Shown here: piece by piece, positions 1 through 64,000 of the stretch
Position numbering within the stretch: the stretch's first letter is position 1
Layout of the letters: every line of letters begins with the position of its first letter
Assembly: GCA_016186325.1 (NCBI GenBank)
Contig: JACPLW010000010.1
Span: forward strand, 22,856 to 86,855
Length of the DNA stretch: 64,000 nt
Source of the DNA: Parcubacteria group bacterium
Lineage (GTDB): Bacteria > Patescibacteriota > Minisyncoccia > UBA10092
Reading direction: 5' to 3'
Notes under the pieces: model-generated
What the model was told of the DNA's origin: nothing
The model's input: the letters and a program-made list of their open reading frames with translations, nothing else
Database searches by the model: none
Position numbers and translations under genes: made by a program

Positions 1-1
1 A

Positions 2-145
2 AACCGTATCAACCAGATTTTAGCCAAACACACCGGCCAGCCGCTTAAAAAAATAGAAAAAGACACCGATCGGGATTTTTACATGACGCCGGAAGAAGCC
101 AAATCCTACGGCGTAATTGATAAAATAATAAAAACGGTAAAATAA
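2..145 (+). CDS. clpP: ATP-dependent Clp protease proteolytic subunit, C-terminal fragment (5' end lies outside the window)
   Basis: Frame-2 translation [47 protein letters not shown] matches the conserved ClpP C-terminus. Inference from motif recognition only. Confidence 0.6.
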
Positions 146-295
146 AAAAACAATAAAAATACTTTCCGAAGCTTATGAAAGCGTTTTAGTACGGTTTCAC
201 CCCGCAGTTGCGGGGTGAATAAAATACTTTCATCGGACAGCGAGTCCCGCGCTGGCGGGACGAGCGCGCGAGGAAAGTATTTTTATTGTTTTTTT
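146..295. repeat. MITE-like structured element, family A copy 1. It has ~24-bp terminal inverted repeats and internal GTCCCGC-N4-GCGGGAC hairpins
   Basis: Left arm aaaaacaataaaaatactttcc is the reverse complement of right arm ggaaagtatttttattgttttt. Internal hairpins ccccgcagttgcgggg and gtcccgcgctggcgggac. The core is near-identical to the element at 43735-43872. Confidence 0.6.
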
Positions 296-351
296 ATTTA
301 ATATTTAATTGTGGATAGTTTATTTTGCGGTTTTGTCATATAATTATCAGT

Positions 352-888
352 ATGCTTGATAAGGAATTTTTAAATGTTGATAAAGTAATTAACCAGTTTG
401 ATATTGAATCGAATGCGATTATTGCCGATTTTGGCGCGGGGCACGGATTTTTTACCATTGCTTTTGGAAAGATTGCGGCGCCTTCCGGCCAGGTTTTTGC
501 CGTAGACGTTTTACCACAGGCGCTTGAGGCTGTAAAATCAAAGGCACGGCTTGAGGGGCTTTTTAATATAAAAACAATACACGCCAATTTGGAGAAGCCG
601 AACGGTTCGACATTAGAAGGTGAAAGCTGTGATTTTGTTTTTATTGCCAATGTTTTGTTTCAGGTTCCGGATAAGCCAATGCTTTTAAATGAAGCGCGTC
701 GGATTTTAAAGCCTGACGGTCGGCTGGCTGTTATTGAATGGAAGCCGTTCACTTCAGTCGGGCCAAAGAAAGAATATCGCTTAACCGAAGAAGACTTAAG
801 GCAAATAATTTTGGCGGCCGGTTTTAATGAGATTAAAACAATTGATGCCGGCAGTCATCATTATGGGTTTATATTTAAAAAGATATAA
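352..888 (+). CDS. Class I SAM-dependent methyltransferase
   Basis: The ORF carries the glycine-rich SAM-binding motif DFGAGHGFF and a later VIEWKP region. The ATG at 352 is preferred over the TTG at 325. Confidence 0.55.
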   Translation: MLDKEFLNVDKVINQFDIESNAIIADFGAGHGFFTIAFGKIAAPSGQVFAVDVLPQALEAVKSKARLEGLFNIKTIHANLEKPNGSTLEGESCDFVFIANVLFQVPDKPMLLNEARRILKPDGRLAVIEWKPFTSVGPKKEYRLTEEDLRQIILAAGFNEIKTIDAGSHHYGFIFKKI

Positions 889-896
889 GCAATTTT

Positions 897-2216
897 ATGA
901 ATATAGGTAACTACCAAATAACCAGGGGCCAAATAGTGATTTTCGGTGCGGTTTTTATTATTGTCATCCTTCTTATTTTAGGGTTTATTGTCGGCTCAAA
1001 GCCGCCGGCACAGCAGGTAGTAAATCTGGAATTTTGGGGCCTATACGATGACGGCTATTCCATTTGGCAGCCGTTTTTTGATGCCTATCGCAGAGAAGGT
1101 AGTGCCAATGTTTTTATCAATTACACCAAAATGAATCCCGATACTTACGAACGTGATTTAATTGAGGCCCTGGCTAGCGGCAAGGCGCCCGATATTATAG
1201 CGTTTCATTCTTCCTGGCTTCCCAAGCATGGGAATAAGGTTTCTCCTGTTCCAGAGACTCTAATGACGCTAAGGCAGTTCCAAGAAACGTTTCCCGATGT
1301 TGCCGTTACGAACTTTATTTCTAAAAATCAGATTTATGCCATTCCGGTCTGGACCGACGTTTTAACAATGTTTTACAATAAAGATTTATTTAATACTGCG
1401 GTAATTGGCACGCCGCCCAAAACATGGGATGAGTTTATAAAAGTAATACAAAAACTTTCTGTAAAAGATAAATTCGGCAATTTTACAAAATCCGGAGCGG
1501 CACTCGGTACCGCGGATAATGTAAATAACGCCGCCGATATTTTAAGTTTGCTGATGCTTCAAATCGGCGCCAAGATGGTAAGCGACGATGGGCAAGGAGC
1601 GACTTTTGACCAGAGCGTTACGGTTAACGGTAATTTATTTCTTCCGGGAGAATCGGCGTTAAGATTTTATACCGATTTTGCTAATCCAAAATCCAGCGCC
1701 TACTCTTGGAATGACAAAATGCCGGATTCTTTTGAAGCTTTTATCACCGGGAAAACCGCCATTATTTTTGACTACGCGGTTAATATGCCGGAAATAAAAA
1801 AGAGGGCGCCGAATTTGCGCTTGGGCATAGCAGCAATGCCTCAGCCGGCCAATGCTTCAAGGGATGTTAATTACGCCAGCTACTGGGGCTATGCCGTGCC
1901 GCTGGCCTCAAAAAATTCTCAAGCCGCTTGGCAATTTCTCCTTTATTTGACCAGGAAAGATATAAATCAGTCATTTTCAAACGCAGTTCTGCGGCCGGCT
2001 TCAAGAAGAGATGTAATAAGCGAAGAACAAACATCCGCTGATTTGGGCATTTTTGCCGAAGAAATTCTTTCGGCAGTCAGCTGGTATCAAGTTGACCCAA
2101 TGGCAATTAAAAAAATCTTTAAAGATATGATAGATGCCGTTGTATTGAGCGGCGATAAGCCAGCCGATGCCTTAAGAGACGCGGCGAGCAAGGTAACGTT
2201 TTTGATGAGGAGGTAG
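897..2216 (+). CDS. Extracellular solute-binding protein (ABC transporter, family-1 SBP-like) with an N-terminal membrane anchor
   Basis: 439 aa with an N-terminal TM helix and overall similarity to MalE/UgpB-type binding proteins. The call rests on sequence feel, not a search. Confidence 0.45.
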   Translation: MNIGNYQITRGQIVIFGAVFIIVILLILGFIVGSKPPAQQVVNLEFWGLYDDGYSIWQPFFDAYRREGSANVFINYTKMNPDTYERDLIEALASGKAPDIIAFHSSWLPKHGNKVSPVPETLMTLRQFQETFPDVAVTNFISKNQIYAIPVWTDVLTMFYNKDLFNTAVIGTPPKTWDEFIKVIQKLSVKDKFGNFTKSGAALGTADNVNNAADILSLLMLQIGAKMVSDDGQGATFDQSVTVNGNLFLPGESALRFYTDFANPKSSAYSWNDKMPDSFEAFITGKTAIIFDYAVNMPEIKKRAPNLRLGIAAMPQPANASRDVNYASYWGYAVPLASKNSQAAWQFLLYLTRKDINQSFSNAVLRPASRRDVISEEQTSADLGIFAEEILSAVSWYQVDPMAIKKIFKDMIDAVVLSGDKPADALRDAASKVTFLMRR

Positions 2217-2253
2217 TGCAAATTTCTAATTTCTAATTTCTAAACAAATCCCA

Positions 2254-2748
2254 ATGTCTAAATTGAAAAATCTAAAATTGTTTGCCGTTCTTTTTCTTTT
2301 TGCCATCGCGATAGCTGTGCCGGCGCAGGCGCAGGTTATCGGTAATCTTGATTTTCTCAAGGGTATTGTGCCTTGTGGGACTTCTTATACTGGCAATACT
2401 CCATGTACGGTTTGCCATTTTTACAAACTGCTTCAGAATATCATCAACTTCATGCTTTATGTAACGGCGTCGCTTGTCACGCTGATGGCGGTTTATATCG
2501 CTTTTCTTTTCCTTTTTTCCGGAGGGTCGCCATCAAAAATTACGGATGCTAAAAGCAAGTTATGGCTTCTCGTTTGGGGCACCGTTGTTGTTTTGGGTTC
2601 CTGGCTATTGATAAATACCGTTTTAAACTTTGTGGTTAATCCGCAGGTGTTTCCCATGCCCTGGAATCAAATTAGTTGTGAGATTAGCCAATTACCAAGT
2701 AGAGAAAACTTTGTGTCGCCATTGCCTGTTAATAACTATTACTTGTAA
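2254..2748 (+). CDS. TrbC/VirB2-like type IV secretion pilin, paralog 1
   Basis: Signal peptide ending AQAQ, then a C-terminal hydrophobic segment containing the SGG motif (FLFLFSGGSPSKITDAKSKLW). This is the typical architecture of CPR T4SS-pilin-like proteins. Confidence 0.5.
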   Translation: MSKLKNLKLFAVLFLFAIAIAVPAQAQVIGNLDFLKGIVPCGTSYTGNTPCTVCHFYKLLQNIINFMLYVTASLVTLMAVYIAFLFLFSGGSPSKITDAKSKLWLLVWGTVVVLGSWLLINTVLNFVVNPQVFPMPWNQISCEISQLPSRENFVSPLPVNNYYL

Positions 2749-2786
2749 TTATCCAGATAGTGTGCTATAATGGACCCTATAGACAT

Positions 2787-3125
2787 ATGAAGCGGATTCT
2801 TATTTCATTCTTTTTGTTTTTTTACTTTATGGTTGCTATCGTTACGGTATCGGCTCAAACAATTAGTATTCCCAATCCTCTGGTATCCGGCGACATCCCG
2901 ACTTTAATTGATAAAATCGCCTCCTGGCTTTTGGGAATAGGGACGGTCTTGGCGACTATCGTGATTTTATGGGCGGCCTTTCTCTTTATGACTTCCGGCG
3001 GGAACAAAGACAAGGTGACTCAAGCCAGACAGACATTGTGGTACGCGGTAATCGGCCTTACGGTTTTACTTTTAGCTAAAGGCGCGACACTGTTTATTCA
3101 AAATACTTTAAGCGGTAATTTCTAA
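2787..3125 (+). CDS. TrbC/VirB2-like pilin, paralog 2
   Basis: MKRILISFF...AAFLFMTSGGNKDKVTQARQTLWYAVIGL. Same architecture as the neighbouring genes. Start placed at the internal ATG. Confidence 0.5.
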   Translation: MKRILISFFLFFYFMVAIVTVSAQTISIPNPLVSGDIPTLIDKIASWLLGIGTVLATIVILWAAFLFMTSGGNKDKVTQARQTLWYAVIGLTVLLLAKGATLFIQNTLSGNF

Positions 3126-3202
3126 CCCATTCGACAAGCTCGGGGTTATACTGTAAAATCGAAGTATAAATTAAAAAATTATTAAAATTAAAGTAATATA
3201 TT

Positions 3203-3553
3203 ATGAAAGAAAAATTTTTTAAGGGAGCGATCGTTGGCGTCGGTTTGGGCATGGCTTTATTGCCGTTTCTAGCGTTAGCAGCTACAGTGCTGCCGGGACC
3301 GATTATAACCAACCCCACACAGATTTCTGTATTGATTCAAAAAATTCTTAGTTGGATAGCCGGTATTATAATGGTGATTGCCGTGATTATGCTGCTTTTT
3401 TCGGCAATTTTGTACTTAACGGCCGGTGGCAGCGAAGATAGAGTTGGAAAAGCCAAAAGCTATTTGCTTTACGCTATTGTTGGCATTGTGGTGGCGCTTC
3501 TCACTTTCTCGGTTCAGCCATTTATTACTGCTGTTTTAGAGGGAAGGTTTTAA
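3203..3553 (+). CDS. TrbC/VirB2-like pilin, paralog 3
   Basis: LLFSAILYLTAGGSEDRVGKAKSYLLYAIVGI. Third tandem paralog. Confidence 0.5.
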   Translation: MKEKFFKGAIVGVGLGMALLPFLALAATVLPGPIITNPTQISVLIQKILSWIAGIIMVIAVIMLLFSAILYLTAGGSEDRVGKAKSYLLYAIVGIVVALLTFSVQPFITAVLEGRF

Positions 3554-3572
3554 TCAAGGCAGACAAAAACCA

Positions 3573-3610
3573 ACCCCGCCCCGAGCTTTGTCGAGGGGCG
3601 GGGTTTTGTT
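3573..3610 (+). terminator. Rho-independent terminator after the pilin array
   Basis: aaccccgccccgag...ctcggggcggggtttt: a GC-rich hairpin followed by a T run. Confidence 0.6.
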
Positions 3611-3627
3611 ATCCCCATTTTGTCCCC

Positions 3628-3660
3628 AAAACTATTGATGTCGGACATCAATAGTTTTGG
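3628..3660. repeat. 31-nt perfect palindrome aaaactattgatgtc-g-gacatcaatagtttt
   Basis: Read directly. A related core (tgatgtcggacatcg) also occurs inside tsaD near 9566-9584. Confidence 0.5.
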
Positions 3661-3664
3661 TGGG

Positions 3665-3692
3665 TTTACAAAACAGCAGAAAATGGTATAAT
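3665..3692 (+). promoter_or_regulatory. Sigma70-like promoter for tRNA-Leu (TTTACA, 16-nt spacer, TGgTATAAT)
   Basis: A -35 TTTACA and an extended -10 TGGTATAAT ending about 14 nt before the tRNA 5' end. Confidence 0.5.
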
Positions 3693-3706
3693 TTTACTCT
3701 AAATAT

Positions 3707-3788
3707 GCGCCCGTGGTGAAATGGCAGACACGCTAGCTTTAGGAGCTAGTGCCGAAAGGCGTAGAGGTTCAAATCCTCTCGGGCGCAC
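3707..3788 (+). tRNA. tRNA-Leu (anticodon TAG), class II with a long variable arm
   Basis: Acceptor GCGCCCG pairs with CGGGCGC. The anticodon stem-loop is CTAGC-TTTAGGA-GCTAG, with a 13-nt variable arm and the T-arm AGAGGTTCAAATCCTCT. Confidence 0.8.
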
Positions 3789-3973
3789 TTTCATCGTCTC
3801 GTTGCCTGTATAGAGAAATGGAACTTTTTGTTGGTGAAAAATTAAATCTTCTGAAAAAGAAACAGGTTTTGAGGTGGTTGAAGAGAGGTTCTAATTAGCT
3901 ATTGCAAAACCAAATTTGTTATGGGACATTAGAATAAGTTTGGGCTCTTTTGAAAATCAAGAAAGGATAAGGG

Positions 3974-4825
3974 ATGTGGATAATAATTCTCATTCTGTTA
4001 CTTTTGGGAGGTTGTACGGTGGGTAAAACTCAGGACCTTTTTGAGGGAGAGTTTGTGATCAAATCCGATGGTATCTATACCTATGCTCATTATTACGGAC
4101 GCCCGGAAAGTAAACGAAGCGTCGTAATCGTAGGCATGAACCACGGCGGCGATAAGGAATACTTTGAGCAAATAGTAAAGCTTCTTGCAGATGTAGAGAT
4201 TGTGTTGTATGAGGGTTTACCGCCCGAACAAGAAGAAACAGCTGAGGAAATTGAAAAAGAGGAACAGGAAGATTTGCTGAATCTTGCGAGTGAAGATGTA
4301 GACGAGGCATTCTATGCTGCTATAAGGAGTTATTTCCGAAAAGCCCATAAGTTTTTACGGCTAGTTGGGGAGGGCAGTGCCTTTGATTATTCAAAGACCG
4401 GTTGGGAGTCTGGAGATGCGGAGTTTTTCGTGAGACTGAAAAATGATGAAAAATTGCAGAAATTTATGGCGGAACGCAGGAATGATCTTGCTCAGTTAAC
4501 ACCAGAGCGGAAAAGAGAAGTGGTAGAATTTGTCAGGAAAGCTTTGAAAAGCATTGAGAGTGGGCAGTTCACAAAAAAGGATTTTGGTGATGGCTTTGTT
4601 TTTTTCTGGTCTGATCAGAAACTCGCGAGCATATTCCTTGATGCGCTTGGCAAACCACGCGACGAGATTGTAATGGAACATTTTGACAGGATCATAAGCG
4701 AGAAAAATCCACACACCATTGGAATTAAGTTTGGAGCGGCACACATCGCTTATCAAAGGAAGTTGTTAGAACAGCACGGATACATCCTGAAGCGTTCGGT
4801 CGAACTAAAAAACATTGCTTTTTGA
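3974..4825 (+). CDS. Lipoprotein, possibly TraB/GumN family
   Basis: Lipobox LLLGGC at the N-terminus. VVIVGMNHGG near the N-terminus and FGAAHIAY near the C-terminus resemble the paired GxxH motifs of the TraB/GumN family. Weak call. Confidence 0.35.
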   Translation: MWIIILILLLLGGCTVGKTQDLFEGEFVIKSDGIYTYAHYYGRPESKRSVVIVGMNHGGDKEYFEQIVKLLADVEIVLYEGLPPEQEETAEEIEKEEQEDLLNLASEDVDEAFYAAIRSYFRKAHKFLRLVGEGSAFDYSKTGWESGDAEFFVRLKNDEKLQKFMAERRNDLAQLTPERKREVVEFVRKALKSIESGQFTKKDFGDGFVFFWSDQKLASIFLDALGKPRDEIVMEHFDRIISEKNPHTIGIKFGAAHIAYQRKLLEQHGYILKRSVELKNIAF

Positions 4826-4853
4826 GAACGGCACTGCCCGTTCTTTTCTTTTT
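4824..4853 (+). terminator. Rho-independent terminator
   Basis: gaacggcactgcccgttc hairpin followed by ttttcttttttt. Confidence 0.6.
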
Positions 4854-4876
4854 TATGAATGAGCTTTATGTATGTA

Positions 4877-4940
4877 GTGCGCATCCCGCCATAGCGGGAC
4901 GCCGCAAGGCATGGGAGTTCAAATCTCCCCCCGAGCACAA
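4877..4940 (+). other. tRNA-3'-half-like element E1: a GTCCCGC-type hairpin, a canonical T-arm and an acceptor 3' strand, with no D-arm
   Basis: tcccgccatagcggga hairpin, then GGGAGTTCAAATCTCCC (perfect T-arm), then CCGAGCAC-AAAA. No complementary 5' acceptor strand is present. It resembles the element at 22213-22290. Confidence 0.45.
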
Positions 4941-4946
4941 AATAAG

Positions 4947-5014
4947 AATAACCCCGCAGCTCCGACGCATACTGGTCGGAGCCCCGACTACAACGTCGGG
5001 GCTGCGGGGTTATT
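4947..5014. repeat. Family-B double-hairpin palindromic element (CTCCGAC...GTCGGAG / CCCCGAC...GTCGGGG), intergenic copy
   Basis: aataaccccgcagc[tccgacgcatactggtcgga][gccccgactacaacgtcggggc]tgcggggttatt: two hairpins nested inside an outer stem, sitting between convergent genes. Confidence 0.6.
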
Positions 5015-5468
5015 CTTCATGGTGTTTTATTTCTATCTTTTTGGTTTTGGTTCTTTCTGATTTCGGGAGTTTTATAGTGAGTACGCCGTTTTTCAGAGTA
5101 GCAATTGATTTATCGGTTTGAACGTCAACCGGCAGAATTATTGAACGGGAAAACGGTCCCCAATAACATTCCTGATAAAAATAATCATCTTTGATTACAG
5201 ACTCCTCTATTTCCCGCCGACCGCGAACGGTCACCATATCATTAGTAATAGCAATGTCTAAATTTTCCGGTTTGACTCCGGCAATGGTGGACTTTATTAC
5301 AATATCGGCGGGCGTCTGATAAACATCAATAGAGAGCTGTCCCTCTGTTTCGCCCGATTCCCAATTATTGATTTTTTCCATCTCTTCTTTTTCTTTCATA
5401 ATTTTCTTTTCGTTTTGGCCGTTATCAGAGGCATTTATCGGACCGATTAATTTTTCTAAAAAAGACAT
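5010..5468 (-). CDS. Hsp20/alpha-crystallin family small heat shock protein
   Basis: The C-terminal GVLTIKLPK and the overall alpha-crystallin domain pattern identify it. Confidence 0.75.
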   Translation of the reverse strand: MSFLEKLIGPINASDNGQNEKKIMKEKEEMEKINNWESGETEGQLSIDVYQTPADIVIKSTIAGVKPENLDIAITNDMVTVRGRREIEESVIKDDYFYQECYWGPFSRSIILPVDVQTDKSIATLKNGVLTIKLPKSERTKTKKIEIKHHEE

Positions 5469-5645
5469 AATGCTAAAAGTTTCTCTCGCTTTGCGAGATC
5501 TGGCGAAGCCAGATAAATCCTAATTCCTAATTTCTAAACTAATTATACTTTCTGTTCGGCCGCCGCGTCAACCCCGTTAGAAGTTTATTTTCAAAAACAT
5601 TAAATATTTTAATGTTTTATCAGTTTTAACTGAATCAACTCTATT

Positions 5646-6431
5646 TTAATTATCTGTTAGATTTCTAACGGGGTCAACTGTTATTTGTTGATAAGTTTTA
5701 TAGTGCTTGAGGCGATGGAAAAGATAGATAACTAAAGCCGCGGCACCGCCCAAGGTAATACCGGTTAAAAATACGCGCAAAAAATCATTCTCATTAGTTA
5801 TGAGAAAATTGTAAATGCCATGAAGAATTACAGCACTAAAGAGTCCAACAAGAATTAAGCGCGCGTCTTTTTTTACGAAATAATAGACAGCGAAAAAGTA
5901 TCCCGCAATCCCGGATGCCAAGCCGTGCAATGCTACGGCACTTATAAATCGTAAAGATACAAAATTAAGGGTTTCGCTTACGTAGCCGGGCGTGCCAAGC
6001 GGTATGTATGAAAAAATAGCAAAAACATTTTCTATTGCCGCAAAGCCTAAAGCGGCGGTAATGACGTAAATCATGCCATCAACCGGCTCGTCTAAAATCG
6101 GATTTTTGTTTAAAGCAAGATGAACCGCGCCGTATTTTGACGCCTCTTCTACTAGCGGCGCGATAAAAATCAAAAGCAGGATGCTTTCTATAGCAGGCAA
6201 CAACTCAAAGTAACCGAAAAATCTCGACAGAACCATTTCAAGAAAAATTACAAGCGGCGCCAAAGCGACGCCCATTAAAAATATTGTAAAAAGCCAATAT
6301 CGCGGCTCCGGGTGGTCGTCTTCCCTAAGATAAAAAAGTAGCCAAATCAAACTGGGAAGAACGGCTAGAATTATCGTTGGTATTAATGCGGACGGTTCTT
6401 GATTAAGCATTTTATTTCGGCCATTCTTCAA
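5646..6431 (-). CDS. PrsW-family intramembrane metalloprotease
   Basis: Multi-TM protein with the motifs EEASKY (EExxK), FAAIEN (FxxxE) and HGIYN (Hxxx[ND]). The true start may be the ATG near 6410, which would remove the overlap with valS. Confidence 0.55.
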   Translation of the reverse strand: MKNGRNKMLNQEPSALIPTIILAVLPSLIWLLFYLREDDHPEPRYWLFTIFLMGVALAPLVIFLEMVLSRFFGYFELLPAIESILLLIFIAPLVEEASKYGAVHLALNKNPILDEPVDGMIYVITAALGFAAIENVFAIFSYIPLGTPGYVSETLNFVSLRFISAVALHGLASGIAGYFFAVYYFVKKDARLILVGLFSAVILHGIYNFLITNENDFLRVFLTGITLGGAAALVIYLFHRLKHYKTYQQITVDPVRNLTDN

Positions 6432-8616
6432 TCATAATCGGTTTTCCCCGACGCTTTCGGTCGGGGCTCCGACCCCCGCTTTGCGGGGCGTCGGAGTTAT
6501 TCAATATTCCCCAAATTTCTTCGGTTAAAAAAGGAAGAAAGGGGTGGAGCAGTTTCAATAAATCTTCGTGGACTTTTATAAGGACTTCTTGAGTTTGCTG
6601 TCTTGCTTTTTCATCGGCAAGCTCCGACGCTTTGGTCGGAGCTCCGACTTCTTCAGAACGTCGGAGCTGTTTTTTTGCGGTTTCAATATAAATATCGGCG
6701 TATTCGTGCCAGAAAAAATCGTAAAGTTTATGAAGTGCCTGTCCAAACTCGTACTTTTCTATCCTGTTGCCGACTTCAACAATTGTTTTTTTGAGACCAC
6801 TTAAAATTTTCTTATCCGCTTCAGTTAAATTTTGATTTTTGCTTGCCCGCCGAAGCCTTGGCGTAGGCGGGATTTTTGAATTCACGTTTTGTTTTACAAA
6901 ACGCGTGGCGTTCCATATCTTATTACAGAATTTTTTGCCGGTTAACATCGCATCTTCATTAAACCGAATGTCCTGACTGCCGAGATTTTGGTACATCATA
7001 CCGAAGCGAGTAGCGTCAGCACCGTATTTTTCAATTAAATCAATCGGGTCAACACCGGTACCTCGAGATTTAGACATTATTTTACCTTCTTTATTAAGAA
7101 CCGTAGCGTGAATGTGTGTGGTGTTAAAAGGTGATTGGCCTGTAAATTCCAATCCTGAAAAAATCATTTTGGCAATCCAAATATCTCGAATATCTCTTGC
7201 TGAAGTAATAAAGTCGGTAGGATGGTATTTTTTAAGGTCGTTTGTTTTGTTGGGCCAGCCAAGTGTCGCAAAAGGCCAAAGCGCCGAAGAAAACCAAGTA
7301 TCCAAAACATCGGTTTCTCCCTCTAAAGGAATTTTGTGACCCCACCAAAGTTGGCGGGAAATATTCCAGTCCCTTTCATTTTTAAGGCGATTTAATAAAA
7401 CTTTCTCCCATTTTTGCGGGTGAATAATTGTTTTTTTCTTTTTTATTGCGTCAATTGCCAGTTTGGCAAGCTTTTCCATTTTCAAAAACCATTGCTCGGA
7501 CGGCAGAGGTTCAATGACCGAGTTACAGCGGTCGCAGCGGGCGATATTGTGCTCGTAATCTTCTATTTTTTCAATTAACCCGATGGCTTCAAGGTCTTTA
7601 ACTATTTGTTCGCGCGCTTCAGTCACTTTCATTCCCTTATAGCGCAAGCCGGCGTTCTCGTTCATTCGGCCGTGTTCATCAATTATAGTGATTGAAGGTA
7701 AGTTATGACGTTCCGCGATTTCAAAATCCGTTATATCGTGCGCCGGCGTAACCTTAATAATGCCGGTTCCAAATTCCGGGTCCACAGATTTATCTGCTAT
7801 TACCTTTATTTTAATTTTTTTGGTTTTAGCCGGCTGATTATTCGGCAAATCGTTGTCTATAGATTCTATCTCCAAATCTTTTCCCCAGTATTTTTTGTAA
7901 CGTTTGTCATTAGGGTGTACCGCTAAGGCAGTGTCGCCAAGTTTAGTTTCCGGTCTAGTCGTGGCGAGGGTGAGCGGTCCGTATTTGATAAAATAAAGTT
8001 TTGCGTGCTCCGGTATGTAGTCAACCTCTAGATCAGAGATTCCCGTGGCGCAGCGGACGCACCAATTAATAACGCGCTTGCCGCGATAAATCCAACCTTT
8101 TTTATAATAATGATTAAATGCTTCCACGACGGCTTTGGAGTAATCAGAATCCATAGTATATCTGGTTCGTGACCAGTCCGAGGATATGCCCAGCAATTTT
8201 AATTGGTCAAAAATAATATTGCCGTATTTTTCTTTCCACTCTTTAACTTTCTCAACAAATTTTTCCTGGCCTAGATCTTGGCGGCGCAAACCTTCTTTGC
8301 GAAGTTCTTTTTCAACAACATTTTGGGCAGAAATGCCGGCGTGGTCTATGCCCGGAAGCCAGAGCGTTTTAAAGCCCTTCATTCTTTTCATTCTCACCAA
8401 AATATCAACCTCGGTATTTTCCAAGACGTGGCCCATATGGAGCGAGCCGGTGATATTTGGCGGCGCCATCATCACCGAAAATTTCTTTTTTCTTTTTACG
8501 GCTTGCCCCGAAGAAGGCGGCGGCAGTTTATCAGGATTAAAAAAGCCCGATTCTTCCCAGAGCCGGTAAATTTTATCTTCAACTTCTTTTGGGTTATACG
8601 GAGAATCAAAGTTCAT
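6412..8616 (-). CDS. valS: Valyl-tRNA synthetase (class I). The C-terminal domain carries two in-frame palindromic-element insertions
   Basis: PPNITGSLHMGH (HIGH motif) and KIMSKS (KMSKS motif). Its coding sequence contains two family-B palindromic repeat copies (features at 6446-6496 and 6620-6667). Confidence 0.8.
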   Translation of the reverse strand: MNFDSPYNPKEVEDKIYRLWEESGFFNPDKLPPPSSGQAVKRKKKFSVMMAPPNITGSLHMGHVLENTEVDILVRMKRMKGFKTLWLPGIDHAGISAQNVVEKELRKEGLRRQDLGQEKFVEKVKEWKEKYGNIIFDQLKLLGISSDWSRTRYTMDSDYSKAVVEAFNHYYKKGWIYRGKRVINWCVRCATGISDLEVDYIPEHAKLYFIKYGPLTLATTRPETKLGDTALAVHPNDKRYKKYWGKDLEIESIDNDLPNNQPAKTKKIKIKVIADKSVDPEFGTGIIKVTPAHDITDFEIAERHNLPSITIIDEHGRMNENAGLRYKGMKVTEAREQIVKDLEAIGLIEKIEDYEHNIARCDRCNSVIEPLPSEQWFLKMEKLAKLAIDAIKKKKTIIHPQKWEKVLLNRLKNERDWNISRQLWWGHKIPLEGETDVLDTWFSSALWPFATLGWPNKTNDLKKYHPTDFITSARDIRDIWIAKMIFSGLEFTGQSPFNTTHIHATVLNKEGKIMSKSRGTGVDPIDLIEKYGADATRFGMMYQNLGSQDIRFNEDAMLTGKKFCNKIWNATRFVKQNVNSKIPPTPRLRRASKNQNLTEADKKILSGLKKTIVEVGNRIEKYEFGQALHKLYDFFWHEYADIYIETAKKQLRRSEEVGAPTKASELADEKARQQTQEVLIKVHEDLLKLLHPFLPFLTEEIWGILNNSDAPQSGGRSPDRKRRGKPIMIEEWPK
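6446..6496. repeat. Family-B palindromic element inserted in-frame within the valS 3' end
   Basis: ccccgacgctttcggtcggggctccgacccccgctttgcggggcgtcggag. It translates (minus strand) to ...APQSGGRSPDRKRRG.... Confidence 0.6.
6620..6667. repeat. Family-B palindromic element inserted in-frame within valS
   Basis: gctccgacgctttggtcggagctccgacttcttcagaacgtcggagc. It is nearly identical to the intergenic copy at 22435-22484 and translates to ...RRSEEVGAPTKASELAD.... Confidence 0.65.
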
Positions 8617-9788
8617 AGCCTAAGGTTAGCATCTGCGACTATTTTTTTCCATGAATCTTTTTGCGGTTTTTTCTTGAGATAATTAAAATAGCCGGCGGCG
8701 GCAATCATCGCGGCATTGTCGGTGGTGTAAGACAAATCGGGAACAAGCAACGGGATTTTATAGGATGCGATTTTTTTCGCCATTTCTTCGCGCAGTTTTC
8801 TATTGGCGGACACGCCGCCGGCAATCATTACTGATTTTGGATTGAAATTTTTCACCGCTTTAAGCGTTTTAGCGATTAAAACATCAACTATCGCATTCTG
8901 AACTTCAAAAGCCAAAGTCGGTCTGATTTTAGAAATCGGATATTTTTTTATCAAATCATTATACAGATACAAAACTGCGGTTTTAAGTCCTGAAAAAGAA
9001 AAGTTATGATTATCAGAATTTATCATCGGCCGAGGGAGTTTAATTTCGAATTTAGAATTTCGAATTTCGAATTTGTTTGTGATTTGTGATTTGTGATTTG
9101 TGATTTTTGATGCTTCGGTGGCGATAGCGGGACCGCCGGGGTATCCGAGGCCTAGAAGACGCGCCGTTTTATCAAAAGCCTCTCCGGCCGCGTCGTCAAG
9201 TGTTTGGCCTACAATTTTATATTGGCCGTAGTTTCTCATTAAAACCAGCTCAGTGTGCCCGCCGGAAACGATAAGAATTAACGCGGGAAATTCAATTTTT
9301 TTTGAGATTTGTCTCCCTTCGGTAGATCCCCCGTAGGGGGAAGATTTGTCTCCCTTCGGGAGATCCCCCGTAGGGGGAAGATTTGAGATTTTTCCAATTG
9401 GCGGCAGCCAATTGGAATAGATGTGTCCCTCGATATGATTGACGCCTATAATAGGTTTTTGCCACCTATAAGCTGGGGCCCTAGCGAAATTGACTCCGAT
9501 TAAAAGCGACGGCACTAGTCCCGGTCCCCGCGTTACCGCAATCAGGTCAACTTTCTCACTATTGATGTCGGACATCGATAATGCGGCGTTGATTGTGGGG
9601 CCGATTTTTTCAAGATGGGCACGACTAGCGAGATTGGGAACGACTCCCCCGAATTTCTTGTGAATCGCCACCTGGGAATAGGAAACATTTGATAAAACTG
9701 AAAAATAAGGGTTATCAAATCCTCCCTTTGCTTCTATAATCGCCGCGGCAGTGTCGTCGCATGAAGTTTCAATCCCTAGGATATGCAT
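8613..9788 (-). CDS. tsaD: tRNA N6-adenosine threonylcarbamoyltransferase TsaD (Kae1/Gcp family), with low-complexity repeat insertions
   Basis: N-terminal MHILGIETSCDDTAAAI, HIEGH and a C-terminal Gcp-like region. At 391 aa it is longer than typical because of tandem-repeat-encoded inserts. Confidence 0.75.
   Translation of the reverse strand: MHILGIETSCDDTAAAIIEAKGGFDNPYFSVLSNVSYSQVAIHKKFGGVVPNLASRAHLEKIGPTINAALSMSDINSEKVDLIAVTRGPGLVPSLLIGVNFARAPAYRWQKPIIGVNHIEGHIYSNWLPPIGKISNLPPTGDLPKGDKSSPYGGSTEGRQISKKIEFPALILIVSGGHTELVLMRNYGQYKIVGQTLDDAAGEAFDKTARLLGLGYPGGPAIATEASKITNHKSQITNKFEIRNSKFEIKLPRPMINSDNHNFSFSGLKTAVLYLYNDLIKKYPISKIRPTLAFEVQNAIVDVLIAKTLKAVKNFNPKSVMIAGGVSANRKLREEMAKKIASYKIPLLVPDLSYTTDNAAMIAAAGYFNYLKKKPQKDSWKKIVADANLRL
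9044..9112. repeat. Tandem heptanucleotide repeats (aatttcg/gaatttc x about 4, then tgatttg x 4) inside the tsaD coding region
   Basis: Read directly. They encode ...ITNHKSQITNHKSQITNKFEIRNSKFEIK.... Confidence 0.7.
9304..9377. repeat. Family-C element: two tandem 37-bp copies of gatttgtctcccttcgg(g/t)agatcccccgtagggggaa, each a double hairpin, in-frame in tsaD
   Basis: tctcccttcgggaga and tcccccgtaggggga hairpins, encoding ...GDKSSPYGGSTEGRQ.... A third copy lies in mltG at 49512-49548. Confidence 0.7.
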
Positions 9789-9795
9789 ACATTTG

Positions 9796-9870
9796 TAGCG
9801 CCAGCGGGATTTGAACCCGCGTACTCAGCTTGAAAAGCTGATGTCCTGGACCAGGCTAGACGATGGCGCC
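9796..9870 (-). tRNA. tRNA-Glu (anticodon TTC)
   Basis: Minus-strand GGCGCCATCGTCTAGCCTGGTCCAGGACATCAGCTTTTCAAGCTGAGTACGCGGGTTCAAATCCCGCTGGCGCTA. The anticodon loop is TTTTCAA. Confidence 0.75.
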
Positions 9871-9901
9871 ATTCCGTCTATTTTATCGGATTTTTTTAAT
9901 T

Positions 9902-9930
9902 TTGACAAATTGCTTTTTTAAAATTATTAT
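9902..9930 (+). promoter_or_regulatory. Near-consensus sigma70 promoter (TTGACA, 17-nt spacer, TATTAT) upstream of the mpa/arc gene
   Basis: ttgaca aattgcttttttaaaat tattat, read directly. Confidence 0.5.
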
Positions 9931-10019
9931 GTGTAAGTGCAGTTGACGCCGGTGTATTTTTATGTAATGATTTCTGGTACTTTGACGGCTCTTTTACAAC
10001 CTGAAAAGAGGGGAGCAAA

Positions 10020-11873
10020 ATGCCTGAAGAACTTGACCGATCTGATGGGCCGATTAATGTGGAGCAACTCTTATTAGAGCTTCGCGATATTAACCTAAAA
10101 ATTCCCCATGTTAAGCCGACAGAAATTCAAGAGCAGCTTCGTGAGTCGGCGAAAAAATTGCGCGCGAAGTTAGAAGAGCTTTTTAAGAGAATTGAAAACG
10201 ATCATGAAAGGCGAGTTCATCTTACGCAGGCTTTAGAGAGGGCTTCGGCTGAAATTGAAAGACTTACGGCTCCGCCCCTTCCTTATGGTTATGTGGATCG
10301 CATTCACGATGATGGCACGATTGATGTTTTTATTAACAAGGATAATAGAAGGCGCGTTAATGTCTCTCCAGAAGTTAATGTTAAAGAATTGAAAACCGGT
10401 CAGCGGGCGCTCTTAAGTAATATAAACTACACCATTTTAGAAATTGATGAGGAATGGGAAAAGATTGGAGAAGAAGGCAAGGTCTCTGCTCTTCTAGGTG
10501 AAGACATAGTGAGAGTGGTCACTCATCTTGATGAAGTTCATGATGTAATCTTAGCCGCGCCTTTGAGAGAACAAAAAATTCGCGAAGGCGATTCCCTTCT
10601 CATTTTTGGAAATTTTGCTTTTGCTAAGTTACCCAAAGCAGAAACCGATGAGCTTCTGCTTGAAAAAGTGCCCGAAATTGGTTTCGCCCAAATCGGCGGC
10701 TTGAAAAATCAGGTTGAAATACTGCTTGAGGCCATTGAATATCCGGCGCTTTATCCGGAATTGTTCGCGCTTCATAAGCTCAAGCCGACTAAGGGCGTCT
10801 TGCTTTACGGGCCTCCCGGTTGCGGCAAAACACTTTTGGCCAAAGCCGTGGCTAACTTATTGGCGCAGAAGACGCGTAAGAAAATAGGCGATGCAAATAT
10901 CTGTGCTTATTTCATCAATATTAAAGGTCCGGAACTTCTTAATAAGTGGGTTGGCGAAACAGAGAGAAAAATCCGCGAAGTATTCCAGCGTGCCAGAGAA
11001 AAGGCGGTAGAAGGCTCCCCCGTTATTATCTTTTTTGACGAATTTGATTCTCTTTTCAGAACCCGCGGTTCGGGGATTTCTTCCGATATTGAGTCAACTG
11101 TCGTGCCACAGTTTTTATCCATGTTGGATGGCGCTGAGGAGCTTAATAATGTCATTGTTATAGGCGCCTCCAATAGGCAAGACCTAATTGATCCAGCGAT
11201 ACTGCGCCCCGGCCGTTTTGATATCAAGATTAAGGTTGACCGGCCTGATGAACTTGGCGCCAAAGAAATTCTTGGAATTTATGTTACTCCCGATTTGCCT
11301 TGGGGCGAAGATTCCGAAGGCAAGTCGTATGTTGGCCAGAAATTTCATTCGGTTGTTAACCGTTTGCATGGCAATAAACCATATAGCGTTGATTTAAGTA
11401 CGCCGGAACTAGTAGTTGAACACATGATCAAGGTTATTGTTGAATATTTGTATTATGTCGGTCCGCCGATTGCTTGGACTGACAGGCGCGGCAACCAGCA
11501 TGAATACAACACCGAATGCATTGAAATTACTTGGGCCGATGGAGAAAGGAAAATGTTATATGTTAAGGATATTTTGGTTTCCGGTGCCATGATTGAAAGC
11601 ATCGTAAATCGCGTTAAGAAAATAGCCATTAAACGCGCCGTCACTGGTAAAGGAGGCATTAAAATGGTTGATTTTTATACGGCCATAAGAGACGAAATCA
11701 AAGAAAGCAGTGACTTGCCGAATACCAATAATCCTGATGATTGGGCCAAGATCATCGGCCAGCGTTCGGAGAGCGGCCAGCGGATTGTTAATGTCCGCCC
11801 CATTATTGGGACACAGAGGGTGGCTAGTTCCCGGAGTACAGAACATGTTGTTACTACCGGCCAATATTTGTAA
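10020..11873 (+). CDS. mpa: Mpa/ARC-type AAA+ ATPase (proteasome-associated ATPase homolog) ending in the GQYL motif
   Basis: N-terminal coiled coil, Walker A GPPGCGKT, Walker B IIFFDEFD, and a C-terminal ...TTGQYL*. In actinobacterial Mpa the GQYL tail is the 20S proteasome docking motif. Confidence 0.75.
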   Translation: MPEELDRSDGPINVEQLLLELRDINLKIPHVKPTEIQEQLRESAKKLRAKLEELFKRIENDHERRVHLTQALERASAEIERLTAPPLPYGYVDRIHDDGTIDVFINKDNRRRVNVSPEVNVKELKTGQRALLSNINYTILEIDEEWEKIGEEGKVSALLGEDIVRVVTHLDEVHDVILAAPLREQKIREGDSLLIFGNFAFAKLPKAETDELLLEKVPEIGFAQIGGLKNQVEILLEAIEYPALYPELFALHKLKPTKGVLLYGPPGCGKTLLAKAVANLLAQKTRKKIGDANICAYFINIKGPELLNKWVGETERKIREVFQRAREKAVEGSPVIIFFDEFDSLFRTRGSGISSDIESTVVPQFLSMLDGAEELNNVIVIGASNRQDLIDPAILRPGRFDIKIKVDRPDELGAKEILGIYVTPDLPWGEDSEGKSYVGQKFHSVVNRLHGNKPYSVDLSTPELVVEHMIKVIVEYLYYVGPPIAWTDRRGNQHEYNTECIEITWADGERKMLYVKDILVSGAMIESIVNRVKKIAIKRAVTGKGGIKMVDFYTAIRDEIKESSDLPNTNNPDDWAKIIGQRSESGQRIVNVRPIIGTQRVASSRSTEHVVTTGQYL

Positions 11874-11883
11874 TAAAGTAAAC

Positions 11884-11912
11884 ATCCGCGCAAATTGCGC
11901 GGATATTTTATT
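11884..11912 (+). terminator. Rho-independent terminator after mpa
   Basis: atccgcgcaaattgcgcggat followed by attttattt. Confidence 0.55.
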
Positions 11913-11962
11913 TCTGATACCATGTTTTAAGTGATTTGTACTTTTAAAAGAGGAGAAATCAA

Positions 11963-13729
11963 ATGCAGGTCCTTGTTTCAGATATCGACTATTATGATGG
12001 CTACGGAGATTTTTCAGACCTTTTTTATCGATGTTTGCCCAGACGCCGTTTTAACCGGATACGCTATGAGCTTCCTATGGTTTTTGGAAGCGAAACAGAA
12101 TTTGGTTTGACATACAGCAGGGTACTCGATAAAGAAAAGGCAAAATTTTTTCCGGTAGATTCTCCGGAGACAGTTTTTCTCCATATTATTAAGAAAGTTG
12201 CCGAAAAAACAAAAGCCTTTGCGCGCGATCCGGCATCGCCATGGTTAAGAAACGGACTAAATCATTTTGATCGGATCAGCATTGGTAAAATAACCGAAGC
12301 GGCGATTTCAGACGATATTTCCTGTCTTCCCGTTAAGCTTAAAAAAGCAGTTGAAAGAACAGGACTATCGGCTAAAGATTTTTATTTGGGAGAAACAGGA
12401 ATATTTTTAGAAGAAGGCAGCCGTCTTTACATCGACGGTCCGCATTTAGAATCGTCTATCAGTGAATGCCGGGAACCGGGCGAAGTAGTTTGTCATGAAA
12501 AAGCAATGGAGAATATTATTACCGGAGTTTTACCTGAACTGGAAAATGAGATCGGTCGTGAAATTGTTATTCTTAAGGATAATACCGATAGGCACGGCAA
12601 CAGTTATGGCTGTCATACAAACTATCTGCTTATGCTGGAATTTTTCAATCGGCTTTACGTAAAAAACGAATGGAGCGATGCTTGGTTAAGTTTTATTACC
12701 TCCGGCATAATTGTTACCGGCAGCGGTAAGGTCGGCTATGAATGCTATAGCGAGCCGTGCGACTACCAAATTTCTCAAAGAGCCGATCATTTTATGAGAA
12801 TTTTAGGCAGCGGTACGATGTATTTTCGTCCGCTTATCAACTTTAGAGACGAACCGTTGGCCGACAGAGCGAAATACGGCCGTTTTCATGTAATTTTAGA
12901 TGATTCCAATATGGCCGAATGGTCCATTTATCTTAAAATTGGCACTAAAGCGCTGGTTTTAAATATGCTTCAGCATCAATTTTTCGAAGGTGGAAAAACT
13001 ATCAAGTATAAAGAGCTTTTTATAGATAATCCGATTGAATCTCTAAAATTCATTTCCAGGGATTTGACGTGTAAGAAGAAAGTCCTGTTAGCGGACGGCA
13101 GTGAAAAATCAGCTCTTGAAATTCAAGAGGAATGGCTAAGTATTGTTGAAGATTTTTATTCAGGTTCTGATTCTTATCCTTTTTGGATTTCGGATGTTAT
13201 AGCAAAATGGAAATTAACTCTACGGTGGATTAGAGATGATGATGACAATCTTGATTCGGTTTTGGACTGGCGGATTAAACTTTCCCTCATCAAAGGTATA
13301 AAAGAAAAATATGCCAAAAGAGGAATAACTCTTGATTGGCGAGATGGTCGGATTAAAGATTTAGACTGCCTTTACCATAGTTTGGGTCCCAAAGGTCTTT
13401 ACAATTGCGCTTTAAAAGCGGGTCACATTGAAAGAATTGTAACAGATGAACAAATTGAAATAGCTAAAACTGAGCCACCCGAAAACACCAGAGCATGGCT
13501 GCGCGGCCGGTTTATAAGGCACTTTTTGCCACATCTTGTCGATGCCAGCTGGGAGCTCCTGTCTTTTTATATTAAAATCGGTGATTTTGAAACATTGGTG
13601 TCGCTTAAGATGGACCCGCTCTGCAGTACGCGCCATAAGGTGGGCGAGTTGTTTACAGAAACAGACAGTTATGAAAGTTTTTGCAAGAGGTTTCTTTCCA
13701 TGTATTTAAGTGGTAGGAGTCTTTTTTAA
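11963..13729 (+). CDS. Pup ligase/deamidase family protein (PafA/Dop homolog 1; longer form, possibly Dop-like)
   Basis: FGSETEFG (the GIETEYG-like N-terminal motif), GNSYGCHTNYLL, SQRADHF, RPLINFRDEPLADRAKYGRFHVILDDSNMAEWSIYLKIGTKALVL, LYHSLGPKG and PPENTRAWLRGRFI all match conserved PafA/Dop blocks. Strong SD aggag upstream. Confidence 0.75.
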   Translation: MQVLVSDIDYYDGYGDFSDLFYRCLPRRRFNRIRYELPMVFGSETEFGLTYSRVLDKEKAKFFPVDSPETVFLHIIKKVAEKTKAFARDPASPWLRNGLNHFDRISIGKITEAAISDDISCLPVKLKKAVERTGLSAKDFYLGETGIFLEEGSRLYIDGPHLESSISECREPGEVVCHEKAMENIITGVLPELENEIGREIVILKDNTDRHGNSYGCHTNYLLMLEFFNRLYVKNEWSDAWLSFITSGIIVTGSGKVGYECYSEPCDYQISQRADHFMRILGSGTMYFRPLINFRDEPLADRAKYGRFHVILDDSNMAEWSIYLKIGTKALVLNMLQHQFFEGGKTIKYKELFIDNPIESLKFISRDLTCKKKVLLADGSEKSALEIQEEWLSIVEDFYSGSDSYPFWISDVIAKWKLTLRWIRDDDDNLDSVLDWRIKLSLIKGIKEKYAKRGITLDWRDGRIKDLDCLYHSLGPKGLYNCALKAGHIERIVTDEQIEIAKTEPPENTRAWLRGRFIRHFLPHLVDASWELLSFYIKIGDFETLVSLKMDPLCSTRHKVGELFTETDSYESFCKRFLSMYLSGRSLF

Positions 13730-13735
13730 AGTTTT

Positions 13736-13761
13736 AAACCCCTTCGTTTCGAAGGGGTTTT
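13736..13761 (+). terminator. Rho-independent terminator
   Basis: aaaccccttcgtttcgaaggggtttt. Confidence 0.6.
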
Positions 13762-13863
13762 ACGTATAAAAACCAGGATATGGCAATTTTCTTAAAGCTA
13801 CGTTAAGATATAAAAAGTCATTTTTATTCTTTAACAACTTATTAAGATAGGAATGAGAGTGCT

Positions 13864-15360
13864 ATGAGAGATCGAGTCATGGGAGGCGAAATCGAATGGC
13901 TTGGTAACTTTAGGCCCAATCCTAACTGCCGATGGCAGGAAGCCGGGAACCTGTTTGAATCAATTAAAGCATTTCTTTGCAAAAAATATAGTATTAACAA
14001 TTCTGGAGAGTTATTTCTTCCAAACGGCTCTCGTTTTTACCATGAGTCAACGGGTAATCATATTGAGACCACGACCCCCGAATGTGGAAGCGCAAGAGAT
14101 GTCTTAAAATACGAAAAATGGCAAGAGCGCTTTATGTGCCGACTTTCAAAAGAACTGAAGGACAGTCTGGGAGAATTCGTGTTTCAAAAAAAGAACAGCA
14201 GTGATAATTTAGCCGATACCCGCGGCTCTCATGAGAGTTATTTGTCCGATAAAATGTTTAGTGATTTACTGAGTTCTGCTCAAGCAAGATTATATTCTAT
14301 GCCCCCCACTATGGACCCGCGGCTTAATTATCTTATTCTGTTTTTAATAACACGTCAGATTTTTACCGGTAGCGGCGGCGGCATTTTAAGCTGCCAAGAC
14401 AACAGTCGCAACGATTATGTAATTTCTCCTAGGGCTTATTTCATTGAGACGATTTTTAGCTCTTCATCAACCAGCTCGCGGCCGATTATTCACATTCGCA
14501 AAGAAGCGTTAGCCGATGACTCCAAATATTGGCGCAATCATTTTATTTTAGGCGATGCTAATATGGCCGACCTTTCAATCTTTCTTAAATTCGGAACGAC
14601 AAGCGCCGTTTTGGAGATGATCGAGGAAGGTTTTTACGATAAGACATTGAATATGTTTGATCCTCGTGAAGCTGCCAATCTATTTAAAAAAATCTCCGGC
14701 GATTTAACCCTGCGAAACGTGCCAATTCGTTTGGTGGGTGGCGGAGATGAAGGTGTTATAGGAATCCAAAAACGATTCTGCCAAGATTTCAAAAGATACC
14801 TCGGCTATTCCGGTCAAGGCGGAGAAAAATTAGAAATTGCGCAAAGATGGTGGGAGATTTTGGAATGCCTGCAAGGGGACGATGAAAAAGTTTATCGGGA
14901 GTTAGATTACAAGATTAAGTTTAGGCTTTTAAATGACTATATGACGGCAAGGGGTCTTTCTCTTTCTGATAACAAGGTTAGGATGCTCGATCTTGACTAC
15001 CACAGTTCGGATCCGAAAAAAAGCTTTTATTACTTGTTAAAGAATCGTCCGAGTTCTAAATTTGAAAGTTTGGTGAGTGAAAGTAAAATTTTGGAAAGAG
15101 GGGGCCTACCTCCAAATACCAGGGCTAAGTTAAGAGCTCAAATTCAATTGCTTCTTGAAGAATTAGACATGTCTTATAGTTTAAATTGGGATTTGGTGTC
15201 GTTCAAACCCATTGGTTCAGATGTACCTGAAAGAAAATTACACTTACCAGAACCGCGCGTTTCATCATTTGACGGTCTAAATTTTGAAAAAAACTATGAT
15301 GCCATAGATTATCTAAACTCTTTAAAGCCCGGCGCTATTAAAATTCGTAAAGCCCCCTAG
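13864..15360 (+). CDS. Pup ligase/deamidase family protein (PafA/Dop homolog 2; divergent)
   Basis: MGGEIEW, RPIIHIRKEALADDSKYWRNHFILGDANMADLSIFLKFGTTSAVLEMIEEG, LDLDYHSSDP and PPNTRAKLRAQ. Same family as the preceding gene, but the GNSYGCHENY block is replaced by RGSHESYL. Confidence 0.7.
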   Translation: MRDRVMGGEIEWLGNFRPNPNCRWQEAGNLFESIKAFLCKKYSINNSGELFLPNGSRFYHESTGNHIETTTPECGSARDVLKYEKWQERFMCRLSKELKDSLGEFVFQKKNSSDNLADTRGSHESYLSDKMFSDLLSSAQARLYSMPPTMDPRLNYLILFLITRQIFTGSGGGILSCQDNSRNDYVISPRAYFIETIFSSSSTSSRPIIHIRKEALADDSKYWRNHFILGDANMADLSIFLKFGTTSAVLEMIEEGFYDKTLNMFDPREAANLFKKISGDLTLRNVPIRLVGGGDEGVIGIQKRFCQDFKRYLGYSGQGGEKLEIAQRWWEILECLQGDDEKVYRELDYKIKFRLLNDYMTARGLSLSDNKVRMLDLDYHSSDPKKSFYYLLKNRPSSKFESLVSESKILERGGLPPNTRAKLRAQIQLLLEELDMSYSLNWDLVSFKPIGSDVPERKLHLPEPRVSSFDGLNFEKNYDAIDYLNSLKPGAIKIRKAP

Positions 15361-15436
15361 GGCTTTTATTTTTTAAACTTCCAGCCTTCATGTTTAGCGG
15401 TTTTTGTGATATAAAGAACGCATCATATAGAGGATT

Positions 15437-16993
15437 ATGGGTAAACATTATTTAAATATCGGACAGGCTTCTGAAATAACCGATTCAAAAGATCGGCGTT
15501 TTTACCGTTTTTTGGAAATTCTTCCCGGCCTACTTTCTTGGAGCACTATTTTTTTAGTCATTTTTCTTTCTTGGGCCGAGCCTTTTCTTGTCGCCATTTT
15601 CATAATTTTTTTTGACGTTTATTGGCTTTTAAAGACAATTTTCCTTTCTCTTCACATGAGAGTCGCTTTTAACAAGATGAAAGAAAACTTAAAGAGAAAT
15701 TGGCAAAATGAATTGGAAACCGTTCCGGTAGGTTCCGAGGTTCTATCGGGAACGAGTTGGCGCAATATTTATCACCTTGTGATTTTGCCGATGTATAAAG
15801 AACCGCTGGAAGTAGTGCGCGCCAGTTTTTTAAGCTTGGCAAAAATTAATTATCCGCTTAGCAAAGTTATTGTTGTTTTGGCGATTGAAGAGCGCGGCGG
15901 CGAACCGGCTTTAACGGTAGCGCGTGAAATTGAAAAAGAATTTGGAGGCGCGTTTTTTAAATTTTTGGTATCCGTTCATCCTAAAGATATTACCGGCGAA
16001 GTTGCGGGAAAAGGGTCTAACGATTTCTGGGCTATTAGGGCGGTTAAAAATAAAATTATTGACACACTTAACATTTCTTACGAAAGAATTATTGTTTCTG
16101 TTTTTGACGCCGACACTATCACTCATCCCGAATTTTTTGGCCGCCTTGCTTATGCGTATTTGTCTTGTAAAAAGCCGCTTCGCTCCTCGTTTCAGCCGAT
16201 TCCGCTTTTTATAAACAATATTTGGCAGGCGCCGGCTTTCTCAAGAATTTTTGCTTTTTCAACGACTTTTTGGCAGATGATTCAGCAATCACGGCCGGAA
16301 CGGCTTATAACTTTTTCTTCCCAGTCAATAGGTTTTAAGCCTCTTAGCGAGATCGGTTTTTGGCAAACCAACGTGGTGAGCGAGGACTCAAGAATTTTCT
16401 GGCAATGTTTGTTAAATTTTGACGGCGATTGGCAAACGGTGCCGTTGTTTTTTCCGGTTTATATGGATGCCAATATCGGAAATACTTTTTGGCAAACCAT
16501 AAAAAACCAATATAAACAAATTCAACGCTGGGCTTACGGCGTTGAAAATAAACCCTATTTTCTATTTGGTTTTTCTAAAAATAAAAAAATTGAAAGAAAG
16601 AAAAAATGGCTTCTTAGTTTTATCATGGTTGAAAGCGCCCATTCTCTTGCTACCAATTCTTTGATTATTTTCATGCTCGGATGGCTGCCGACGGTAATTG
16701 GAGGCGGTCGTTTTTCACAAACGCTTCTTTCTTATAATCTTCCTTATATCACTCGCCTTATAATGACTTTAGCAATGGTCGGTTTAGTTTTTACTGCCAT
16801 TATAGCCACAAATCTTCTTCCGCCAAAACCGCCGCATTACGGTCGGTTCAAGTGGTTTTTGATGATTGCCCAATGGTTTCTTTTTCCGATAAACATGATT
16901 GTTTTCGGTTCCATACCCGCTCTTGACGCCCAAACGCGATTAATGTTTGGAAAATATTTAGGTTTCTGGAGCACGCCAAAATCGATAAACTAG
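15437..16993 (+). CDS. Membrane glycosyltransferase family 2, processive (cellulose/chitin-synthase-like)
   Basis: Multi-TM protein with FDADT (DxD), SEDSR (ED) and QIQRW (QxxRW) motifs. Confidence 0.6.
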   Translation: MGKHYLNIGQASEITDSKDRRFYRFLEILPGLLSWSTIFLVIFLSWAEPFLVAIFIIFFDVYWLLKTIFLSLHMRVAFNKMKENLKRNWQNELETVPVGSEVLSGTSWRNIYHLVILPMYKEPLEVVRASFLSLAKINYPLSKVIVVLAIEERGGEPALTVAREIEKEFGGAFFKFLVSVHPKDITGEVAGKGSNDFWAIRAVKNKIIDTLNISYERIIVSVFDADTITHPEFFGRLAYAYLSCKKPLRSSFQPIPLFINNIWQAPAFSRIFAFSTTFWQMIQQSRPERLITFSSQSIGFKPLSEIGFWQTNVVSEDSRIFWQCLLNFDGDWQTVPLFFPVYMDANIGNTFWQTIKNQYKQIQRWAYGVENKPYFLFGFSKNKKIERKKKWLLSFIMVESAHSLATNSLIIFMLGWLPTVIGGGRFSQTLLSYNLPYITRLIMTLAMVGLVFTAIIATNLLPPKPPHYGRFKWFLMIAQWFLFPINMIVFGSIPALDAQTRLMFGKYLGFWSTPKSIN

Positions 16994-16999
16994 AATTTT

Positions 17000-19108
17000 C
17001 TACTCCAAGTGGATTCTGTTTTTAAATTCCGAAAGTCGCGACGCAAGAAGCGGATATTTTTTTAGCGCCGGGTCGTTGTTTAAAAGCGTTTTTGCCGCTT
17101 CCCGTGTTTCTTCTATAAGTTTTAAATCCGTCAATGATGACATTGCCAGATCCGGCAAACCAGATTGGCGGACGCCAGAAAAATCGCCCGGACCACGAAT
17201 TTCCAAGTCTTTTTCGGCAAGTTCAAAACCGCTTTTGGCCGATTCAAGGGCCTTTAAACGCGCGCCGGTTTTACCGGAAGTCGAGTCGGTTAGAAGAAAA
17301 CAATAGGATTGATGTTTGTCCCGGCCGACCCGGCCCCTGAATTGATAAAGAGAGGCCAGACCGAACCTGTCGGCGCCCTCAATCATCATTACGGTGGCAT
17401 TTGGAACATCAATGCCCACTTCGACAACCGAAGTGGCCACGAGAATATCTAAATCTTTATTTAAAAAATCAAGCATTATTTTTTCTTTTTCCTTAGCTTT
17501 CAATCGGCCATGAATAAGCCCGATTTTGAATTCAGAAAATATTTCTTTTTTCAATCTTTCGTATTCTTTGATCGCTGCCCTAACCTCTATTCCTTCGGGA
17601 GATCTTTTTGACAGCTTTTCCGATTCTTCTATAAGAGGACAAATTATAAATCCCTGGTGCCCTTTCTTTATTTCGGATTTGATAATTTCATAAGTTTCCG
17701 CTCGTTGTGAGGGCGTGACGATCTTAGTAATAATATTTTTTCGCCCCTTCGGCATTTCTTTTATTAAAGACAAATCCAAATCGCCCCAAATGGTAAGGCC
17801 TAAGGTTCTAGGGATTGGCGTTGCCGTCATGGAAAGCAGGTGCGGCACCGGTATTTCACGGCGCGTCAGCGCGGCGCGCTGGTTAACTCCAAAGCGATGC
17901 TGTTCATCTATAATGACTAACGCCAGATTTTTAAATTTTACATTTTTTTGGATTAACGAATGAGTACCGATTATTATGGGAATTTCGCCACCCGCCACTT
18001 TTTTTATAAATTCTTTTTTGGTAATTTCTCCGTTTGAAATTTTGGCTTCGTTTGAAGTTAAAAGACCTGATTCAATTTTAAATTGCTTTAAAAGCGGAGA
18101 TATTTTTTCAAAATGTTGGCGACTTAGAATCTCGGTCGGTGCCATAATGGCAGTTTGATAGTTGTTTAAGGCGACTAGATAGGCCGATATTGTTGCGACA
18201 ACGGTTTTGCCGCTTCCAACGTCGCCCTCCAGTAGCCGGTTCATTGGCGACGGCATTGCTATATCCTGTATTATTTGCCAAGCGGATTTTTTTTGGTCGC
18301 CGGTCAATTTATAAGGAAGAGAATCGACAAATTCTTTAGTTAATTTTTCATCAAATTTTATTTTTGGCGCAGTTTGTTTTTGCAGTTTTGACCTTTCGAG
18401 TCCCATAAAAAGCTGTAAGACGAAAAGCTCTTCAAATGCAAATCTTCTTTTTGCCAATTCGGCTTTTTCAATCGTCTGCGGAAAATGGATTTGAGAAAAG
18501 GCGTAGCTTAAATCGGGAAGGCGATAGGCTTTTTTTATTTCACCGGGAATAACATCTGGGATTTGGCCGGCAAATTTAAGAAGCGGCTTTATGCCTAGTC
18601 TTAACCAGCGGGAAGTGATGCCGTAGGTCTCGGGGTAAACAGGAACCAATCGTCCGGTATGAAGAGTTTCTTCTTTGTTGTATGAATTTTCGCCGTGGCT
18701 CGTGATTTCATAGGCCGGATTGGAAAAACAAAGATGATTTTTATTTAAAACCACTTTGCCGGAAAGATTAAGCGTGTATCCTGGTTTTAGTTGGTTTATT
18801 AAATACGGTTGATTAAACCAGACTGACTTAATGGCACCGCTTTCGTTTTCAACGACGGCTTCCGTAATGATTATGTTTCTTCGAAAAATCCTGATATTTT
18901 TAGCGCTTAAAATTACCCCGTGTATTGTCGCTTTGGTATTGGGTTTGATATTGGATATGGAAACAAAATCAGAAAAATCTTCATAGCGATAAGGGAAGTG
19001 ATATAAAAAATCGCTAGCCTTTTTTATATTAAGTTTGGCGAATTTTTTAGCCGCAGCCGGCCCGAAGTATTTAATGTTTTGAATCGGGACATCAAGAATT
19101 GATGGCAT
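17000..19108 (-). CDS. recG: ATP-dependent DNA helicase RecG
   Basis: GDVGSGKT Walker A, DEQHRFGV, a helicase C-terminal region and an N-terminal wedge domain. 702 aa. Confidence 0.8.
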   Translation of the reverse strand: MPSILDVPIQNIKYFGPAAAKKFAKLNIKKASDFLYHFPYRYEDFSDFVSISNIKPNTKATIHGVILSAKNIRIFRRNIIITEAVVENESGAIKSVWFNQPYLINQLKPGYTLNLSGKVVLNKNHLCFSNPAYEITSHGENSYNKEETLHTGRLVPVYPETYGITSRWLRLGIKPLLKFAGQIPDVIPGEIKKAYRLPDLSYAFSQIHFPQTIEKAELAKRRFAFEELFVLQLFMGLERSKLQKQTAPKIKFDEKLTKEFVDSLPYKLTGDQKKSAWQIIQDIAMPSPMNRLLEGDVGSGKTVVATISAYLVALNNYQTAIMAPTEILSRQHFEKISPLLKQFKIESGLLTSNEAKISNGEITKKEFIKKVAGGEIPIIIGTHSLIQKNVKFKNLALVIIDEQHRFGVNQRAALTRREIPVPHLLSMTATPIPRTLGLTIWGDLDLSLIKEMPKGRKNIITKIVTPSQRAETYEIIKSEIKKGHQGFIICPLIEESEKLSKRSPEGIEVRAAIKEYERLKKEIFSEFKIGLIHGRLKAKEKEKIMLDFLNKDLDILVATSVVEVGIDVPNATVMMIEGADRFGLASLYQFRGRVGRDKHQSYCFLLTDSTSGKTGARLKALESAKSGFELAEKDLEIRGPGDFSGVRQSGLPDLAMSSLTDLKLIEETREAAKTLLNNDPALKKYPLLASRLSEFKNRIHLE

Positions 19109-19110
19109 AT

Positions 19111-19184
19111 GTCCCCTCGGTAGGAATCGAACCTACATTGCAAGATCCGCAATCTTGCGTCCTGTCCATTGAACGACGAGGGGA
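19111..19184 (-). tRNA. tRNA with anticodon GCG (Arg)
   Basis: Minus-strand anticodon stem-loop CAAGA-TTGCGGA-TCTTG, T-arm GTAGGTTCGATTCCTAC and a paired acceptor stem. A GCG anticodon is unusual for bacteria. Confidence 0.55.
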
Positions 19185-19248
19185 GGATAATAAATAATAA
19201 CTGCTCAATAAGCAGCTATATTTTACCACATTTTTTAAATTTTCGCTA

Positions 19249-19827
19249 CTAAAAAAGCTTTTTTCTCAACAAGTCAATAAACGATTCATTTTCCTCGGTT
19301 TCTTCCAGATATCTGTTGAGAATTTTTCTTATGTACGTTTCATCGTTATTATAAAAGGGGATGATAAGAAGCGGCGTCAAATGTTTTTTAAAGTGAAAGG
19401 CAATTTCCCTTTCGTGAGTAGAGCTCTCTTCTTGGGAACTAAAGTCTTGTCCAGTTTGTTGCTCAAGTCTAGCAGGAAAAATCCAGAAGGATTCAAAATT
19501 TTCATATGGATAAAACTTACTGTCGATGTGAAGTCCTTGACTATCCAAACGGAAATCAATCAGCTCGCGCTTTTTATTTTTAATGGCGTATATAATAAAA
19601 GCCGCTAAAGCGATGATGATAATAAGAAGATAGTTTTTTAGGATAATCGAAAAAACAACGAGCGCCAAAGCCAGAATTCCTAAAGCCCAAAACCACTCTG
19701 AAGCTTTTGGCATATGGTCGGGTTCTTCAATCTGCCAGTTTATCCCGCCAAAGGCGGGGTCTACTTCTTCCGATGTGTTTTCATCGCGTATTTTTAGTTT
19801 TATTGTTTCATCTGGTGCGGGTATCAT
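19249..19827 (-). CDS. Hypothetical membrane protein
   Basis: 192-aa ORF with central TM helices. No recognisable family. Confidence 0.4.
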   Translation of the reverse strand: MIPAPDETIKLKIRDENTSEEVDPAFGGINWQIEEPDHMPKASEWFWALGILALALVVFSIILKNYLLIIIIALAAFIIYAIKNKKRELIDFRLDSQGLHIDSKFYPYENFESFWIFPARLEQQTGQDFSSQEESSTHEREIAFHFKKHLTPLLIIPFYNNDETYIRKILNRYLEETEENESFIDLLRKKLF

Positions 19828-19923
19828 TTTAATGAATAAATATAGTTCATAGTTGCGAAGGTCACCTTCGCAACCTACTGGCGGACTTTGTCACGCCGTA
19901 GGTTCGCTTCGGCGAACCGAAGG

Positions 19924-20010
19924 CGGAAGCGGGAGGATTCGAACCTCCGATACTCTTTCGAGTATACCGCATTTCGAGTGCGGCCCATTCAACCACTCTG
20001 GCACGCTTCC
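19924..20010 (-). tRNA. tRNA-Ser (anticodon CGA)
   Basis: Minus-strand GGAAGCGTGCCAGAGTGGTTGAATGGGCCGCACTCGAAATGCGGTATACTCGAAAGAGTATCGGAGGTTCGAATCCTCCCGCTTCCG. Long variable arm. Two hairpins lie downstream. Confidence 0.75.
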
Positions 20011-20096
20011 TTAATAATACTAATGTTATTATTTTAAACCTAATTTTGCCAAATTAAAATCCCGATAGCAATTCGGGATTTGTTCCTTGTTTCTAA

Positions 20097-20336
20097 TTAG
20101 AAGAATCTTTCGTTATAGATTTTGATGCATTCCACAGAACAACAGGGATGATAATCTCGGCGAAGTTCGTCGCTGTTAACTTGACGGTCGCAAATCTTGC
20201 AATGATAATGGGGGAGCTTGTAATCACAATCTTCTTCATCACATTTCATCGGGACTAGGCCTCTGTCAAAATCTTGACTAAGTGCCGGACCGGCATCTTC
20301 ATTAAGATTGCGACTATCACTACCACATTCATCCAT
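20097..20336 (-). CDS. Small Cys-rich (zinc-ribbon-like) hypothetical protein
   Basis: MDECGSDS...CDEEDCDYKLPHYHCKICDRQ...HPCCSVEC. Start chosen at the ATG preceded by aaggag. Confidence 0.4.
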   Translation of the reverse strand: MDECGSDSRNLNEDAGPALSQDFDRGLVPMKCDEEDCDYKLPHYHCKICDRQVNSDELRRDYHPCCSVECIKIYNERFF

Positions 20337-20473
20337 TATCCACTCCTTCGTGTGGTTGTTTTTTTTTAAAAGACCCAAAAGCACTAATTACAATTTTTTT
20401 ATCATACTATATTTTCAGATGTCAAATTTTTGCGTAGCGTCTTGGAAATAGAAAGATGTGGCGGCGCACTCTT

Positions 20474-21400
20474 TTATTCTAAAAACAAAAGATTTAACAG
20501 TGCCATGCGAATATACAATCCATTTCGAGCTTGGCGAAAATATGCGGCGCGCTTATCGTCATCGACTTCTCGGCTAATTTCGTTGACTCTCGGCAATGGA
20601 TGCATAATAACGGCTCGCTTGTTAAGTTTACTAAGCATTTTTTTATTCAAAACAAATGAATTTTTCACTCGTTCATAAAGCCTCGCCGATGAAAATCGTT
20701 CTTTCTGAATTCGCGTCATGTACAAGACATTGATTTTTGGAAGAATACTTTCCAAGTTATCAGATTCAGAAAACTTTATTTTTCGCGAATTCAAGAAAGA
20801 TTTATATTTTTGGGGTAATCTCAACTCTCGTGGCGCGACTAAGAATATTTCAACATTATTACAAATCGAAAGAAGATAAATGAGCGAGTGAATTGTTCTG
20901 CCGTAGAGCAGATCGCCAACCATGCCAATTTTAAGATTATCAATACTGCCGAGTTCTTTTTTAATGGTGTATAAATCAAGAAGTGCTTGGGTGGGATGTT
21001 CGCCATCGCCATCTCCTGCATTGATAATAGGTACAGAAGAAACTTTTGCAGCTCGCTCGGCCGCTTCGGATTCGTGGTGGCGAAGGACAATCATGTCGGA
21101 ATACCCAGCAATAATTCGCACGCTATCCTCCAGCGTTTCTCCTTTGATGGCCGAAGAAAAATGTTCCGCGCTCTCGGTAGAAATTACTTGACCGCCCAGC
21201 TTGAGCATAGCGGACTCGAAAGAAAACCGAGTGCGAGTACTCGGTTCGTAGAAAACACAAGAGAGGATTTTGTTCTGCAAGAGTTTCGGAGTTTTACCTT
21301 TGAGGTCTGCTTTTTCAAATTTATCTGCTCTTCTGAAAATATCTACGAGCACTCTTTTATTCAAAAATTGTTGCGTGCTTAAGATATGTCTAAAGCTCAT
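20474..21400 (-). CDS. pyrB: Aspartate carbamoyltransferase catalytic subunit
   Basis: STRTRFSFE, HPTQAL and MHPLPRV signature motifs. Confidence 0.8.
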   Translation of the reverse strand: MSFRHILSTQQFLNKRVLVDIFRRADKFEKADLKGKTPKLLQNKILSCVFYEPSTRTRFSFESAMLKLGGQVISTESAEHFSSAIKGETLEDSVRIIAGYSDMIVLRHHESEAAERAAKVSSVPIINAGDGDGEHPTQALLDLYTIKKELGSIDNLKIGMVGDLLYGRTIHSLIYLLSICNNVEIFLVAPRELRLPQKYKSFLNSRKIKFSESDNLESILPKINVLYMTRIQKERFSSARLYERVKNSFVLNKKMLSKLNKRAVIMHPLPRVNEISREVDDDKRAAYFRQARNGLYIRMALLNLLFLE

Positions 21401-21705
21401 ATGATTAAAAAATTTTCTTCCTCGCTATAACTATAACACAATTTCCTAAATGGTGCAGTATTCTTGAATTAGTCCGAACCCTCTTTCGCTAAAGCTACAG
21501 ATGGGCGCGGCGCATTTCGCCCGCCGAAGTTTTAACGAAAGCGGATGACAATTTTCCGCCTACGCTCTTCGAGCTACGGCGGACAAGCAAGTTTTTCTTT
21601 GGCGGCAAATTCTTTGTTCTTTGAATTATGAAAAAAAATGGCTCCGCGCGTTAGCTAGGAGCCATGTTGAGCGAGTTGTACTCGCTTGACTGCTGCGAAG
21701 TGACA

Positions 21706-21885
21706 TTAAGAAGGTTTGTTCAACCATGCTCGGAAGCGGACTACAAACCATCCGCCTAGCATAACAATGGTGAGCAGATACAGAGCAACAGATCCGGTCG
21801 GTGGATCGTTGTATGCCCCGAAATACTTTCCGTTGATTACGGCGACAATTAAGCCGCCGACCCACAAAAACGAGCTTCTTTTCAT
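21706..21885 (-). CDS. Small two-TM hypothetical protein (59 aa), absent from the ORF track
   Basis: MKRSSFLWVGGLIVAVINGKYFGAYNDPPTGSVALYLLTIVMLGGWFVVRFRAWLNKPS. It is followed on the minus strand by a terminator (ggctcc-tagctaacgcgc-ggagcc then a T run). Confidence 0.3.
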   Translation of the reverse strand: MKRSSFLWVGGLIVAVINGKYFGAYNDPPTGSVALYLLTIVMLGGWFVVRFRAWLNKPS

Positions 21886-22128
21886 TTGCCCACCCTCATT
21901 TAAAGGTACGGTTTGATTTCACTCTAGCACTACGCTGAAGGTTCAATCTAATATAGCATACCCACTATGAAAAGTCAAGGTTTGTGCGAAAATAATAAAA
22001 TAGTCCTATTTAGACCATTTTCTTAAATCCTTATGAAAAATTTTTCTTCCCCCAAAATTAAAATATGGTTCCCTCCTTCGTCCTTCGACTTGCTCAGGAC
22101 TACGGACGGGCAAGCGAGCCGATGTCTT

Positions 22129-22202
22129 GGTGCACCCGGAAGGATTCGAACCTTCGACCTTCTCCTTAAGAGGGAGCAGCTCTACCACTGAGCTACGGGT
22201 GC
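22129..22202 (-). tRNA. tRNA-Lys (anticodon CTT), with CCA encoded
   Basis: Minus-strand GCACCCGTAGCTCAGTGGTAGAGCTGCTCCCTCTTAAGGAGAAGGTCGAAGGTTCGAATCCTTCCGGGTGCACCA. Confidence 0.75.
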
Positions 22203-22212
22203 GTAATTTAAC

Positions 22213-22290
22213 TTTTGCGTTCTCGGAGGGATTCGAACCTCCAATAATCCCGCCAAGGCGGGATCGTGATACTCGCCCGCCCAAACTTTT
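22213..22290 (-). other. tRNA-3'-half-like element E2 (hairpin tcccgccttggcggga, T-arm GGAGGTTCGAATCCCTCC, acceptor 3' strand)
   Basis: No D-arm or matching 5' acceptor strand could be found. The architecture is shared with E1 at 4877-4940. Confidence 0.4.
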
Positions 22291-22291
22291 G

Positions 22292-22365
22292 CGCGCCCTG
22301 AGGGATTCGAACCCCCGACCCCTTGTTCCGAAGACAAGTGCTCTAATCCGCTGAGCTAAGGGCGC
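22292..22365 (-). tRNA. tRNA-Arg (anticodon TCG), flanked by a 19-bp perfect inverted repeat that extends the acceptor stem
   Basis: Minus-strand GCGCCCTTAGCTCAGCGGATTAGAGCACTTGTCTTCGGAACAAGGGGTCGGGGGTTCGAATCCCTCAGGGCGCG. The flanks cccgcccaaacttttgcgc and gcgcaaaagtttgggcggg are exact reverse complements. Confidence 0.75.
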
Positions 22366-22434
22366 AAAAGTTTGGGCGGGTCAATTTCACCACGAGGACA
22401 AAAACCTGTTGCCGCAGGTGACCGTTCTGTCCAA

Positions 22435-22484
22435 CTCCGACGCTTCTAGGTCGGAGCTCCGACTTTTTACTTAGAACGTCGGAG
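22435..22484. repeat. Family-B palindromic element, intergenic copy
   Basis: ctccgacgcttctaggtcggag ctccgactttttacttagaacgtcggag. It interrupts a degenerate tRNA-like 5' fragment (GCGCCCGTAGCTCAAC...). Confidence 0.6.
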
Positions 22485-22576
22485 TTGAGCTACGGGCGCA
22501 TTAAAATAGATTTATAAAATAACACAAAATTGCTTAAAAGTAAATATCCACACTCACCAATGAGTGTGGATATAAA

Positions 22577-24154
22577 TTATCTCTTCCAAAGTCTTAACAA
22601 GCTTTTTCCGGTCATTTCCGGAGGTTGTTTTAATTCCATTAACTCTAAGATCGTCGGCGTCACATCGGCCAAAATGCCATCTACCCCAATTTTTCCAAGC
22701 TCAACCTCTTCCGGTGTTTTTTCCCGGTTAAAATCATTGGCGATAAGGTAAAAAGGCACTGGGCTGTCAGTGTGTTCCGTATGCGGCTGGCCAGTTAAAA
22801 GGTCAATCATCTCGTCGGCATTGCCATGGTCGGAAGTAATTATAAGTACGGCGTTGGTTTTCAGCGATTCAGCCATCAGTTGGCCCATCTCTTTGTCTAA
22901 AATCTCAATAGCGGAAACCGCGGCCTTAAAACTTCCGGTATGGGCAATCATATCGGCATTGGCGTAATTGACAACGATAAAATCATATTTTTTTGAATTT
23001 ATGGATTCAATAATTTTTTCCGTAATTTCTTCGGCCGCCATTGCCTGGTTTTCTTCAAAATTACTGTCGCGCATTGTCGGAATAATTATTCTGTCTTCCT
23101 TTGGGAAAGGATTTTCAATCCCGCCATTAAAAAAATAAGTTATATGCGCGTATTTTTCTGTTTCCGCGATATGAATTTGGGCTTTACCGGCATCGGAAAT
23201 CATTTTTGCCAAAGAATTTTCAATTTTTAGCGGTTCAAACAAAACATGGATAGGGAGGCTTTCTTCATAGCGGGTCATTGTGGCAAAATAGAGGTTATTT
23301 ATTTTATCTCTTACAAACTTATTGAAATTTTCTTCTACAAAAGCGCGAGTTAATTGCCGGGCGCTGTCTTCTCTAAAATCTAAATAGATAACGGCATCGC
23401 CGTCTTTAATCAATCCATCATTTTCTGAAGAAGGCCCGGCGATTACTTTCGGTTCAATAAATTCATCGGTCAGGCCCTTATCGTAATCCGATTGAAGAGC
23501 GCTTTTTGTATCGCTGTAAATCTCGCCCGAGGCTTCGGTTAAGAGGCGATACGCTTTTTCGGTTTTGTCCCAGCTGTTGTCTCTATCCATCGCAAAGTGG
23601 CGGCCGATTAAATTCACGATTTTTGCAAAAGGATATTCCTGCGCTATTTTGTTTTGCACTTTTTCATAAAAATTCAGCGCTTCTTTGGGTGGCGAATCGC
23701 GGCCGTCGGTAAATGCGTGGATAAAGACTTTTTCTAAGTTTTCCTTTTTGGCGAATTCTAAAAGAGCGTAAAGATGATCGATGTAGCTATGAACATTGCC
23801 GCTGCCGATAAGGCCCATGATATGGAAAGCCGAATTGTTTTTTCTGATATGTTCAACCGCGCCAAGAAGCGCCGGATTTGCGTAAAAAGAGCCGTCGCGA
23901 ATGGCGAAAATAATGCGCGGCAGATACTGGTAGACAATTCTTCCGGAACCAAGATTCAAGTGGCCGACTTCGGAATTACCTTCTTCGCCCCACGGCTGGC
24001 CAACGGCGATTCCCGATGCCTGAAGATTAGTCACCCTAAAATTTTTTTCAATAAAATCAAAGTTTGGTTTACGGGCTTTAAAAATAGCGTTAGCCGCGTT
24101 TTCCGGCCCCCGCCCGTATCCGTCTAAAATTACTAAAATAACCGGTTTGTACAT
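22577..24154 (-). CDS. gpmI: 2,3-bisphosphoglycerate-independent phosphoglycerate mutase
   Basis: MYKPVILVILDGYGRG N-terminus and TSDHGN. 525 aa. A perfect 12-bp-stem hairpin at 22536-22571 serves as the terminator. Confidence 0.8.
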   Translation of the reverse strand: MYKPVILVILDGYGRGPENAANAIFKARKPNFDFIEKNFRVTNLQASGIAVGQPWGEEGNSEVGHLNLGSGRIVYQYLPRIIFAIRDGSFYANPALLGAVEHIRKNNSAFHIMGLIGSGNVHSYIDHLYALLEFAKKENLEKVFIHAFTDGRDSPPKEALNFYEKVQNKIAQEYPFAKIVNLIGRHFAMDRDNSWDKTEKAYRLLTEASGEIYSDTKSALQSDYDKGLTDEFIEPKVIAGPSSENDGLIKDGDAVIYLDFREDSARQLTRAFVEENFNKFVRDKINNLYFATMTRYEESLPIHVLFEPLKIENSLAKMISDAGKAQIHIAETEKYAHITYFFNGGIENPFPKEDRIIIPTMRDSNFEENQAMAAEEITEKIIESINSKKYDFIVVNYANADMIAHTGSFKAAVSAIEILDKEMGQLMAESLKTNAVLIITSDHGNADEMIDLLTGQPHTEHTDSPVPFYLIANDFNREKTPEEVELGKIGVDGILADVTPTILELMELKQPPEMTGKSLLRLWKR

Positions 24155-24238
24155 ATGAACATATAATACAATTTTTAATTAATAATTTCTAATTTTTGTA
24201 TGATTAAATTATTCTTATCTGTTATATTATCTTAATTC

Positions 24239-24278
24239 TTTATCCGCATTCATGTCCTCGAGGCATCTTGTGCGGATA
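24239..24278. promoter_or_regulatory. 40-bp nested palindrome (ttatccgcattcatgtcctcgaggcatcttgtgcggataa) upstream of the PaaX-like gene. Possible operator or terminator
   Basis: Read directly. A second, near-identical copy lies downstream at 24931-24970. Confidence 0.45.
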
Positions 24279-24326
24279 AAACTTTTAGTATATTATTTAG
24301 TATAATATTTTATTTATGATTTTAAT

Positions 24327-24896
24327 ATGATCTTAAAAGGGAAATCATTGACTAGGGAAATATTATTTGTGGTTGCCGTTAGTCCAATTTTGCTTTCTGC
24401 CCTATTTGCTCCCAACGCAGTTCAGCTTTTAAAGCCGTTGATTAAATGGCGTAAAAATTGGGATAAGATTGATTATAAACGAATCCATGAAGCAGTACGG
24501 AGACTAAACAATAAAAGATTAGTAAGATTAACGGAAAAAGGCGATAAGTTATTTATAGAAATTACCGACAGCGGTAAACGATTAGTTAAAAACTTTGATT
24601 ATGATAATTTAGAACTGCCCAAACTAAAAGAATGGGACAAAAAATGGCGGTTGGTGGTCTTTGACATTCCCAATAAAAAGAAAAAAGAAAGGCGCGCTTT
24701 TTCCAGAAAATTAAAAGATATTGGTTTTTATCCTCTGCAGGAAAGCGTATTTATTTATCCTTATGATTGCCGCGATGAAATGGATTTTATTTGCGAATTT
24801 TTATCAATCGGCCGTTATATAAATTATTGTATTGTTGAATCTTTAGATAAAAGAGAAGGAGATCTGCGCCGAATCTTTGATTTAGAGCTTTCTTAA
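24327..24896 (+). CDS. PaaX-family regulator-like protein (Cas2/VapD-fold C-terminal domain)
   Basis: WDKKWRLVVFDIPNKKKKERRAFSRKLKDIGFYPLQESVFIYP matches the PaaX C-terminal domain consensus (WxxxWxLVxFDIPE...R...L...GFG.L..SV). Confidence 0.5.
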   Translation: MILKGKSLTREILFVVAVSPILLSALFAPNAVQLLKPLIKWRKNWDKIDYKRIHEAVRRLNNKRLVRLTEKGDKLFIEITDSGKRLVKNFDYDNLELPKLKEWDKKWRLVVFDIPNKKKKERRAFSRKLKDIGFYPLQESVFIYPYDCRDEMDFICEFLSIGRYINYCIVESLDKREGDLRRIFDLELS

Positions 24897-24930
24897 AGTA
24901 CTGGGCGCAAAAAGTATTTTGAAAAGTTGT

Positions 24931-24970
24931 TTATCCGCATATGTGTCCTCGAGGTCAGATATGCGGATAA
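24931..24970. promoter_or_regulatory. Second copy of the 40-bp palindrome (ttatccgcatatgtgtcctcgaggtcagatatgcggataa)
   Basis: Read directly. 12-bp outer stem with the cctcgagg core. Confidence 0.45.
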
Positions 24971-25078
24971 CTTAAAGATGATTTAAATTTAAAAACGTTT
25001 TTTAATATATAAACTTGCTAAATTCTAATTGGCGGGATATTCTGAATTTAGAATGAACGGCAGAGAGGAGAAATTGTC

Positions 25079-25627
25079 ATGAAAAGATTACCGCGCACAC
25101 AATTTGGAAATCCCATACTAAGAAAAAGGGCCAAAACAGTTTCTCCAAAGCTGTTCGGTAGTCGTTCTTTGAAACAGCTTATTAAAGAAATGTTTTTTAC
25201 CATGCGGCACGTAGGTGGAGTTGGTCTTGCGGCTCCACAGATTGGGAAACCTCTTCAACTCGCAGTCATTGAGATCAAGAAAACACCGATACGACCAGAA
25301 GTTGTACCTTTAGCACCAACTGTGATTATCAATCCGGAGATCCTTACAGTTTCAAAAGAAAAAATCAACGACTGGGAAGGTTGTTTAAGCTTACCGAATG
25401 TCCGCGGCCTAGTACCTAGACATAAAGGAGTAACCATAAAATACTTTGATCAATCCGGCGAAAGACGCATTGTGAAACTTCATGGATTTCAAGCGAGAGT
25501 TTTCCAACACGAAATTGATCATCTTGATGGCACGGTATACGTAGACAGGATGCAAGACATGCAAAGCCTTATGACCTCCGGAGAATTCAAGAGGCGCATT
25601 CTTAGTAAGGGGCTTAAGAGCAAGTAA
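25079..25627 (+). CDS. def: Peptide deformylase
   Basis: GVGLAAPQIG, EGCLSLP and QHEIDHLDG motifs. Confidence 0.8.
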   Translation: MKRLPRTQFGNPILRKRAKTVSPKLFGSRSLKQLIKEMFFTMRHVGGVGLAAPQIGKPLQLAVIEIKKTPIRPEVVPLAPTVIINPEILTVSKEKINDWEGCLSLPNVRGLVPRHKGVTIKYFDQSGERRIVKLHGFQARVFQHEIDHLDGTVYVDRMQDMQSLMTSGEFKRRILSKGLKSK

Positions 25628-25714
25628 AATAAATTATTATAGCGTTGTTACTTTTCCTCTGTTATGGGAGAATCGACAGCGCTTTTATTTTTAAACACCT
25701 TTCTTTTTTAATCA

Positions 25715-25743
25715 TTGACAAAATGTTTGGATACGGTTAAATT
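25715..25743 (+). promoter_or_regulatory. Sigma70-like promoter of the str operon (TTGACA, 17-nt spacer, TAAATT)
   Basis: Read directly. The GGAGG SD and the rpsL ATG at 25753 follow. Confidence 0.45.
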
Positions 25744-25752
25744 ATGGAGGTT

Positions 25753-26163
25753 ATGCCGACTATTCATCAACTAATAAAAAAACCGAGGCGACCGAAGAAA
25801 AGCAAGACCAAATCTCCGGCTTTGCAGTATTATTTTAATTCCATAAAAAATCGGCCGGTATTTTCATCTTCTCCTTTTAAACGCGGCGTTTGCGTTAAGG
25901 TTTTTACTACAACTCCAAAAAAACCAAACTCGGCTTTGCGGAAAGTGGCCAGAGTCCGCCTAACCAACGGCAAAGAAGTAACGGCCTATATCGGCGGCGA
26001 GGGCCACAGTCTGCAGGAACACTCGGTGGTTGTTATTCGAGGAGGCCGCGTTAAGGATCTCCCCGGCGTTCGGTATCACATTGTGCGAGGCATTTTGGAT
26101 TTTGCCGGAGTAGAAGGAAGAAAGCAGGAGCGAAGCAAATACGGGGTGAAAAAACCAAAATGA
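25753..26163 (+). CDS. rpsL: 30S ribosomal protein S12
   Basis: PTIHQLIKK...[18 protein letters not shown]...VRYHIVRG. Confidence 0.9.
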
Positions 26164-26627
26164 GGCGAAAAACAAAAATAAAAAGATATATTATTCCCGA
26201 TGAGCGATATAATAACCCGGTTGTTTCCAAACTGGTGAATTATGTTATGCGGAACGGTAAAAAATCGGTTGCTCAAAAAGTTGTCTATACTTCGTTTGAC
26301 ATAATAAAAGAAAAAACAAAAGCCAATCCGATTGAAATTTTTGACAGAGCGATGAGAAACATTACGCCCTCAATTGAGGTAAAATCGCGCCGGGTAGGCG
26401 GCGCCAATTATCAAGTGCCCCAGCCGGTACGCAATGAAAGAAAAGTTCAACTGGCTTTTAGGTGGCTTCTTCTTGCCGCAAAATCAAAAAAGGGAAAACC
26501 TATGGCCGAAAAACTGGCCGAAGAATTAATGCTTGCTTCAAACAACGAAGGATCGGCAATAAGAAAGAAGCTGGATACCCATAGGATGGCTGAAGCAAAC
26601 AGGGCATTCGCGCATTTTTCATGGTAG
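26160..26627 (+). CDS. rpsG: 30S ribosomal protein S7
   Basis: [27 protein letters not shown]... Confidence 0.9.
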
Positions 26628-28756
26628 AAAAAAAAATATTTCCAATAGAAAAAGTCCGCAATATCGGTATTATTGCTCATATTGACGCCGGAAAAACCAC
26701 CGTTTCCGAGCGTATTTTGTTTTACACCGGCATTTCTCACAAAATCGGCGAGGTTCATGAAGGGGCGGCTGTTATGGATTGGATGGAACAGGAAAGAGAA
26801 CGGGGCATTACTATTACGGCAGCGGCCACAACGACTTTTTGGACCCCGACTCTTTTATTGAAAGAACCCACCTCCGCCGAAGCTGCGGCGGGCAAGGAAA
26901 ACGAACACCGCATTAACATTATTGATACTCCCGGGCACATTGATTTTACCGTTGAAGTTCAGCGTTCACTTAGGGTTTTGGATGGCGCCGTTGTAGTGTT
27001 TGACGGCGTTGCCGGCGTTGAACCGCAGTCAGAAACCGTTTGGCGCCAAGCCGATAAATACGGCGTGCCAAGAATTTGCCTTATAAATAAATTGGACCGG
27101 ACGGGCGCGTCTTTTGAAAAAAGTTTGGCATCAATTCACGAGCGTCTGACATTGAATGCCGTTCCGGTAAATTTGCCGAACGGACTTGAAGAAAAATTTG
27201 AGGGCGTCATTGATCTTATTGAAGAGAAGGCCGTTCGTTTTTTGGGCGAACATGGCGAAAAAGTTGAGTATTTTGATATTCCGGAGAGTCTTAAAAAACA
27301 AGCGGTTGAAGCCAGAAAAAGCTTGATAGAAAAAACCGTCGAAACCGACGACGAATTGATGGCAAAATATTTGGAAGGACAGGCGATTTCTAAAGACGAA
27401 ATTAGAAAAGCAATAAGAAAGGCGGTCATTGGGAATAAAATTATTCCGGTTTTTTGCGGCTCGGCCTTAAAAAATAAAGGCATTCAGCTTGTGCTTGACG
27501 GCGTTGTAGAGTATTTGCCCAGTCCAGCAGATCTTCCCCCCACTAAAGGCATTGAACCAAAAACCGGCGCTGAAATTTTACGCGAACCGAAAAATGATGA
27601 ACCGTTTACGGCGCTGGCTTTTAAAATTGCAAGCGATCCTTACGTCGGCTCGCTTACTTATTTTCGCGTTTACTCGGGGAAGCTTTCAAAAGGTTCTTAT
27701 GTTTTAAACTCATCCAAGGATTACAAAGAGCGAGTCAGCCGGATTTTGCTGATGCATGCTAACGATCGGGAGGAAGTTGAGGAAATAAAAGCCGGTGAAA
27801 TCGGCGCCATTGTCGGATTAAAAAACACCACCACAGGCGATACGCTTTGCGACGAAGAACATCCGATTATTTTGGAAAAAATTGTTTTCCCGGAACCGGT
27901 CATTTCCCAAAAGATAGAACCAAAAACTAAAGCCGACCAGGAAAGAATGGGTCTGGCTATGAAACGTTTGTCTGAAGAAGATCCGACTTTCAGGATTAAG
28001 TCAGATTCCGAAACCGGTGAAACCATAATTTCGGGCATGGGTGAACTTCATCTGGAAATTATTGTTGATCGGATGAAAAGAGAATTTAAAGTTGAGGCCA
28101 ACATTGGTCGGCCGCAAGTTGCTTACAAAGAGACAGTCAGAAAAGCGGCCGAAGCTGAAGGTAAATATATTCGGCAATCGGGCGGCCGCGGCCAATACGG
28201 CCATGTTTGGTTGAGAGTTGAGCCTGCCGACCGGGGGAGCGGTTTTGAATTTATTGATGAAATCAAAGGCGGCGTTATTCCGCAGGAATTCATTCCGGCG
28301 GTTGAAAAAGGCATACGCGAAGCCATGGAAAAGGGCGTTAAAGGCGGATTTCCGATGGTTGACATGAAGGCGGCTCTTTATGACGGTTCTTATCACGATG
28401 TTGACTCTTCTGAAGCAGCTTTTAAAATTGCCGCCTCAATTGCTTTTCAGGAAGCCGCAAGACGCGCTACTGTAGTATTTCTTGAGCCGATTATGAAAGT
28501 TGAAGTGGTAACTCCGGAACAGTTTTTTGGCGATGTCACCGGCGACCTAAATTCCAAGCGTGGTAAAATTGAACAAATGTCGGAAAGAGCAATGCTAAAA
28601 GTAATTGATGCCAAGGTGCCGCTTTCTGAAATGTTCGGCTACGCCACCAAGCTTCGCTCAATGAGCCAAGGTCGCGCGAGTTATACTATGGAGTTTGATC
28701 ACTATGAAGAAGTTCCAAATAATGTCGCGGAATTGATTGTTGCGGGTAAAAAGTAG
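26621..28756 (+). CDS. fusA: Elongation factor G
   Basis: [14 protein letters not shown]-domain, DTPGHIDF and overall EF-G layout. 711 aa. Confidence 0.9.
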
Positions 28757-28768
28757 TTAATAACAAAC

Positions 28769-29005
28769 ATGTACGAAACAATAAAAAAATTTTTAGAAGA
28801 AGGAGGGAAATGTCTTTTGATTGAAGACGGAAAGCCGATTGGCGTTGTTTTGACGATGGAAGAATACGAAAAACTTCAACCTTCGCCGAAAAAAGATGAG
28901 GTTGCGGCCTCGACCGAAACGGCGGTGAATATGGATGAACTTGATTTTGCGTCGCCCGATGATATTACGCTTGAAGATTTAGGGTTAGATGAAATATCGG
29001 AATAA
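28769..29005 (+). CDS. Phd/YefM-like antitoxin-domain protein with an acidic tail
   Basis: GKPIGVVLTMEEYEKL resembles the Phd/YefM N-terminal motif. Confidence 0.4.
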   Translation: MYETIKKFLEEGGKCLLIEDGKPIGVVLTMEEYEKLQPSPKKDEVAASTETAVNMDELDFASPDDITLEDLGLDEISE

Positions 29006-29066
29006 AGATTAAGTCGGGCTATTTTTTACTTTTGCAAAAATTTTTTGCTTTTGGTATATTTACAAC

Positions 29067-29270
29067 GTGTCCACTAAAACATTAGAAAGAGTAAAAGCGG
29101 AAATCAAAAGAGAGCTCATGCAAGAGTTTGTTTTACCAATTCTACGAGAGGTTAAAGATGCCGAAGGGGAATACAAAGAAGCCTTTATAAGGCAAGTGTT
29201 GAAGATGGCGAAAGAAAAGCCCAGTTATGTCTACGACCCTAAGACTTTTTTAGGCCAAATTAAGAAATAA
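29067..29270 (+). CDS. Hypothetical small protein (putative antitoxin of the downstream relE-like gene)
   Basis: 67-aa ORF with a GTG start, ending 9 bp before the toxin start. Assignment by position only. Confidence 0.3.
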   Translation: MSTKTLERVKAEIKRELMQEFVLPILREVKDAEGEYKEAFIRQVLKMAKEKPSYVYDPKTFLGQIKK

Positions 29271-29278
29271 TAATTTAG

Positions 29279-29543
29279 ATGCATCGGCTTATTTTCGGCA
29301 AGGCATTTCTTGATTCTTCCAAAAAGTTAGATGAAATCATTAAGCCCAAGCTAAAATCTAGTTTGGATTTTTTTATCACTAAACCCATTTCACTCATCTT
29401 TACACACTAAGCCGCTTACCGGAAAACTTTCCGGTTTTTATTCTTTCAGATTAAGCAGAGATTATAGGGTTATTTTTAAAATTATTTCTTCTGAAGAAAT
29501 TTACTTAATAAGAGTTGGCCATCGTAGGGATATTTATAGATAG
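29279..29543 (+). pseudogene. RelE/ParE-family toxin gene disrupted by a +1 frameshift in a T7 homopolymer (29358-29364)
   Basis: N-terminal frame MHRLIFGKAFLDSSKKLDEIIKPKLKSSLDF. After the T7 run the other frame reads LSLNPFHSSLHTKPLTGKLSGFYSFRLSRDYRVIFKIISSEEIYLIRVGHRRDIYR*. Removing one T restores an intact 87-aa RelE-like protein. Confidence 0.55.
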
Positions 29544-29681
29544 AATTTTATTTTTGTAAAATATAGTTTATAACTATGTGTGAACATTACCGCGGTCTAT
29601 TGACTAATTTTGGTTTTTAGTGCTATAATTTAGCAGGCTTAAAAACCATAAAATCACAAAGATCAAAGGAGGAGCGAAAAT

Positions 29682-30242
29682 ATGGGAAGAATCCCTGTAG
29701 AGCTCAAAGATCAACGTGATAAACTTATAACTAAAGTTTTAGCAGAAAGAAATGGTCATAATCTTTCGGAAATAGCCAGAAAGCTTTCTGGCCACCCTCT
29801 TTTTTCTGGATCAAAAAACTATAAGGTTATTTACCAATATATTCTGCGTTTAGCATATCAGAACGAGGCTACTGGCGAGGGCCAAAGGTCGTCGCTAAAG
29901 TCAACTCCCAACACGCCTAGCCAATCGCGTTTTGAACAAGTGGTCAACCGTGTTTCTTTACATCTTCCGGTTGGAACTGCAGATCAAATTGCACGACTTC
30001 TTAGAGTGCTTCGCGCTGAATTTTCCTTGTTGGAGCAAGAAGCACTTAAAGCAAAACAACTTGAATTGGAAGTGTGTAATCTTAAGAGTCATCGCTGTAT
30101 GGATGTTGACACGACGCTCCGTGAAGAAAATGAGCGTCTCAAAGAAAGAATTGCATTTCTTGAACGTCGGGTAGAGGCGCTCTCGCGTCTGACAACCCCG
30201 AAGATCGATAATGATAAACACCTAGCAATTGCGGGTAGGTAA
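29682..30242 (+). CDS. Hypothetical protein with a C-terminal coiled coil
   Basis: 186-aa ORF with aggag SD. Heptad-like LEQEALKAKQLELEV...LKERIAFLERRVEAL. No family recognised. Confidence 0.4.
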   Translation: MGRIPVELKDQRDKLITKVLAERNGHNLSEIARKLSGHPLFSGSKNYKVIYQYILRLAYQNEATGEGQRSSLKSTPNTPSQSRFEQVVNRVSLHLPVGTADQIARLLRVLRAEFSLLEQEALKAKQLELEVCNLKSHRCMDVDTTLREENERLKERIAFLERRVEALSRLTTPKIDNDKHLAIAGR

Positions 30243-30360
30243 TAATAGATCCGCAAATTAATCCAGGAGAGCCGCATAATTGCGGCTCTTTAATATACTT
30301 ATAACAATAGAGTTATCTTGATAACACGGAAAAATACAGAGCTTTTTATAAAATAAACAG

Positions 30361-30389
30361 TTGACAGATTTGGCTGTATTGACTAAAAT
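30361..30389 (+). promoter_or_regulatory. Sigma70-like promoter for tuf (TTGACA, 17-nt spacer, TAAAAT)
   Basis: Read directly. A leader of about 135 nt contains the hairpin tcctcc-ttcgcataaagctac-ggagga, which pairs the SD with an upstream anti-SD. Confidence 0.5.
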
Positions 30390-30527
30390 GGGATTTGCGT
30401 GTTAAAAATATAAAGCTAATGTATGGCGACCCCAGTTCTAATTTTACTGGAATAGCTTAAAAAATTTTATTATTAGTAATCTAAATTTATCCTCCTTCGC
30501 ATAAAGCTACGGAGGACAAGTAAAAAT

Positions 30528-31721
30528 ATGGCAGAAAAATTTGAACGAACAAAGCCCCATCTTAATGTCGGAACCATCGGCCACGTTGACCATGGCAAAA
30601 CCACTTTAACGGCGGCTATTACCAAGATTCTTCATATGAAGGGCTTGGCGAAAAAAGCGGAGTCGGTTGACGATATTGATAAAGCGCCCGAGGAAAAAGC
30701 GCGCGGCATTACGATTCAGTTGCATCACTCCGAGTATGAATCAGAAAAGCGCCACTATGCGCACATCGACGCTCCAGGCCATGCCGATTACATCAAAAAC
30801 ATGATTACCGGCGCGGCGCAGATGGATGGCGCCATTCTCGTTGTTGCCGCGACCGACGGTCCGATGCCCCAAACAAGAGAACATATTCTTTTGGCGCGCC
30901 AGGTTGGCGTTCCGTCTTTGGTGGTTTTCTTGAACAAGGTTGATATGGTTTCCGATCCGGAACTGGTAGATTTGGTTGAAGCTGAAATTCGCGAACTTTT
31001 AACTAAATACGGATTTCCCGGCGATAAAGTGCCGGTAATCCGCGGTTCGGCTCTTAAGGCGCTTGAAGCTAAATCTCCTGATGACGAAGCGGCTAAACCA
31101 ATTCTTGAGTTAGTTCAAGCGCTTGATGATTTTATTCCCGAGCCGGTTCGCGAAATCGAAAAACCGTTTCTTATGCCGATTGAAGACATCTTTTCAATTG
31201 AAGGCCGCGGTACGGTTGTGACCGGCCGGATTGAAAGGGGCATGGTTAAACTTAACGATGAAGTTGATATAATCGGCTTAAGACCGAATCAAAAAACAAT
31301 CATTACCGGTATTGAAATGTTTAATAAGTCGCTTGACGAAGGCCGCGCGGGCGATAATGCCGGCATTCTTATCCGTGGTCTTAAGAAAGAAGACGTTGAA
31401 CGCGGCCAGGTTTTAGCCAAACCAGGTTCGGTAACACCGCACACAGAGTTTGACGCGGAAGTTTATATTCTTACTAAAGAAGAGGGCGGCCGGCATACTC
31501 CATTTTTTACGAACTACAAGCCGCAGTTTTATATCAGAACTACCGATGTTACCGGCGAAGTTGTTTTGGCTCCCGGAGTAGAGATGGTTATGCCCGGCGA
31601 TACCGTAAAATTCTCCGTTAAATTAATTGCTCCCGTGGCTCTGGAAGAACAGCAACGATTCGCTATTAGAGAGGGCGGTAAAACAGTCGGCGCCGGTGTT
31701 GTGACGAAAGTCAATAAATAA
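30528..31721 (+). CDS. tuf: Elongation factor Tu
   Basis: [18 protein letters not shown] and NKVD motifs. 397 aa. Confidence 0.95.
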
Positions 31722-31767
31722 TTATTTCCGGTTAGTTCTCTGTTCTTAGTTCTTAAAAACAAATTAA

Positions 31768-32094
31768 ATGGCTAAAGAAAAAGAAGAAATAAAACAAAGA
31801 ATAAGAATCAGAATCAAGGCCTACGATAACAAAATTATTGATTCTTCGGCAAAACAAATTGTAGAAACGGCTCAGCGCCAAGGCGCTCGGGTTTTGGGGC
31901 CGATTCCCTTGCCAACAGAAACAAAAAAATATACCGTAAATTCTTCCACTTTTGTCCATAAGAACAGCCGCGATCAATACGAGATGAGGGTTCATAAAAG
32001 ACTGATAGATATTTTCAGTCCTACCGCAAAAACTATTGACGCTTTGACCAGCCTTAATCTTCCGGCCGGAGTTGATATAGAAATAAAAATGTAA
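31768..32094 (+). CDS. rpsJ: 30S ribosomal protein S10
   Basis: [42 protein letters not shown]. Confidence 0.9.
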
Positions 32095-32162
32095 GGGCTT
32101 TCTCAAAAAACTCCGAGCCCGATGAGGGTTCGGAGTTTTTTGTCAGAAAACCTTATCCCGCC

Positions 32163-32780
32163 ATGGCGGGATTAAAAAATTTTATGAAGTTTATATTAGG
32201 AAAAAAAATCGGGATGACTCAAGTTTATAAGGGAAACAACATTGTCCCCGTAACTTTAATAGAAAGCGGGTCTAATTTTGTTACTCAAGTCAGGACAAGA
32301 GATAAAGATGGTTATTCAGCTGTTCAATTGGGTTTTGGTGGAGCAAAAAAAACCAATAAACCAAGATTAGGCCATCTTAAAAATCTTCCCCAGTTAAAAC
32401 ATTTGAAAGAATTTAGAGTTGATTCCACCGAACTTAAAACAGGTGATGAAATAGATGTCTCTAATTTAAATGCCGGAGAGAAAGTAACGGTAGTAGCAAT
32501 TTCAAAAGGCAAGGGATTTCAGGGTGTTGTTAAAAGGCATGGATTTCATGGCGGGCCAAAAAGCCACGGTCAAAAAGACCGCCATCGCGCTCCCGGCTCT
32601 ATTGGCGCATCGTGGCCCCAGCATGTCATAAAGGGAATGAGAATGGCGGGCCGGACGGGCGGCGATAAAATAACCGTTAAAAATGTGGAAATTGTTGAAA
32701 TTGATAAAGAAAATAATATTATTGCTCTTAAGGGGGCGGTGCCGGGAAGGCGGGGGACTTTAGTTATGATAAAAAGTTAA
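32163..32780 (+). CDS. rplC: 50S ribosomal protein L3
   Basis: KKIGMTQVY...GFQGVVKRHGFHGG. Confidence 0.9.
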   Translation: MAGLKNFMKFILGKKIGMTQVYKGNNIVPVTLIESGSNFVTQVRTRDKDGYSAVQLGFGGAKKTNKPRLGHLKNLPQLKHLKEFRVDSTELKTGDEIDVSNLNAGEKVTVVAISKGKGFQGVVKRHGFHGGPKSHGQKDRHRAPGSIGASWPQHVIKGMRMAGRTGGDKITVKNVEIVEIDKENNIIALKGAVPGRRGTLVMIKS

Positions 32781-32897
32781 CCCGCTCTGAAAATAAATAT
32801 TAGTTCTCTAAACAAAAATTAAAAATGAACAGCCCCCGCGTTGCGCGGGGGCCGACTCCGCACGATTGCGGGGTCTTAAGAAAGAACGGTTGGTTGT

Positions 32898-33569
32898 CTA
32901 GTAGCTGGGAGGTGTGGCGATCCACCGATCGAAACAGACGGTGCCGGTGGATCGCTGTTCGCACACCTGGGCTACGTAGCCCATACTTGGTGTCGAGCGG
33001 TGGTAGCCGCCGTAACTGTAGCCGCCACCGTTTCCGCTCAACGAGATGTTGAAGTTGAGCTGGGAGAGACTGATGGCTCGCTTGGGAGCCGGCGCCGGCG
33101 CGAAGGGTGCCTGGATCTCTTCCGGCCTGGGGGCCGGCGGAGAAAACATCGGCGGCAGGGTTGCCGCCGGCGCCGCAGGCCGCGGCGCGCAGAAGTAGTC
33201 GTCGGCCTTTGAGCACATCGTTGCCGGCGGCTGAACCGGCGTCGGGACGACCGCGGAAGGAGCCGGCGCACAGCAGCAGCACGTCGCTGCCGTGGTAGGC
33301 GCAGGTGCCGTGGGGACGACTGCCGGCGCCGGCGCAGCTGGCGCAGGCGCTGTCGGCGACACCTTCTTCGGAGCGGCGGCGGGCACCTTCTTCGCGGCCG
33401 GCTTGGCCGCGGGCTGAACCGCCTTCGAAGGCGGCGGCAGAACCACTCGCACGGCCTCGTGCCGCACGATGGCCGGGCCGTAGCCCGACAAGTTGAGCGC
33501 GATTAGAAGGCCGAGCGCGCCGAGCGCCATGAACAGAAAGTTCAGAACCCATCGCTTTGTCATCGTCAT
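32898..33569 (-). CDS. GC-rich foreign gene: Pro/Ala-rich secreted or membrane-anchored protein, inserted antisense between rplC and rplD
   Basis: N-terminal TM/signal MTMTKRWVLNFLFMALGALGLLIALN, then PAAKPAAKKVPAAAPKKVSPTAPAPAAP repeats. Its base composition is strikingly GC-rich against the AT-rich flanks. Own SD ggaggg and a minus-strand terminator at 32825-32865. The likely start is the second ATG at about 33563. Confidence 0.5.
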   Translation of the reverse strand: MTMTKRWVLNFLFMALGALGLLIALNLSGYGPAIVRHEAVRVVLPPPSKAVQPAAKPAAKKVPAAAPKKVSPTAPAPAAPAPAVVPTAPAPTTAATCCCCAPAPSAVVPTPVQPPATMCSKADDYFCAPRPAAPAATLPPMFSPPAPRPEEIQAPFAPAPAPKRAISLSQLNFNISLSGNGGGYSYGGYHRSTPSMGYVAQVCEQRSTGTVCFDRWIATPPSY

Positions 33570-33712
33570 CCCTCCTTAGGGATTTCGGATGTTACGGTTT
33601 AGAACGTTTTTTATTGACCACTTCGACTCAGCTCAGGGTCAATCCTGAGCTTGTTGAACGGATTGACAAACAACTTACTTTTGTACTAACATTGTATCAT
33701 ATTTTTTAAGTT

Positions 33713-34348
33713 ATGTCAAGGGTTAAAGTCTATAATCAAGAAGGAAAAGAAATAGCCGAAATAAAGCTTAATGAAGCCATTTTTGGGTTGCATTGGAACG
33801 CCGACTTGGTTCACCAAGCGGTAAGAGTTGCAATGGCTAATAAAAGGCAGGTTGTGGCCTCAACTAAGGATAGGAGCGAAGTTAGGGGCGGCGGACGCAA
33901 GCCATGGAGGCAAAAAGGCACCGGTCGGGCTCGTCACGGTTCAACTCGTTCCCCTTTATGGAAGGGCGGTGGCATTACTTTCGGACCGACAATCGAAAGA
34001 AACTTCAAATTAAAAATTAACAAGAAAATGGCGCGTAAAGCGTTTTTAACAGCCCTTTCGGCCAAAGCAAGAGACAATGAGATTTTGATTTTTGATGATT
34101 TGAAAATTCTATCGTTAAAGACGAAAGAAATGGCAAAGATTATGGCTAATTTCCCGCAAATAAAAAAAGGACTTTTGGTCTTATTTGAGAAAAACGATAT
34201 GCTTAAAAATGCCAGCCGCAATTTATTAAAACTTGAAGTCGTTAATATAGATAATCTTAATATTTTTAATGTTTTAAAGCATCGGCATCTTATTTTTACA
34301 AAGCCCGCCATTGAGTATTTAAATAAAAAATATGACGCTCCTAAATAA
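33713..34348 (+). CDS. rplD: 50S ribosomal protein L4
   Basis: Position in the operon and the L4-like sequence. Confidence 0.85.
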   Translation: MSRVKVYNQEGKEIAEIKLNEAIFGLHWNADLVHQAVRVAMANKRQVVASTKDRSEVRGGGRKPWRQKGTGRARHGSTRSPLWKGGGITFGPTIERNFKLKINKKMARKAFLTALSAKARDNEILIFDDLKILSLKTKEMAKIMANFPQIKKGLLVLFEKNDMLKNASRNLLKLEVVNIDNLNIFNVLKHRHLIFTKPAIEYLNKKYDAPK

Positions 34349-34730
34349 ATTATTCAAAACTAAAGACAAGGTAAAACCCTCCGTCGCCTCGGCGCCTGTT
34401 TCAGCCGTTCAACTTCCTGCTAAGGTTGACCCCGCCCTTAAGCTTAAGGGCGGGGTTGATGTAAAATCTAAGATTCTATTGCCCCATACTACGGAGAAAG
34501 CTCTAAACGGACAGAAATTTAACCAATACGTTTTTAAAGTTTCAACTGCCGCCAATAAAATTATGATTGCTAATGAAGTTAAAAGAACCTATAACGCCAA
34601 TGTTGCCGGAGTGAATATTATTAATGTCTTAAGAAAAGCCAGGCGAGTAGGAAAAACAGTCGGCTTTAAAAAGGGTTACAAAAAAGCTATTGTCACTTTA
34701 GCGAAAGGACAGACAATAGAACTAAAATAA
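34332..34730 (+). CDS. rplW: 50S ribosomal protein L23 (with N-terminal extension)
   Basis: The C-terminal half is L23-like and sits between rplD and rplB. Confidence 0.8.
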   Translation: MTLLNKLFKTKDKVKPSVASAPVSAVQLPAKVDPALKLKGGVDVKSKILLPHTTEKALNGQKFNQYVFKVSTAANKIMIANEVKRTYNANVAGVNIINVLRKARRVGKTVGFKKGYKKAIVTLAKGQTIELK

Positions 34731-34731
34731 A

Positions 34732-35562
34732 ATGGGAATAAAAATTTACAAACCAACATCAGAAGGAAAGCGCGGCATGACCGGCGTTGATTTTTCCGTT
34801 TTAACGGAAACTGAACCGGAAAAAAGTTTAACTTTGGGGAAATCAAAAACTTCGGCTCGCAACAATCGCGGACGAATTACCGTGCGGCATCAGGGCGGCG
34901 GGCACAAAAAACTTTACCGTATGCTGGATTTTAAACAGGATAAGTATAATATTCCGGCTCGGGTTGCTTCAATTGAATACGACCCTTATCGTACGGCCTT
35001 TATCTCTCTTGTCATTTACAAAGACGGTGAAAAAAGGTATATTTTAGCGCCGCGGGATATTAATGTTAACGATACGATTATTACCTCGGAAAACGCTCCT
35101 CTTAAAATTGGCAATCGCTTAATGCTTAAAAATATTCCGGTCGGCATTTTTGTTCATAATGCAGAGCTTTTTCCCGGCAAAGGAGGCCAAATCGGCCGAT
35201 CAGCCGGAAATGCAATTCAGGTAATGGCGCAGGAGGGCGATTATACTCACTTGCTTTTGCCTTCTACGGAAATAAGAAGAGTTCCTAACACCGGGTATGC
35301 CTCAATCGGCGCGCTTTCAAACAGCGAGTGGAACACAATCACAATTGGCAAGGCCGGCCGTTCCCGCTGGCTTGGCGTTAGGCCGACGGTAAGAGCTTCG
35401 GCGATGAATCCTCGCGACCATAAATACGGCGGAGGCGAAGGGCGTGCTTTAAGGGGCACGAAACGGCCAAAAACGAAATGGGGCAAGATTACCGGCGGAA
35501 GGAAAACCAGAAAGAAAAACAGGCAGTCAAATAAATTTATTGTAAGTAAAAGGAAAAGATAA
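34732..35562 (+). CDS. rplB: 50S ribosomal protein L2
   Basis: [19 protein letters not shown]...GGGEGR. Confidence 0.9.
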
Positions 35563-35564
35563 AT

Positions 35565-35921
35565 ATGAGCAGATCAATTAAAAAAGGTCCCTGGATAGAT
35601 CCTAAATTGCTCAAGAAAATGAGCAAAGTAAGATCCGGTGATAAGACGGTTATTAAAACATGGTCGCGAGATTCCGTAATTTCGCCAGAAATGCTCGGTT
35701 TTACTTTCGGCGTTCATAACGGCAAAGTCCACGTGCCGGTGACTATTATAGAGGAAATGGTTGGCCATCGCTTGGGCGAGTTTTCCTTAACCAGAAAATT
35801 TGTCAGACACGGCGGAAGGGTACAGCGGGAGCTTGAACAAAAAGAAGCGGCCGGCGCCGCCACGGGCGAGCCTCGCCCTGGAGAGCGGGAAGCGGTAAAA
35901 GCGTCCGCAACAGTTAAGTAA
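35565..35921 (+). CDS. rpsS: 30S ribosomal protein S19 with a GC-rich C-terminal extension
   Basis: [18 protein letters not shown]...HNGK. The extra tail is roughly 25 aa. Confidence 0.85.
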
Positions 35922-35929
35922 CAAAATTC

Positions 35930-36484
35930 ATGCAGTATAAATTTCATCTAAATAAACTAAGAATGGCGCCAAGAAAAACTAGATTGATTGCGAATCTTAT
36001 TAAAAGAATGCCGGTAACGCAGGCGGAAGCGCAATTGCAGTTTCAAAAAAGAAGGGCGGCCCTGCCAATTTTAAAATTGCTTAAATCGGGCGTGGCTTCA
36101 GCCGTCCATAATTTTAATTTATCGCCGGAAAATTTGTATGTTTTAAACATTTTTGTTGATGAGGGGCCGATGCTTAAGAGATTTGGGCCAAGAGCATTCG
36201 GCAGAGCTGGCGCCATTCATAAGAAAACTAGTCGAATTACTCTGATTTTGGAAGAAAGAATTATGGCGGGCGCCAAAAAGAGAGCAAAGATTATTAAGGA
36301 AATCAAATCGGAAAAGGAGGCGGTAAAAGAAGTGTCGAAATCTCGACGCTTTGGAAAAGTTGGGGCTCCGACCCGCTCCGCCGAAGCTCCAGCGAGGCGA
36401 GCCGAAGCATCGGAGGAAATTAAGCCGACTCGGAAAACCGAAAGTTTTACTAGGAGAATATTTAGAAGAAAGGTAATCGGATAA
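35930..36484 (+). CDS. rplV: 50S ribosomal protein L22 with a long C-terminal extension containing a palindromic-element-like segment
   Basis: L22 core plus a tail ...SRRFGKVGAPTRSAEAPARRAEASEE, encoded by ggggctccgacccgctccgcc. Confidence 0.8.
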   Translation: MQYKFHLNKLRMAPRKTRLIANLIKRMPVTQAEAQLQFQKRRAALPILKLLKSGVASAVHNFNLSPENLYVLNIFVDEGPMLKRFGPRAFGRAGAIHKKTSRITLILEERIMAGAKKRAKIIKEIKSEKEAVKEVSKSRRFGKVGAPTRSAEAPARRAEASEEIKPTRKTESFTRRIFRRKVIG

Positions 36485-36485
36485 T

Positions 36486-37187
36486 ATGGGAAACAAAATT
36501 CATCCATTAAATTTTAGGCTCGGAATAATCCAAAACTGGCAGTCAAGATGGTTAAATAAAAAATATCTTCGTTACTTTCTTGAAGAAGATCTTAGAATTC
36601 GCGAATCTTTATCAAAACAGTATAACCGATTGGGCCTGGGGATTGTAGAAATAGAAAGATCCGGCGACAACATCTCGGTAATTTTAAATACGGCTAAACC
36701 CGGTATTATTATCGGAAGAGGCGGAACCGGCCTGACAGATTTGAAGAAGAAGCTGGAAGCAATAGTAAAAAAACTACGCGATAAAAAACACTACGGCACG
36801 GGAAAATGGGATCTAAAGCTTTTGGTCAATGAAATAAAAAAACCGGAAAGCGAAGCAAAAGTTGTCGCGCAGAATATAGCCAATGATCTTGAAAGGCGGA
36901 TGCCTTTCCGCCGGGTGATTAAAAGCGCCTTAGAAAAGATGATGGCGCAAAAAGACGTTATGGGAGCAAAAATTCTTTTAAATGGCCGGCTTGATGGAAA
37001 TGAAATGGCGCGCCGTGAATGGCTGGCTAAAGGGAAGGTTCCTCTTCAAACATTAAGGGCAAACATTGACTATGCTTTTGACGAGGCTCTTACCGTTTAC
37101 GGGAAAATCGGCGTTAAAGTCTGGGTTTACAAAGGCGAAGTGTTTTCCACCGAAAGCGGATCCGCCCGTGGCGGAGAAAGACACTAA
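36486..37187 (+). CDS. rpsC: 30S ribosomal protein S3
   Basis: GNKIHPLNFRLGIIQNWQSRW, KH domain. Confidence 0.9.
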   Translation: MGNKIHPLNFRLGIIQNWQSRWLNKKYLRYFLEEDLRIRESLSKQYNRLGLGIVEIERSGDNISVILNTAKPGIIIGRGGTGLTDLKKKLEAIVKKLRDKKHYGTGKWDLKLLVNEIKKPESEAKVVAQNIANDLERRMPFRRVIKSALEKMMAQKDVMGAKILLNGRLDGNEMARREWLAKGKVPLQTLRANIDYAFDEALTVYGKIGVKVWVYKGEVFSTESGSARGGERH

Positions 37188-37193
37188 ACGAAT

Positions 37194-37607
37194 ATGTTTA
37201 CACCAAAAAAAGTAAAACATAGAAAATGGCATAAGGGACGAAGAAGATTTTCCGGCGTTGAAACCCGGGGCACCTTGCTTGCCTTTGGCGGTTATGGCTT
37301 AAAAGCGCAGGGTCGCGCTTGGATAACTGCTCGCCAGATTGAAGCCGCGCGCCGGGCGATGACGCGCTATATTGAGAGGGGCGGCAAAATTTGGATTAGG
37401 ATTTTTCCCGACAAACCGATTACCAGAAAAGGCGCGGAAACGCCGATGGGCGGAGGCAAGGGCGGCGTTGAATATTATGTAGTGCCGATAAAACCGGGAC
37501 GAATTCTTTTTGAAATAGACGGCGTATCGAAAGACTTGGCGCGGGAAGCAATGAAACGGGCGGCTTATAAATTGCCGATTAAAACCAAATTTATCAGCAA
37601 GGAATAA
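37194..37607 (+). CDS. rplP: 50S ribosomal protein L16
   Basis: [16 protein letters not shown]... Confidence 0.9.
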
Positions 37608-37612
37608 AACAT

Positions 37613-37843
37613 ATGGCAAAAATATTTAAAGGAATAATTATTTCTGACAAAATGAACAAGACAGTAGTCGTTAAAGTTAGTGACTACAAGAAACATCCGC
37701 GATACGGTAAGTTCTACAAGTCCGATAAAAAATACAAAGCTCATGATGAGACAGGAGAGTTTCATGTCGGCGATAAGGTTGTCATTAAAGAAACTAGGCC
37801 GATTTCAAAAGATAAGCATTTTGTAGTTTTAAAAAAATTGTAA
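37613..37843 (+). CDS. rpsQ: 30S ribosomal protein S17 (follows L16 directly; no L29 gene)
   Basis: GIIISDKMNKTVVVKVSDYKKHPRYGKFYKSDKKYKAHDE...RPISKDKHFVV. Confidence 0.85.
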   Translation: MAKIFKGIIISDKMNKTVVVKVSDYKKHPRYGKFYKSDKKYKAHDETGEFHVGDKVVIKETRPISKDKHFVVLKKL

Positions 37844-37852
37844 ACGAAGCAC

Positions 37853-38218
37853 ATGATACAACCCAGAACAATTTTAAAAGTAGCAGATAACAGCGGTGCC
37901 AAAACAATCCGGGTTTTTCATGTTGTCGGCGGAACGAGAAGAAGATACGCCCAGTTAGGCGATCTTGTGGTGGCTTCGGTCCAGGTAGCTGAACCGCGAA
38001 AAATGGTGAAGAAAAAGGATGTTGTAAAGGCAGTAATTATAAGGCAGAAAAAGGCTTATAGAAGAAAAGATGGAAGTTACATCCGCTTTGATGATAACGC
38101 CGCAGTTATTGTTGACGGCTTCGAACCAAAGGGCGGACGTATTTTTGGGCCCGTTGCAAGGGAGCTCCGTGAAAGAGGTTATATAAAATTAATTTCTTTA
38201 GCGTCCGAAGTGCTATAA
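37853..38218 (+). CDS. rplN: 50S ribosomal protein L14
   Basis: [17 protein letters not shown]... Confidence 0.9.
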
Positions 38219-38225
38219 AACACGT

Positions 38226-38534
38226 ATGCGTATAAAAAAAGGCGATAATATAATAGTGATTAGCGGTAAGGATAAGGGAAAGCAGGGGAAAGTAATAAAA
38301 GTCCTATCTAAGGAAGGGAAAATTATTGTTGAGAATGTAAATATGAAGAAAAAACACCAGCGACCTAAAACCGGCGGAAAGAAAGGCGAGAAAATTGAAG
38401 TACCTCGCGCTCTTTCAACTTCTTCCGTAATGCTCTTATGCAAAAGTTGCGGCAAACCAACACGCATTGGTTATAACCTTTCTTCTGACGGAAGAAAAAC
38501 AAGAATTTGTAAAAAGTGCCGTCTTGAAACATGA
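38226..38534 (+). CDS. rplX: 50S ribosomal protein L24 with a C-terminal CxxC...CxxC zinc-ribbon extension
   Basis: KKGDNIIVISGKDKGKQGKV (KOW domain), then CKSCGKPTR...CKKCR. Confidence 0.85.
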   Translation: MRIKKGDNIIVISGKDKGKQGKVIKVLSKEGKIIVENVNMKKKHQRPKTGGKKGEKIEVPRALSTSSVMLLCKSCGKPTRIGYNLSSDGRKTRICKKCRLET

Positions 38535-39064
38535 AACAAACAGAAAATAAAAATAAAATAATTCTGTTTCTGAAAAAAGAACTGAATGCGAAAAATCCTA
38601 TGGCGCTTCCCAGAGTTGAGAAGGTTATTATTAATATTGGCCTAGGCCGAGCGCTAAAAGATGAAAAGTTCCTTGAAGTCGTTATGCGCGACCTCGCTTT
38701 GATTACCGGCCAGAAACCAAAGAGCACCTTGGCCAAAAAATCAATTGCTAACTTTAAAACCAGAAAGGGAATGGTTATCGGCGCCATGGTAACGTTAAGG
38801 GGACCGAAAATGTATGATTTTATGAGCCGCCTGGTTAATATGGCGTTACCGAGGACTCATGATTTTCGAGGCATAAACGCCAAATCTCTTGATACAAAAG
38901 GCAACTTGACAATTGGAGTAAAAGAACATATTGTTTTTCCAGAAATATCCGGAGAAGAGGTGCGCAATATTTTTGGTTTTGAAATAACCATAGCGGTCAA
39001 AGCTAAAAATAAAGAAGAAGCCCTGGCTTTATATAAGGCCATCGGATTTCCGATTAAAACGTAA
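38531..39064 (+). CDS. rplE: 50S ribosomal protein L5
   Basis: Position in the operon and the L5-like sequence. Confidence 0.85.
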
Positions 39065-39086
39065 AACATTAGGTTTCAAGAAGCGT

Positions 39087-39272
39087 ATGCCCAAGAAATC
39101 ACAAATAGCCAGAGCAATTAAAAAACCGAAATTCTCGACGCGCATTATTAGGCGATGTTTTAGGTGCGGCAGGCGGCGCGGCTATATGAGGGACTTTGGC
39201 CTTTGCCGGATTTGCTTTAGAGAAACAGCAAGGAAGGGAGAAATTCCCGGACTTAAAAAATCATCATGGTAG
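39087..39272 (+). CDS. rpsN: 30S ribosomal protein S14 type Z (zinc-binding)
   Basis: 61 aa with [20 protein letters not shown]. Confidence 0.85.
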
Positions 39273-39646
39273 ATCCAATCGCGGACATGTTAACGAGAAT
39301 AAGAAACGCTCAAAAAGCCGGACATAAAGCGGTTGTTATTCCTTTATCGGGTTTGAAATTTGAAATTGCCAAAATTTTAAAAAAGGAAAATTATGTGGAA
39401 GACTTTAAAAAATCCGGTAAAGGCAACAAGAAAGTTTTAGAAATTAATTTGAAATATCCGGCGGCTATTAGCGAGATAAAAAAAATAAGCAAACCGGGCC
39501 TTCGTATTTACGTTGGAGCAAAAGAAATAAAGAATGTTAAAAATGGTTTTGGCATTTCAATTATTTCCACTTCAAAAGGTTTAATGACAAGTAAAGAAGC
39601 CAGAAATTCTCATTTGGGCGGAGAAATTTTACTGGAAGTTTTATAA
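39266..39646 (+). CDS. rpsH: 30S ribosomal protein S8
   Basis: [18 protein letters not shown]. Confidence 0.9.
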
Positions 39647-39701
39647 TCCTTCGACACTACTCAGGATTATAGTTCGACTCTGCTCACCATAAAAAAATCA
39701 C

Positions 39702-40247
39702 ATGTCAAAAATAGGAAAAAAAATAATAGAAATTCCAACCGATGTAAGCGTGGTTGTTGAAGGAAAAGTCGTTAAGGCCAAAGGTCGCAAGGGCGAGTTG
39801 GAATTTACTTTACCGCGAGAAATCGAGGCATCTTTAAAAGATAATCAACTTACTATTGTTGTGGCTGTTGATTCCAAAAGAACGCCGGCATTATGGGGAA
39901 CGGCTAGGGCAGTAATTTCTAATATGATTTTCGGGGTTCATAACGGTTTTGAGAAAAAACTTGAGATTGAAGGCGTGGGTTATAAAGCTCAAATGCAGGG
40001 TAAGGATTTGATTTTAAGTTTAGGATTTTCCCACCCTATTGTCTTTAAGGCTCCCGAAGGCGTTACGATAAGCGTTGAGAAAAACAGTATCGTGGTCAGC
40101 GGGCCTTCAATTGAATCGGTCGGACAAACCGCTGCCAACATCCGGGCACTTAAAAAGCCCGAACCGTATAAAGGCAAGGGCATTCGTTATGTTGGCGAGA
40201 TTATAAGGCGCAAGGCCGGAAAGAAAGTTGCCGGCACGACTGCCTAA
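39702..40247 (+). CDS. rplF: 50S ribosomal protein L6
   Basis: SKIGKKIIEIP... Confidence 0.85.
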   Translation: MSKIGKKIIEIPTDVSVVVEGKVVKAKGRKGELEFTLPREIEASLKDNQLTIVVAVDSKRTPALWGTARAVISNMIFGVHNGFEKKLEIEGVGYKAQMQGKDLILSLGFSHPIVFKAPEGVTISVEKNSIVVSGPSIESVGQTAANIRALKKPEPYKGKGIRYVGEIIRRKAGKKVAGTTA

Positions 40248-40269
40248 TTTTAAATTTAGAATTAATCAG

Positions 40270-40623
40270 ATGGCAAAACAAACAAAACAATTAAAAAGAG
40301 AAATAAGGCACAGAAGAGTACGTGCTAGGATTTTCGGTACTAAAGATAGACCTCGCCTTTCCGTTTTTAAGTCTAATAACCATTTCTTTGTTCAACTTGT
40401 AGATGACGACAATGGCAGGACGATTGTTTCCACTTCCGATCATCAGGTTAAAATCAAGTCTAAAAACAAAAAAACAGTTGCTTTTGAGGTGGGTAAAATT
40501 ATTGGAAAAAAGGCCAAAGAAAAAGGAATTAGCAACATTGTTTTTGATCGCGGCGGATATAAGTTCCACGGCGCAATTTTTGAATTAGCTAAAGGCGTAA
40601 GAGAATCGGGATTAATATTTTAA
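40270..40623 (+). CDS. rplR: 50S ribosomal protein L18
   Basis: RHRRVRARIFGTKDRPRLSVFKSNNHFFVQLVDD. Start set at the internal ATG (MAKQTK). Confidence 0.85.
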   Translation: MAKQTKQLKREIRHRRVRARIFGTKDRPRLSVFKSNNHFFVQLVDDDNGRTIVSTSDHQVKIKSKNKKTVAFEVGKIIGKKAKEKGISNIVFDRGGYKFHGAIFELAKGVRESGLIF

Positions 40624-40630
40624 ATAGACT

Positions 40631-41134
40631 ATGGCAGAGAAACAAAAAAATTATAGAACTCGAGACAAAACCACCGGTCGTGCAGGTTTTAAGAGAGAAA
40701 AATCCGAATTTGAACAAAAGGTTATTGATATTAGAAGAGTTACTCGTGTTGTGGCCGGAGGCAAACGGTTTCGCTTTCGGGCAACCGTAGTTTTGGGTGA
40801 TCACAAGGGGCGGGTAGGCGTCGGTGTTGATAAAGGGACCGACACTTCCGAATCTATTGAGAAAGCGGCGAGATCGGCCAAGAAAAATTTAATTACGGTT
40901 TCAATTAAAAATGGCACCATTTCCCATGAAACAATAGGAAGGTTTTCAAGCGCCGTCGTGCTTTTAAAACCGGCCAAAGCCGGAAGAGGTATTATTGCCG
41001 GCGGGCCGGTTAGAATTATCGCGAGTCTTTCGGGGATTAGTAGTATTTCATCAAAGATTCTTGGAACGACTACCAATAAGCTGAATAATGCCAGGGCTAC
41101 AATAGAGGCGTTAAGGAAACTAAAATCAAGATAA
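40631..41134 (+). CDS. rpsE: 30S ribosomal protein S5
   Basis: RVTRVVAGGKRFRFRATVVLGD. Confidence 0.9.
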   Translation: MAEKQKNYRTRDKTTGRAGFKREKSEFEQKVIDIRRVTRVVAGGKRFRFRATVVLGDHKGRVGVGVDKGTDTSESIEKAARSAKKNLITVSIKNGTISHETIGRFSSAVVLLKPAKAGRGIIAGGPVRIIASLSGISSISSKILGTTTNKLNNARATIEALRKLKSR

Positions 41135-41226
41135 ATTTCTAATTTCTAATTTTTAATAAATTTCTAATGACTTAATTTTTAAACATTAAAACATTAAATC
41201 ATTTAATAAAAATTGAAAATTAGAAA

Positions 41227-41682
41227 TTGAAAATTATTATTATGCAACTACACAATATAAAACCAAAAAACAAATTAAAAAAACCCAGAAGAATAGCCAG
41301 AGGAGGCAAAAGAGGCGGTTATTCGGGTCGCGGCATTAAGGGCCAGAAATCCAGAGCCGGTGCCGGAATTAGGCCGGCTATTCGCGATGTAATGATGAGG
41401 TTTCCAAAACAGCGCGGCCGCGCTAAGCACTCCTTTAAGAGTATATTTCTAAAACCGGTCGTTTTAAATCTATTTGACATTGATAAAAAATTTAAAGACG
41501 GAGAAATTGTCAACCCGGTCAGTCTTGTTGGTAAAAAATTAGTTTATAAAATAAGCGGTCGGTTTCCAAAGATTAAGATTTTGGGTACAGGTGAAATTTC
41601 TAAAAGATTAAATTTTCAAGAAGTTTTATTGTCGTCATCGGCGCGTGATAAAGTTAAGAAAGCGGGAGGCACCATAAAATGA
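41227..41682 (+). CDS. rplO: 50S ribosomal protein L15 (follows S5 directly; no L30 gene)
   Basis: L15-like sequence. The S5-L15 intergenic region holds only AT-rich heptamer repeats. Confidence 0.8.
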   Translation: MKIIIMQLHNIKPKNKLKKPRRIARGGKRGGYSGRGIKGQKSRAGAGIRPAIRDVMMRFPKQRGRAKHSFKSIFLKPVVLNLFDIDKKFKDGEIVNPVSLVGKKLVYKISGRFPKIKILGTGEISKRLNFQEVLLSSSARDKVKKAGGTIK

Positions 41683-42950
41683 TAGAAAAAATCGTACAAA
41701 TTTTTAAAATAAAAGATTTAAGAAACCGCATACTTTTTGTTTTATCGCTTCTTGTTGTTTTTCGCCTTATGGCTACTATTCCCGTTCCGGGCGTTGATGT
41801 TTTGCGTTTGAGGGAATTTTTTGAAGGAAATCAGTTTTTCGGATTGCTCAACATCTTTTCCGGCGGCGCTCTATCCAACCTTTCAATTGTGATGCTCGGC
41901 GTTGGTCCCTTTATCACCGCTTCAATTATTATGCAGCTTTTGACTATGCTTATCCCGGCCTTGAAAGAACTATATAATGAAGAAGGAGAAATGGGCCGTC
42001 AAAAATTCAATCAATACACGCGATATTTATCCGTTCCTTTGGCCGTTCTTCAGGGTTATGGCCTTCTGGTTCTCTTAAAGAACCAACAAATTATCGCAAG
42101 CGGAAATTCTCTTATGTTTTTTTCGTCGGTTTTTGTAGTCACGGCCGGTTCAATATTTTTAATGTGGCTTGGCGAACTTATAACCGAAAAAAAAGTCGGA
42201 AACGGCATTTCACTTATGATTTTTGCCGGTATTGTCGCCAGTTTGCCTGTTGATTTAAAGCAGACGTTAGCAACTTTTGATCCTTCACAGGTTCCTACTT
42301 ATCTTGCTTTTATTTTAGTATCAATTGTTGTTATTGCCGGAGTAGTGGTAGTTACCGAAGGGGAAAGGCCGATTCCGGTGGCTTATGCCAAGAGAGTGCG
42401 CGGTAACAGAGTTTATGGCGGCTCTATGGCGCATTTGCCTTTGAGGGTAAATCAAGCCGGCGTTATTCCCATTATTTTTGCCCTTTCAATTTTACTTTTC
42501 CCACAGCTAATTGCCCAGATCTTATCGGGTTTTAATATTGCTTGGATAAGAGAGCTATCTCTTCTTCTTGTTGGTTTTCTTAATAACCAGGCGGTTTACG
42601 GTTCATTTTATTTTATTTTGGTAATTTTGTTCACTTATTTTTATACTGCCGTTACTTTTGATCCCGGCCAGATTTCTCAAAATCTTCAAAAACAAGGCGG
42701 ATTTATTCCTGGAATAAGGCCGGGCGGTTCTACTGCCGGATATTTAAAACATATCTTAAATCGGGTAGTTTTAATTGGCGCCATCTTTTTAGGAGTTATC
42801 GCGGTCTTGCCTATTTCGGTCCAATATTTTACCGGCATAACGACTTTAACGGTCGGCGGCACTTCGCTTTTAATTGTTGTTTCGGTGGTTCTTGAAACAA
42901 TGAAGCAGGTTAGGTCGCAGCTTGTAATGAGAGAATATGAAAGTTTTTAA
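41679..42950 (+). CDS. secY: Preprotein translocase subunit SecY
   Basis: 10-TM protein of 423 aa in the canonical position after L15. Confidence 0.9.
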   Translation: MIEKIVQIFKIKDLRNRILFVLSLLVVFRLMATIPVPGVDVLRLREFFEGNQFFGLLNIFSGGALSNLSIVMLGVGPFITASIIMQLLTMLIPALKELYNEEGEMGRQKFNQYTRYLSVPLAVLQGYGLLVLLKNQQIIASGNSLMFFSSVFVVTAGSIFLMWLGELITEKKVGNGISLMIFAGIVASLPVDLKQTLATFDPSQVPTYLAFILVSIVVIAGVVVVTEGERPIPVAYAKRVRGNRVYGGSMAHLPLRVNQAGVIPIIFALSILLFPQLIAQILSGFNIAWIRELSLLLVGFLNNQAVYGSFYFILVILFTYFYTAVTFDPGQISQNLQKQGGFIPGIRPGGSTAGYLKHILNRVVLIGAIFLGVIAVLPISVQYFTGITTLTVGGTSLLIVVSVVLETMKQVRSQLVMREYESF

Positions 42951-43097
42951 TAATGATTTTATATTTTATTCTCTTGCTTTCCTCGTCCCGCCCCAGCGAG
43001 CGGGACTCGGGGATTCGCGCTCGCTCGTCCCGCCAAGGCGGGACACCATGCCCGCTTCGCGCTCATAACCCGCTCGAGAATAAAATATAAAATCATT
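42951..43097. repeat. MITE-like structured element, family A copy 2. It exactly fills the secY-adk intergenic gap
   Basis: Terminal inverted repeats taatgattttatattttattctc and gagaataaaatataaaatcatta. Internal hairpins gtcccgccccagcgagcgggac and gtcccgccaaggcgggac. Confidence 0.6.
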
Positions 43098-43104
43098 ATC
43101 TGTA

Positions 43105-43731
43105 ATGGGTATATCTAAAAAATTAATTGCAATTATTTTACTTGGAAGGCCGGGTTCCGGCAAAGACACTCAAGCCAAACTTTTAGCAAAAAAGTTCGGC
43201 TTGGTTCATCTTATTTCAAGCAAACTCATTGAAGAATCTTTAAAATCTAAAGCAAAAATTATTAAACGCGATAGCAGGGCTTACAATGTGGAAAAAGAGC
43301 GCCGTATTCAAAAAAGCGGTTATTTAAATACCTCTGCTTTTGTGGCAGCTCTGGTAAAAGACGAAATTAAAAAAATCGCGCAGAAAGGTTTTGGATTGGT
43401 AATGAGCGGTTCTCCCAGAACTTTAAGAGAGTTTAAAGAAGAGGCGCCGATGCTTTTAAAACTTTACGGTAAAAATAATATTTATTTTTTTCATATTATA
43501 ATCAGTCCGAATGAGGTTTATATAAGGAATCTGAAACGCCACCGCAAAGATTTGCCCGAACTTGATTCAAGGAAAATAATTAAAAAACGGCTTGAAGTTT
43601 ACAGTCGCGACACCCTTCCGCTTATCAAGTATTTGAAATCTCAAAAAAGAGTCGCGGATATAAACGGCGAACAGTCAATAATGAAAATTCATTTGGATAT
43701 TTTGAAAGTTTTAATGCCGAAAGTAAAATAA
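43105..43731 (+). CDS. adk: Adenylate kinase-like protein (divergent)
   Basis: P-loop GRPGSGKDTQ and its position after secY. Confidence 0.6.
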   Translation: MGISKKLIAIILLGRPGSGKDTQAKLLAKKFGLVHLISSKLIEESLKSKAKIIKRDSRAYNVEKERRIQKSGYLNTSAFVAALVKDEIKKIAQKGFGLVMSGSPRTLREFKEEAPMLLKLYGKNNIYFFHIIISPNEVYIRNLKRHRKDLPELDSRKIIKKRLEVYSRDTLPLIKYLKSQKRVADINGEQSIMKIHLDILKVLMPKVK

Positions 43732-43734
43732 AAA

Positions 43735-43872
43735 ATAGTAAATTTATTTTCTGAAGCTTATGAAGCCATTTTAGCATGGTTACCCGCTAAGCGGGGATAA
43801 AATGAGCTTCATCGGACAGTGAGTCCCGCGCTGGCGGGACGAACGCGCGAAGAAAATAATTTTACTATTTTT
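43735..43872. repeat. MITE-like structured element, family A copy 3
   Basis: Terminal inverted repeats atagtaaatttattttct and agaaaataattttactat. The core ttcatcggacagtgagtcccgcgctggcgggacgaacgcgcga is near-identical to copy 1 (146-295). Hairpin 1 shows compensatory changes (cccgctaagcgggg against ccccgcagttgcgggg). Confidence 0.6.
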
Positions 43873-43895
43873 TATTAAATATCTAAAATAATAGG

Positions 43896-44660
43896 ATGAT
43901 AACAATCAAAACAAAAGAAGAAATAGAAGTTTTAAAAGAAGGCGGGAAAATTTTGGCCGAGGTTTTAAGAGAACTGGCGAAACTTGCTAAACCCAGTGTT
44001 AGCACGGGCTTTTTGGATAAAAAAGCCCAAGAGATGATTTTAGCTCGAGGCGGAGAACCGGCTTTTTTAAATTATCATCCGAATTTTATGGACAGGCCCT
44101 ATCCGGCCGCCCTTTGTGCTTCGCTTAATGAAGTGGTGGTTCACGGCTTGCCTAGTGAAAAAAACATTTTAAAAGAAGGCGATATTTTAAAACTAGATCT
44201 TGGCATCAAATACAAAAATCTTTTTACCGACGCGGCTATTACGGTTGGAATAGGGGAACTTATGGAAGAAAAGCAAAAACTCATTGATGTTACCAAACGA
44301 GCGCTGGGGCTGGCAATAAACGAAGTGAAACCGGGAAATCATATTGGCGATATTGGATTTGCGATTGAAAATTACGTTGAAAGCAATGGTTTTTATGTTA
44401 TAGAAATTTTGGTCGGCCATGGCGTCGGCCATGCCATTCATGAAGAGCCAAATGTTCCTAATTACGGAAAAAAAGGCCAGGGGCCAGAGCTGAGAGCAGG
44501 CATGGTTATAGCAATTGAACCGATGGTCGCATTAAAAGGTAAAGATGTTAAATTATCCAAAGACGGTTTCGGCTACGAGACGCTCGGTGGCTCTCTTTCC
44601 GCCCATTTTGAACATTCGGTGGCGGTTACAGAGGAGGGAAACATAGTTTTGACACGGTAA
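43896..44660 (+). CDS. map: Methionine aminopeptidase type I
   Basis: Pita-bread fold motifs and its position after adk. Confidence 0.8.
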   Translation: MITIKTKEEIEVLKEGGKILAEVLRELAKLAKPSVSTGFLDKKAQEMILARGGEPAFLNYHPNFMDRPYPAALCASLNEVVVHGLPSEKNILKEGDILKLDLGIKYKNLFTDAAITVGIGELMEEKQKLIDVTKRALGLAINEVKPGNHIGDIGFAIENYVESNGFYVIEILVGHGVGHAIHEEPNVPNYGKKGQGPELRAGMVIAIEPMVALKGKDVKLSKDGFGYETLGGSLSAHFEHSVAVTEEGNIVLTR

Positions 44661-44773
44661 AATGGCTTTTTGAAGCCAAATATATGTTGATGTCGCCAAT
44701 ATCTATTGCTTTGCAATACAATGTGTGTTATAATTTTATTAGTTTAGAGAAACAGGGCAAGGAGGAACTTCAC

Positions 44774-44965
44774 ATGGAGTGGTTTATCAGGTTCTGCAGT
44801 TGGTTTTATGGCTTCCCTTTTTGGAAGCCATGTCCGGTGTGCGGGAACAGAAGGCGTTATCTTGTTCTCGCAGAGTCATGCGATTCATTTGCACTTTTCT
44901 CTCGCTGCAAGAACTGTGCGCGCGTGATCATCAATGTATCGAAAAAAAAAATTGTAAAAGATTAA
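44774..44965 (+). CDS. Small zinc-ribbon hypothetical protein (63 aa)
   Basis: CPVCGN...CKNCAR, preceded by aaggagg and an extended -10 tgtgttataat. Confidence 0.35.
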   Translation: MEWFIRFCSWFYGFPFWKPCPVCGNRRRYLVLAESCDSFALFSRCKNCARVIINVSKKKIVKD

Positions 44966-45147
44966 AGATAAGTATGGGGACATGTGTGAAAGCAATTTCG
45001 CCATGTCCCAATTTTTATATAAAAGTTCATTTTCTGTATTTCAGTACTCATCAGTGTATCATAAGCTTCCTATAGGTAAGTTGTGATGCGAGATATAAGA
45101 TATAAAAATAGTAGAAAATAATATTTTGATATGATATTTATAATGTA

Positions 45148-45585
45148 ATGAAGATTTTAGCTATTGATTACGGGAAAAAATGGATTGGGCTGGCGATTTC
45201 TGACGATGGGCGCCGGCTGGCTTTTGCTTATAAAACCTTGGAAAATAATTCCAAAACTTTTTCTGTTTTAAATGAAATAATAAAAAAAGAAGAAATTTAT
45301 AAAATAGTTATTGGCTTGCCTTTGAATAAAGAGATGAAACCGACGCAACAAACAACTGAAACGGAAAACTGGGCGCAAGAACTTATTAAAAAAGTTGCAA
45401 CTCCGACGCCTTTGGGTCGGAGCCCCGACCGGAACTCCGACGGTACCGTCGGAGAAAGCGTCGGGGTTGATTTTGAAAATGAAATTTTTACAAGCAAGGC
45501 GGCGGATAAACTCGGAGTAAAAAACCAGCACGCCGCCGCCGCCGCAATTTTTCTTCAGGATTATTTGGATAGAAATAACAAATAA
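45148..45585 (+). CDS. ruvX: Holliday-junction-resolvase-like protein RuvX/YqgF, with an in-frame family-B palindromic insertion
   Basis: MKILAIDYGKKWIGLAISD N-terminal RNase-H-like motif. The internal segment ...PTPLGRSPDRNSDGTVGESVGV... is encoded by the repeat at 45401-45466. Confidence 0.7.
   Translation: MKILAIDYGKKWIGLAISDDGRRLAFAYKTLENNSKTFSVLNEIIKKEEIYKIVIGLPLNKEMKPTQQTTETENWAQELIKKVATPTPLGRSPDRNSDGTVGESVGVDFENEIFTSKAADKLGVKNQHAAAAAIFLQDYLDRNNK
45401..45466. repeat. Family-B palindromic element (nested hairpins) inserted in-frame in ruvX
   Basis: ctccgacgcctttgggtcggag ccccgacc ggaa ctccgacggtaccgtcggag aaag cgtcgggg. Confidence 0.6.
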
Positions 45586-45587
45586 AT

Positions 45588-45743
45588 TATTAAAATTTAA
45601 TATCTTTGTTCTCACGCTTTTCTCGGTTGCCCCAGCGAGGCAACCGAGAGGATTCGCCCTCGCTCTGTCCCGCAAAGCGGGACAACCGTGCCCGCTCGGG
45701 CTCATAACCCCGCTTTGAAAACAAAGATATTAAATTTTAATAA
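45588..45743. repeat. MITE-like structured element, family A copy 4
   Basis: Terminal inverted repeats ttattaaaatttaatatctttgtt and aacaaagatattaaattttaataa. Internal ggttgccccagcgaggcaacc and gtcccgcaaagcgggac. The core is similar to copy 2. Confidence 0.6.
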
Positions 45744-45747
45744 AAGA

Positions 45748-45925
45748 ATTAAGTCCGCCTGTATCATTTCGAGGAACTCTCGGAGCTCTGCGAGCTGGTA
45801 TTGCCAGAAATTTATTTCTGGCAATTTTGGTCTCGCCGCAGGCGAGTCGCAGAGCGAGAGTGAATGCGCTTCGCCGCTGGAGCGAAGCGACATGTTTCCG
45901 AGAAATGATATAGGCGGACAAAAGA
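45748..45925. repeat. Second composite palindromic element with 18-bp terminal inverted repeats
   Basis: gtccgcctgtatcatttc and gaaatgatataggcggac at the ends. Internal hairpins ttgccagaaatttatttctggcaa, tctcgccgcaggcgag.. and cgcttcgccgctggagcgaagcg. Confidence 0.5.
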
Positions 45926-45970
45926 ATAATAATGGATTTCAATATAAAAATCTGATAGAATAAACTGACA

Positions 45971-46693
45971 ATGTCCAAACATCTTTCGGTTATTATTCCC
46001 GCCTATAATGAGGAGCATCGCATAAAAACCACGCTGGAAGCGGTTTTTAATTATTTTTCACGCCAGGATTATTCTTGGGAAGTTATTATTATTTCCGATG
46101 GAAGCAAAGACAGGACGGCGGAAGTTGTCGTAGAATTTATCAGCAACAAACCGGAGTTTCGTTTAATCGCCAATACGCAAAATCATGGAAAGGGTTACGT
46201 AGTTAGGCAAGGAATGCTTGAAGCCGAAGGCGATTTTCGACTTTTTACCGACGCCGATAATTCAACGTCAATAGAGCAGATTGAAAAATTTTGGCCGTAT
46301 TTAAACGATGGCTATGATATCGTCATCGGATCAATTGAAGTTTCCGGCGCTCAAATTAATGAACAGGCCCAATGGTACCGGCGTATTATGGGTAAATATT
46401 CCAAATATCTAATCCGAATTGTAGCGGGTCTTTGGAGTATTCATGATACCCAGAGAGGCTTTAAATGCTTTACCGCGCTTGCGGCGCGTGATATATTTTC
46501 TAGGACAAAAATTGACCGTTTCGGGTTTGATATTGAAGTATTGGCGCTCGCGAAAAGACTGGGCTATGTAATTAAGGAAATACCGGTTGTTTGGGATAAC
46601 CCCGCGGATTCTAAAGTCAATTTTAAAAGTTATTTCGAGGTGTTAAAAGATTTATTTAAAATTAGATTTTATCTTTGGTTTAATGCCTACTAA
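45971..46693 (+). CDS. Glycosyltransferase family 2 (dolichyl-phosphate mannosyltransferase-like)
   Basis: LSVIIPAYNEE...IISDGSKD...TDADNS motifs. Confidence 0.65.
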   Translation: MSKHLSVIIPAYNEEHRIKTTLEAVFNYFSRQDYSWEVIIISDGSKDRTAEVVVEFISNKPEFRLIANTQNHGKGYVVRQGMLEAEGDFRLFTDADNSTSIEQIEKFWPYLNDGYDIVIGSIEVSGAQINEQAQWYRRIMGKYSKYLIRIVAGLWSIHDTQRGFKCFTALAARDIFSRTKIDRFGFDIEVLALAKRLGYVIKEIPVVWDNPADSKVNFKSYFEVLKDLFKIRFYLWFNAY

Positions 46694-47705
46694 ATCAAAA
46701 AAATATAAAAAGGAAATGCCGGAATTGCGCCAGGACATTGTTTCCGGCGATTGGATACTGGTAGCTCCGGCAAGGGCGCGCCGCCCCGAATTTGTTGTTA
46801 AAAAAACCGAAGAGCGCCAACTACCGAAAGGCGAGTGCCCATTTGACGATCCTCAAAAATTCGGCAACAAGCCGCCAGTTTTGGTTTATCAAAATAAAAC
46901 CGGCACCGACTGGTTTTTACAGGTAATACCCAATAAATATCCGGCGGTTGAATCAGGCAGTTGCGGTCCTGCCAAAAAAACCGGAGTTTACAGCGTACGC
47001 GAAGGCCGGGGCGCCCACGAAGTGATTATTCTTCGCGATCATAATAAACATATCAGCGAATATAAAAAAGAAGATTTAAAATTATTATTTAACGCTTATA
47101 AAGACAGATATAAAACACTTAGTAACGACAAATGCATTGAATATATTTCAATTTTTCACAACTACGGTAAAGAAGCCGGCGCTTCCGTTCCGCATACTCA
47201 TTCCCAGATTTTGGCATTGCCGATTGTGCCGCCGGATATTTCAAGAAGCATTCGGGGTTCGCATGATTTTTTTCATCAGCATAATAAATGCGTCCATTGT
47301 TTTATGATTGAATACGAATTAAAAGACAAAAAATGGATTGTTTTTGAAAATAAAAGCGCGGTTGTTTTGGCTCCCTTTGCTTCGCGTTCTAATTTTGAAT
47401 TGAGAATTTTTCCGAAAAAACATGAAGCGTTTTTTGAACGCGTTGACGGTGACGGCGGAGAACTCTTAGACATAGCCGAAGCGCTTCACGAGGCGCTTGT
47501 TAAAATTCATAAAAATCTTAAAAATCCATCATTTAACTTTTTTCTTCATACGGCTCCCACCATTAAAAATTTAGATTACAACCATTACCATTGGCATTTG
47601 GAAATTCTGCCCAAAACCTCGGTTTTCGGGGGCTTTGATATCGGTACCGGGGTTGATATTATTACGGTGGCGCCGGAAACAGCCGCTAAGATTTTTAGAA
47701 AATAA
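46683..47705 (+). CDS. galT: Galactose-1-phosphate uridylyltransferase (HIT-family GalT-like)
   Basis: CPFD near the N-terminus and the HxHxQ motif VPHTHSQ. Two-domain length of 340 aa. Confidence 0.65.
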   Translation: MPTKSKKYKKEMPELRQDIVSGDWILVAPARARRPEFVVKKTEERQLPKGECPFDDPQKFGNKPPVLVYQNKTGTDWFLQVIPNKYPAVESGSCGPAKKTGVYSVREGRGAHEVIILRDHNKHISEYKKEDLKLLFNAYKDRYKTLSNDKCIEYISIFHNYGKEAGASVPHTHSQILALPIVPPDISRSIRGSHDFFHQHNKCVHCFMIEYELKDKKWIVFENKSAVVLAPFASRSNFELRIFPKKHEAFFERVDGDGGELLDIAEALHEALVKIHKNLKNPSFNFFLHTAPTIKNLDYNHYHWHLEILPKTSVFGGFDIGTGVDIITVAPETAAKIFRK

Positions 47706-48353
47706 ATGGAATTATTTTTTGGTTTTGATCTTGTCACATTCATCAAGGGGGCGGGCTATCTTGGTCTTTTAGGAATTATTTTTGCCGAATCCGGGCTTCT
47801 TATCGGCTTTTTTCTTCCGGGCGATTCCTTGCTTTTTACCGCTGGATTTTTGGCGTCGCAAGGTTATTTCAATATTATCATCCTTATAATCTTATGTTTT
47901 ATAGGGGCGGTCTTAGGCGATAGTTTTGGTTACGCTTTCGGTAAAAAAACTGGGCCGAAATTATTCAAAAGGGAAGATTCGCTGATATTTAAAAAAAGCC
48001 ATCTTGAAAGAGCCAGGATATTTTATGAAACACACGGCGGAAAAACTATCATTTTAGCCCGGTTTATGCCGGTAATCAGAACATTTGCTCCGATTATTGC
48101 CGGCGTTGGAGTTATGAGATATTCTGTTTTTTTGTTTTATAATGTCATTGGGGCGGCCTTATGGGCCGTGGGATTGCCGCTAATCGGTTATTTTTTGGGT
48201 AATGCCATACCCGATGTTGATAAGTATATAATACCAATTGTTATTATGATTATTATTGCTTCTATTGCTCCGCCAATAGTACATATATTGAAAAGCGAAG
48301 AACATAGAAAAGAAATAAAAAAATATTTAAATAATGTATTAGGTAAAAAATAA
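47706..48353 (+). CDS. DedA/SNARE-associated family membrane protein
   Basis: GYLGLLGIIFAESGLLIGFFLPGDSLLFTAGF. Confidence 0.65.
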   Translation: MELFFGFDLVTFIKGAGYLGLLGIIFAESGLLIGFFLPGDSLLFTAGFLASQGYFNIIILIILCFIGAVLGDSFGYAFGKKTGPKLFKREDSLIFKKSHLERARIFYETHGGKTIILARFMPVIRTFAPIIAGVGVMRYSVFLFYNVIGAALWAVGLPLIGYFLGNAIPDVDKYIIPIVIMIIIASIAPPIVHILKSEEHRKEIKKYLNNVLGKK

Positions 48354-48363
48354 ATCTAAAAAT

Positions 48364-49116
48364 GTGAACAACAAAATAATAATTGCCAATTGGAAAATGA
48401 ACCCCTCTTCTCAAGAAGAAGCCATTCGATTGGTTAGGGGTATTTTAGCTAAAACGCTTCCGAAAGACGCTGAACTTGTAATTGCGCCGCCGTTTACATA
48501 TCTCGATGCGGTAAAAAAACTAATCGGAAAAGAAGTTAAGCTCTGCGCCCAAGATCTCGCTTGGGCGCAACGCGGCGCTTATACCGGCGAAATTTCCGGA
48601 TTAATGCTTAAGAATCTCGGATGCGAATACGTGATTATAGGGCATTCGGAAAGGCGTTATAAAATCGGAGAGACCGACGAAGTGGTTAATGCAAAATTGA
48701 AAGCCGCTTTAAGTGCCGGGTTAAAACCTGTTTTAGCTGTCGGAGAGAAGGAACAGGGTGAAGATATAATAAAGACTCTTTCCGGCCAGCTAAAAAACTC
48801 ATTAAATGGAATTGAGGCGGGAGATCTTGACCGTTTAGTCATTGCTTATGAGCCAGTCTGGGCTATAGGCACCGGAGTGCCCGATACGCCGGATCACGCG
48901 CTTTCCGCAGCGCTTTTAATAAGAAAAATAATTACCGGCATATACAGTTCCGATTGGGCAAGCGATCTTCCTATACTTTATGGCGGATCGGTTACAGCGG
49001 AAAATGCCCATGAATACATCGGGCAGACCGGCATAAATGGCGCGCTGATTGGAAGCGCTTCTTTAGAGCTTGAGAATTTTTTAAAAATCATTAAATCAGC
49101 GGAAGCCAATGGGTAG
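48364..49116 (+). CDS. tpiA: Triosephosphate isomerase
   Basis: ANWKMN, IGHSERR and AYEPVWAIGTG. Confidence 0.85.
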   Translation: MNNKIIIANWKMNPSSQEEAIRLVRGILAKTLPKDAELVIAPPFTYLDAVKKLIGKEVKLCAQDLAWAQRGAYTGEISGLMLKNLGCEYVIIGHSERRYKIGETDEVVNAKLKAALSAGLKPVLAVGEKEQGEDIIKTLSGQLKNSLNGIEAGDLDRLVIAYEPVWAIGTGVPDTPDHALSAALLIRKIITGIYSSDWASDLPILYGGSVTAENAHEYIGQTGINGALIGSASLELENFLKIIKSAEANG

Positions 49117-50128
49117 AATTATTTTTTATACCGGTTTAGTAATAGCGGCATTTTTTTTGATTTTTGTTTTTATTTTTTGGTGGCAGATAAGAACGCCTCT
49201 TGACTCTTCCGGGGAAATTTTAATTTTTAAGGTTGAAAAAGGGGATTCGGCCAAAACTGTCGCTGTAAATCTTAAAAAATCCGAGCTTATCAAAAGTTCT
49301 TTTGTCTTTCGTCTTTATGTTTTTTTATCGCTTGGCCAGTATAGTTTAAAACCCGGCGAATATGAGATTTCTCCTAAGATGCCGATTCGGGATATTGCCG
49401 ATACCATGGTTTTGGGAGGTGTTAATGAGGTTTTGCTGACAATTCCCGAAGGTTTCAGTTTAAAACAAATTGAAGATCGGCTTGTCGCGGCAAAACTTGC
49501 CAAGCCTGGCGAGATTGTCTCCCTTCGGGAGATCCCCCATAGGGGGATAAATTCCCAATTTACCGAAAACATTCCCCCAATACTTTCCGGTAAACCAAAA
49601 TATGCTTCTTTAGAAGGATATTTATTTCCCGATACTTACCGTTTTTTCAAGGACGCTTCGTTGTCGGATATTGTAAGTAAAATGGTAGCAAATTTGGATT
49701 CTAAAATTACTCCGAACTTAAAAACTGCCATGGCTGATTCCGGCCGCAACACTTACGAAATTCTTACAGTAGCTTCTCTTATTGAAAAAGAAGTAAAAAG
49801 CGATGCCGACATGGAAGTTGTTTCCGGAATTTTATGGAAGAGGCTTAGAGCCGGCATTCCGCTTCAAGTCGATGCTACCTTAATTTATATTACTGGCCGG
49901 CGCGATATATACGAATCTGACAAAAAGATTAATTCTCCGTATAATACCTACTTTTATCGGGGATTGCCTAAGGGGCCGATTGCCAGCCCCGGGTTAAGCG
50001 CGATTAAAGCCGCCGTTTTTCCAAAAACCAGCCCTTATCTGTATTATCTCTCGGCTAAAGACGGTAAAACAATTTTTTCAATAACGCTCGACGAGCATAA
50101 TCGCAACAAGGCGATTTACTTGAAATAA
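49109..50128 (+). CDS. mltG: Endolytic murein transglycosylase MltG/YceG-like, carrying an in-frame family-C element
   Basis: N-terminal TM and YceG-like domain. The segment GEIVSLREIPHRGINS is encoded by the family-C repeat at 49512-49548. Confidence 0.7.
   Translation: MGRIIFYTGLVIAAFFLIFVFIFWWQIRTPLDSSGEILIFKVEKGDSAKTVAVNLKKSELIKSSFVFRLYVFLSLGQYSLKPGEYEISPKMPIRDIADTMVLGGVNEVLLTIPEGFSLKQIEDRLVAAKLAKPGEIVSLREIPHRGINSQFTENIPPILSGKPKYASLEGYLFPDTYRFFKDASLSDIVSKMVANLDSKITPNLKTAMADSGRNTYEILTVASLIEKEVKSDADMEVVSGILWKRLRAGIPLQVDATLIYITGRRDIYESDKKINSPYNTYFYRGLPKGPIASPGLSAIKAAVFPKTSPYLYYLSAKDGKTIFSITLDEHNRNKAIYLK
49512..49548. repeat. Family-C double-hairpin element (third copy)
   Basis: gattgtctcccttcgggagatcccccatagggggata. 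Confidence 0.65.
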
Positions 50129-50272
50129 CTACTATTGATTCTGAGAATCAATAGTAGGCGCGCTTAAATGAGTCATATTTTTGTAGCTATAGCGAATATT
50201 GACATTTAAGTAATAACTTGTTACCATTTTATGGTAAAAAGAGAGACTTTCTGACAAACAGGAGAGGAAGAA

Positions 50273-50512
50273 ATGCAGGTTGTCGTGGAGGTTGATGACG
50301 AATTAATGTCTAATTTAAAGAAGCTTTCTGGTTTTCACAATGACCATTTGCTCTTTCAATTTTGCCTAAAAGTTGGCGAGCGTGTTCTTAAGACGCTTGC
50401 ACGAGGCGATACTGTATTAATTGAAGTGGCAAATGGGAAGCGGCGATGTGTTGAAATAGATTTTAAGAATCTGCTTACTCAGTATGATACTAATGATGAA
50501 AAGAGGAGATAG
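50273..50512 (+). CDS. Hypothetical protein (79 aa), cassette-like
   Basis: SD aggagaggaag upstream. Followed by the 75-bp terminator module at 50543-50615. Confidence 0.35.
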   Translation: MQVVVEVDDELMSNLKKLSGFHNDHLLFQFCLKVGERVLKTLARGDTVLIEVANGKRRCVEIDFKNLLTQYDTNDEKRR

Positions 50513-50542
50513 TTAGTAGGAATGGCGCTGACAAATTTAACA

Positions 50543-50615
50543 ACACCGAGCCTGAAAGGGCTCGGTGGTTTTTGTTTTTACCCTCCTTCACCCACACTTC
50601 GCTAAAGCTTCGGAA
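50543..50615 (+). repeat. 75-bp terminator-plus-motif module, copy 1
   Basis: caacaccgagcctgaaagggctcggtggtttttgtttttaccctccttcacccacacttcgctaaagcttcgg. Confidence 0.6.
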
Positions 50616-50703
50616 AATAATTTATTTATTTTTTTAGTTCAAGGACAAATAAATTAACTAAATATGGCTTTTGAAAGCCATATTTAGTTACTATTAAGAA
50701 CTA

Positions 50704-50732
50704 TTGCTTTTTTATTTAAATTATGGTATAAT
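50704..50732 (+). promoter_or_regulatory. Strong sigma70-like promoter (TTGCTT, 17-nt spacer, TGgTATAAT) with a leader of about 160 nt before the 50908 ORF
   Basis: Read directly. The leader has complementary segments cacaaagtgat and atcgctttgtg, and a perfect palindrome aactaaatatggcttttgaaagccatatttagtt at 50660-50693. Confidence 0.5.
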
Positions 50733-50907
50733 TAAATTAGTAAAAATAAGCTCCTTATTAATATCACAAAGTGATTGTTCTAAGTATTACTGCAAGACAA
50801 AAGACAAATTATTAGCTTGGTACCGTGTAGTATTTAGAACCATCGCTTTGTGAAACCATAAACGCCAAAACCCAAGTCGCCGCTCTAAGCGGCAAGGAGG
50901 AGAAGAA

Positions 50908-51354
50908 ATGAAGATTGATGTGACCTATGTCATCACCGTCGTTGACCTTGGCGAAGATGATGGACTAGATGGTCGCTTCGTCGTTAAGGGTTTGCCAACC
51001 AGACATATTTCAATGTTCTGGAAAAAGGTTATGAGTATTCGAGCTTGCTTTCCTAGGCCGCCAAAGAAAGGCGCGCGTGAGGATGGCCGTCTACGTATCG
51101 ATTTTCTTATTCCATATGATTACGAGGAATTCTTGATAGCCAATGAGAAGATTCTTAGAATCATCAAGCGTCTTATGCCGGACGCGAAGGTTCACTATCG
51201 TCAGCTTAGTTGTTCTGGCTTTCATATGGCTGACGAAGATTATGATCCATATTATGATCTAGATGACGAGATGCTTCTCGTTGGGGCTTTTACTGAAGAG
51301 GAGCGAGATTGCCTACCGCGCTATCAGCGAGCCGAAATTCTCGGTATCCGGTGA
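50908..51354 (+). CDS. Hypothetical acidic protein (148 aa), cassette-like
   Basis: SD ggaggag upstream. Followed by copy 2 of the terminator module. Confidence 0.4.
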   Translation: MKIDVTYVITVVDLGEDDGLDGRFVVKGLPTRHISMFWKKVMSIRACFPRPPKKGAREDGRLRIDFLIPYDYEEFLIANEKILRIIKRLMPDAKVHYRQLSCSGFHMADEDYDPYYDLDDEMLLVGAFTEEERDCLPRYQRAEILGIR

Positions 51355-51377
51355 CGGTAATACCAATCAAGCTTAAC

Positions 51378-51450
51378 AACACCGAGTTCGAAAGGGCTCG
51401 GTGGTTTTTGTTTTTACCCTCCTTCGTCCACACTTCGCTAAAGCTTCAAG
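51378..51450 (+). repeat. 75-bp terminator-plus-motif module, copy 2
   Basis: caacaccgagttcgaaagggctcggtggtttttgtttttaccctccttcgtccacacttcgctaaagcttcaag. Confidence 0.6.
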
Positions 51451-51481
51451 TGGCACAATAAGGCTTCGGACGGGCAAGTAA

Positions 51482-53524
<2,043 letters not shown>

Positions 53525-53528
53525 AGCT

Positions 53529-53828
53529 ATGGCGCTTACCAAAAAAGAAGTTGAAAAAATAGCCGAACTGGCCCGATTAGGGATAAGCGAAGAAGAAAAA
53601 GAAAAATTCGCCGAGGATTTATCTTTGGTTTTAAGTTACGTTGATAAGCTGTCGGAAGTGAATGTTGAAAAAGTTGAGCCGGTGACCGGCGGCACGAGTT
53701 TGGAAAGTATTGTCCGAAAAGATGACGAGTCAAAAGATATTGCAGGTGATGAAATGAAAGTGGATATTTTAAATGCTGCGCCGGACAAAGAAAACGGCTA
53801 TTTCAAAGTGCCTTCAATACTTAAATGA
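53529..53828 (+). CDS. gatC: Glu-tRNA(Gln) amidotransferase subunit C
   Basis: 99 aa. Overlaps the gatA start. Confidence 0.75.
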   Translation: MALTKKEVEKIAELARLGISEEEKEKFAEDLSLVLSYVDKLSEVNVEKVEPVTGGTSLESIVRKDDESKDIAGDEMKVDILNAAPDKENGYFKVPSILK

Positions 53829-55303
53829 ATTTAAAAGAACTTACCATAAAACAAACGCATGAACTTCTGCAAAATCAAGAAGCAAGTTCGGTTGAATTGA
53901 CGAAAGAATTTCTTAAAAATATTAAGGAAAAAGATGGCGATATTCATGCCTTTTTATCATTAACAGAAGAAACAGCTTTAGAAACAGCTAAGAAGGTTGA
54001 CGATAGAATTTCAAAAGGAGAACCGATTGAAATGCTCGCCGGAATTCCGGCGGCGATAAAAGATAATATTTGCATTCGAGGCGGAAAAACTACCGCCGCT
54101 TCGAAAATTCTTGAAAATTATATCGCGCCTTATGATGCGACCGTTATTAAAAAACTGAAAGAAGAAGAGGCGGTATTTATTGGTAAAACAAACTTAGATG
54201 AATTTGCCATGGGTTCTTCAACCGAAAATTCCGGATTCGGACCGACAAAAAACCCGGTTGATACAGACAGAGTTCCCGGAGGTTCTTCCGGCGGTTCGGT
54301 GGCGGCGGTTAAGGCCGGCTTTTCTGTTTACGCCTTGGGTTCTGATACCGGCGGCTCCATTCGCCAGCCGGCCAGTTTTTGCGGCGTCGTCGGTTTCAAG
54401 CCGACTTACGGCGCCGTTTCTCGGCACGGTCTTATCGCTTTGGCCTCCTCGCTTGACCAGATTGGCCCGATTACTAAAAATGTTGAAGATGCCGCGATTG
54501 TTTTTGAAACGATACGCGGCGGCGATGAACTTGATTCAACCAGTTCGCCTAATGATTGGCAGGATTTTAATAATTCAATTCCGGATATTGAAGAACTGAA
54601 AATCGGGGTGCCGCGCGAATATTTTACTCACGGTTTAGATAAAGAAATCGAGAAAAATATCAGGGGTGTTATTTCTAAATTAGAAAAAGAAGGCGCTAAA
54701 ATAGAAGAAATATCTTTGCCTTACAGCGATTTCGCGTTGGCAGCCTATTATATTATTATGCCGGCCGAAGCTTCGGCGAATCTAGCGAGATACGACGGAA
54801 TGAAATACGGACTTTCCACTATCCAAATACCAAATACTAAATACCAGATACAAAATTTGTCCGATGTTTATCTAGATACAAGAGGAAAAGGTTTTGGTGC
54901 CGAAGTAAGAAGAAGAATCATGCTTGGAACATATATTTTATCTCATGGTTATTACGACGCTTATTACAAAAGAGCTCAAAAAGTGAGGCGGCTTATTAAA
55001 AACGAATTTGACCATGTTTTTAATCCGTCGGCCGACGGAGTTGATGTTATTTTAACGCCAACCTCGCCGACAACGGCTTTTAAATTCGGGGAAAAAACTC
55101 AAGACCCATTATCTATGTATTTGGCGGATATTTATACCGTTTCGGTTAATTTGGCGGGCGTTCCGGCAATTTCGTTGCCTTCGGGCGAAGTAAACGGCCT
55201 TCCTGTAGGATTACAGCTTATCGGCAAAAATTTTGAAGATGTAAAATTGCTTAGAATCGCAAAACTTATTGAAACAATTATTAACGAAAAATCTCATGTC
55301 TGA
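53825..55303 (+). CDS. gatA: Glu-tRNA(Gln) amidotransferase subunit A
   Basis: Amidase signature GGSSGGS. 492 aa. Confidence 0.9.
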   Translation: MNLKELTIKQTHELLQNQEASSVELTKEFLKNIKEKDGDIHAFLSLTEETALETAKKVDDRISKGEPIEMLAGIPAAIKDNICIRGGKTTAASKILENYIAPYDATVIKKLKEEEAVFIGKTNLDEFAMGSSTENSGFGPTKNPVDTDRVPGGSSGGSVAAVKAGFSVYALGSDTGGSIRQPASFCGVVGFKPTYGAVSRHGLIALASSLDQIGPITKNVEDAAIVFETIRGGDELDSTSSPNDWQDFNNSIPDIEELKIGVPREYFTHGLDKEIEKNIRGVISKLEKEGAKIEEISLPYSDFALAAYYIIMPAEASANLARYDGMKYGLSTIQIPNTKYQIQNLSDVYLDTRGKGFGAEVRRRIMLGTYILSHGYYDAYYKRAQKVRRLIKNEFDHVFNPSADGVDVILTPTSPTTAFKFGEKTQDPLSMYLADIYTVSVNLAGVPAISLPSGEVNGLPVGLQLIGKNFEDVKLLRIAKLIETIINEKSHV

Positions 55304-55829
55304 TCAAGTTTTATATATAATAAACTATTTAAGCTCATATATTGTTTGGATTAGCGGTACTTCAGCTGTTTCTAATTTAAAATGGCTTGGTGGAGCGCTG
55401 TCTTTAATTTTCATCGGTCTCATAGCGCTTCTGATTATGAAGCTTCAGATTATAGACGGTTTATTTAAAACCGCGGGTAATTTTTTATTAACCAACGCTT
55501 TTCCTAAAAGGCATCTTAATAAATCCTGGCAAAAAATTCTGGCGCGGCTTAATAAAAACGACGAGGCTAATTTACGGCTGGCCTTAATTGAAGCCGATAA
55601 CATATTTGACGATTTGTTAAAACAAATGCGGCTTCCCGGCGAATCAATGGCCGACAGGTTAAAGTACATTGATTCTTCACAGGTTTCTAACATTGACGAA
55701 ATTTGGCGCGCTCATAAGCTAAGAAACGTCATTGTTCACAATGCCGAATATCCAGTTACCAGAAATGAAATGGAATTCGGAGTCGGCGCTTATCAGAGAG
55801 CATTAAAAGAATTAGAGTTTATTGATTAG
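55296..55829 (+). CDS. Hypothetical membrane protein (occupies the usual gatB position; not GatB)
   Basis: Two TM helices then a soluble domain. Its last 72 nt are duplicated at 56573-56644. Confidence 0.4.
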   Translation: MSDQVLYIINYLSSYIVWISGTSAVSNLKWLGGALSLIFIGLIALLIMKLQIIDGLFKTAGNFLLTNAFPKRHLNKSWQKILARLNKNDEANLRLALIEADNIFDDLLKQMRLPGESMADRLKYIDSSQVSNIDEIWRAHKLRNVIVHNAEYPVTRNEMEFGVGAYQRALKELEFID

Positions 55830-56082
55830 AAAACACTTCTTACAATCTACGCACTTTATGCCGATCGGAAATAACTGCGTAGATTTTTTATGACTTTTTT
55901 GAATTTTTTAAGTTTAATTAGCGGGGAGCAGTGGACAACGTTAGAATCTGTTTTTAGACTATTACTGTTAAGTTGTTTATACCAAAACTATCACTTAACA
56001 CCTTTCTTATAAAATGAAAAAGCGGGCGAGATTATCGCACCGCTTGTTATGTGTTCTTTTTTCTTATAAATCAAGAAGCCAT

Positions 56083-56391
56083 TTACCAGTATTTTGGGGA
56101 ATACTTTACTTCATCTGGAATCGGGTTTACAAATACCCGTTCAACTGCCCGATAGAAAAACCACAGAGGCCACAAAGGAACTGCCCAACGCCTAATTTGT
56201 ATAAATATTAATGTTCTGTTCAGAAAGTCGCGATGCGCTTTAATTGTCTCAACATTTTTAGCAAATGCCAGCTCATCATCGCATCGGTTTATTTCTCGTT
56301 GCGTCATCCAACGCGAATGCAGTCTTCTAACCGTCCTGGTAGCTTGAGATGCATTAAACACACAATCAAGCCAAGGATCGTACATACCCAT
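56083..56391 (-). CDS. Hypothetical protein (102 aa)
   Basis: Good SD (ggaggtcgac-ATG). Lies inside the segment bounded by the 72-bp direct repeats. Confidence 0.4.
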   Translation of the reverse strand: MGMYDPWLDCVFNASQATRTVRRLHSRWMTQREINRCDDELAFAKNVETIKAHRDFLNRTLIFIQIRRWAVPLWPLWFFYRAVERVFVNPIPDEVKYSPKYW

Positions 56392-56507
56392 GTCGACCTC
56401 CGTTTGAATTTTTAATGTACATTATCAGATTGAGCCCCAGCCATCTGCTATAATGGCAGGCGCCAATTGGATAAGTATATACCATATAATAAAAATCCTG
56501 TCAAATC

Positions 56508-56575
56508 TGCGGGCCGGACGGGATTTGAACCCGCGATCTCTGTCGTGACAGGGCAGCGCTTTGAACCGCATAACC
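56508..56575 (-). other. Truncated tRNA 3' fragment (T-arm plus acceptor 3' strand only), related to but distinct from tRNA-Asp
   Basis: GAGATCGCGGGTTCAAATCCCGTCCGGCCCGCA against tRNA-Asp GAGATCGCCGGTTCGAATCCGGTCGCCCGCGCA. The stem positions differ by compensatory changes. No 5' half is present. Confidence 0.5.
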
Positions 56576-56644
56576 AGAAATGAAATGGAATTCGGAGTCG
56601 GCGCTTATCAGAGAGCGTTAAAAGAACTGGAGTTTATTGATTGA
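56573..56644 (+). repeat. 72-bp direct repeat of the 3' end of the 55296-55829 gene (about 94% identical)
   Basis: accagaaatgaaatggaattcggagtcggcgcttatcagagagcgttaaaagaactggagtttattgattga, against the same segment at 55758-55829. Confidence 0.7.
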
Positions 56645-56713
56645 CATATTTATTTAGTGTTTGTTATTATACTTTTCACTACAATTTTTATTATGCCCTG
56701 AGGGAGTCGGGAA

Positions 56714-56929
56714 ATGGCAGCAGGCGAGATATTTGAAAATCTAAAAGAATTCTCATCTAAAGAAAATAAAGTAGTTTTTAAAAATCCATTCTTTCTGTTC
56801 AGAGGCGAATCAAAAGATGAAGCACCGGAAGAAGTTCTTATTACAACACATGCTATCGAAGGAAATTACGGCGAGGTTGTAAGTGCTAATGACGTGGCTA
56901 CTTTTATAGCCGATCTATTGAATAGATAG
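56714..56929 (+). CDS. Hypothetical small protein (71 aa)
   Basis: ORF only. It sits between the tRNA fragment and the intact tRNA-Asp. Confidence 0.3.
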   Translation: MAAGEIFENLKEFSSKENKVVFKNPFFLFRGESKDEAPEEVLITTHAIEGNYGEVVSANDVATFIADLLNR

Positions 56930-57014
56930 AGCTTGGAAAAATAAAAAAAATTAAGCGCATCCAATAAATAACTATATTTATTGGATTTTTTATTGATTGT
57001 GAGAATCTTTTGTG

Positions 57015-57089
57015 CGCGGGCGACCGGATTCGAACCGGCGATCTCCTCCTTGACAAGGAGGCGCTTTAAGCCAACTAAGCTACGCCCGC
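57015..57089 (-). tRNA. tRNA-Asp (anticodon GTC)
   Basis: Minus-strand GCGGGCGTAGCTTAGTTGGCTTAAAGCGCCTCCTTGTCAAGGAGGAGATCGCCGGTTCGAATCCGGTCGCCCGCG. Confidence 0.8.
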
Positions 57090-57092
57090 AAA

Positions 57093-57164
57093 TGCCGATG
57101 GCAGGAATCGAACCTGCGACGTTCGCTTTATGAGGGCGACGTTCTACCACTGAACTACATCGGC
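57093..57164 (-). tRNA. tRNA with anticodon CAT (elongator Met or Ile2)
   Basis: Minus-strand GCCGATGTAGTTCAGTGGTAGAACGTCGCCCTCATAAAGCGAACGTCGCAGGTTCGATTCCTGCCATCGGCA. Confidence 0.7.
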
Positions 57165-57207
57165 TTTTAATTTGACCATTCTACCAGAATTAACGTATAA
57201 TTTCAAC

Positions 57208-57279
57208 GCGGGGTAGAGCAGTCTGGTAGCTCGCGAGGCTCATAACCTTGAGGTCGTTGGTTCAAATCCAACCCCCGCA
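57208..57279 (+). tRNA. tRNA with anticodon CAT (elongator Met or Ile2), with its own TATAAT box
   Basis: GCGGGGTAGAGCAGTCTGGTAGCTCGCGAGGCTCATAACCTTGAGGTCGTTGGTTCAAATCCAACCCCCGCA. TATAAT at 57196-57201. Confidence 0.75.
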
Positions 57280-57527
57280 ACACTTCGACTCGCTTCGCTC
57301 GCTCAGTGCAGGCAAGTTGCTTTTTTCGTAAAAATTTGATAAAATAAGCGCATGCTTTTAGGCACAAGACACGCTTATTTAATAGCCCTTATTTTTTCAA
57401 GCGTTCTGGCCTGGTCTTCTTTTTTTGGCATTGTTTTTTTTACCAATCCCGCCGATGCCGGTGTTCTCGGAGTTTTGACCTTGTATGTTAGTCTTGGCAT
57501 CGGATTGGGCAGTTTCGGACTCATTAT

Positions 57528-58694
57528 ATGGCAACTGATAAATCGGAAGAAAAATTAATAGAAGATTTACAAAAACGTCACGATCCAGAGGCCGAAAGGC
57601 TAAAGCGTTTTCTTGCTATGCCAGACTTGACGCGCACTTCAGAAGGTCCGCTGGCGGATCTTGCGCGGCGTATTGTTAATTTGCCGCGTTTTAGCGAATT
57701 TAATAATTTAAACATACCGGAGATTGTTCCGTATGATATAAGTTTTGATCTCTTCAATTTTCCCCCCAACCACCCGGCTAGAAATCCTTCTGACACCTAC
57801 TTTGTTGATGAAAATCATGTTTTGCGGACTCACACTACGGTAATGTGGTATTATCATCTGAACCTTGCCGAAGTAAAGAGTAAAATTAAAAAAGGCGAAT
57901 CCGTTGGCGCATTGGCGTACGGCAAGGTTTACCGTAAAGACGAAATAGATAGGGAGCACATGAACGTATTCCATCAGATAGACGGATGGTATTTATGTCG
58001 CAAGGAAAATCATGTTATAACAATAGATGATCTTCAAGAAGTTTTAGTGGAAATAGCGCGCGCAATCTTCGGGCAGGATATTAAGTATCGTTTTAATGTC
58101 GACAATTTTCCGTATACGGATCCTTCAATTGAGATGGAGGTCCAGATTAGAGAGCGGTCCTTCGACAAGCTCAGGATCCCGAGCAAAGTCGAGGGATGGA
58201 TAGAAGTTTTAGGCGCCGGAGTTGTAAGAGAGGCTGTTCTAAAAAACCTAGGCATTGATCCGGAAGAATATAATGGCTGGGCGTTTGGGTTCGGTCTTGA
58301 ACGATTAGCCATTACCAGCATGGACTTGCCCGACATTCGCCTTTTATGGTCTCAAGACGAAAGAGTTAAAAGGCAATTGAAATTAGGGAATAAATATATA
58401 GAGGTTTCCAAATTTCCGCCTATTACCCGCGATATCTCATTTGTAGTCGACAAAAATTTCGTTCCCAACAACTATTTTGATTTGATAAGAGATCTTGGCG
58501 GCGATTTAGTGGAAGAGGTGCGGCTTTTAGACAAATACAGCAACTCCGAAAAGTTCGGACATGATAAGCTAAGCTATACATACCGTATTATCTACAGAAG
58601 CAATGACAGAACTCTTTTATCGAGCGAAGTAGATGAAGTTCAGAAAAAAATCTATAGCGAAACTGCCAAACAATTTAACGCGGAATTAAGATAA
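57528..58694 (+). CDS. pheS: Phenylalanyl-tRNA synthetase, monomeric mitochondrial-like architecture (PheS catalytic core fused to a C-terminal FDX-ACB anticodon-binding domain)
   Basis: The class II core carries FNFPPNHPARN, FPYTDPSIEMEV and GWAFGFGLERLA. The C-terminal 110 aa (SKFPPITRDISFVVD...LLDKY...DKLSYTYRIIYRSNDRTLL...AELR) match the FDX-ACB domain normally found at the end of PheT. No PheT-binding N-terminal coiled coil and no pheT nearby. Confidence 0.65.
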   Translation: MATDKSEEKLIEDLQKRHDPEAERLKRFLAMPDLTRTSEGPLADLARRIVNLPRFSEFNNLNIPEIVPYDISFDLFNFPPNHPARNPSDTYFVDENHVLRTHTTVMWYYHLNLAEVKSKIKKGESVGALAYGKVYRKDEIDREHMNVFHQIDGWYLCRKENHVITIDDLQEVLVEIARAIFGQDIKYRFNVDNFPYTDPSIEMEVQIRERSFDKLRIPSKVEGWIEVLGAGVVREAVLKNLGIDPEEYNGWAFGFGLERLAITSMDLPDIRLLWSQDERVKRQLKLGNKYIEVSKFPPITRDISFVVDKNFVPNNYFDLIRDLGGDLVEEVRLLDKYSNSEKFGHDKLSYTYRIIYRSNDRTLLSSEVDEVQKKIYSETAKQFNAELR

Positions 58695-58697
58695 ATC

Positions 58698-60628
<1,931 letters not shown>

Positions 60629-60713
60629 CCCCGCTAAGATAGATTTGACATCATTAAATCTGTTTGTTATGATAGTATCAAAGGCCCGAGGGCTTTTTAA
60701 AAATACCTAATTT

Positions 60714-60908
60714 ATGGGCTATTTAGAAAAAACAAAAACATATTTTAAAGAAGTTAGGGTTGAAATGAACAAGGTCAATTGGCCGACGAAGACTGAAACC
60801 ATTAACTATACCTTAGTGGTTATTGGCGTTTCGGTTGCAGTCGCGGCTTATCTTGGCTCTCTGGATTTTATTTTTACTTCTGTTTTGAACTTTTTCTTAT
60901 TTAAGTAA
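60714..60908 (+). CDS. secE: Preprotein translocase subunit SecE
   Basis: 64 aa with a single C-terminal TM, directly upstream of nusG. Confidence 0.7.
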   Translation: MGYLEKTKTYFKEVRVEMNKVNWPTKTETINYTLVVIGVSVAVAAYLGSLDFIFTSVLNFFLFK

Positions 60909-60929
60909 TGCGGGCATTTTTAGAAAAAT

Positions 60930-61472
60930 ATGGCAAAACAACAAGCACAAGGCAGAAACTGGTATGTTCTTCATACTTACTCCGGTTATGAAGACGCCGT
61001 GGCGCGCAATTTGAAGCAGAGAATTGAATCCCTGGACATGCAGGATAAAATTTTTAATGTTTTGGTGCCCAAGGAAAAAAAGATTAAAATCAAAAACGGC
61101 AAACGACGCGTCACTGAAGAAAAAATTTATCCGGGCTATGTGATTGTAGAAATGATTGTTACCGACGATTCCTGGTATGTAGTAAGAAACACGCCTCGGG
61201 TAACCGGGTTTATCGGATCGGGGACAACGCCAATTGCGATTTCAAAAGAAGAAATGCTGGAGCTTCAAAAGCGGATGGGATCGACTGAATCAAAATATAA
61301 AATTGAATTTTCTATCGGCGACCCGGTGAAAATCGTTGACGGGCCGTTTAAAGATTTTGACGGCAAAGTGAGCGATATTGACGAAGAGCGGGGCAAGGTT
61401 AAAGTTATGATCTCGATGTTCGGCCGCGAAACAGCGGTGGAGCTTGACTCGCTGCAGATTAAAAAATTATAA
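60930..61472 (+). CDS. nusG: Transcription termination/antitermination factor NusG
   Basis: NGN domain WYVLHTYSGYE and the KOW motif GDPVKIVDGPFKDFDGKV. Confidence 0.85.
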   Translation: MAKQQAQGRNWYVLHTYSGYEDAVARNLKQRIESLDMQDKIFNVLVPKEKKIKIKNGKRRVTEEKIYPGYVIVEMIVTDDSWYVVRNTPRVTGFIGSGTTPIAISKEEMLELQKRMGSTESKYKIEFSIGDPVKIVDGPFKDFDGKVSDIDEERGKVKVMISMFGRETAVELDSLQIKKL

Positions 61473-61523
61473 AAGGTGGGCTACCCCGCAGTTGCGGGGT
61501 GCTCATAAATTTTAGCTAAATTT

Positions 61524-61949
61524 ATGGCAAAGAAAATTAAAACAATTATAAAAATACAAATTCCGGCTGGAGCGGCAACACCGGCTCCGCCGGTAGGCAC
61601 GGCTTTGGGTCCGCAAGGCATTAATATAGGAGAATTTGTCAGTAAGTTCAACGCGGCTACTAAAGAAATGGCCGGAGATATTATTCCCGTTGAGTTAACC
61701 GTCTACGAAGATCGGACTTACGATATGAAATTTAAAACTTCGCCTGCGGCGGCACTGCTTAAAAAAGCCGCGGGTATTGAGAAGGGAAGTAGCAATCCGA
61801 AAAAAGACAAGGTTGGCAAAGTAACAATGGCGCAAATTCGCGAAATCGCCGAAAAGAAACTGGTTGATTTGAATGCCAATAATATTGAAGCCGCGGAAAA
61901 AATCATAATGGGCACCGCTCGGTCCATGGGAATTGAAGTTGTAAAATAA
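61524..61949 (+). CDS. rplK: 50S ribosomal protein L11
   Basis: [27 protein letters not shown]. Confidence 0.9.
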
Positions 61950-61961
61950 AAAATAGCATTA

Positions 61962-61982
61962 CTTGGTGACGCCGTCACCAAG
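61962..61982. repeat. REP-like perfect palindrome cttggtgacgccgtcaccaag (copy 1, 3' flank of the RAYT gene)
   Basis: 21-nt palindrome. Further copies at 62179-62199, 62446-62466 and 62666-62686. Confidence 0.7.
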
Positions 61983-62001
61983 TGGGTACATCTGACAATC
62001 A

Positions 62002-62700
62002 TTAGCTCTCCACTAAAAGATGTTCCATATCTTTTCTTTCGAGCATTATCTTTAAGGCATCTTCCGCGAAATCTTTATATTCCGCGATGGTTTTAAATTG
62101 TGAAATGATAATTTCTTTACCGCAAAGTTCTCTTCCATTTTTATCTTTTTTCTTCTTCATATACTCCTCCCAACTCGACTTGGAGACGCCGTCACCAAGT
62201 CGATGGACACGATTATTAAGATTCACATATGCGCTTACGTTCAGAAGATATTCGTTGGAGTCAACATGAACTGCTTTAAATGGACCTTGGAATAAAGAAC
62301 CGGAACGCTGACATTTTACATTGAAATATCTAGCATACCCAAGACATAATCTATGCATAAATTTTTCTATTCCTTTATCGGCGATTTGTCTCATTAAGAA
62401 GTGGTAATGATTTGGATTGAGGCAATAGCATACAAATTCCACTAACTTGGTGACGCCGTCACCAAGTTGAGATTCGCGCTTCCTAAATGAATTTTCAAAT
62501 ATACTTCCTATCGGTTCAACGGTATTGAACTCCTCCATACTTTGCAAGAATCTGGCATAATCTCGTGCGTCCATGAAAATTTGGCGTTTATCCACGCCTC
62601 GGCCGAAAATATGATAATACTCATCATTTACTAGTAATACTTTTCTCATACATCTTATTATACCACTTGGTGACGCCGTCACCAAGTATTTTTTCACCAT
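62002..62700 (-). CDS. REP-associated tyrosine transposase (RAYT; IS200-like Y1 HuH transposase) that carries three copies of its REP palindrome in-frame
   Basis: HuH motif NPNHYHFLM and a catalytic-Tyr region YVNLNNRVH (YxxxNP-like). The segments KYLVTASPSG, QLGDGVTKLV and RLGDGVSKSS are encoded by the palindrome copies. Confidence 0.6.
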   Translation of the reverse strand: MVKKYLVTASPSGIIRCMRKVLLVNDEYYHIFGRGVDKRQIFMDARDYARFLQSMEEFNTVEPIGSIFENSFRKRESQLGDGVTKLVEFVCYCLNPNHYHFLMRQIADKGIEKFMHRLCLGYARYFNVKCQRSGSLFQGPFKAVHVDSNEYLLNVSAYVNLNNRVHRLGDGVSKSSWEEYMKKKKDKNGRELCGKEIIISQFKTIAEYKDFAEDALKIMLERKDMEHLLVES

Positions 62701-62797
62701 AAATTTCTAACGGGGTCAATATTGTTTTTAAAAAATATCTAAGTTAGAGTTTAAAAACTTTATTGATCTTTTAAAATTTAAAAAAGAGGAACTCCAA

Positions 62798-63349
62798 GTG
62801 AACGCTAGACCGCCGAGATTAACTGTTGATGAATATTTTGATTTGATCGCTTTAATTTTTGCTTGCCGCGGCACTTGCGATCGTTTGCGGACCGCGACCG
62901 TTATAAGAGATAATGATAATATTTTAATTGCTGGCGGGTATAACGGCGCAATATCTGGGTTGCCTCATTGCGATGACATTGGCCATCTTATTGTTGAAAA
63001 TCACTGCATAAGAACTAATCATGGCGAAGAAAACGCGCTCTTAAATTGTATTGATTTATCTCGGATTGAAAATGGCGTGGCTACTATTATCGGTAATCCA
63101 TGTTTCCCGTGCGCGCGAAAAGTATTAAGCAAAGATATTAAAAGATTGCGATACATCGGAACATACGATAATTCTTTAGGGTTTGAACACGTTAAAGAAT
63201 TGTGCGAACAAAAAAGCGTTGTTATAGAGTTTATTGATATTAGAGATGTTTTGGAAACTCTCCAAAAGGCCATTTATTTTCTTCAGGGACCCGGCGGTCC
63301 ATTCCGTAATATGGAAAAAATTATGTTAAAATTGGAAGAGAAAGAGTAA
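62798..63349 (+). CDS. CMP/dCMP deaminase zinc-binding family protein
   Basis: HGEENAL (H[AC]E-type) and PCFPCARK (PCxxC) zinc-ligand motifs. Confidence 0.6.
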   Translation: MNARPPRLTVDEYFDLIALIFACRGTCDRLRTATVIRDNDNILIAGGYNGAISGLPHCDDIGHLIVENHCIRTNHGEENALLNCIDLSRIENGVATIIGNPCFPCARKVLSKDIKRLRYIGTYDNSLGFEHVKELCEQKSVVIEFIDIRDVLETLQKAIYFLQGPGGPFRNMEKIMLKLEEKE

Positions 63350-63927
63350 TGGCGGAACTCTATCTCGCTATAATTGGCCATACAGCTACCGGAAAAGAAA
63401 GTACCTACATCGCTGCTAAAGAAGCGCTTGCCGGTAAATTAACCGTATCCATTCATCATTTTTCCGATCCGCTTAGCGAGGCTTTGGATCTATTTTGCCT
63501 TGAAAAATCTCGGCCTAACCAGCAACTGCTTTCTACAATTCTGCGGCAAGCATTTGGTGAAAATATGCTGGGCAATATAATTTTTAAGCGGGTTTTGGCC
63601 GATCCGGCGGATATTGTATTTTTAGACGGTGTTCGCAGACCAAAAGATGTTGAGATGTTGAAAAATCTGCCAAATAGTTTTTTGGGGTATGTTTACGCGC
63701 CACCTGAAGAGGCATATAAAAGACTAGTTTTAAGAAACGACCGGCCGGGCGACGCCGAAAAAACTTGGGAACAATTTTTAGCCGAGCAGTCGGCCGAAAC
63801 CGAAAGCTTAATTGATACATTAAGACCGTTAGCGGATTTTACACTAGATAACCATATGCACGATCCAGAGTTTAAATTTCTTCGCACCCAAGTTGTGAGT
63901 TTAATATATGATGAATTCGATCTATAG
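63349..63927 (+). CDS. P-loop NTPase, putative (d)NMP kinase
   Basis: GHTATGKES Walker-A-like motif. Operon context is dCMP deaminase upstream and tmk downstream. Confidence 0.4.
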   Translation: MAELYLAIIGHTATGKESTYIAAKEALAGKLTVSIHHFSDPLSEALDLFCLEKSRPNQQLLSTILRQAFGENMLGNIIFKRVLADPADIVFLDGVRRPKDVEMLKNLPNSFLGYVYAPPEEAYKRLVLRNDRPGDAEKTWEQFLAEQSAETESLIDTLRPLADFTLDNHMHDPEFKFLRTQVVSLIYDEFDL

Positions 63928-63939
63928 AGGAGGGAACGG

Positions 63940-64000
63940 ATGTCGCATAAATATCCAGGGAAACTGATTCTTTTTGAAGGTTGTGAAGGTGCCGGTAAAT
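63940..64000 (+). CDS. tmk: Thymidylate kinase, N-terminal fragment (continues beyond the window)
   Basis: MSHKYPGKLILFEGCEGAGK. Confidence 0.5.
   Translation, partial: MSHKYPGKLILFEGCEGAGK

Follow-up and report, generated by a model that had tools for sequence, protein, structure and literature searches.

REPINs and IS200/IS605-derived elements form hairpins in a strand-specific manner, leave no target duplication, show compensatory pairing, and persist over long times. The Correia elements of Neisseria (CREE/NEMIS) are about 105-155 bp long and have a characteristic core enclosed by inverted repeats of about 24-26 bp (PMC2649163, PMC2229807). RNase III is reported to bind these elements in transcripts and in some cases to cleave them (PMC2649163), so that the mRNA stem which the repeats form is either cut or protected (PMC2649163, PMC2229807). 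In the case of the ERIC, RPE, RUP and YPAL repeats, the long stem-loops formed in the transcripts can alter the stability of the neighbouring mRNA in an orientation-dependent manner (PMC2229807). The mitochondrial hairpin elements and GC clusters are GC-rich modules that invade the A+T-rich intergenic spacers of compact genomes (PMC2800124).

The window, i.e., the whole stretch of 64,000 nucleotides from a Parcubacteria group bacterium that was analysed here, contains five structured intergenic elements. Four of these had been placed by the first-pass annotation in the gaps clpP/methyltransferase, secY/adk and adk/map and after ruvX; the sequence at these places is as described, the flanking genes agree with the Pfam calls (Clp protease/methyltransferase, SecY/ADK, ADK/Peptidase_M24, which is methionine aminopeptidase, and RuvX/GT2, a family-2 glycosyltransferase), and the view that repeated structured elements occupy intergenic gaps is upheld. 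A repeat finder gave near-perfect arms enclosing GC-rich cores of about 100 nt in copies 1 to 4; the inverted repeats, previously given as 18-25 bp, are present at all four, and their real length is 24-28 nt. For perfect inverted repeats of 24 nt at such spacing, the chance expectation in 64 kb is about 5e-8 as a rough estimate, and the folding z-scores of the elements are −8 to −11 on either strand relative to shuffled sequences. In each of these four copies, the left arm begins either at the stop codon of the preceding gene or within it.

Copy 1 (140-299) is a type-A element whose canonical, i.e., folding, strand is the plus strand, and it lies in the clpP/methyltransferase gap with the stop codon of clpP (143-145) inside its arm. 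The arms forming the closing stem P1 (140-167 and 272-299) are 28 nt long and 100% complementary. They enclose, in order, the junction strand J1 (168-174, GAAGCTT), the helix P3 (175-189 with 218-233), which carries a bulge at about 190-197 and the hairpin P3b at 198-217, the strand J2 (234-239, CGGACA), the helix P2 (240-265), which consists of 2 bp, a tandem GA and the hairpin GTCCCGC-GCTG-GCGGGAC at 244-261, and the strand J3 (266-271, GCGCGA). Copy 3 (43727-43876), in the adk/map gap, is likewise of type A with the plus strand as the canonical strand; its arms (43727-43752 and 43851-43876) are 26 nt long and 96% complementary, and its P2 hairpin is at 43823-43840. Compensatory changes between copies 1 and 3, which the first-pass annotation had noticed, are confirmed (ATGAAAGCG/..CTTTCAT in one and ATGAAGCCA/..GCTTCAT in the other).

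Copies 2 and 4 are type-B elements with the minus strand as the canonical strand. Copy 2 (42950-43099) lies between secY and adk and is antisense to both; its arms (42950-42973 and 43076-43099) are 24 nt long and 100% complementary, and its hairpins are at 42985-43006, with CCAGCG in the loop, and at 43027-43044. Copy 4 (45587-45743) lies immediately 3' of the ruvX stop codon, in the ruvX/GT2 gap. Its arms (45587-45614 and 45716-45743) are 28 nt long, 96% complementary and match the consensus arms of type B, and its hairpins are at 45625-45645 (GGTTGCC-CCAGCGA-GGCAACC) and 45667-45683. The fifth element (45753-45920, plus strand), which was absent from the first-pass annotation, belongs to subtype C and begins 9 bp past copy 4, so that the two are arranged in tandem. 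Its arms (45753-45770, GTCCGCCTGTATCATTTC, and 45903-45920, GAAATGATATAGGCGGAC) are 18 nt long and GC-richer, and its core, GAACTCTCGGAGC...GCGAGAGTGAATGCGC..CGCCGCTGGAGCG..GACATGTTTCCGA, which contains a nested AT hairpin at 45800-45825, is common to elements in the loci L126 and L179.

The hairpin GTCCCGC-N4-GCGGGAC, which had been regarded as shared by all four copies, occurs exactly in copies 1, 2 and 3, compared with no occurrence in 100 shuffles, and one further site at 4883 was found when one mismatch was allowed. In copy 4, the stem is the same but the loop has 3 nt (GTCCCGC AAA GCGGGAC). The sequence of the stem is not conserved elsewhere, where the GTCCCGC helix reads GGTCGCC, GCCTCGC, GGCCGCC, AATTCGCC and so on; the conserved part is the GCUG loop with the flanking tandem GA. 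Stems of the CCCGC type are ordinary GC hairpins in the genome of the window, where plain hairpins use the same stem.

The occupancy of orthologous junctions was compared among related loci. At the secY/adk junction, where the two genes overlap by 14 nt in three relatives, the site is filled by type B in the window and by type A in L159 and is empty in L145, L173, L122, L124 and L126; the flanks of the empty site in L145 are 91-94% identical to those of the filled site in L159. The adk/map junction holds type A in the window and in L145 (the ortholog of copy 3, at 3243-3388), type B in L124 and type C in L126, and is empty in L122, where adk and map overlap (ATGA). The ruvX/GT2 junction holds type A in L176 and L124, types B and C in the window and a different hairpin element in L145, and is empty in L122 and L126. 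In the alignment of the secY/adk sites, the filled sites contain the arms, the core and an additional stretch of about 20-27 nt which provides a new adk start codon, and the former adk ATG has decayed to ACG in L159. Additional filled/empty pairs were found at 90-93% flank identity. Since the same junctions are empty or hold other subtypes in relatives, the elements are insertions. They are inserted in both orientations, at or over stop codons, leaving the genes undisrupted, and the alignments of empty and filled sites show no target duplication.

Further copies were found far beyond the four that had been noticed. A metagenome scan used two motifs from the single-stranded and P3 parts of type A as anchors (GAAGCTTATGAA ... 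TTCATCGGACA), and this search pattern fixes 23 nt of the element; it returned 107 loci, mostly from groundwater, which contain 84 distinct type-A elements. The Azambacteria MAG L070 carries three elements within 8 kb. R1, a covariance model constructed from type-A copies only, whose E-values are rough, matched loci titled Saccharibacteria (L053 at 81 bits, L039 at 55 bits and L003 at 34 bits), L097 at 72 bits and the unclassified MAG L007 at 38 bits. In the DNA that was not chosen for its elements, i.e., the window and L122, L124 and L126 (124 kb), there are 10 copies, or about one per 12 kb, with 5, 0, 4 and 1 copies, respectively; L122, the closest relative (Adk 80% identical), has no element across 20 kb, and no additional copy lies in the 3.5 kb beyond the end of the window. 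In viral contigs, the type-A pattern had no match and a generic hairpin pattern had one, to an unrelated hairpin. Among the matches listed for a generic hairpin scan of the genome collection (TCGTCCCGCCANNGCGGGAC), most were noise from GC-rich genomes, and the useful ones were L070 and the Saccharibacteria-like loci.

The comparison with Rfam 15 at gathering scores gave only tRNAs in the window. For copies 1 and 2 at a permissive threshold of E <= 10, no family was identified beyond chance matches, the best of which had E = 0.5-7, and nothing overlapped the elements at E <= 0.01 in L053, L097, L124, L126 and L070. In searches of the literature outside subscription journals, no account of such elements in Patescibacteria was found. 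The family is large and apparently undescribed so far.

The fold was determined using RNAalifold on an alignment of 53 distinct type-A copies (A3). Each copy forms one long hairpin, in which an A+T-rich and almost perfect closing stem P1 of 20-31 bp encloses the core of about 100 nt. Inside the P1 arms, a 2-bp G-C clamp is followed by P3 and P2, forming a three-way junction. P3 has 14 bp with an asymmetric GCAUGGU bulge and the variable apical hairpin P3b, and P2 consists of 2 bp, a tandem G·A, a stem of 6-7 bp and a GCUG loop. Nucleotides that stay single-stranded, those of the junction strands included, are almost invariant. Compensatory changes were found by RNAalifold in 34 of the 50 pairs, and the 2-bp step below the tandem G·A covaries cleanly (GC/GC, AU/AU, AC/GU and GU/AC). 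The proportion of paired cells is 97.3%, compared with 78.7% in shuffled alignments, none of 500 being as high, and 42-47% when the partners were slid; the covariation score is 0.488, compared with 0.146 and 0.04-0.11, respectively. These are counts of cells rather than of events, as the copies are related and not independent. The unpaired core columns that are free of the search pattern (n = 22) are mostly 89-100% conserved, the exceptions being columns 82 and 103; the conserved pattern-free positions are those of the GCAUGGU bulge, both G·A steps, the GCUG loop and GC..GA. A different route led to the Saccharibacteria copies, and these have the bulge GGCAUGGU, the GCUG loop and the tandem G·A beside P2. 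The fold is thus kept by compensatory change, and the selection on structure that had been suspected from two copies is borne out by covariation extending far past the original four. With further copies and further covariation both in hand, neither of the two outcomes that were to refute the first-pass annotation was observed. DNA-level correction of palindromes could add to the covariation signal. A mini-ORF of four codons in type A (ATG AAA GCG TTT TAG) was considered and rejected, as its TAG is often TGG and it has no ribosome-binding site.

The two core types are not separate families, although, as previously stated, the core of copy 1 recurs in copy 3 and that of copy 2 in copy 4. R1 gave 136 bits for copy 1 and 143 bits for copy 3 on the plus strand and about 20 bits for each on the minus strand, and it matched the minus strand of copies 2 and 4 at 41.8 and 41.1 bits, respectively, against about 19-20 bits on the plus strand. 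These scores show that type B is homologous to type A and inverted in the window. By eye, the reverse complement of A and the sequence of B both have ACCRUGC after a hairpin, the string UCAUAA and CCAGCG in a hairpin loop. P1 and the hairpins covary in type B (7 copies) as in type A, and the AGCGAGS of type B may pair with the SCUCGCU of a P2-like loop. The subtype-C copy in L126 was matched by R1 at 52 bits. Types A and B are one superfamily in opposite orientations. The superfamily is one of non-coding insertion elements of Patescibacteria, 140-170 bp in length, with the subtypes A, B and C.

The fold is selected on one particular strand. In the core helices of type A, the forward strand has 37 G·U pairs against 8 A·C mismatches (p = 1.5e-5, although the events are not independent). 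When the copies were divided by their orientation to the neighbouring genes, the ratio was 9:2 for sense, 20:4 for antisense and 8:2 for mixed sites, and because the ratio does not depend on the orientation, the strand signal belongs to the element and not to transcription of the host. Transcription-coupled mutation bias as the origin of the G·U excess was ruled out on the same ground. The arm mismatches of type B on the B+ strand are 0 G·T and 7 A·C, which points to the opposite strand and agrees with the R1 search. The selected strand in the window is plus for copies 1 and 3 and the subtype-C element and minus for copies 2 and 4.

With respect to the neighbouring genes, the arm mostly starts at about −16 to +12 nt relative to a stop codon. 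Where type-A copies lie between co-directional genes, 22 sites have the selected strand antisense to the genes and 5 have it sense (p = 0.0015), with the caveat that the genes were called crudely, as the longest ORFs without overlap, and that some of the sites are related to each other; 8 further type-A sites are between convergent genes and 1 is between divergent genes. The antisense bias suggests either that RNA of the canonical strand has an extra, orientation-dependent effect which is selected against in operons, or that insertion is oriented. As for processing, P1 is a nearly perfect duplex of 20-31 bp, RNase III substrates having about 20 bp or more, and is a predicted substrate of this enzyme. 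ORFs with the RNase III signature NERLEFLGDA are present in the related loci L167, L175, L181, L201 and L229, and in one lineage group the RNase III gene lies directly downstream of an element. Comparable stems also enclose a tRNA of the window and a 5S rRNA in L068.

The reading that we hold with moderate confidence is that of a non-autonomous mobile structured element whose transcript forms a duplex of the RNase III type. The element would spread as non-autonomous mobile DNA by way of a strand-specific single-stranded form, either RNA or single-stranded DNA (ssDNA), which would be recognised through the invariant nucleotides of the junction and loops; a DDE transposase acting on the termini would not be the route. 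In an operon transcript that runs through a copy, whichever way the copy is oriented, P1 would form a perfect or near-perfect duplex of at least 20 bp, of the type that RNase III cuts, and the element would serve as processing and stability punctuation between cistrons, as the Correia elements do in Neisseria (PMC2649163, PMC2229807). Against this reading, the selected strand would often not be in the operon mRNA, given the antisense majority at co-directional sites, and the loci examined do not define a mobilising enzyme, a target motif or an exact boundary. In addition, long perfect palindromes are general in these genomes, and the copies are not independent samples, 23 nt of type A being fixed by the search pattern. 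A more specific proposal, which is offered tentatively and is unlikely, is that the three-way junction is the active part of a novel type of protein-less mobile element in candidate-phyla-radiation bacteria, a structured RNA or ssDNA that propagates itself, inserts at stop codons without duplicating its target and has later become a processing signal of the host operon. It might, for instance, be a ribozyme not yet known, or the module by which an unrecognised reverse transcriptase or HUH enzyme recognises the element.

The maintenance of resident copies supports the preferred reading and bears also on the alternative that the elements are host genes for a small stable RNA, where RNase III would cut P1 and free the junction of about 100 nt, which would act in trans or bind a protein via the GCAUGGU bulge and the GCUG loop, and where the copies would be gene duplicates and not selfish. 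In 11 orthologous pairs with flanks 70-92% identical, the unpaired core positions are 96-98% identical, 13 of the 33 unpaired columns being fixed by the search pattern; the paired core positions are 71-84% identical and still paired, and P1 is 70-89% identical with its pairing kept. The single-stranded nucleotides of resident copies are thus more constant than the adjoining coding DNA, which is in favour of this alternative, and invariant single-stranded nucleotides together with freely covarying helices are the pattern of a functional RNA. The alternative is also favoured by homologues across classes of the phylum and by flanking stems like those at tRNA and 5S rRNA: the tRNA at 22276-22380 of the window is enclosed by a stem (22266-22294 with 22362-22390), and a 5S rRNA in L068 lies inside a comparable stem. 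However, presence and absence vary among close relatives, as in L122 with none in 20 kb, one junction can hold different subtypes, the selected strand is mostly antisense to the surrounding operon, and there are tandem copies (copy 4 and the subtype-C element) and nested hairpins. In the promoter and terminator scans, the matches were at about the noise level with none consistent, and no conserved promoter was found upstream of the elements. A host gene for a stable RNA is considered unlikely. Derivation from 5S rRNA or tRNA, prompted by a CCAUGCC-like string and the three-way shape, was rejected, as neither Rfam model matches either strand.

The strand specificity of the fold, whatever the orientation of the host genes, is what would be expected of palindromic elements mobilised as ssDNA, of the REPIN or IS200/IS605-derived type, where an HUH/Y1 enzyme encoded elsewhere would recognise folded hairpins on one strand without target duplication and the RNA structure would be incidental. 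Such mobilisation would also fit the absence of both target-site duplication and conserved termini, the conservation of the hairpin loops and the orientation bias with respect to the neighbouring genes. The end hairpins of REP and IS608 are conserved in sequence within one genome; the hairpin stems of the present elements, unlike these, vary freely. Both orientations occur within a stretch of 3 kb of co-directional genes in the window, which excludes a strict replication-strand rule there, and an HUH/Y1 enzyme was noticed nowhere in the loci examined, where it was looked for only in passing. This explanation is judged quite improbable.

The description as MITE-like elements with terminal inverted repeats, which was the initial one, did not survive the analysis of the ends. 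Classical MITEs would be deletion derivatives of insertion sequences moved by a DDE transposase via their terminal inverted repeats. The present elements are small, non-coding and multi-copy, with filled and empty sites, A+T-rich inverted arms and no ORF, and these features fit the properties of bacterial MITEs tabulated in PMC2229807. The arms, which had been noted to differ between copies, are also not unrelated family-wide: they are 20-31 nt long (mean 24.5, 93% Watson-Crick), and their inner 16-20 nt are common to many loci (..AATAAATAAATTATTTTCC / GGAAAATGATTTATTTATT.. in type-A copies), an arm consensus that is again in favour of MITEs. However, the outer ends are locus-specific and the least conserved part of the arms, which is the reverse of a terminus bound by a transposase, and the arm length itself varies. 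The check for target-site duplications, which the first-pass annotation had proposed, gave no excess over chance, as the lengths of the direct repeats flanking 74 distinct copies are distributed as they are in shuffled pairs of flanks, and the arms start with TA in 8 of the 74 copies, compared with a dinucleotide background of 13%. No type-A end pairs more than 200 bp apart, as a parent element would have, were found in the 1.7 Mb of loci examined. Together with the RNA-like conserved core, which is unexpected for a MITE, these results make the classical explanation very unlikely.

The question was also raised of whether the arms are a pre-existing palindrome of the host into which the core inserts. 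At two sites that bear elements in another lineage, core-less A+T palindromes with similar outer arms were found (L177 against L173, and L206 against L215 and L217), and these are either remnants after loss of the core or targets that were already present. Some empty sites, however, are without any palindrome, and the arm consensus is common to several loci. The genomes contain 66 distinct long and perfect palindromes of at least 14 nt in 861 kb. The arm at one site contains the final codons of the upstream gene; these vary between lineages (..NDKE*, ..NDSK*, ..NDNK*), and every variant has its counterpart in the non-coding arm, which reflects either selection on each resident copy or re-perfecting of the inverted repeats at the level of DNA. 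Template switching during replication corrects quasipalindromes (PMC7202029), and such correction, without selection on RNA, could explain part of the covariation of the arms.

Finally, the idea that the elements are elaborated intrinsic terminators or insulators, in which the apical hairpin of a bidirectional A-tract/GC-hairpin/T-tract terminator has been enlarged to a three-way junction, draws on the plain hairpins AATAATAATAAAACCCCGCT-TTG-AGCGGGGTTTTATTATTATT that are common in related loci, on 5' arms that are A-rich and 3' arms that are T-rich in whichever orientation, and on the 8 type-A sites between convergent genes, but it is hardly credible, because termination would be harmful at most copies, which lie within conserved operons (secY-adk-map, for example), the T-rich tract belongs to the stem, with GGAAAA between it and the GC structure, and a consensus terminator scan called nothing resembling a terminator at the four elements.

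The preferred reading of a mobile structured element is of interest in view of the hosts. Patescibacteria have very small and tightly packed genomes, which are thought to be poor in repetitive and mobile DNA. The elements have been squeezed into junctions of essential genes, such as secY/adk and adk/map, whose reading frames overlap in relatives, and their fold is conserved as strictly as that of a riboswitch, across classes of the phylum. If the fold acts as RNA, it represents a new and abundant RNA family; if it is a handle for mobilisation, it points to an unknown route of transposition. The elements also account for unexpected intergenic gaps and shifted start codons in the annotations of these genomes.

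The nearest known kind is that of the small structured intergenic repeats (Correia/NEMIS, ERIC, RPE and REPIN), which the present elements resemble as mobile hairpins that are likely signals for RNA processing. The Correia elements are similar in size, arm length, intergenic position, insertion in either orientation and copy number, and they likewise have no ORF and no known mobilising enzyme. They differ in having conserved terminal repeats, TA ends and a target duplication, all of which the elements of Patescibacteria are without, and in having as the core a DNA motif (an IHF site), where the present core is a three-way junction whose helices covary and whose loops are invariant; the two belong to different phyla and show no sequence similarity. 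The ERIC, RPE, RUP and YPAL repeats are also small, intergenic and A+T-rich or palindromic. However, they are defined by a consensus of the whole element, usually with a target-site duplication, and neither covariation of the riboswitch kind nor homologues in several classes of one phylum have been reported for any of them. A REPIN consists of two inverted copies of one short conserved REP, whereas each of the present elements has a single asymmetric core with three different helices whose stems are not conserved in sequence. The processing stems of rRNA and tRNA are comparable in placing a long duplex on either side of a structured RNA, as at the tRNA of the window and the 5S rRNA of L068, but the RNA enclosed here matches no Rfam family. 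The mitochondrial hairpins and GC clusters are organellar and much simpler, with no conserved multi-helix junction. The present elements are set apart from the small structured intergenic repeats by failing the tests for MITEs, by matching no Rfam family, and by an RNA-like core that is shared across classes of Patescibacteria.

A third-subtype (subtype C) element of the same superfamily as copies 1-4 lies at 45753-45920 of the window, with 18-nt arms that are richer in GC and an AT hairpin nested within it at 45800-45825. This element, which was absent from the list of the first-pass annotation, comes immediately after copy 4, the type-B element that follows ruvX. On the other side of ruvX, the map-ruvX interval of the window (44660-45148) is approximately 480 bp long and contains a 93-aa ORF (44684-44965) with no Pfam match; map and ruvX are adjacent in L122, the closest relative.

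In the related locus L167, a type-A element at 9402-9550 is located between a gene for 163 aa and the RNase III gene (rnc), and its orthologues are present in L175, L181, L201 and L229. The rnc start codon is found 25 bp past the element, with a TATAAT box in the gap. The arm of this element includes the final five codons of the upstream gene, and the codon variation in these is mirrored by the opposite arm.

In some type-A copies, the junction strand J3 or P3 contains additional small GC hairpins (GCCCCGTATAACAACAAGTTGTATACGGGGC and CCTGCCTACCGCAGGCAGG), and in others the apical hairpin P3b is much longer. Such nested hairpins or lengthened P3b occur in L133 (2242-2417), L169 (145-327), L177 (7606-7773, minus strand), L142 and L149, and hairpin modules seem to accrete within the elements.

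A tRNA gene of the window (22292-22365, minus strand) is placed inside an inverted repeat of 19-29 nt spanning 22266-22390, and a 5S rRNA gene, assigned by eye without a tool, is placed inside 21-nt arms in the related Patescibacteria locus L068 (4825-4970). These genomes seem to flank their stable RNAs habitually with long stems. Several GC hairpins (4883-4900; 4944-5017) and the T-arm-like GGGAGTTCAAATCTCCCC are found in the intergenic region at 4850-5020, where no gene was called by ARAGORN or by Rfam. Genes of the Pup-proteasome type are also present in this Patescibacteria genome (10020-15360): the one at 10020-11873 encodes an AAA ATPase that has proteasomal OB domains, and those at 11963-13729 and 13864-15360 each encode a protein of the Pup-ligase family.

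Short-loop perfect palindromes with 14-25 nt per arm are common, and 66 distinct ones occur in 861 kb of related DNA; examples are those at 3626-3660, 50129-50157 and 50655-50690 of the window, L177 4842-4891 and L206 11246-11281. Two A+T-only palindromes lie at sites that hold a type-A element in sister lineages, with similar outer arms; these may be leftovers of core loss, or insertion targets that were already there. The 23-nt palindrome ACTTGGTGACGCCGTCACCAAGT occurs four times (61961, 62178, 62445 and 62665) in the region 61961-62687, with successive copies approximately 217-267 nt apart; an ORF on the minus strand (62002-62700) overlaps them. An A+T-rich imperfect palindrome with no GC core, whose 50-nt arms are 76% complementary, is located at 41134-41235, the place that rpmD would take in other bacteria; it separates two genes presumed, from synteny alone, to be rpsE (S5) and rplO (L15).

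Follow-up and report, generated by a model that had tools for sequence, protein, structure and literature searches.

In a 64,000-nt stretch of a Parcubacteria group genome (GCA_016186325.1, contig JACPLW010000010.1, positions 22,856 to 86,855; hereafter the window), the space between two convergent genes holds a GC-rich hairpin, a T arm and an acceptor-like strand that together resemble the 3' half of a tRNA. What is this element, and how did it come to lie there? The original prediction had joined it to the palindromic repeat that follows, family B, in one composite structure, and had offered three readings: a processed small RNA, a tRNA-derived SINE-like repeat or the relic of an integrase attachment site.

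Anatomy of the tRNA-Leu remnant

The element at 4874-4937 (+), termed E1 here, is the D-loop-to-3'-end portion of a class II (Leu) tRNA. The description of a tRNA-3'-half-like element was apt, and the hairpin, the perfect T arm and the acceptor-like strand were all located correctly (Table 1). The palindrome TCCCGCCATAGCGGGA occupies the place of the anticodon arm. It is 16 nt long, compared with 17 nt for an anticodon arm, and has a loop of 4-6 nt; read as TCCCGC-CATA-GCGGGA, it does not form the 5-bp stem and 7-nt loop with U33 and an anticodon, and the anticodon loop is absent. The variable arm CGCCGCAAGGCAT matches TGCCGAAAGGCGT of the functional tRNA-Leu of the window in length and shape, and the T arm has the GTTCRANYC loop of canonical tRNAs.

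Table 1. Features of the tRNA-Leu and tRNA-Arg loci in the window.
Feature	Position	Strand	Description or basis
Promoter-like site	3665-3692	+	TTTACA-16-TATAAT with TG, ahead of functional tRNA-Leu
Functional tRNA-Leu(TAG), allele B	3707-3788	+	ARAGORN; Rfam 58.7 bits
Movable block	3792-4847	+	~180-nt leader, 283-aa lipoprotein-like ORF (3974-4825), terminator (4824-4845)
E1, D loop and D-stem 3' strand remains	4874-4883	+	~10 nt, GTAG TGC G CA; left edge of E1; alignment to type-A tRNA-Leu of L100
E1, palindrome in anticodon-arm position	4884-4899	+	TCCCGCC-ATA-GCGGGA
E1, class II variable arm	4900-4912	+	13 nt, C GCC GCAA GGC AT; between hairpin and T arm
E1, T arm	4913-4929	+	GGGAG-TTCAAAT-CTCCC, pairing perfect
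E1, acceptor 3' strand and discriminator	4930-4937	+	CCCGAGC and A (A73); partner strand absent
Bidirectional terminator common to Hsp20	4944-5017		Family-B double hairpin in loop
Hsp20 gene, convergent	5010-5468	-	Pfam PF00011, E = 3.7e-19
E2, old tRNA-Arg(TCG) 3' part	22218-22275	-	CGAGTAT CAC G A, palindrome, TTATT, T arm, acceptor, G
Functional tRNA-Arg(TCG)	22291-22365	-	ARAGORN; Rfam 67.6 bits
Old tRNA-Arg 5' part	22381-22399	-	GTCCTCG TG GTG AAATTGA; acceptor 5' strand, D-stem 5' strand, half D loop
Third degenerate tRNA 5' part	22401-22499	-	GCGCCCG TA GCTC AA...; read from sequence

The 5' half of the tRNA was not found. An acceptor 5' strand (GCTCGGG or a near match) is missing at the proper distance, where the upstream 22 nt read TGAATGAGCTTTATGTATGTAG, and no D-stem 5' strand was found upstream. 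A full tRNA with a distant 5' half was also considered and rejected, as GCTCGGG with a D arm was found, in the stretches read, neither upstream of E1 nor upstream of the 283-aa block or of tRNA-Leu. ARAGORN made no call at E1, and an Rfam search of a 1.8-kb stretch, RF00005 included, returned no tRNA there at the gathering score or at E ≤ 10. Matches to other Rfam families at these thresholds were at chance level. Among the candidates discarded, F6 sRNA scored 33.8 bits against a gathering score of 46 with the match on the terminator hairpin, and YrlA scored 19.2 bits against 69 with the match out of register. E1 sits behind a terminator, and no promoter match was found for it.

The whole stretch that had been described folds with -84.3 kcal/mol (z = -9.6 compared with shuffles). 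Logan unitigs from three separate sequencing runs reproduced 3723-4939 at 100% identity, and the E1 locus is thus not an artefact of metagenome assembly. Among the runs in which this strain is present are SRR12113384, SRR12113422 and SRR12113430. E1 is a non-functional tRNA-Leu remnant with its anticodon arm overwritten by the palindrome. Derivation of E1 from the 3' end of the adjacent tRNA-Leu (3707-3788) was rejected, because the T stem (GGGAG vs. AGAGG) and the acceptor strand (CCCGAGC vs. CGGGCGC) differ and only 48 of 69 aligned bases agree.

The tRNA-Leu locus and the family-B repeat

The functional tRNA-Leu(TAG), designated allele B (acceptor GCGCCCG/CGGGCGC, T stem AGAGG/CCTCT), lies on the same strand 1.1 kb upstream of E1, a distance that shrinks to ~85 nt if the inserted block is discounted. 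This 1.06-kb block between tRNA-Leu and E1 is 83% identical to positions 2319-3374 of another locus (L093), where it has different neighbours and no tRNA, and it was not found between the tRNA and Hsp20 at the orthologous loci L100, L105 and L121. The 283-aa ORF has a lipoprotein-like N-terminus, a GAAH motif and no Pfam domain. It was rejected as a mobility protein on account of that N-terminus and the missing domain, and it is cargo rather than the enzyme of the element. Homologues of the protein lie in unrelated neighbourhoods and are uninformative for the synteny of E1. A Sungbacteria tRNA-Leu(GAG) near one homologue, with the acceptor CCCGCGC, was also dismissed as the parent of E1; the orthologous locus was found instead by a pattern scan of metagenomes. 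When the five flanking ORFs (2760-3125, 3203-3553, 3974-4825, 5010-5468 and 5646-6431) were scanned against Pfam, T4SS pilins, Hsp20 and PrsW were recognised, the 283-aa ORF gave no match and no integrase was found.

Downstream of E1, a 16-bp outer stem (AAGAATAACCCCGCAG at 4944-4959 with CTGCGGGGTTATTCTT at 5002-5017) encloses the family-B double hairpin (4960-5001; CTCCGAC-N8-GTCGGAG and CCCCGAC-N6-GTCGGGG). The enclosure had been predicted correctly, with a stem two base pairs too short (14 bp). CCGAC...GTCGG occurs 12 times in the window compared with 0.35 expected. Family B is present at six window sites, with copies inside ORFs at 6624-6664 and 45403-45464, and it is absent from the homologous terminator of L100, which is a plain hairpin. 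Short imperfect palindromes that are dispersed, and present or absent at homologous sites, are characteristic of REP/RPE-like repeats. Family B is a separate small mobile palindrome of this type, inserted into the loop of the terminator that E1 and Hsp20 have in common. As a repeat it is independent of E1 and unrelated to it, and its presence in ORFs and absence from the L100 terminator speak against a single composite structure.

A nested tRNA-Arg locus in the same window

A second element of the same architecture had been predicted at 22213-22290. It was found on the minus strand (22275-22218; E2) and does not stand as an isolated 3' half: the corresponding 5' part lies at 22399-22381, and both parts align to the tRNA-Arg(TCG) of locus L036. 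The functional tRNA-Arg(TCG) is bracketed by a 15-16-bp inverted repeat (ACCCGCCCAAACTTTT / AAAAGTTTGGGCGGG, 22381-22366 / 22290-22276), which is paired in the minimum free energy fold, and the nested Arg unit folds as predicted (z = -5.5). Since the old 5' part is upstream of the functional gene and E2 is downstream of it, the D loop of the old gene encloses the functional one.

E2 bears the palindrome TCCCGCCTTGGCGGGA at 22263-22248, a T arm (GGAGG-TTCGAAT-CCCTC) with one A.C mismatch, and an acceptor strand (CGAGAAC) with one C.A mismatch to the 5' part. It is identical at 54 of 60 positions to a palindrome-bearing fragment downstream of tRNA-Arg(TCG) in L036. We read E2 as the counterpart of E1 for tRNA-Arg(TCG) in a nested state, with an old 5' part, a new tRNA and a palindrome-bearing old 3' part. 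In the third degenerate piece, at 22401-22499, a family-B double hairpin occupies the D loop, and the anticodon-arm position holds a 16-nt hairpin (ACCTG CGGCAA CAGGT).

Orthologous tRNA-Leu loci in related Parcubacteria

Hsp20, which is 81% identical in DNA to L100 406-750, anchors the orthology of the window with L100, L105 and L121. The order at L100/L121 and L105 is promoter, old 5' part GCGCCCGTGGTGAAAT, 30-nt spacer, complete tRNA-Leu(TAG) of a type designated A, 20-nt spacer, GCAGACACG, palindrome, variable arm, T arm, acceptor, terminator and Hsp20. In L100 and L105, therefore, a tRNA-Leu(TAG) is nested inside a palindrome-disabled tRNA-Leu, and the alleles have swapped roles relative to the window. 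A promoter region homologous to that of the window precedes the outer 5' part in both loci. The disabled outer tRNA of L100 and the functional tRNA of the window are one and the same allele (5' part 16/16, T arm plus acceptor 25/25, variable arm 12/13); outside the anticodon arm, the two differ by one variable-arm base and one missing D-loop G. Conversely, the T stem, acceptor strand, A73 and CAAAA trailer of E1 are those of the functional inner type-A tRNA of L100, and the 3' end of E1, trailer included, is also identical to the functional type-A tRNA-Leu(TAG) of L105. E1 is in addition 89.6% identical over 48 nt to the old fragment at the equivalent position of L105, and their T arms agree at 17/17 positions.

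The outer halves of L100 and L105 retain 7/7 acceptor pairs and 5/5 T-stem pairs. Between the two loci, these halves differ by six double, fully compensated pair changes and one other change. These differences fit two accounts: two alleles were invaded independently, or pairing is still under selection, and the second would favour a functional RNA. T stems are perfect in all Leu-type fragments read. Signs of decay were observed as well: one nucleotide is deleted from the L036 fragment, T loop and acceptor are altered in the second L111 copy, and E2 has a single mismatch each in T stem and acceptor. The 5' acceptor strand is wholly absent from E1, the L036 fragment and the L111 fragments.

In the window, allele B stands directly behind the ancestral promoter, yet E1 has allele-A features, and the 5' part of allele A was not found in the stretches read at the Leu locus. 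No single consistent history could be derived that joins the two states, intact B with an A-type stump in the window and A nested within B in L100.

Distribution of the palindrome

GTDB genomes and JGI metagenomes were scanned for the palindrome followed by a T loop, with a gap of 4-16 nt and then of 15-22 nt for class II tRNAs (17 nt in E1). The exact palindrome was required, and the counts from these scans are therefore biased; only the five loci found protein-first (see below) are unbiased. About 35 matches of the form GGAT-TCCCGCC..GCGGGA-ATGAC belong to an unrelated proteobacterial repeat (CGCGGGAATGAC) and were excluded, which left 126 matches. A canonical tRNA was present within the retrieved locus for 87 of them. 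The T arm and acceptor of the fragment matched that tRNA by local alignment in 62 of the 87; for 60 of these, the matching tRNA precedes the fragment on the same strand. The matches include isolates of Flavobacterium or Sediminibacterium with such arrays (for example L009, L018 and L049). The pattern gave no match in 2.9 million viral contigs (IMG/VR).

The palindrome was found at the same position in Leu-type copies (L100, L105, L111, L119 and L128), a Ser-type copy (L122), Arg-type copies (L036 and E2) and Pro-type copies. Dead tRNA copies that bear it occur in Verrucomicrobiota, Acidobacteriota, Bacteroidota, Calditrichota, Bdellovibrionota and several CPR lineages. Across many phyla, the palindrome labels non-functional copies of tRNA genes that follow a tRNA of the same type, usually with a GIY-YIG gene of roughly 85 aa beside them. 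The replaced segment varies by type: it is the 3' strand only in fMet copies, the 5' strand in L131, and the D loop in L076 and L140. The duplicated fragment of L133 starts in the D loop like E1 and E2, and the palindrome there replaces CCCGAAGG. Nested tRNA-in-tRNA states and tandem arrays with periods of 60-121 nt exist without any island.

Within the window, the hairpin pattern gave 14 strand-matches at 7 sites compared with 0.93 expected, and CCCGC-N2-10-GCGGG occurred 14 times compared with 0.43 expected. Such hairpins lie beyond tRNA contexts at 245, 32156, 43028 and 43824, and within an ORF at 19744.

These features describe a class defined within this analysis, the GIY-YIG-associated tRNA replacement element. 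Both E1 (4884-4899) and E2 (22248-22263) are partial tRNA copies in which (T/C)CCCGC(C)-N2-4-(G)GCGGG(A/G) has taken the place of the anticodon stem, and both adjoin a functional tRNA of the same type on the same strand. A SINE-like repeat finds no support here: dispersed retroposed copies with a full tRNA head, a tail repeat and target-site duplications were not found, the only copies being those that adjoin a tRNA gene of the same type. E1 lacks both a 5' head and a tail of A-rich or simple-repeat sequence.

Small GIY-YIG nuclease genes beside palindrome-marked tRNAs

The 127 palindrome-selected loci contain 49 small GIY-YIG ORFs (PF01541), 48 of them in the 92 genome loci. In the loci found protein-first (L133, L140, L141, L142 and L145), a GIY-YIG ORF lies on or beside a tRNA gene in 5/5, and the palindrome, exact or as its CCCGC/GCGGG core, is likewise present in 5/5. 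It lies inside a recognisable dead tRNA copy in four of them (L133, L140, L141 and L145); in L142 it immediately precedes the ORF. The proteins, of ~80-95 aa (roughly 85), consist of a bare Slx1/YhbQ-like catalytic domain and lack a DNA-binding domain. The ORF overlaps tRNA sequence and ends within it, at a stop codon located in either the anticodon loop or the D loop. This mini GIY-YIG family, of which P0026 from Falkowbacteria is one member, has 2876 database proteins at E ≤ 1e-10.

A profile of 45 members, searched against all ORFs of at least 40 aa, found no GIY-YIG gene in the 64-kb window (best E = 4.2), and none was found beside the Leu- and Arg-type fragments of L036, L100, L105 and L111. 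This counts against a nuclease-driven origin; at these loci, the nuclease would need to work in trans or would have been lost. In the literature, no account was found of palindrome-marked tRNA fragments that accompany GIY-YIG genes, and a 2006 survey of GIY-YIG proteins makes no mention of this association.

Proposed origin and rival explanations

On balance, E1, the palindrome-disabled tRNA-Leu remnant, is probably the footprint of a homing-type replacement of a tRNA gene. The nuclease-driven origin of E1 and E2 and the action of the palindrome are inferred from the loci described above. A cassette with a working copy of the same tRNA, accompanied in other genomes by a small GIY-YIG nuclease gene, would reach the resident gene, which would be broken in the D loop or T loop. 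The resident stump would keep its T arm and acceptor strand, the palindrome having taken over the position of the anticodon stem. The tRNA-Leu(TAG) at 3707-3788 would be the working copy in the window, and the 1.06-kb lipoprotein block would have been inserted later between it and E1. Any action of the palindrome is probably exerted on DNA, where it may form the conserved end of the cassette or an immunity patch that removes the anticodon-stem sequence; alternatively, it may be the working site of the nuclease. This scheme requires two lesions, a D-loop break or insertion and the palindrome, and no simple one-step model yields both.

More tentatively, E1 and E2 could represent a widespread class of selfish elements that overwrite bacterial tRNA genes, which seems to us quite possible. 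Each cassette would carry a working tRNA, or just its 3' part, often with an ORF of ~85 aa of the GIY-YIG family running into the tRNA, and would leave a stump with the CCCGC/GCGGG palindrome. Successive rounds would nest tRNAs within tRNAs, line up stumps in tandem arrays and make the acceptor and T-stem alleles of close relatives turn over rapidly, and the window would hold two nuclease-less footprints, one for Leu and one for Arg. The strongest version would have the outer tRNA of the nested state still working as an anticodon-less scaffold, which would account for the perfectly compensated stems. The element class and this route of tRNA replacement are apparently undescribed.

As CCCGC...GCGGG hairpins are general in this genome, at 14 compared with 0.43 expected and also outside tRNAs and in the ORF at 19744, the palindrome could be an independent selfish repeat of the REP/RPE type. 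It would then have replaced the anticodon arm in redundant or dead tRNA copies left by ordinary tandem duplication or recombination, with no nuclease-driven replacement; family B behaves likewise, and the window has no GIY-YIG gene. Spread within a genome, however, accounts neither for a palindrome conserved between phyla nor for its constant place at the anticodon stem, and the palindrome stands beside GIY-YIG genes in all five protein-first loci. We consider this explanation unlikely. Somewhat less likely again is that the palindrome-bearing pieces are functional RNAs. The nested outer tRNA, with its acceptor stem, D stem, long leader-trailer helix, closed hairpin and T arm, would form an anticodon-less scaffold that presents the inner pre-tRNA to RNase P/RNase Z, or would serve as a decoy, and E1 would be a degenerate member. 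The pairs retained in the outer halves of L100 and L105 (7/7 acceptor, 5/5 T stem) with their six compensated double changes, a palindrome length of 16-18 nt that is close to the 17-nt anticodon arm, the fold of the nested Arg unit (z = -5.5) and the perfect T stems of all Leu-type fragments read are consistent with such a role. However, the compensated differences would follow just as well if two functional alleles that already existed had been invaded, and the varied replaced segments (fMet, L131, L076 and L140) fit a palindrome that destroys the anticodon stem better than one that preserves a shape. The E1, L036 and L111 fragments have no 5' acceptor strand, and E2 is mismatched in acceptor and T stem. 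For E1 in particular, which also lies behind a terminator without a promoter match, the processed small RNA of the original prediction is unlikely.

The attachment-site reading came closest of the three earlier guesses in calling E1 a relic. E1 would be the attR or attL of an island integrated in tRNA-Leu by a tyrosine or serine integrase, with the 283-aa gene as the remains of the island; the same-strand order of tRNA, cargo gene and 3' tRNA fragment is the classical signature, and the block occurs in other neighbourhoods in relatives. Nevertheless, E1 does not repeat the 3' end of the adjacent tRNA (48/69), has its start in the D loop and is interrupted by a foreign palindrome, and orthologous loci carry the fragment without an island. 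With no integrase in the five flanking ORFs scanned and no match in the 2.9 million viral contigs, an attachment site is improbable. Least credible of all is a real tRNA gene that is split, permuted or interrupted by an unusual intron and was missed by standard tools. CPR genomes are known for insertions in RNA genes, and the T arm, variable arm, acceptor strand and discriminator of E1 are well formed. Against this, GCTCGGG and a D-stem partner are absent from the stretches read upstream of E1, of the 283-aa block and of tRNA-Leu, E1 has no anticodon loop of 7 nt, the window already provides a functional tRNA-Leu(TAG) 1.1 kb upstream, and the orthologues of E1 are clearly disabled copies.

Comparison with known systems and significance

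Homing-type replacement invites comparison with the free-standing GIY-YIG homing endonucleases, such as the Seg and I-TevI relatives, including phage T4 SegB in a tRNA cluster. A small nuclease gene lies in or next to tRNA genes in both cases, and, as with Seg-type homing genes, the neighbouring tRNA region is apparently co-inherited and the target gene is functional in the element-bearing allele. Unlike Seg and I-TevI, the present proteins are bare domains of ~80-95 aa that are chromosomal and occur in many phyla, and the palindrome pattern is absent from viral contigs. Further differences are the ORF that overlaps the tRNA, the partial tRNA duplicate with a conserved palindrome, and a window without a nuclease gene.

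Integrative elements that target tRNA genes reportedly leave a duplicated 3' tRNA segment and fall into sublocation classes, an account attributed to Williams in 2002. E1 shares with them the order of working tRNA, cargo and 3' fragment of the same type on one strand. It differs in the lack of an integrase among the five flanking ORFs scanned, the D-loop start, the palindrome in place of the anticodon stem, an allele that may differ from the working tRNA, and the occurrence of nested states and tandem arrays without an island. Like REP/BIME and RPE repeats, family B and the CCCGC palindromes are short, GC-rich and over-represented, and they lie at terminators, in ORFs and in RNA genes; unlike them, the CCCGC palindrome occupies one particular site within dead tRNA copies and is itself conserved across phyla.

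Split, permuted and multi-intron tRNA genes are found in archaea (Nanoarchaeum, Caldivirga and Thermoproteales). They resemble the present loci in being interrupted at non-canonical sites such as the D loop and in having complementary flanks. Here, in contrast, the host is bacterial, no bulge-helix-bulge is evident in the sequences read, and the inserted sequence is a whole tRNA in its own right. As the interrupted gene lacks an anticodon loop, it cannot, unlike the archaeal split tRNAs, yield a decoding tRNA. YrlA, mascRNA and the tRNA-like domain of tmRNA also combine a T arm with acceptor-like sequence and lack a decoding anticodon loop, whereas E1 has no significant Rfam match and no 5' strand for any acceptor helix.

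If homing-type replacement is true, essential tRNA genes in many bacterial phyla would be undergoing repeated replacement in a homing-like manner, leaving a recognisable scar. Orphan tRNA fragments, "tRNA-???" calls with 6-nt loops and tandem arrays of pseudo-tRNAs would then have an explanation, as would the divergent acceptor and T stems of one isoacceptor among close relatives. Such replacement would give a testable role to a large unannotated family of mini GIY-YIG nucleases, and the palindrome would serve as a simple annotation marker of displaced tRNA copies. In small CPR genomes, even single-copy tRNA loci would then undergo turnover by mobile DNA.

Disabled tRNA copies at the Leu and Arg loci

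The stretch at 4877-5014 had been predicted to begin with a tRNA-3'-half-like element. Comparison with the window tRNA-Leu(TAG) as a template shows that this element, E1, is part of a class II Leu-type tRNA, running from the D loop to the 3' end with discriminator A, and its perfect T arm and acceptor 3' strand agree with the prediction. The place of the anticodon arm is taken by a 16-nt closed hairpin, the palindrome, compared with the 17-nt arm expected from the template. Neither the acceptor 5' strand nor the D-stem 5' strand was present when 4870-5017 was read against tRNA-Leu, E1 was not called as a tRNA by ARAGORN or Rfam, and no promoter match was found for it. E1 is positioned immediately 3' of the terminator of the upstream gene, and its neighbors encode T4SS pilins, Hsp20, and PrsW. 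The window is Parcubacteria (CPR) DNA, and the 283-aa protein encoded by ORF 3974-4825 shows 100% identity to one from a 'Parcubacteria group bacterium' MAG. Unitigs assembled independently from three sequencing runs reproduced window 3723-4939 exactly; therefore, the E1 sequence is real. E1 is a disabled copy of tRNA-Leu, and we regard it as a dead relic, ordinary in function.

Features of the window and their coordinates
Feature	Position	Strand	Sequence or basis
tRNA-Leu(TAG)	3707-3788	+	...GGCAGA CAC G [anticodon arm] TGCCGAAAGGCGT AGAGG-TTCAAAT-CCTCT CGGGCGC A
E1, D-loop/D-stem remains	4874-4883	+	GTAG TGC G CA; sequence read
E1, palindrome	4884-4899	+	TCCCGCC-ATA-GCGGGA; sequence read
E1, 13-nt mini-hairpin	4900-4912	+	C GCC GCAA GGC AT; sequence read
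E1, perfect T arm	4913-4929	+	GGGAG-TTCAAAT-CTCCC; sequence read
E1, acceptor 3' strand plus A	4930-4937	+	CCCGAGC plus A; sequence read
16-bp stem around double hairpin	4944-4959 / 5002-5017		CTCCGAC-N8-GTCGGAG, CCCCGAC-N6-GTCGGGG; fold
Family B, loop of terminator common to 283-aa gene and Hsp20	4960-5001		
Family B inside ORFs	6624-6664, 45403-45464		
Third degenerate tRNA piece, family B within its D loop	22401-22499	-	GCGCCCG TA GCTC AA
Partial tRNA-like sequence	56518-56576	-	Rfam
CCCGC hairpins (among others)	6475-6487, 19744-19758, 32156-32171, 61485-61498		
Composite element of about 150 nt, two copies	140-300, 43735-43885		
Palindromic element with terminal inverted repeats	42955-43105		

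The Arg-type counterpart, E2, lies on the minus strand. Its first outer piece, GTCCTCG TG GTG AAATTGA, is followed by ACCCGCCCAAACTTTT (sharing its first A with the end of AAATTGA) and tRNA-Arg(TCG) at 22365-22291; 3' of this tRNA come AAAAGTTTGGGCGGG, CGAGTAT CAC G A, TCCCGCCTTGGCGGGA, T TATT, GGAGG-TTCGAAT-CCCTC, CGAGAAC, and G. When joined, the outer pieces make up a tRNA-Arg that aligns to the functional tRNA-Arg(TCG) of L036, a locus from a Patescibacteria genome, with the palindrome in the stead of the anticodon arm. The functional tRNA-Arg of the window is another allele; it is located in the D loop of the outer tRNA, between the arms of a 15-16-bp inverted repeat. Decay of the outer tRNA is evident from a single C.A mismatch in its acceptor stem and a single A.C mismatch in its T stem. 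L036 shares the synteny of the window (tRNA-Arg, fragment, tRNA-Lys); its fragment is identical to E2 at 54/60 positions and plainly duplicates the tRNA-Arg of L036 itself, starting in the D loop, with the palindrome replacing GCTGGCTTCGGACCAGC. E2 is a disabled copy of tRNA-Arg. The second element predicted at 22213-22290 with the same architecture does contain the hairpin and T arm, but it is not a lone 3' half, because the 5' part of the old tRNA-Arg lies beyond the nested tRNA-Arg.

Other tRNA pieces were also observed. The third degenerate piece, a tRNA 5' part with no T arm, has a family-B double hairpin inserted in the D loop, and the place of its anticodon arm is occupied by another 16-nt hairpin (ACCTG CGGCAA CAGGT). 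At L036 5330-5440 (minus), a 5' duplicate of tRNA-Lys(CTT) upstream of that tRNA has its anticodon arm exchanged for the closed hairpin G TCCTCC CAAG GAGGA T; thus, the replacement hairpin has sequence variants. The partial sequence downstream of tRNA-Met and tRNA-Asp may be another disabled copy: it scored exactly at the Rfam threshold (29.1 bits, model positions 8-63), with a good T arm and the 3' strand CCGGCCC G; it lacks an acceptor 5' strand, and its anticodon region forms a 4-bp stem capped by a CACG tetraloop.

Swapped roles of two alleles at the Leu locus

A metagenome scan for a palindrome, a 15-22-nt gap, and a T loop recovered L100/L121 and L105. These loci are orthologous to the window Leu locus, with 72-84% identity across Hsp20 and the genes beyond and with the same promoter region. 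In L100, the promoter is followed by GCGCCCGTGGTGAAAT, CTTGTCCGCCTAAACTTTTGTGCATTATGT, a complete tRNA-Leu(TAG) of allele A (GCTCGGG ... GGGAG-TTCGAGT-CTCCC CCCGAGC A), CAAAAGTTTTGGAGGATAAA, GCAGACACG, TCCCGCCGCGGCGGGA, TGCCGCAAGGCGT, AGAGG-TTCAAAT-CCTCT, and CGGGCGC A, and the locus ends with a terminator and Hsp20. The interrupted outer tRNA is allele B, the same as the functional tRNA-Leu of the window; outside the anticodon arm, only a single variable-arm base and a missing D-loop G separate the two. E1 shares its T stem, acceptor strand, discriminator, and CAAAA trailer with the inner functional allele A of L100. With B as the outer tRNA in L100 and as the functional tRNA in the window, where E1 is A-type, the alleles have exchanged roles between genomes. 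These results demonstrate that different alleles are winner and loser at the Leu locus in related genomes.

The old fragment of L105 has the position of E1, beside the Hsp20 terminator, and 89.6% identity to it over 48 nt. Between the tRNA and the stump, as we call the disabled copy, the window carries an additional 1.06-kb block relative to the orthologous loci (3792-4847: the 283-aa gene, its leader, and a terminator). Relatives carry the block in unrelated neighborhoods; it is later cargo and lies outside the element proper. A tandem form, in which the tRNA is followed by one or two stumps including the trailer, was found at other Leu, Ser, and Arg loci (L111, L119, L122, L128, and L036). 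Between the outer halves of L100 and L105 there are six pair changes, all perfectly compensated, and just one further change. This pattern would fit an outer scaffold that is still functional as well as the invasion of two alleles that already existed.

The acceptor and T stems of tRNA-Leu(TAG) are very different among closely related Parcubacteria (L100, L105, L111, L119, and the window), with at least five alleles (GCGCCCG, GCTCGGG, GGGCAGG, GCCGAGG, and GGGCGAG), which is unusual for orthologous tRNAs. The leader of the 283-aa gene (about 100 nt, window 3792-3894) contains a GAGGTTCTAA motif and is repeated in a relative (L093 487-588 and 2319-2420), where direct repeats of 110 bp with the same motif lie on both sides of the gene (2209-2318 and 3384-3495).

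Palindrome-bearing tRNA copies in other phyla

Uniqueness of the pattern would have spoken against the original prediction, and the same palindrome-marked tRNA copies were found in many phyla. Scanning a single genome for each GTDB species yielded 92 loci. Part of the matches were true tRNA-Ser genes with the hairpin as variable arm and part were an unrelated proteobacterial repeat; the remainder formed two classes. The fMet type (GGCTCATAA, palindrome, TC, T arm, CCCCGCAACCA) occurs in Verrucomicrobiota, Acidobacteriota, Bdellovibrionota, and CPR. The Pro type (...AGCGCG, palindrome, AGGTC, T arm, CACCCCGAC) occurs in Bacteroidota and Calditrichota, often in tandem arrays, and some copies are full length and were reported by ARAGORN as 'tRNA-???' with a 2-base anticodon. 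After removal of the chance class, 126 palindrome matches from GTDB genomes and JGI metagenomes were left, of which 87 were fragments with a canonical tRNA anywhere in the locus. T arm and acceptor matched that tRNA in 62/87, and the matching tRNA was upstream on the same strand in 60/62. E1 and E2 belong to a recurrent architecture of a working tRNA, optional cargo, and a same-type stump with the palindrome.

Tandem pseudo-tRNA arrays with the palindrome were seen at L035 2554-3488, L071 4975-5659, L131 768-1415, and L081 5560-5740; their units repeat every 60, 99-118, 121, or about 172 nt. Four full-length units of L035 were 'tRNA-???' in ARAGORN, with 6-nt loops (Rfam 34-47 bits).

Mini GIY-YIG genes beside the stumps

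The cargo in other lineages is a mini GIY-YIG nuclease. In L081, tRNA-fMet is followed by three 60-nt stump units, an 88-aa ORF encoding a GIY-YIG domain protein (PF01541), and one more stump; the ORF stop codon is the TAA of CTCATAA. The 127 palindrome-selected loci contained 49 GIY-YIG ORFs (48 in the 92 genome loci), with the palindrome no more than 170 nt downstream in 35/49.

Because these loci had been picked by the palindrome, a separate, unbiased check was made by protein alone. A profile built from 12 of the ORFs matched 2876 proteins at E ≤ 1e-10, and five loci were fetched (L133, L140, L141, L142, and L145). The ORF was on or beside a tRNA gene in all five, and the palindrome was present in all five, inside a recognizable dead tRNA copy in L133, L140, L141, and L145. 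In L133, the ORF begins at the last bases of tRNA-fMet and its tail copies the D loop through the anticodon loop, after which TCCCGCCGCGGCGGGA stands in place of CCCGAAGG, followed by T arm and acceptor. In L141, and likewise L001, an old tRNA-Gln with the palindrome as anticodon arm, truncated in the T loop, precedes the ORF. The ORF tail runs into the functional tRNA-Gln and has its stop codon in the D loop. The old copy of L140 has palindromes at both the D loop and the anticodon position. L142, with two core palindromes immediately upstream of the ORF, and L145 carry variants that keep CCCGC/GCGGG, indicating that the core sequence is conserved beyond mere pairing. The fragment boundary falls in the D loop, just as it does for E1 and E2.

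Mini GIY-YIG ORFs share bases with tRNA genes at L133 1428-1820, L140 and L141 about 900-1340, and L081 5483-6070. As stop codon, fMet types use the TAA in the anticodon loop CTCATAA and Gln types the TAA in the D loop GGTAAG, so RNase P processing of the downstream tRNA would remove it; in L133, the ORF ATG overlaps the tRNA 3' end.

Family B and other palindromic elements

Family B has the consensus (G)CYCCGAC-N8-9-GTCGGRG CYCCGAC-N6-28-GTCGGRG and six sites in the window (0.35 expected); it is a REP/RPE-like mobile palindrome. It had been described as one composite with the tRNA-like piece, enclosed in an outer 14-bp stem. The enclosing stem exists but measures 16 bp, and the homologous Hsp20 terminator of L100 is a plain hairpin; the adjacency to E1 is coincidental. 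At the two ORF sites, long ORFs apparently read through family B as coding (...ATPTPLGRSPDRNSDGTVGESVGVDFEN... at 45403). A family-B-like match at L100 2116-2163 aligns to window 22435-22487; such elements therefore exist in that genome too.

CCCGC-N2-10-GCGGG hairpins number 14 in the 64 kb (0.43 expected), including one upstream of rplC and one within an ORF. The composite element of about 150 nt, with the core gaagcttatgaa...ttttag...CCCGC..GCGGG...ttcatcggacag.gag TCCCGCGCTGGCGGGA cga.cgcgcga, has AT-rich outer stems that are unlike between copies, each self-complementary; a structured RNA and a MITE-like element are both conceivable. The palindromic element at 42955-43105, which lies close upstream of adenylate kinase, has AT-rich terminal inverted repeats of 24 nt. 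Two CCCGC-type hairpins are enclosed by it, as is GCTCATAACCCG, an initiator-tRNA anticodon loop plus stem motif.

Possible origin of E1 and E2

The main alternative treats the palindrome as an independent selfish repeat. Its 30-fold over-representation in the window, and its occurrence away from tRNAs and once inside an ORF, agree with this explanation. A selfish repeat accounts for the local abundance, yet leaves the cross-phylum conservation at the anticodon-stem position and the GIY-YIG link unexplained. Weaker explanations are that the palindrome-bearing pieces are functional tRNA-like RNAs, or that E1 is an integrase att relic or a cryptic split tRNA.

We infer instead a homing-type event behind the E1/E2 architecture. 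The resident tRNA gene would be broken and the break repaired from an element-bearing allele, with short conserved tRNA segments and flanks as homology; repair would install a working tRNA copy, and the resident stump would stay behind. The replacement would involve two lesions, a D-loop or T-loop break and the palindrome. Because the palindrome always removes one or both anticodon-stem strands, it is probably the conserved end of the cassette or an immunity patch, or the site of action of the nuclease, whose bare Slx1/YhbQ-like GIY-YIG domain, we presume, might be structure-specific. A profile search of all window ORFs found no GIY-YIG gene; hence, the genome would either have lost the nuclease or encode it outside the window.

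Two known systems come closest: GIY-YIG homing endonuclease genes of the free-standing kind, exemplified by T4 SegB in a tRNA cluster, and tRNA-targeting integrative elements, which duplicate a tRNA 3' segment. Unlike both, the architecture here combines a bare mini-nuclease and ORFs running into tRNA sequence with a stump that carries a conserved palindrome, and it includes nested tRNA-in-tRNA states, arrays of stumps, and forms that have no nuclease. No description of it was found in the full-text literature, for which coverage is incomplete, or in the 2006 GIY-YIG superfamily survey. We regard E1 as the visible trace of a probably undescribed variant of homing or tRNA-targeted mobility.

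Follow-up and report, generated by a model that had tools for sequence, protein, structure and literature searches.

REP sequences and BIMEs are extragenic repeats with a conserved 5' tetranucleotide of the GTAG type, and their partner, the RAYT protein (TnpA_REP), is a Y1 HUH transposase. Elements of the IS200/IS605 group have hairpin-forming ends and insert in a polar manner 3' of a short target motif, with no target-site duplication.

Rickettsia palindromic elements (RPEs) are given as about 150 bp in length and as ten families in a review (PMC10969869, summarising Ogata et al. 2000), where intragenic MITEs (ERIC, BOX, Correia, QMITE1) are listed at 100-300 bp. Mitochondria have hairpin repeats of their own, and the accessible part of one account names the GC clusters of yeast var1, the DHEs of Allomyces, the PstI palindromes of Neurospora and the RHEs of sponges (PMC2800124). 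SegB, a site-specific GIY-YIG endonuclease from the tRNA cluster of phage T4, is described in the accessible text of its report as having a 27 bp site with a conserved tRNA-gene motif, the T-psi-C stem-loop (PMC2330249).

In the 64-kb stretch of DNA analysed here (the window), the valS gene contains two palindromic segments. [quoted passage not shown] Its family is spread across the CPR and also occurs in broken tRNA copies beside a small nuclease gene, which suggests a form of selfish DNA not described before. No prior description of such elements in the CPR, or of a link between GIY-YIG and tRNA genes there, was found in the literature covered, most subscription journals falling outside that coverage.

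Double-hairpin copies in valS and elsewhere in the window

The valS ORF encodes 734 aa with the Pfam domains tRNA-synt_1 and Anticodon_1, and a protein identical to its product (100%) carries the name valine--tRNA ligase, Parcubacteria group bacterium. The two in-frame double-hairpin elements proposed in a preliminary description of this sequence are indeed present (Table 1); each has a length divisible by 3, and stop codons are absent from both. Element 1 reads CCCCGAC-gctttcg-GTCGGGG CTCCGAC-ccccgctttgcggggc-GTCGGAG, with a nested CCCCGC/GCGGGG hairpin in one of its loops and a TAA directly before it on the sense strand. Element 2 reads CTCCGAC-gctttg-GTCGGAG CTCCGAC-ttcttcagaac-GTCGGAG. The stem consensus is C[CT]CCGAC/GTCGG[AG]G, found twice per element with variable loops; this retains the double hairpin first proposed but replaces the separate patterns that had been assigned to its first and second stems. 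The peptides GRSPD and VGAPT, formerly ascribed to two orientations, represent two reading frames of elements that have the same orientation.

The pattern CTCCGAC-N3-25-GTCGGAG has 8 matches in the window against 0 in 100 dinucleotide-preserving shuffles, in line with the earlier expectation of a motif above chance, and among the 7-bp hairpin stems of the window CTCCGAC ranks first. All copies in the window fold as double hairpins when treated as single-stranded DNA (z-scores of -3.5 to -5.7 relative to shuffles). A known RNA family was ruled out: Rfam gave no gathering-level match at any copy, and the sub-threshold matches obtained at E-value level (mir-5408, F6) are generic hairpin matches. 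The window contains five copies rather than three, the additional ones being a copy in the hsp20 terminator loop and one in ruvX. The remaining three are the two in valS and one in the 5' fragment of a tRNA-Arg gene.

Table 1. Double-hairpin copies in the window and the features that surround them
Feature	Position	Strand	Details
Double-hairpin copy at tip of hsp20 terminator hairpin	4960..5001	.	Host stem 4944-4959/5002-5017
valS (valine-tRNA ligase), host gene	6412..8616	-	Pfam and 100% match
Double-hairpin element 1 in valS	6446..6496	-	51 nt, aa 707-724, NSDAPQSGGRSPDRKRRG
Double-hairpin element 2 in valS	6622..6666	-	45 nt, aa 651-665, LRRSEEVGAPTKASE
Intact tRNA-Arg(TCG), directly downstream of interrupted fragment	22291..22365	-	
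D-loop remainder and decayed tRNA-like spacer, from element to intact tRNA	22366..22434	-	TTGGACAGAAC...
Double-hairpin copy interrupting D loop of tRNA 5' fragment	22435..22484	-	Closest relative of element 2 (86%)
Orphan tRNA 5' fragment, acceptor strand and D stem, abutting the element	22485..22499	-	GCGCCCGTAGCTCAA
ruvX/yqgF, host gene of third in-frame copy	45148..45585	+	Pfam RuvX
Double-hairpin copy in ruvX/yqgF, in frame	45401..45466	+	66 nt, encodes TPTPLGRSPDRNSDGTVGESVGV
Single hairpin of same family, nested in second-hairpin loop of ruvX copy	45435..45454	+	CTCCGAC-ggtacc-GTCGGAG

The valS segments are insertions, because close orthologs have empty sites. The site of element 2 is empty in the syntenic loci L122 and L123, which read AAA CAG|CTT GCC, and is filled in the window and in L121, whose insert is identical to that of the window (45/45 nt); the site of element 1 is empty in L122. 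Some 50 other ValS orthologs do not have the insert peptides. The only ortholog that shares the insert peptide (P0018, encoded at L121) also carries the identical palindromic DNA, and no ortholog was found to possess the peptide without the palindrome. In the AlphaFold (AF2) model of ValS, residues 709-723 of element 1 have a pLDDT below 50 and element 2 forms the loop between helices 624-651 and 662-690; both insert peptides are predicted to be loop or disordered segments of the anticodon-binding domain. The original suggestion of lineage-specific insertions at loop positions is therefore upheld. Recombination has made valS a mosaic among these lineages, and the flanks are strongly conserved. 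For the 45 nt shared by the window and L121, independent insertion on separate occasions is therefore inseparable from recombination or common descent, either of which may account for the identical insert.

The copy in the hsp20 terminator likewise has empty counterparts in L122 and L123; in the L122 ortholog the terminator is the same and its loop is empty (CCCCGCAG|TTGCGGGG). RuvX of the window has about 21 extra residues when aligned with the PDB structure 7w89, and insert-free RuvX orthologs are 123-125 aa long. At the DNA level the ruvX locus forms a series, being empty in L210, occupied by a simple element in L209 and by a nested one in the window and L211. The filled and empty ruvX sites do not differ by a clean insertion, as two codons are also absent.

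The closest relative of element 2 (previously delimited as 6620-6667) is the copy beside tRNA-Arg. Described at first as almost identical and as plainly intergenic, this copy matches element 2 at 44/51 positions (86%), with indels in both loops, which places the two in one subfamily, and it interrupts a tRNA 5' fragment.

Distribution, reading frame and target site of the family

A pattern scan returned at least 120 loci, and among the matches listed approximately 110 of 120 come from named CPR (Patescibacteria) taxa; the taxonomic distribution given here is drawn from this sample of loci. A collection of viral contigs yielded just 2 pattern matches, and carriage by phage was rejected on that count. 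Elements are 40-66 nt long and their conservation is limited to the 7-bp stems, where position 2 covaries (C-G in 148 stems, T-A in 109, mismatched in 15). A motif so short might be thought to arise from chance palindromes, low-complexity coding sequence or faulty assembly. This reading, to which we attach almost no probability, is refuted by the shuffles, by the size of the family and by the empty sites in valS; moreover, the element is seen across many independent assemblies and sources, and the variation between orthologs is ordered.

Copies in long ORFs, defined as having at least 60 aa of ORF on either side, have a length that is a multiple of 3 in 28 of 35 cases, compared with 12 of 43 outside ORFs (Fisher p = 5e-6). 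The in-ORF copies of other CPR genomes occur in each of the three reading phases. Taking length and stop codons together, 80% of in-ORF copies are multiples of 3 and stop-free as against 28% of non-coding copies, a difference expected only if the coding copies are translated. Patescibacteria are unusually rich in introns in their rRNA and tRNA genes (PMC13011429), and the segments might by analogy be excised from the RNA like introns, or from the protein like inteins, leaving ValS unaltered. The bias in length and stop codons argues against excision, as does the size of the elements, which at 40-66 nt is far below that of group I or II introns or inteins; none of the Rfam families matches either, and we consider this explanation very improbable. 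Assuming that the coding copies are translated, a copy would survive within a gene only if it has no stop codon, keeps the frame by its length and lies at a surface loop, and such copies would add disordered loops of 15-22 residues rich in Gly, Ser, Pro and Arg.

The trinucleotide YAR (CAA, CAG, TAA or TAG at the insertion sites) abuts one side of the element in 70 of 100 copies, compared with 10.9% at random positions, and it is already there in all three empty sites compared (valS, hsp20 and ruvX). The asymmetry of the loops relative to the YAR side is modest. Target-site duplications are absent: direct repeats of 4 nt flank 2 of 100 copies and those of 3 nt flank 3 of 100, and the three comparisons of filled with empty sites revealed no duplication other than ambiguous self-complementary bases. 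The hairpin repeat is thus gained and lost at the DNA level, immediately 3' of YAR and without duplication of its target, and it can enter the loops of other hairpins, including copies of its own family. An extension of the palindrome into its flanks was rejected (35% flank complementarity, around 31% being expected by chance).

A stem that is conserved and covarying over very distant CPR classes could instead have been selected by the host as a cis-element, for example as the binding site of a conserved CPR protein, as a stabiliser of mRNA 5' or 3' ends or as a terminator booster. The copy in the hsp20 terminator lengthens the host stem to about -33 kcal/mol, and the copies next to GIY-YIG genes (see below) lie in the 5' leader of that ORF, both of which would suit such a role. 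A positional function does not fit, however, with the use of three reading phases inside unrelated essential genes, with presence and absence at the same site among close relatives (positional conservation is largely absent for valS, ruvX and hsp20), with the nesting of copies in each other or with their concentration in dead tRNA fragments. Host selection is hence an unlikely reason for the copies to persist.

tRNA D-arm fragments and a small GIY-YIG gene

The setting in which the element is found most often begins with a partial tRNA copy whose D arm holds a hairpin pair; directly after it come a gene for a GIY-YIG protein of about 86 aa and then the same tRNA in intact form. The location of a hairpin pair in the D arm of tRNA 5' fragments upstream of a GIY-YIG gene is new. 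In these cassettes the upstream fragment matches the downstream intact tRNA, and its breakpoint is at position 10-12 or 15, the breaks after positions 10 and 15 reading ..TAG|CTCAG and ..TCAR|YGG. Hairpins occupy the fragment in essentially all cassettes having one, and no fragment is uninterrupted beyond position 17. The ORF and the tRNA are bounded by near-identical hairpin modules arranged as direct repeats, which suggests that module and ORF move or persist together.

The association was approached from both sides. ORFs of at least 100 aa from about 110 hairpin-selected loci were clustered all against all, and GIY-YIG was the sole protein family that recurrently adjoined the element; the next-largest clusters were present at no more than 6 of 110 loci and were housekeeping-like, and no recurrent transposase-like family was seen. 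From the protein alone, a metagenome scan with an alignment of 4 GIY-YIG sequences gave 80 loci. Strict hairpins lay within 300 nt upstream of the gene in 49 of 78 of these and loose ones in 65 of 78, where the density of hairpins in the rest of these loci would predict about 3, and a tRNA gene on the same strand followed within 120 nt downstream in 65 of 71. Around 12 of the 78 genes had neither hairpins nor a tRNA fragment, so that the hairpins are tied no less closely to the D-arm fragment, which is dispensable, than to the ORF.

The protein is 84-89 aa long and matches PF01541 (E = 1e-13 to 2e-14), with a weaker match to T5orf172. Its catalytic domain takes up residues 3-72, and no separate DNA-binding domain was recognisable. 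The tRNA genes next to it, whose 5' fragments are duplicated, cover at least 10 amino-acid specificities and 19 anticodons. All named matches among the best 120 listed members of the subfamily are from CPR organisms, and many of the contigs are just 0.5-1.5 kb long.

Deletion of the hairpins in silico restored no tRNA in 161 clusters, and in 357 wider clusters it led only to overlapping tRNA calls with poor acceptors. An insertion into a functional tRNA was accordingly rejected; the interrupted copies are pseudogenes. Such copies also occur with no ORF, in the window and at loci L004, L007, L009 and L078, as well as downstream of intact tRNAs. At L134 a dead tRNA copy has the hairpins in its anticodon loop. 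A tblastn search with the GIY-YIG protein detected no such gene in the 64-kb window, the spacer between element and tRNA-Arg included.

These arrangements leave it tentative but quite conceivable that the GIY-YIG protein drives the spread of the hairpins. It would cut D-arm-like YAR sites and so spread the hairpin module, much in the manner of RAYT with REPs and SegB with the T4 tRNA genes, and the valS, ruvX and terminator copies would be off-target, non-autonomous derivatives. With somewhat greater reserve, we suggest that the double hairpin is a cis-acting substrate of the small GIY-YIG protein and that the two together would make up a class of mobile element new to bacteria. The autonomous unit would lodge in a tRNA gene, break its D arm and keep an adjacent intact tRNA copy, while shedding MITE-like solo hairpin pairs that would insert 3' of YAR throughout the genome, in-frame sites in essential genes included.

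The hairpin pair might also be an independent repeat, mobile or generated by repair, that prefers YAR and D-arm targets and is linked to GIY-YIG only indirectly; we hold this to be possible rather than probable. The tRNA 5' fragment beside a GIY-YIG gene would then be the only preferred target that can be hit without killing a tRNA, and mobility would be due to a different enzyme or to template switching at hairpins while DNA is replicated or repaired. An indirect link accords with GIY-YIG genes that are free of both fragment and hairpin, with the ORF-less interrupted copies and those 3' of intact tRNAs, with a window holding five copies and no GIY-YIG gene, and with the hit in the anticodon loop at L134. 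It is less easily reconciled with the clustering, in which no other candidate enzyme recurs, with the occupation of essentially every cassette fragment, or with the near-identical modules that flank the ORF as direct repeats.

Comparison with described elements

The likeness to RPEs that was initially pointed out is partly retained. Both are palindromic and occur in a reduced-genome symbiont or parasite lineage with many in-frame copies in unrelated housekeeping genes, where they contribute short peptides at fold-compatible positions. In-frame palindromic insertion at permissive positions of unrelated genes is seen here in valS (twice), in ruvX and in 35 ORF copies of the CPR. Membership in the RPE family does not stand, however, since the CPR elements are 40-66 nt long, compared with ~100-150 bp for RPEs, and belong to another phylum; the RPE consensus families of Rickettsia are set apart here on length and on the description of its host. 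The best reading is that the elements are RPE-like in behaviour and are not RPE family members. To our knowledge, neither a YAR flank nor nesting nor an association with tRNA D-arm fragments and GIY-YIG has been reported for RPEs. Beyond the preliminary description, the analysis adds the CPR-wide distribution, a YAR flank on one side and the connection of the element with tRNA D-arm fragments and GIY-YIG.

The elements resemble REP sequences and RAYT in being short, GC-rich, imperfect palindromes that are often paired and dispersed in many copies, in having a small gene of the nuclease type bounded by repeat copies and in the large excess of solo repeats over this gene. They differ in that the partner in the CPR is GIY-YIG, no Y1 RAYT gene flanked by repeats having appeared in the clustering of about 110 hairpin loci, and in that the repeats are direct repeats in tRNA fragments that also enter coding sequence. 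Many CPR copies are intragenic, and their conserved flank is a one-sided YAR and not GTAG. As in IS200/IS605, insertion takes place 3' of a short motif without target duplication, but the CPR element pairs two near-identical hairpins symmetrically, whereas IS200/IS605 has distinct left and right ends, and neither TnpA (Y1) nor TnpB recurred near the elements in the same clustering. MITEs resemble them as small, non-autonomous repeats with occasional in-frame fusions. MITEs require IS-matching terminal inverted repeats and target-site duplications, however, and neither was found for the CPR elements; flanking direct repeats have the low frequency given above and no parent IS was found.

SegB resembles the CPR protein in having its GIY-YIG gene among tRNA genes, and in the CPR it is the conserved D arm that holds the breakpoints. 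The CPR protein of about 86 aa is a putative nuclease by domain match, whereas the activity of SegB has been demonstrated, and the accessible text on segB makes no mention of hairpin repeats or partial tRNA duplications (PMC2330249). The product of the partner gene, known from other genomes, has the catalytic domain of a GIY-YIG homing endonuclease but no recognisable separate DNA-binding domain. The mitochondrial repeats, as far as the available excerpt describes them, are similarly short, GC-rich, at times double hairpins of AT-rich reduced genomes, vary in their presence among close relatives, and lie between genes and sometimes in protein or rRNA genes; the PstI palindromes of Neurospora flank tRNA genes. 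They are organellar and unrelated in sequence, and an in-frame bias, a YAR flank or a GIY-YIG cassette is not reported in that excerpt (PMC2800124).

If the link to GIY-YIG is causal, it would represent a mechanism of mobility outside the known transposase families and would explain why decayed, hairpin-interrupted tRNA copies are found beside live tRNA genes. The CPR would then possess, confined to it, a GIY-YIG counterpart of the REP-RAYT system and a steady supply of new surface loops. At least 4,100 clusters (90% identity) are annotated just as 'GIY-YIG nuclease family protein', and the D-arm link offers them a testable role. The minimal genomes of the CPR are assumed to be strongly streamlined, yet throughout the radiation they carry what are probably selfish hairpins inside essential genes (valS, ruvX and many others). 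These elements offer a concrete source at the DNA level for at least some of the short, lineage-specific inserts of ValS orthologs, and such inserts affect orthology calling and structure prediction, and perhaps also assembly. ValS orthologs in the clade range from 684 to 792 aa, and inserts recur at the same alignment columns.

Palindromic elements and their filled and empty sites

The window belongs to a metagenome-assembled genome of Parcubacteria/Azambacteria-like type (G+C content 41%). For its ValS, NCBI has a 100% identical protein from a 'Parcubacteria group bacterium', and the closest named relatives are Candidatus Azambacteria. Five copies of an element are present, each built of two adjoining hairpins whose stems are 7 bp long (C[CT]CCGAC/GTCGG[AG]G) and whose loops vary. 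Two of these lie in frame within valS, as the preliminary description had proposed. Its expectation that the motif exceeds chance was likewise borne out: CTCCGAC is the commonest 7-bp hairpin stem of the window, and the strict motif has 8 matches, compared with none in 100 dinucleotide-preserving shuffles. Folded as single-stranded DNA, every copy adopts the double hairpin or an alternative nested form (z-scores -3.5 to -5.7); for no copy do more than 2 of 200 shuffles fold as well. The nearest relative of the 6622 copy is indeed the 22435 copy, but "almost identical" was too strong, since the two agree at 44/51 positions and both loops contain indels.

Coordinates of elements and associated features in the window
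Feature	Position	Strand	Remarks
valS	6412..8616	minus	734-aa ORF; Pfam tRNA-synt_1 and Anticodon_1
valS element	6446-6496		51 nt, stop-free; encodes NSDAPQSGGRSPDRKRRG, aa 707-724
valS element	6622-6666		45 nt, stop-free; encodes LRRSEEVGAPTKASE, aa 651-665
Element within hsp20 terminator loop	4960-5001
Element in tRNA-fragment layout	22435-22484	minus
Element in ruvX/yqgF	45401-45466		in frame; third hairpin nested in second loop
tRNA-Arg(TCG), intact	22365..22291	minus
tsaD	8613-9788	minus	391 aa, vs 350 aa in L122
GTCCCGC-N-GCGGGAC repeats	230-290, 42985-43070, 43810-43870, 45655-45720

The valS segments are lineage-specific insertions, as had been suspected: most of 60 aligned ValS homologs, typically of ~685 aa, have neither. 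At the DNA level we compared two relatives with conserved synteny (tsaD-valS-prsW-hsp20), L122 (Azambacteria, GCA_030650355.1) and L123. The 6622 site is empty in both (AAA CAG/CTT GCC and AGA CAA/CTG GCT, respectively; slash, junction), and the 45 nt of the window are placed exactly between the flanking codons. The 6446 site is empty in L122, and occupied by differing short inserts in L123 and in a further relative, L121. L121 (ValS homolog P0018) carries the same 45 nt as the 6622 element (45/45) at the same codon boundary. In 30-codon windows of valS, nucleotide identity of our sequence to L121 and L122 varies from 0.42 to 0.96, and the closer relative alternates along the gene; a codon alignment including L123 resolves into identity blocks, for example 0.93 to L121 where L122 gives 0.74, with the reverse elsewhere. 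This indicates that valS, an essential gene, is a recombination mosaic among Azambacteria-like lineages, and because of this the 45-nt insert common to the window and L121 may be due to exchange, to descent with precise loss or to repeated insertion.

Protein positions were assigned by alignment to solved structures and from an AlphaFold model (mean pLDDT 86). The anticipated loop positions were found: in the anticodon-binding domain, the 651-665 insert lies within the loop joining helices 624-651 and 662-690, and the 707-724 insert matches a segment of pLDDT<50 (709-723) located after helix 695-707.

The element at the tip of the hsp20 terminator hairpin provides a second filled/empty pair, the empty form in L122 being AACCCCGCAG/TTGCGGGGTT. 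Orthologs of ruvX form a graded series from empty through simple to nested: those of 123-125 aa have no insert (L210), one clade carries the double hairpin in its simple form (L209, 137 aa), in the window it is joined by a nested single hairpin, and L211 has this arrangement with a nested second double hairpin. Compared with PDB 7w89, the insert gives the window RuvX ~21 additional residues.

Insertion target and distribution in Patescibacteria

A scan of GTDB (one genome per species) for the double-hairpin pattern gave at least 120 loci. Among those listed, ~110 carry Patescibacteria names, spread over many classes (Paceibacteria, Wolfe-, Taylor-, Nomura-, Kaiser-, Uhr-, Doudna-, Komeili- and Peribacteria, and records labelled Saccharibacteria), the remainder being mostly high-GC chance matches; a viral collection yielded only 2 matches. 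Stems are identical across classes while loops vary freely. The search pattern left the outer arms free, and among the matches listed stem position 2 covaries (C-G 148, T-A 109, mismatched 15). The element is dyad-symmetric, the first loop starting with G and the second ending with C.

One flank shows a preference for a trinucleotide CAA, CAG, TAA or TAG (YAR), which abuts 70 of 100 non-redundant copies among the matches listed, compared with 10.9% of random positions, and all five window copies. The breakdown is CAA 30, CAG 25, TAA 18 and TAG 7. Copies set in the order YAR-HP1-HP2 have a longer and more variable first loop and a short second loop of the CRAAGC/TGAAAC type. YAR was already there in all three empty sites and is thus part of the target, not of the element; no target-site duplication was found at element copies. 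We conclude that the element is a DNA-level repeat, gained and lost, which lands 3' of YAR without duplication and can nest within hairpin loops.

Where at least 60 codons of open frame lie on both sides ("in ORF"), 28 of 35 copies are multiples of 3 nt, versus 12 of 43 outside ORFs (Fisher p = 5e-6, matches listed); intra-ORF copies among these matches use all three reading phases. Copies in long ORFs are thus mostly multiples of 3 nt, and those of ValS sit at predicted loops. Such a length bias is what selection on translated inserts would yield, and it speaks against their excision from RNA or protein. We infer that the element is read through and translated, with a neutral or nearly neutral effect on the protein.

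In one genome, Candidatus Taylorbacteria RIFCSPLOWO2_12_FULL_43_20, a longer, conserved intergenic repeat with flanks of the ATTCGTAT type has the hairpin pair as its core and occurs in many near-identical copies, including at least 20 near-identical 40-nt double hairpins (loci L027, L035, L037, L048, L052, L062, L063, L068, L085, L102 and L119). This composite repeat looks like a recent burst in a single genome.

A GIY-YIG gene and tRNA fragments

All ORFs of at least 100 aa from hairpin loci were clustered to find recurrent neighbours. The only family recurring beside the element is an 84-89-aa GIY-YIG protein (Pfam PF01541). The hairpins precede its start codon by <100 nt and its stop codon is followed by an intact tRNA gene, in the order 5'-end copy of the same tRNA, hairpins, next D-arm bases, ATG. 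The 22435 copy, previously described as intergenic, proved to have this layout without an ORF (GCGCCCGTAGCTCAA, element, TTGGACAGAAC, ~55 nt, tRNA-Arg(TCG)). No GIY-YIG homolog was found within the 64-kb window.

As an independent test, 80 metagenome loci were chosen by the GIY-YIG protein alone. Hairpins occur within 300 nt upstream in 49 of 78 (strict) or 65 of 78 (loose), mostly at -40 to -90, where ~3 loci would be expected from hairpin density elsewhere in the same loci. A same-strand tRNA (Arg, Thr, Phe, Ile, Val, Met, Lys, Asn, Ala or His) lies within 120 nt downstream in 65 of 71, and the upstream fragment matches it. The fragment always breaks after position 10-12 (..TAG/CTCAG) or 15 (..TCAR/YGG), both of which are YAR sites. 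Direct repeats of a near-identical fragment-plus-hairpin module often flank the ORF, or ORF and tRNA, and further decayed, 5'-truncated tRNA copies with hairpins lie downstream of the live tRNA. About 12 of 78 genes have neither fragment nor hairpins. Insertion of the hairpin into a functional tRNA was considered and rejected, since removing the hairpins never restored a convincing tRNA. At 90% identity the subfamily divides into at least 4,143 clusters; of the best 120 of these, organism-named members are all from the Patescibacteria radiation (CPR), and the sole annotation is 'GIY-YIG nuclease family protein'.

We tentatively propose, at somewhat less than even confidence, that the GIY-YIG protein cleaves YAR sites of the D-arm type, with the hairpin module as its substrate or footprint; intragenic copies would then be off-target, non-autonomous derivatives. 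The main rival explanation is that the hairpins are mobile by other means and just have a preference for D-arm sequence; next to GIY-YIG genes, the dispensable fragment would then be the only safe site that has it. The nuclease model fits the observation that the valS 6622 copy is closest to the window's tRNA-fragment copy.

A different small GIY-YIG gene (82 aa) lies just upstream of tsaD in L122 (8620-8868), undetected by tblastn with the cassette-type protein; the matching place in the window holds tRNA-Glu (9795-9870). At 56518-56576 (minus), ~440 nt from tRNA-Asp(GTC), a borderline Rfam tRNA match (29.1 bits, model positions 8-63) lacks the 5' acceptor strand but keeps a good T arm. This is a 5'-truncated tRNA copy, like the decayed copies by live tRNAs in GIY-YIG loci; no hairpin is evident there.

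Known systems and other repeats

The likeness to Rickettsia palindromic elements (RPE) asserted in the preliminary description holds for behaviour but not for membership, from which the element is set apart by size and host only. REP-RAYT systems share repeats around a small nuclease-type gene, and IS200/IS605 share polar insertion 3' of a short motif without duplication, but the enzyme of neither recurs near our element. T4 SegB is also a GIY-YIG gene among tRNA genes, and is described as recognising a conserved tRNA motif (PMC2330249). Mitochondrial GC clusters and double-hairpin elements, as described in PMC2800124, share features with our element, here without their enzymes. CPR go unmentioned in a 2024 review of MITEs in prokaryotes (PMC10969869), and a 2026 study of the tRNA introns of Patescibacteria mentions neither palindromes, hairpins nor GIY-YIG (PMC13011429). 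No earlier description was found in full-text literature, whose coverage is incomplete so that absence is no proof; that the element is a new class seems to us less likely than not.

Other in-frame repeats occur in the same genes. At 6817-6888 (ValS aa ~578-601) a GC-rich hairpin, ATCCCGCC-tacgccaaggcttc-GGCGGGCA, encodes KIPPTPRLRRASKN and matches a third low-confidence AlphaFold segment (583-593); at this alignment position L123 has PPTGDLPQGDK and L121 another insert. In tsaD a tandemly duplicated 37-nt unit (9291-9392, encoding LPPTGDLPKGDKSSPYGGSTEGRQ) consists of two other hairpins, TCCCCC-tac-GGGGGA and TCTCCC-gaa-GGGAGA. The peptide PPTGDLP.GDK, common to this repeat and L123 ValS, looks like the mark of a second in-frame hairpin family. 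AT-rich tandem repeats in tsaD (9021-9104; (ATCACAA)n, (AAATTCG)n) encode NHKSQITNKFEIRNSKFEI in frame, and their peptide FEIRNSKFE is also inserted in ValS homolog P0025. Across the ValS alignment (P0001-P0060) short lineage-specific inserts recur in many related CPR proteins at columns ~281, 533, 621, 776, 868, 903 and 949, among them PLAPRQARGDN, PASAKASAGK, SPSGRSPKGR and, at column 533, a Cys-rich block of 39-65 aa. These hot spots appear to be common to several element families.

The intergenic GC-rich GTCCCGC-N-GCGGGAC repeats form a separate palindromic family. It has two subtypes with two copies of each, and conservation extends over 40-60 nt of flank. At ~4880-4945 (plus), in the stretch from ORF 3974-4825 to the hsp20 terminator, a TCCCGC-cata-GCGGGA hairpin precedes a tRNA-like 3' end, GGGAGTTCAAATCTCCC CCCGAGCACA, called by neither ARAGORN nor Rfam; L122 and L123 share its T-arm-like sequence, likewise downstream of hsp20, and it may be a divergent tmRNA or tRNA-like gene. 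Finally, a pupylation-type gene set lies at 10020-15360 (plus; L122 2801-8389), comprising an AAA ATPase of proteasomal type that has OB domains and two Dop/PafA-like proteins of the Pup-ligase family; a called Pup gene is also present in L122.
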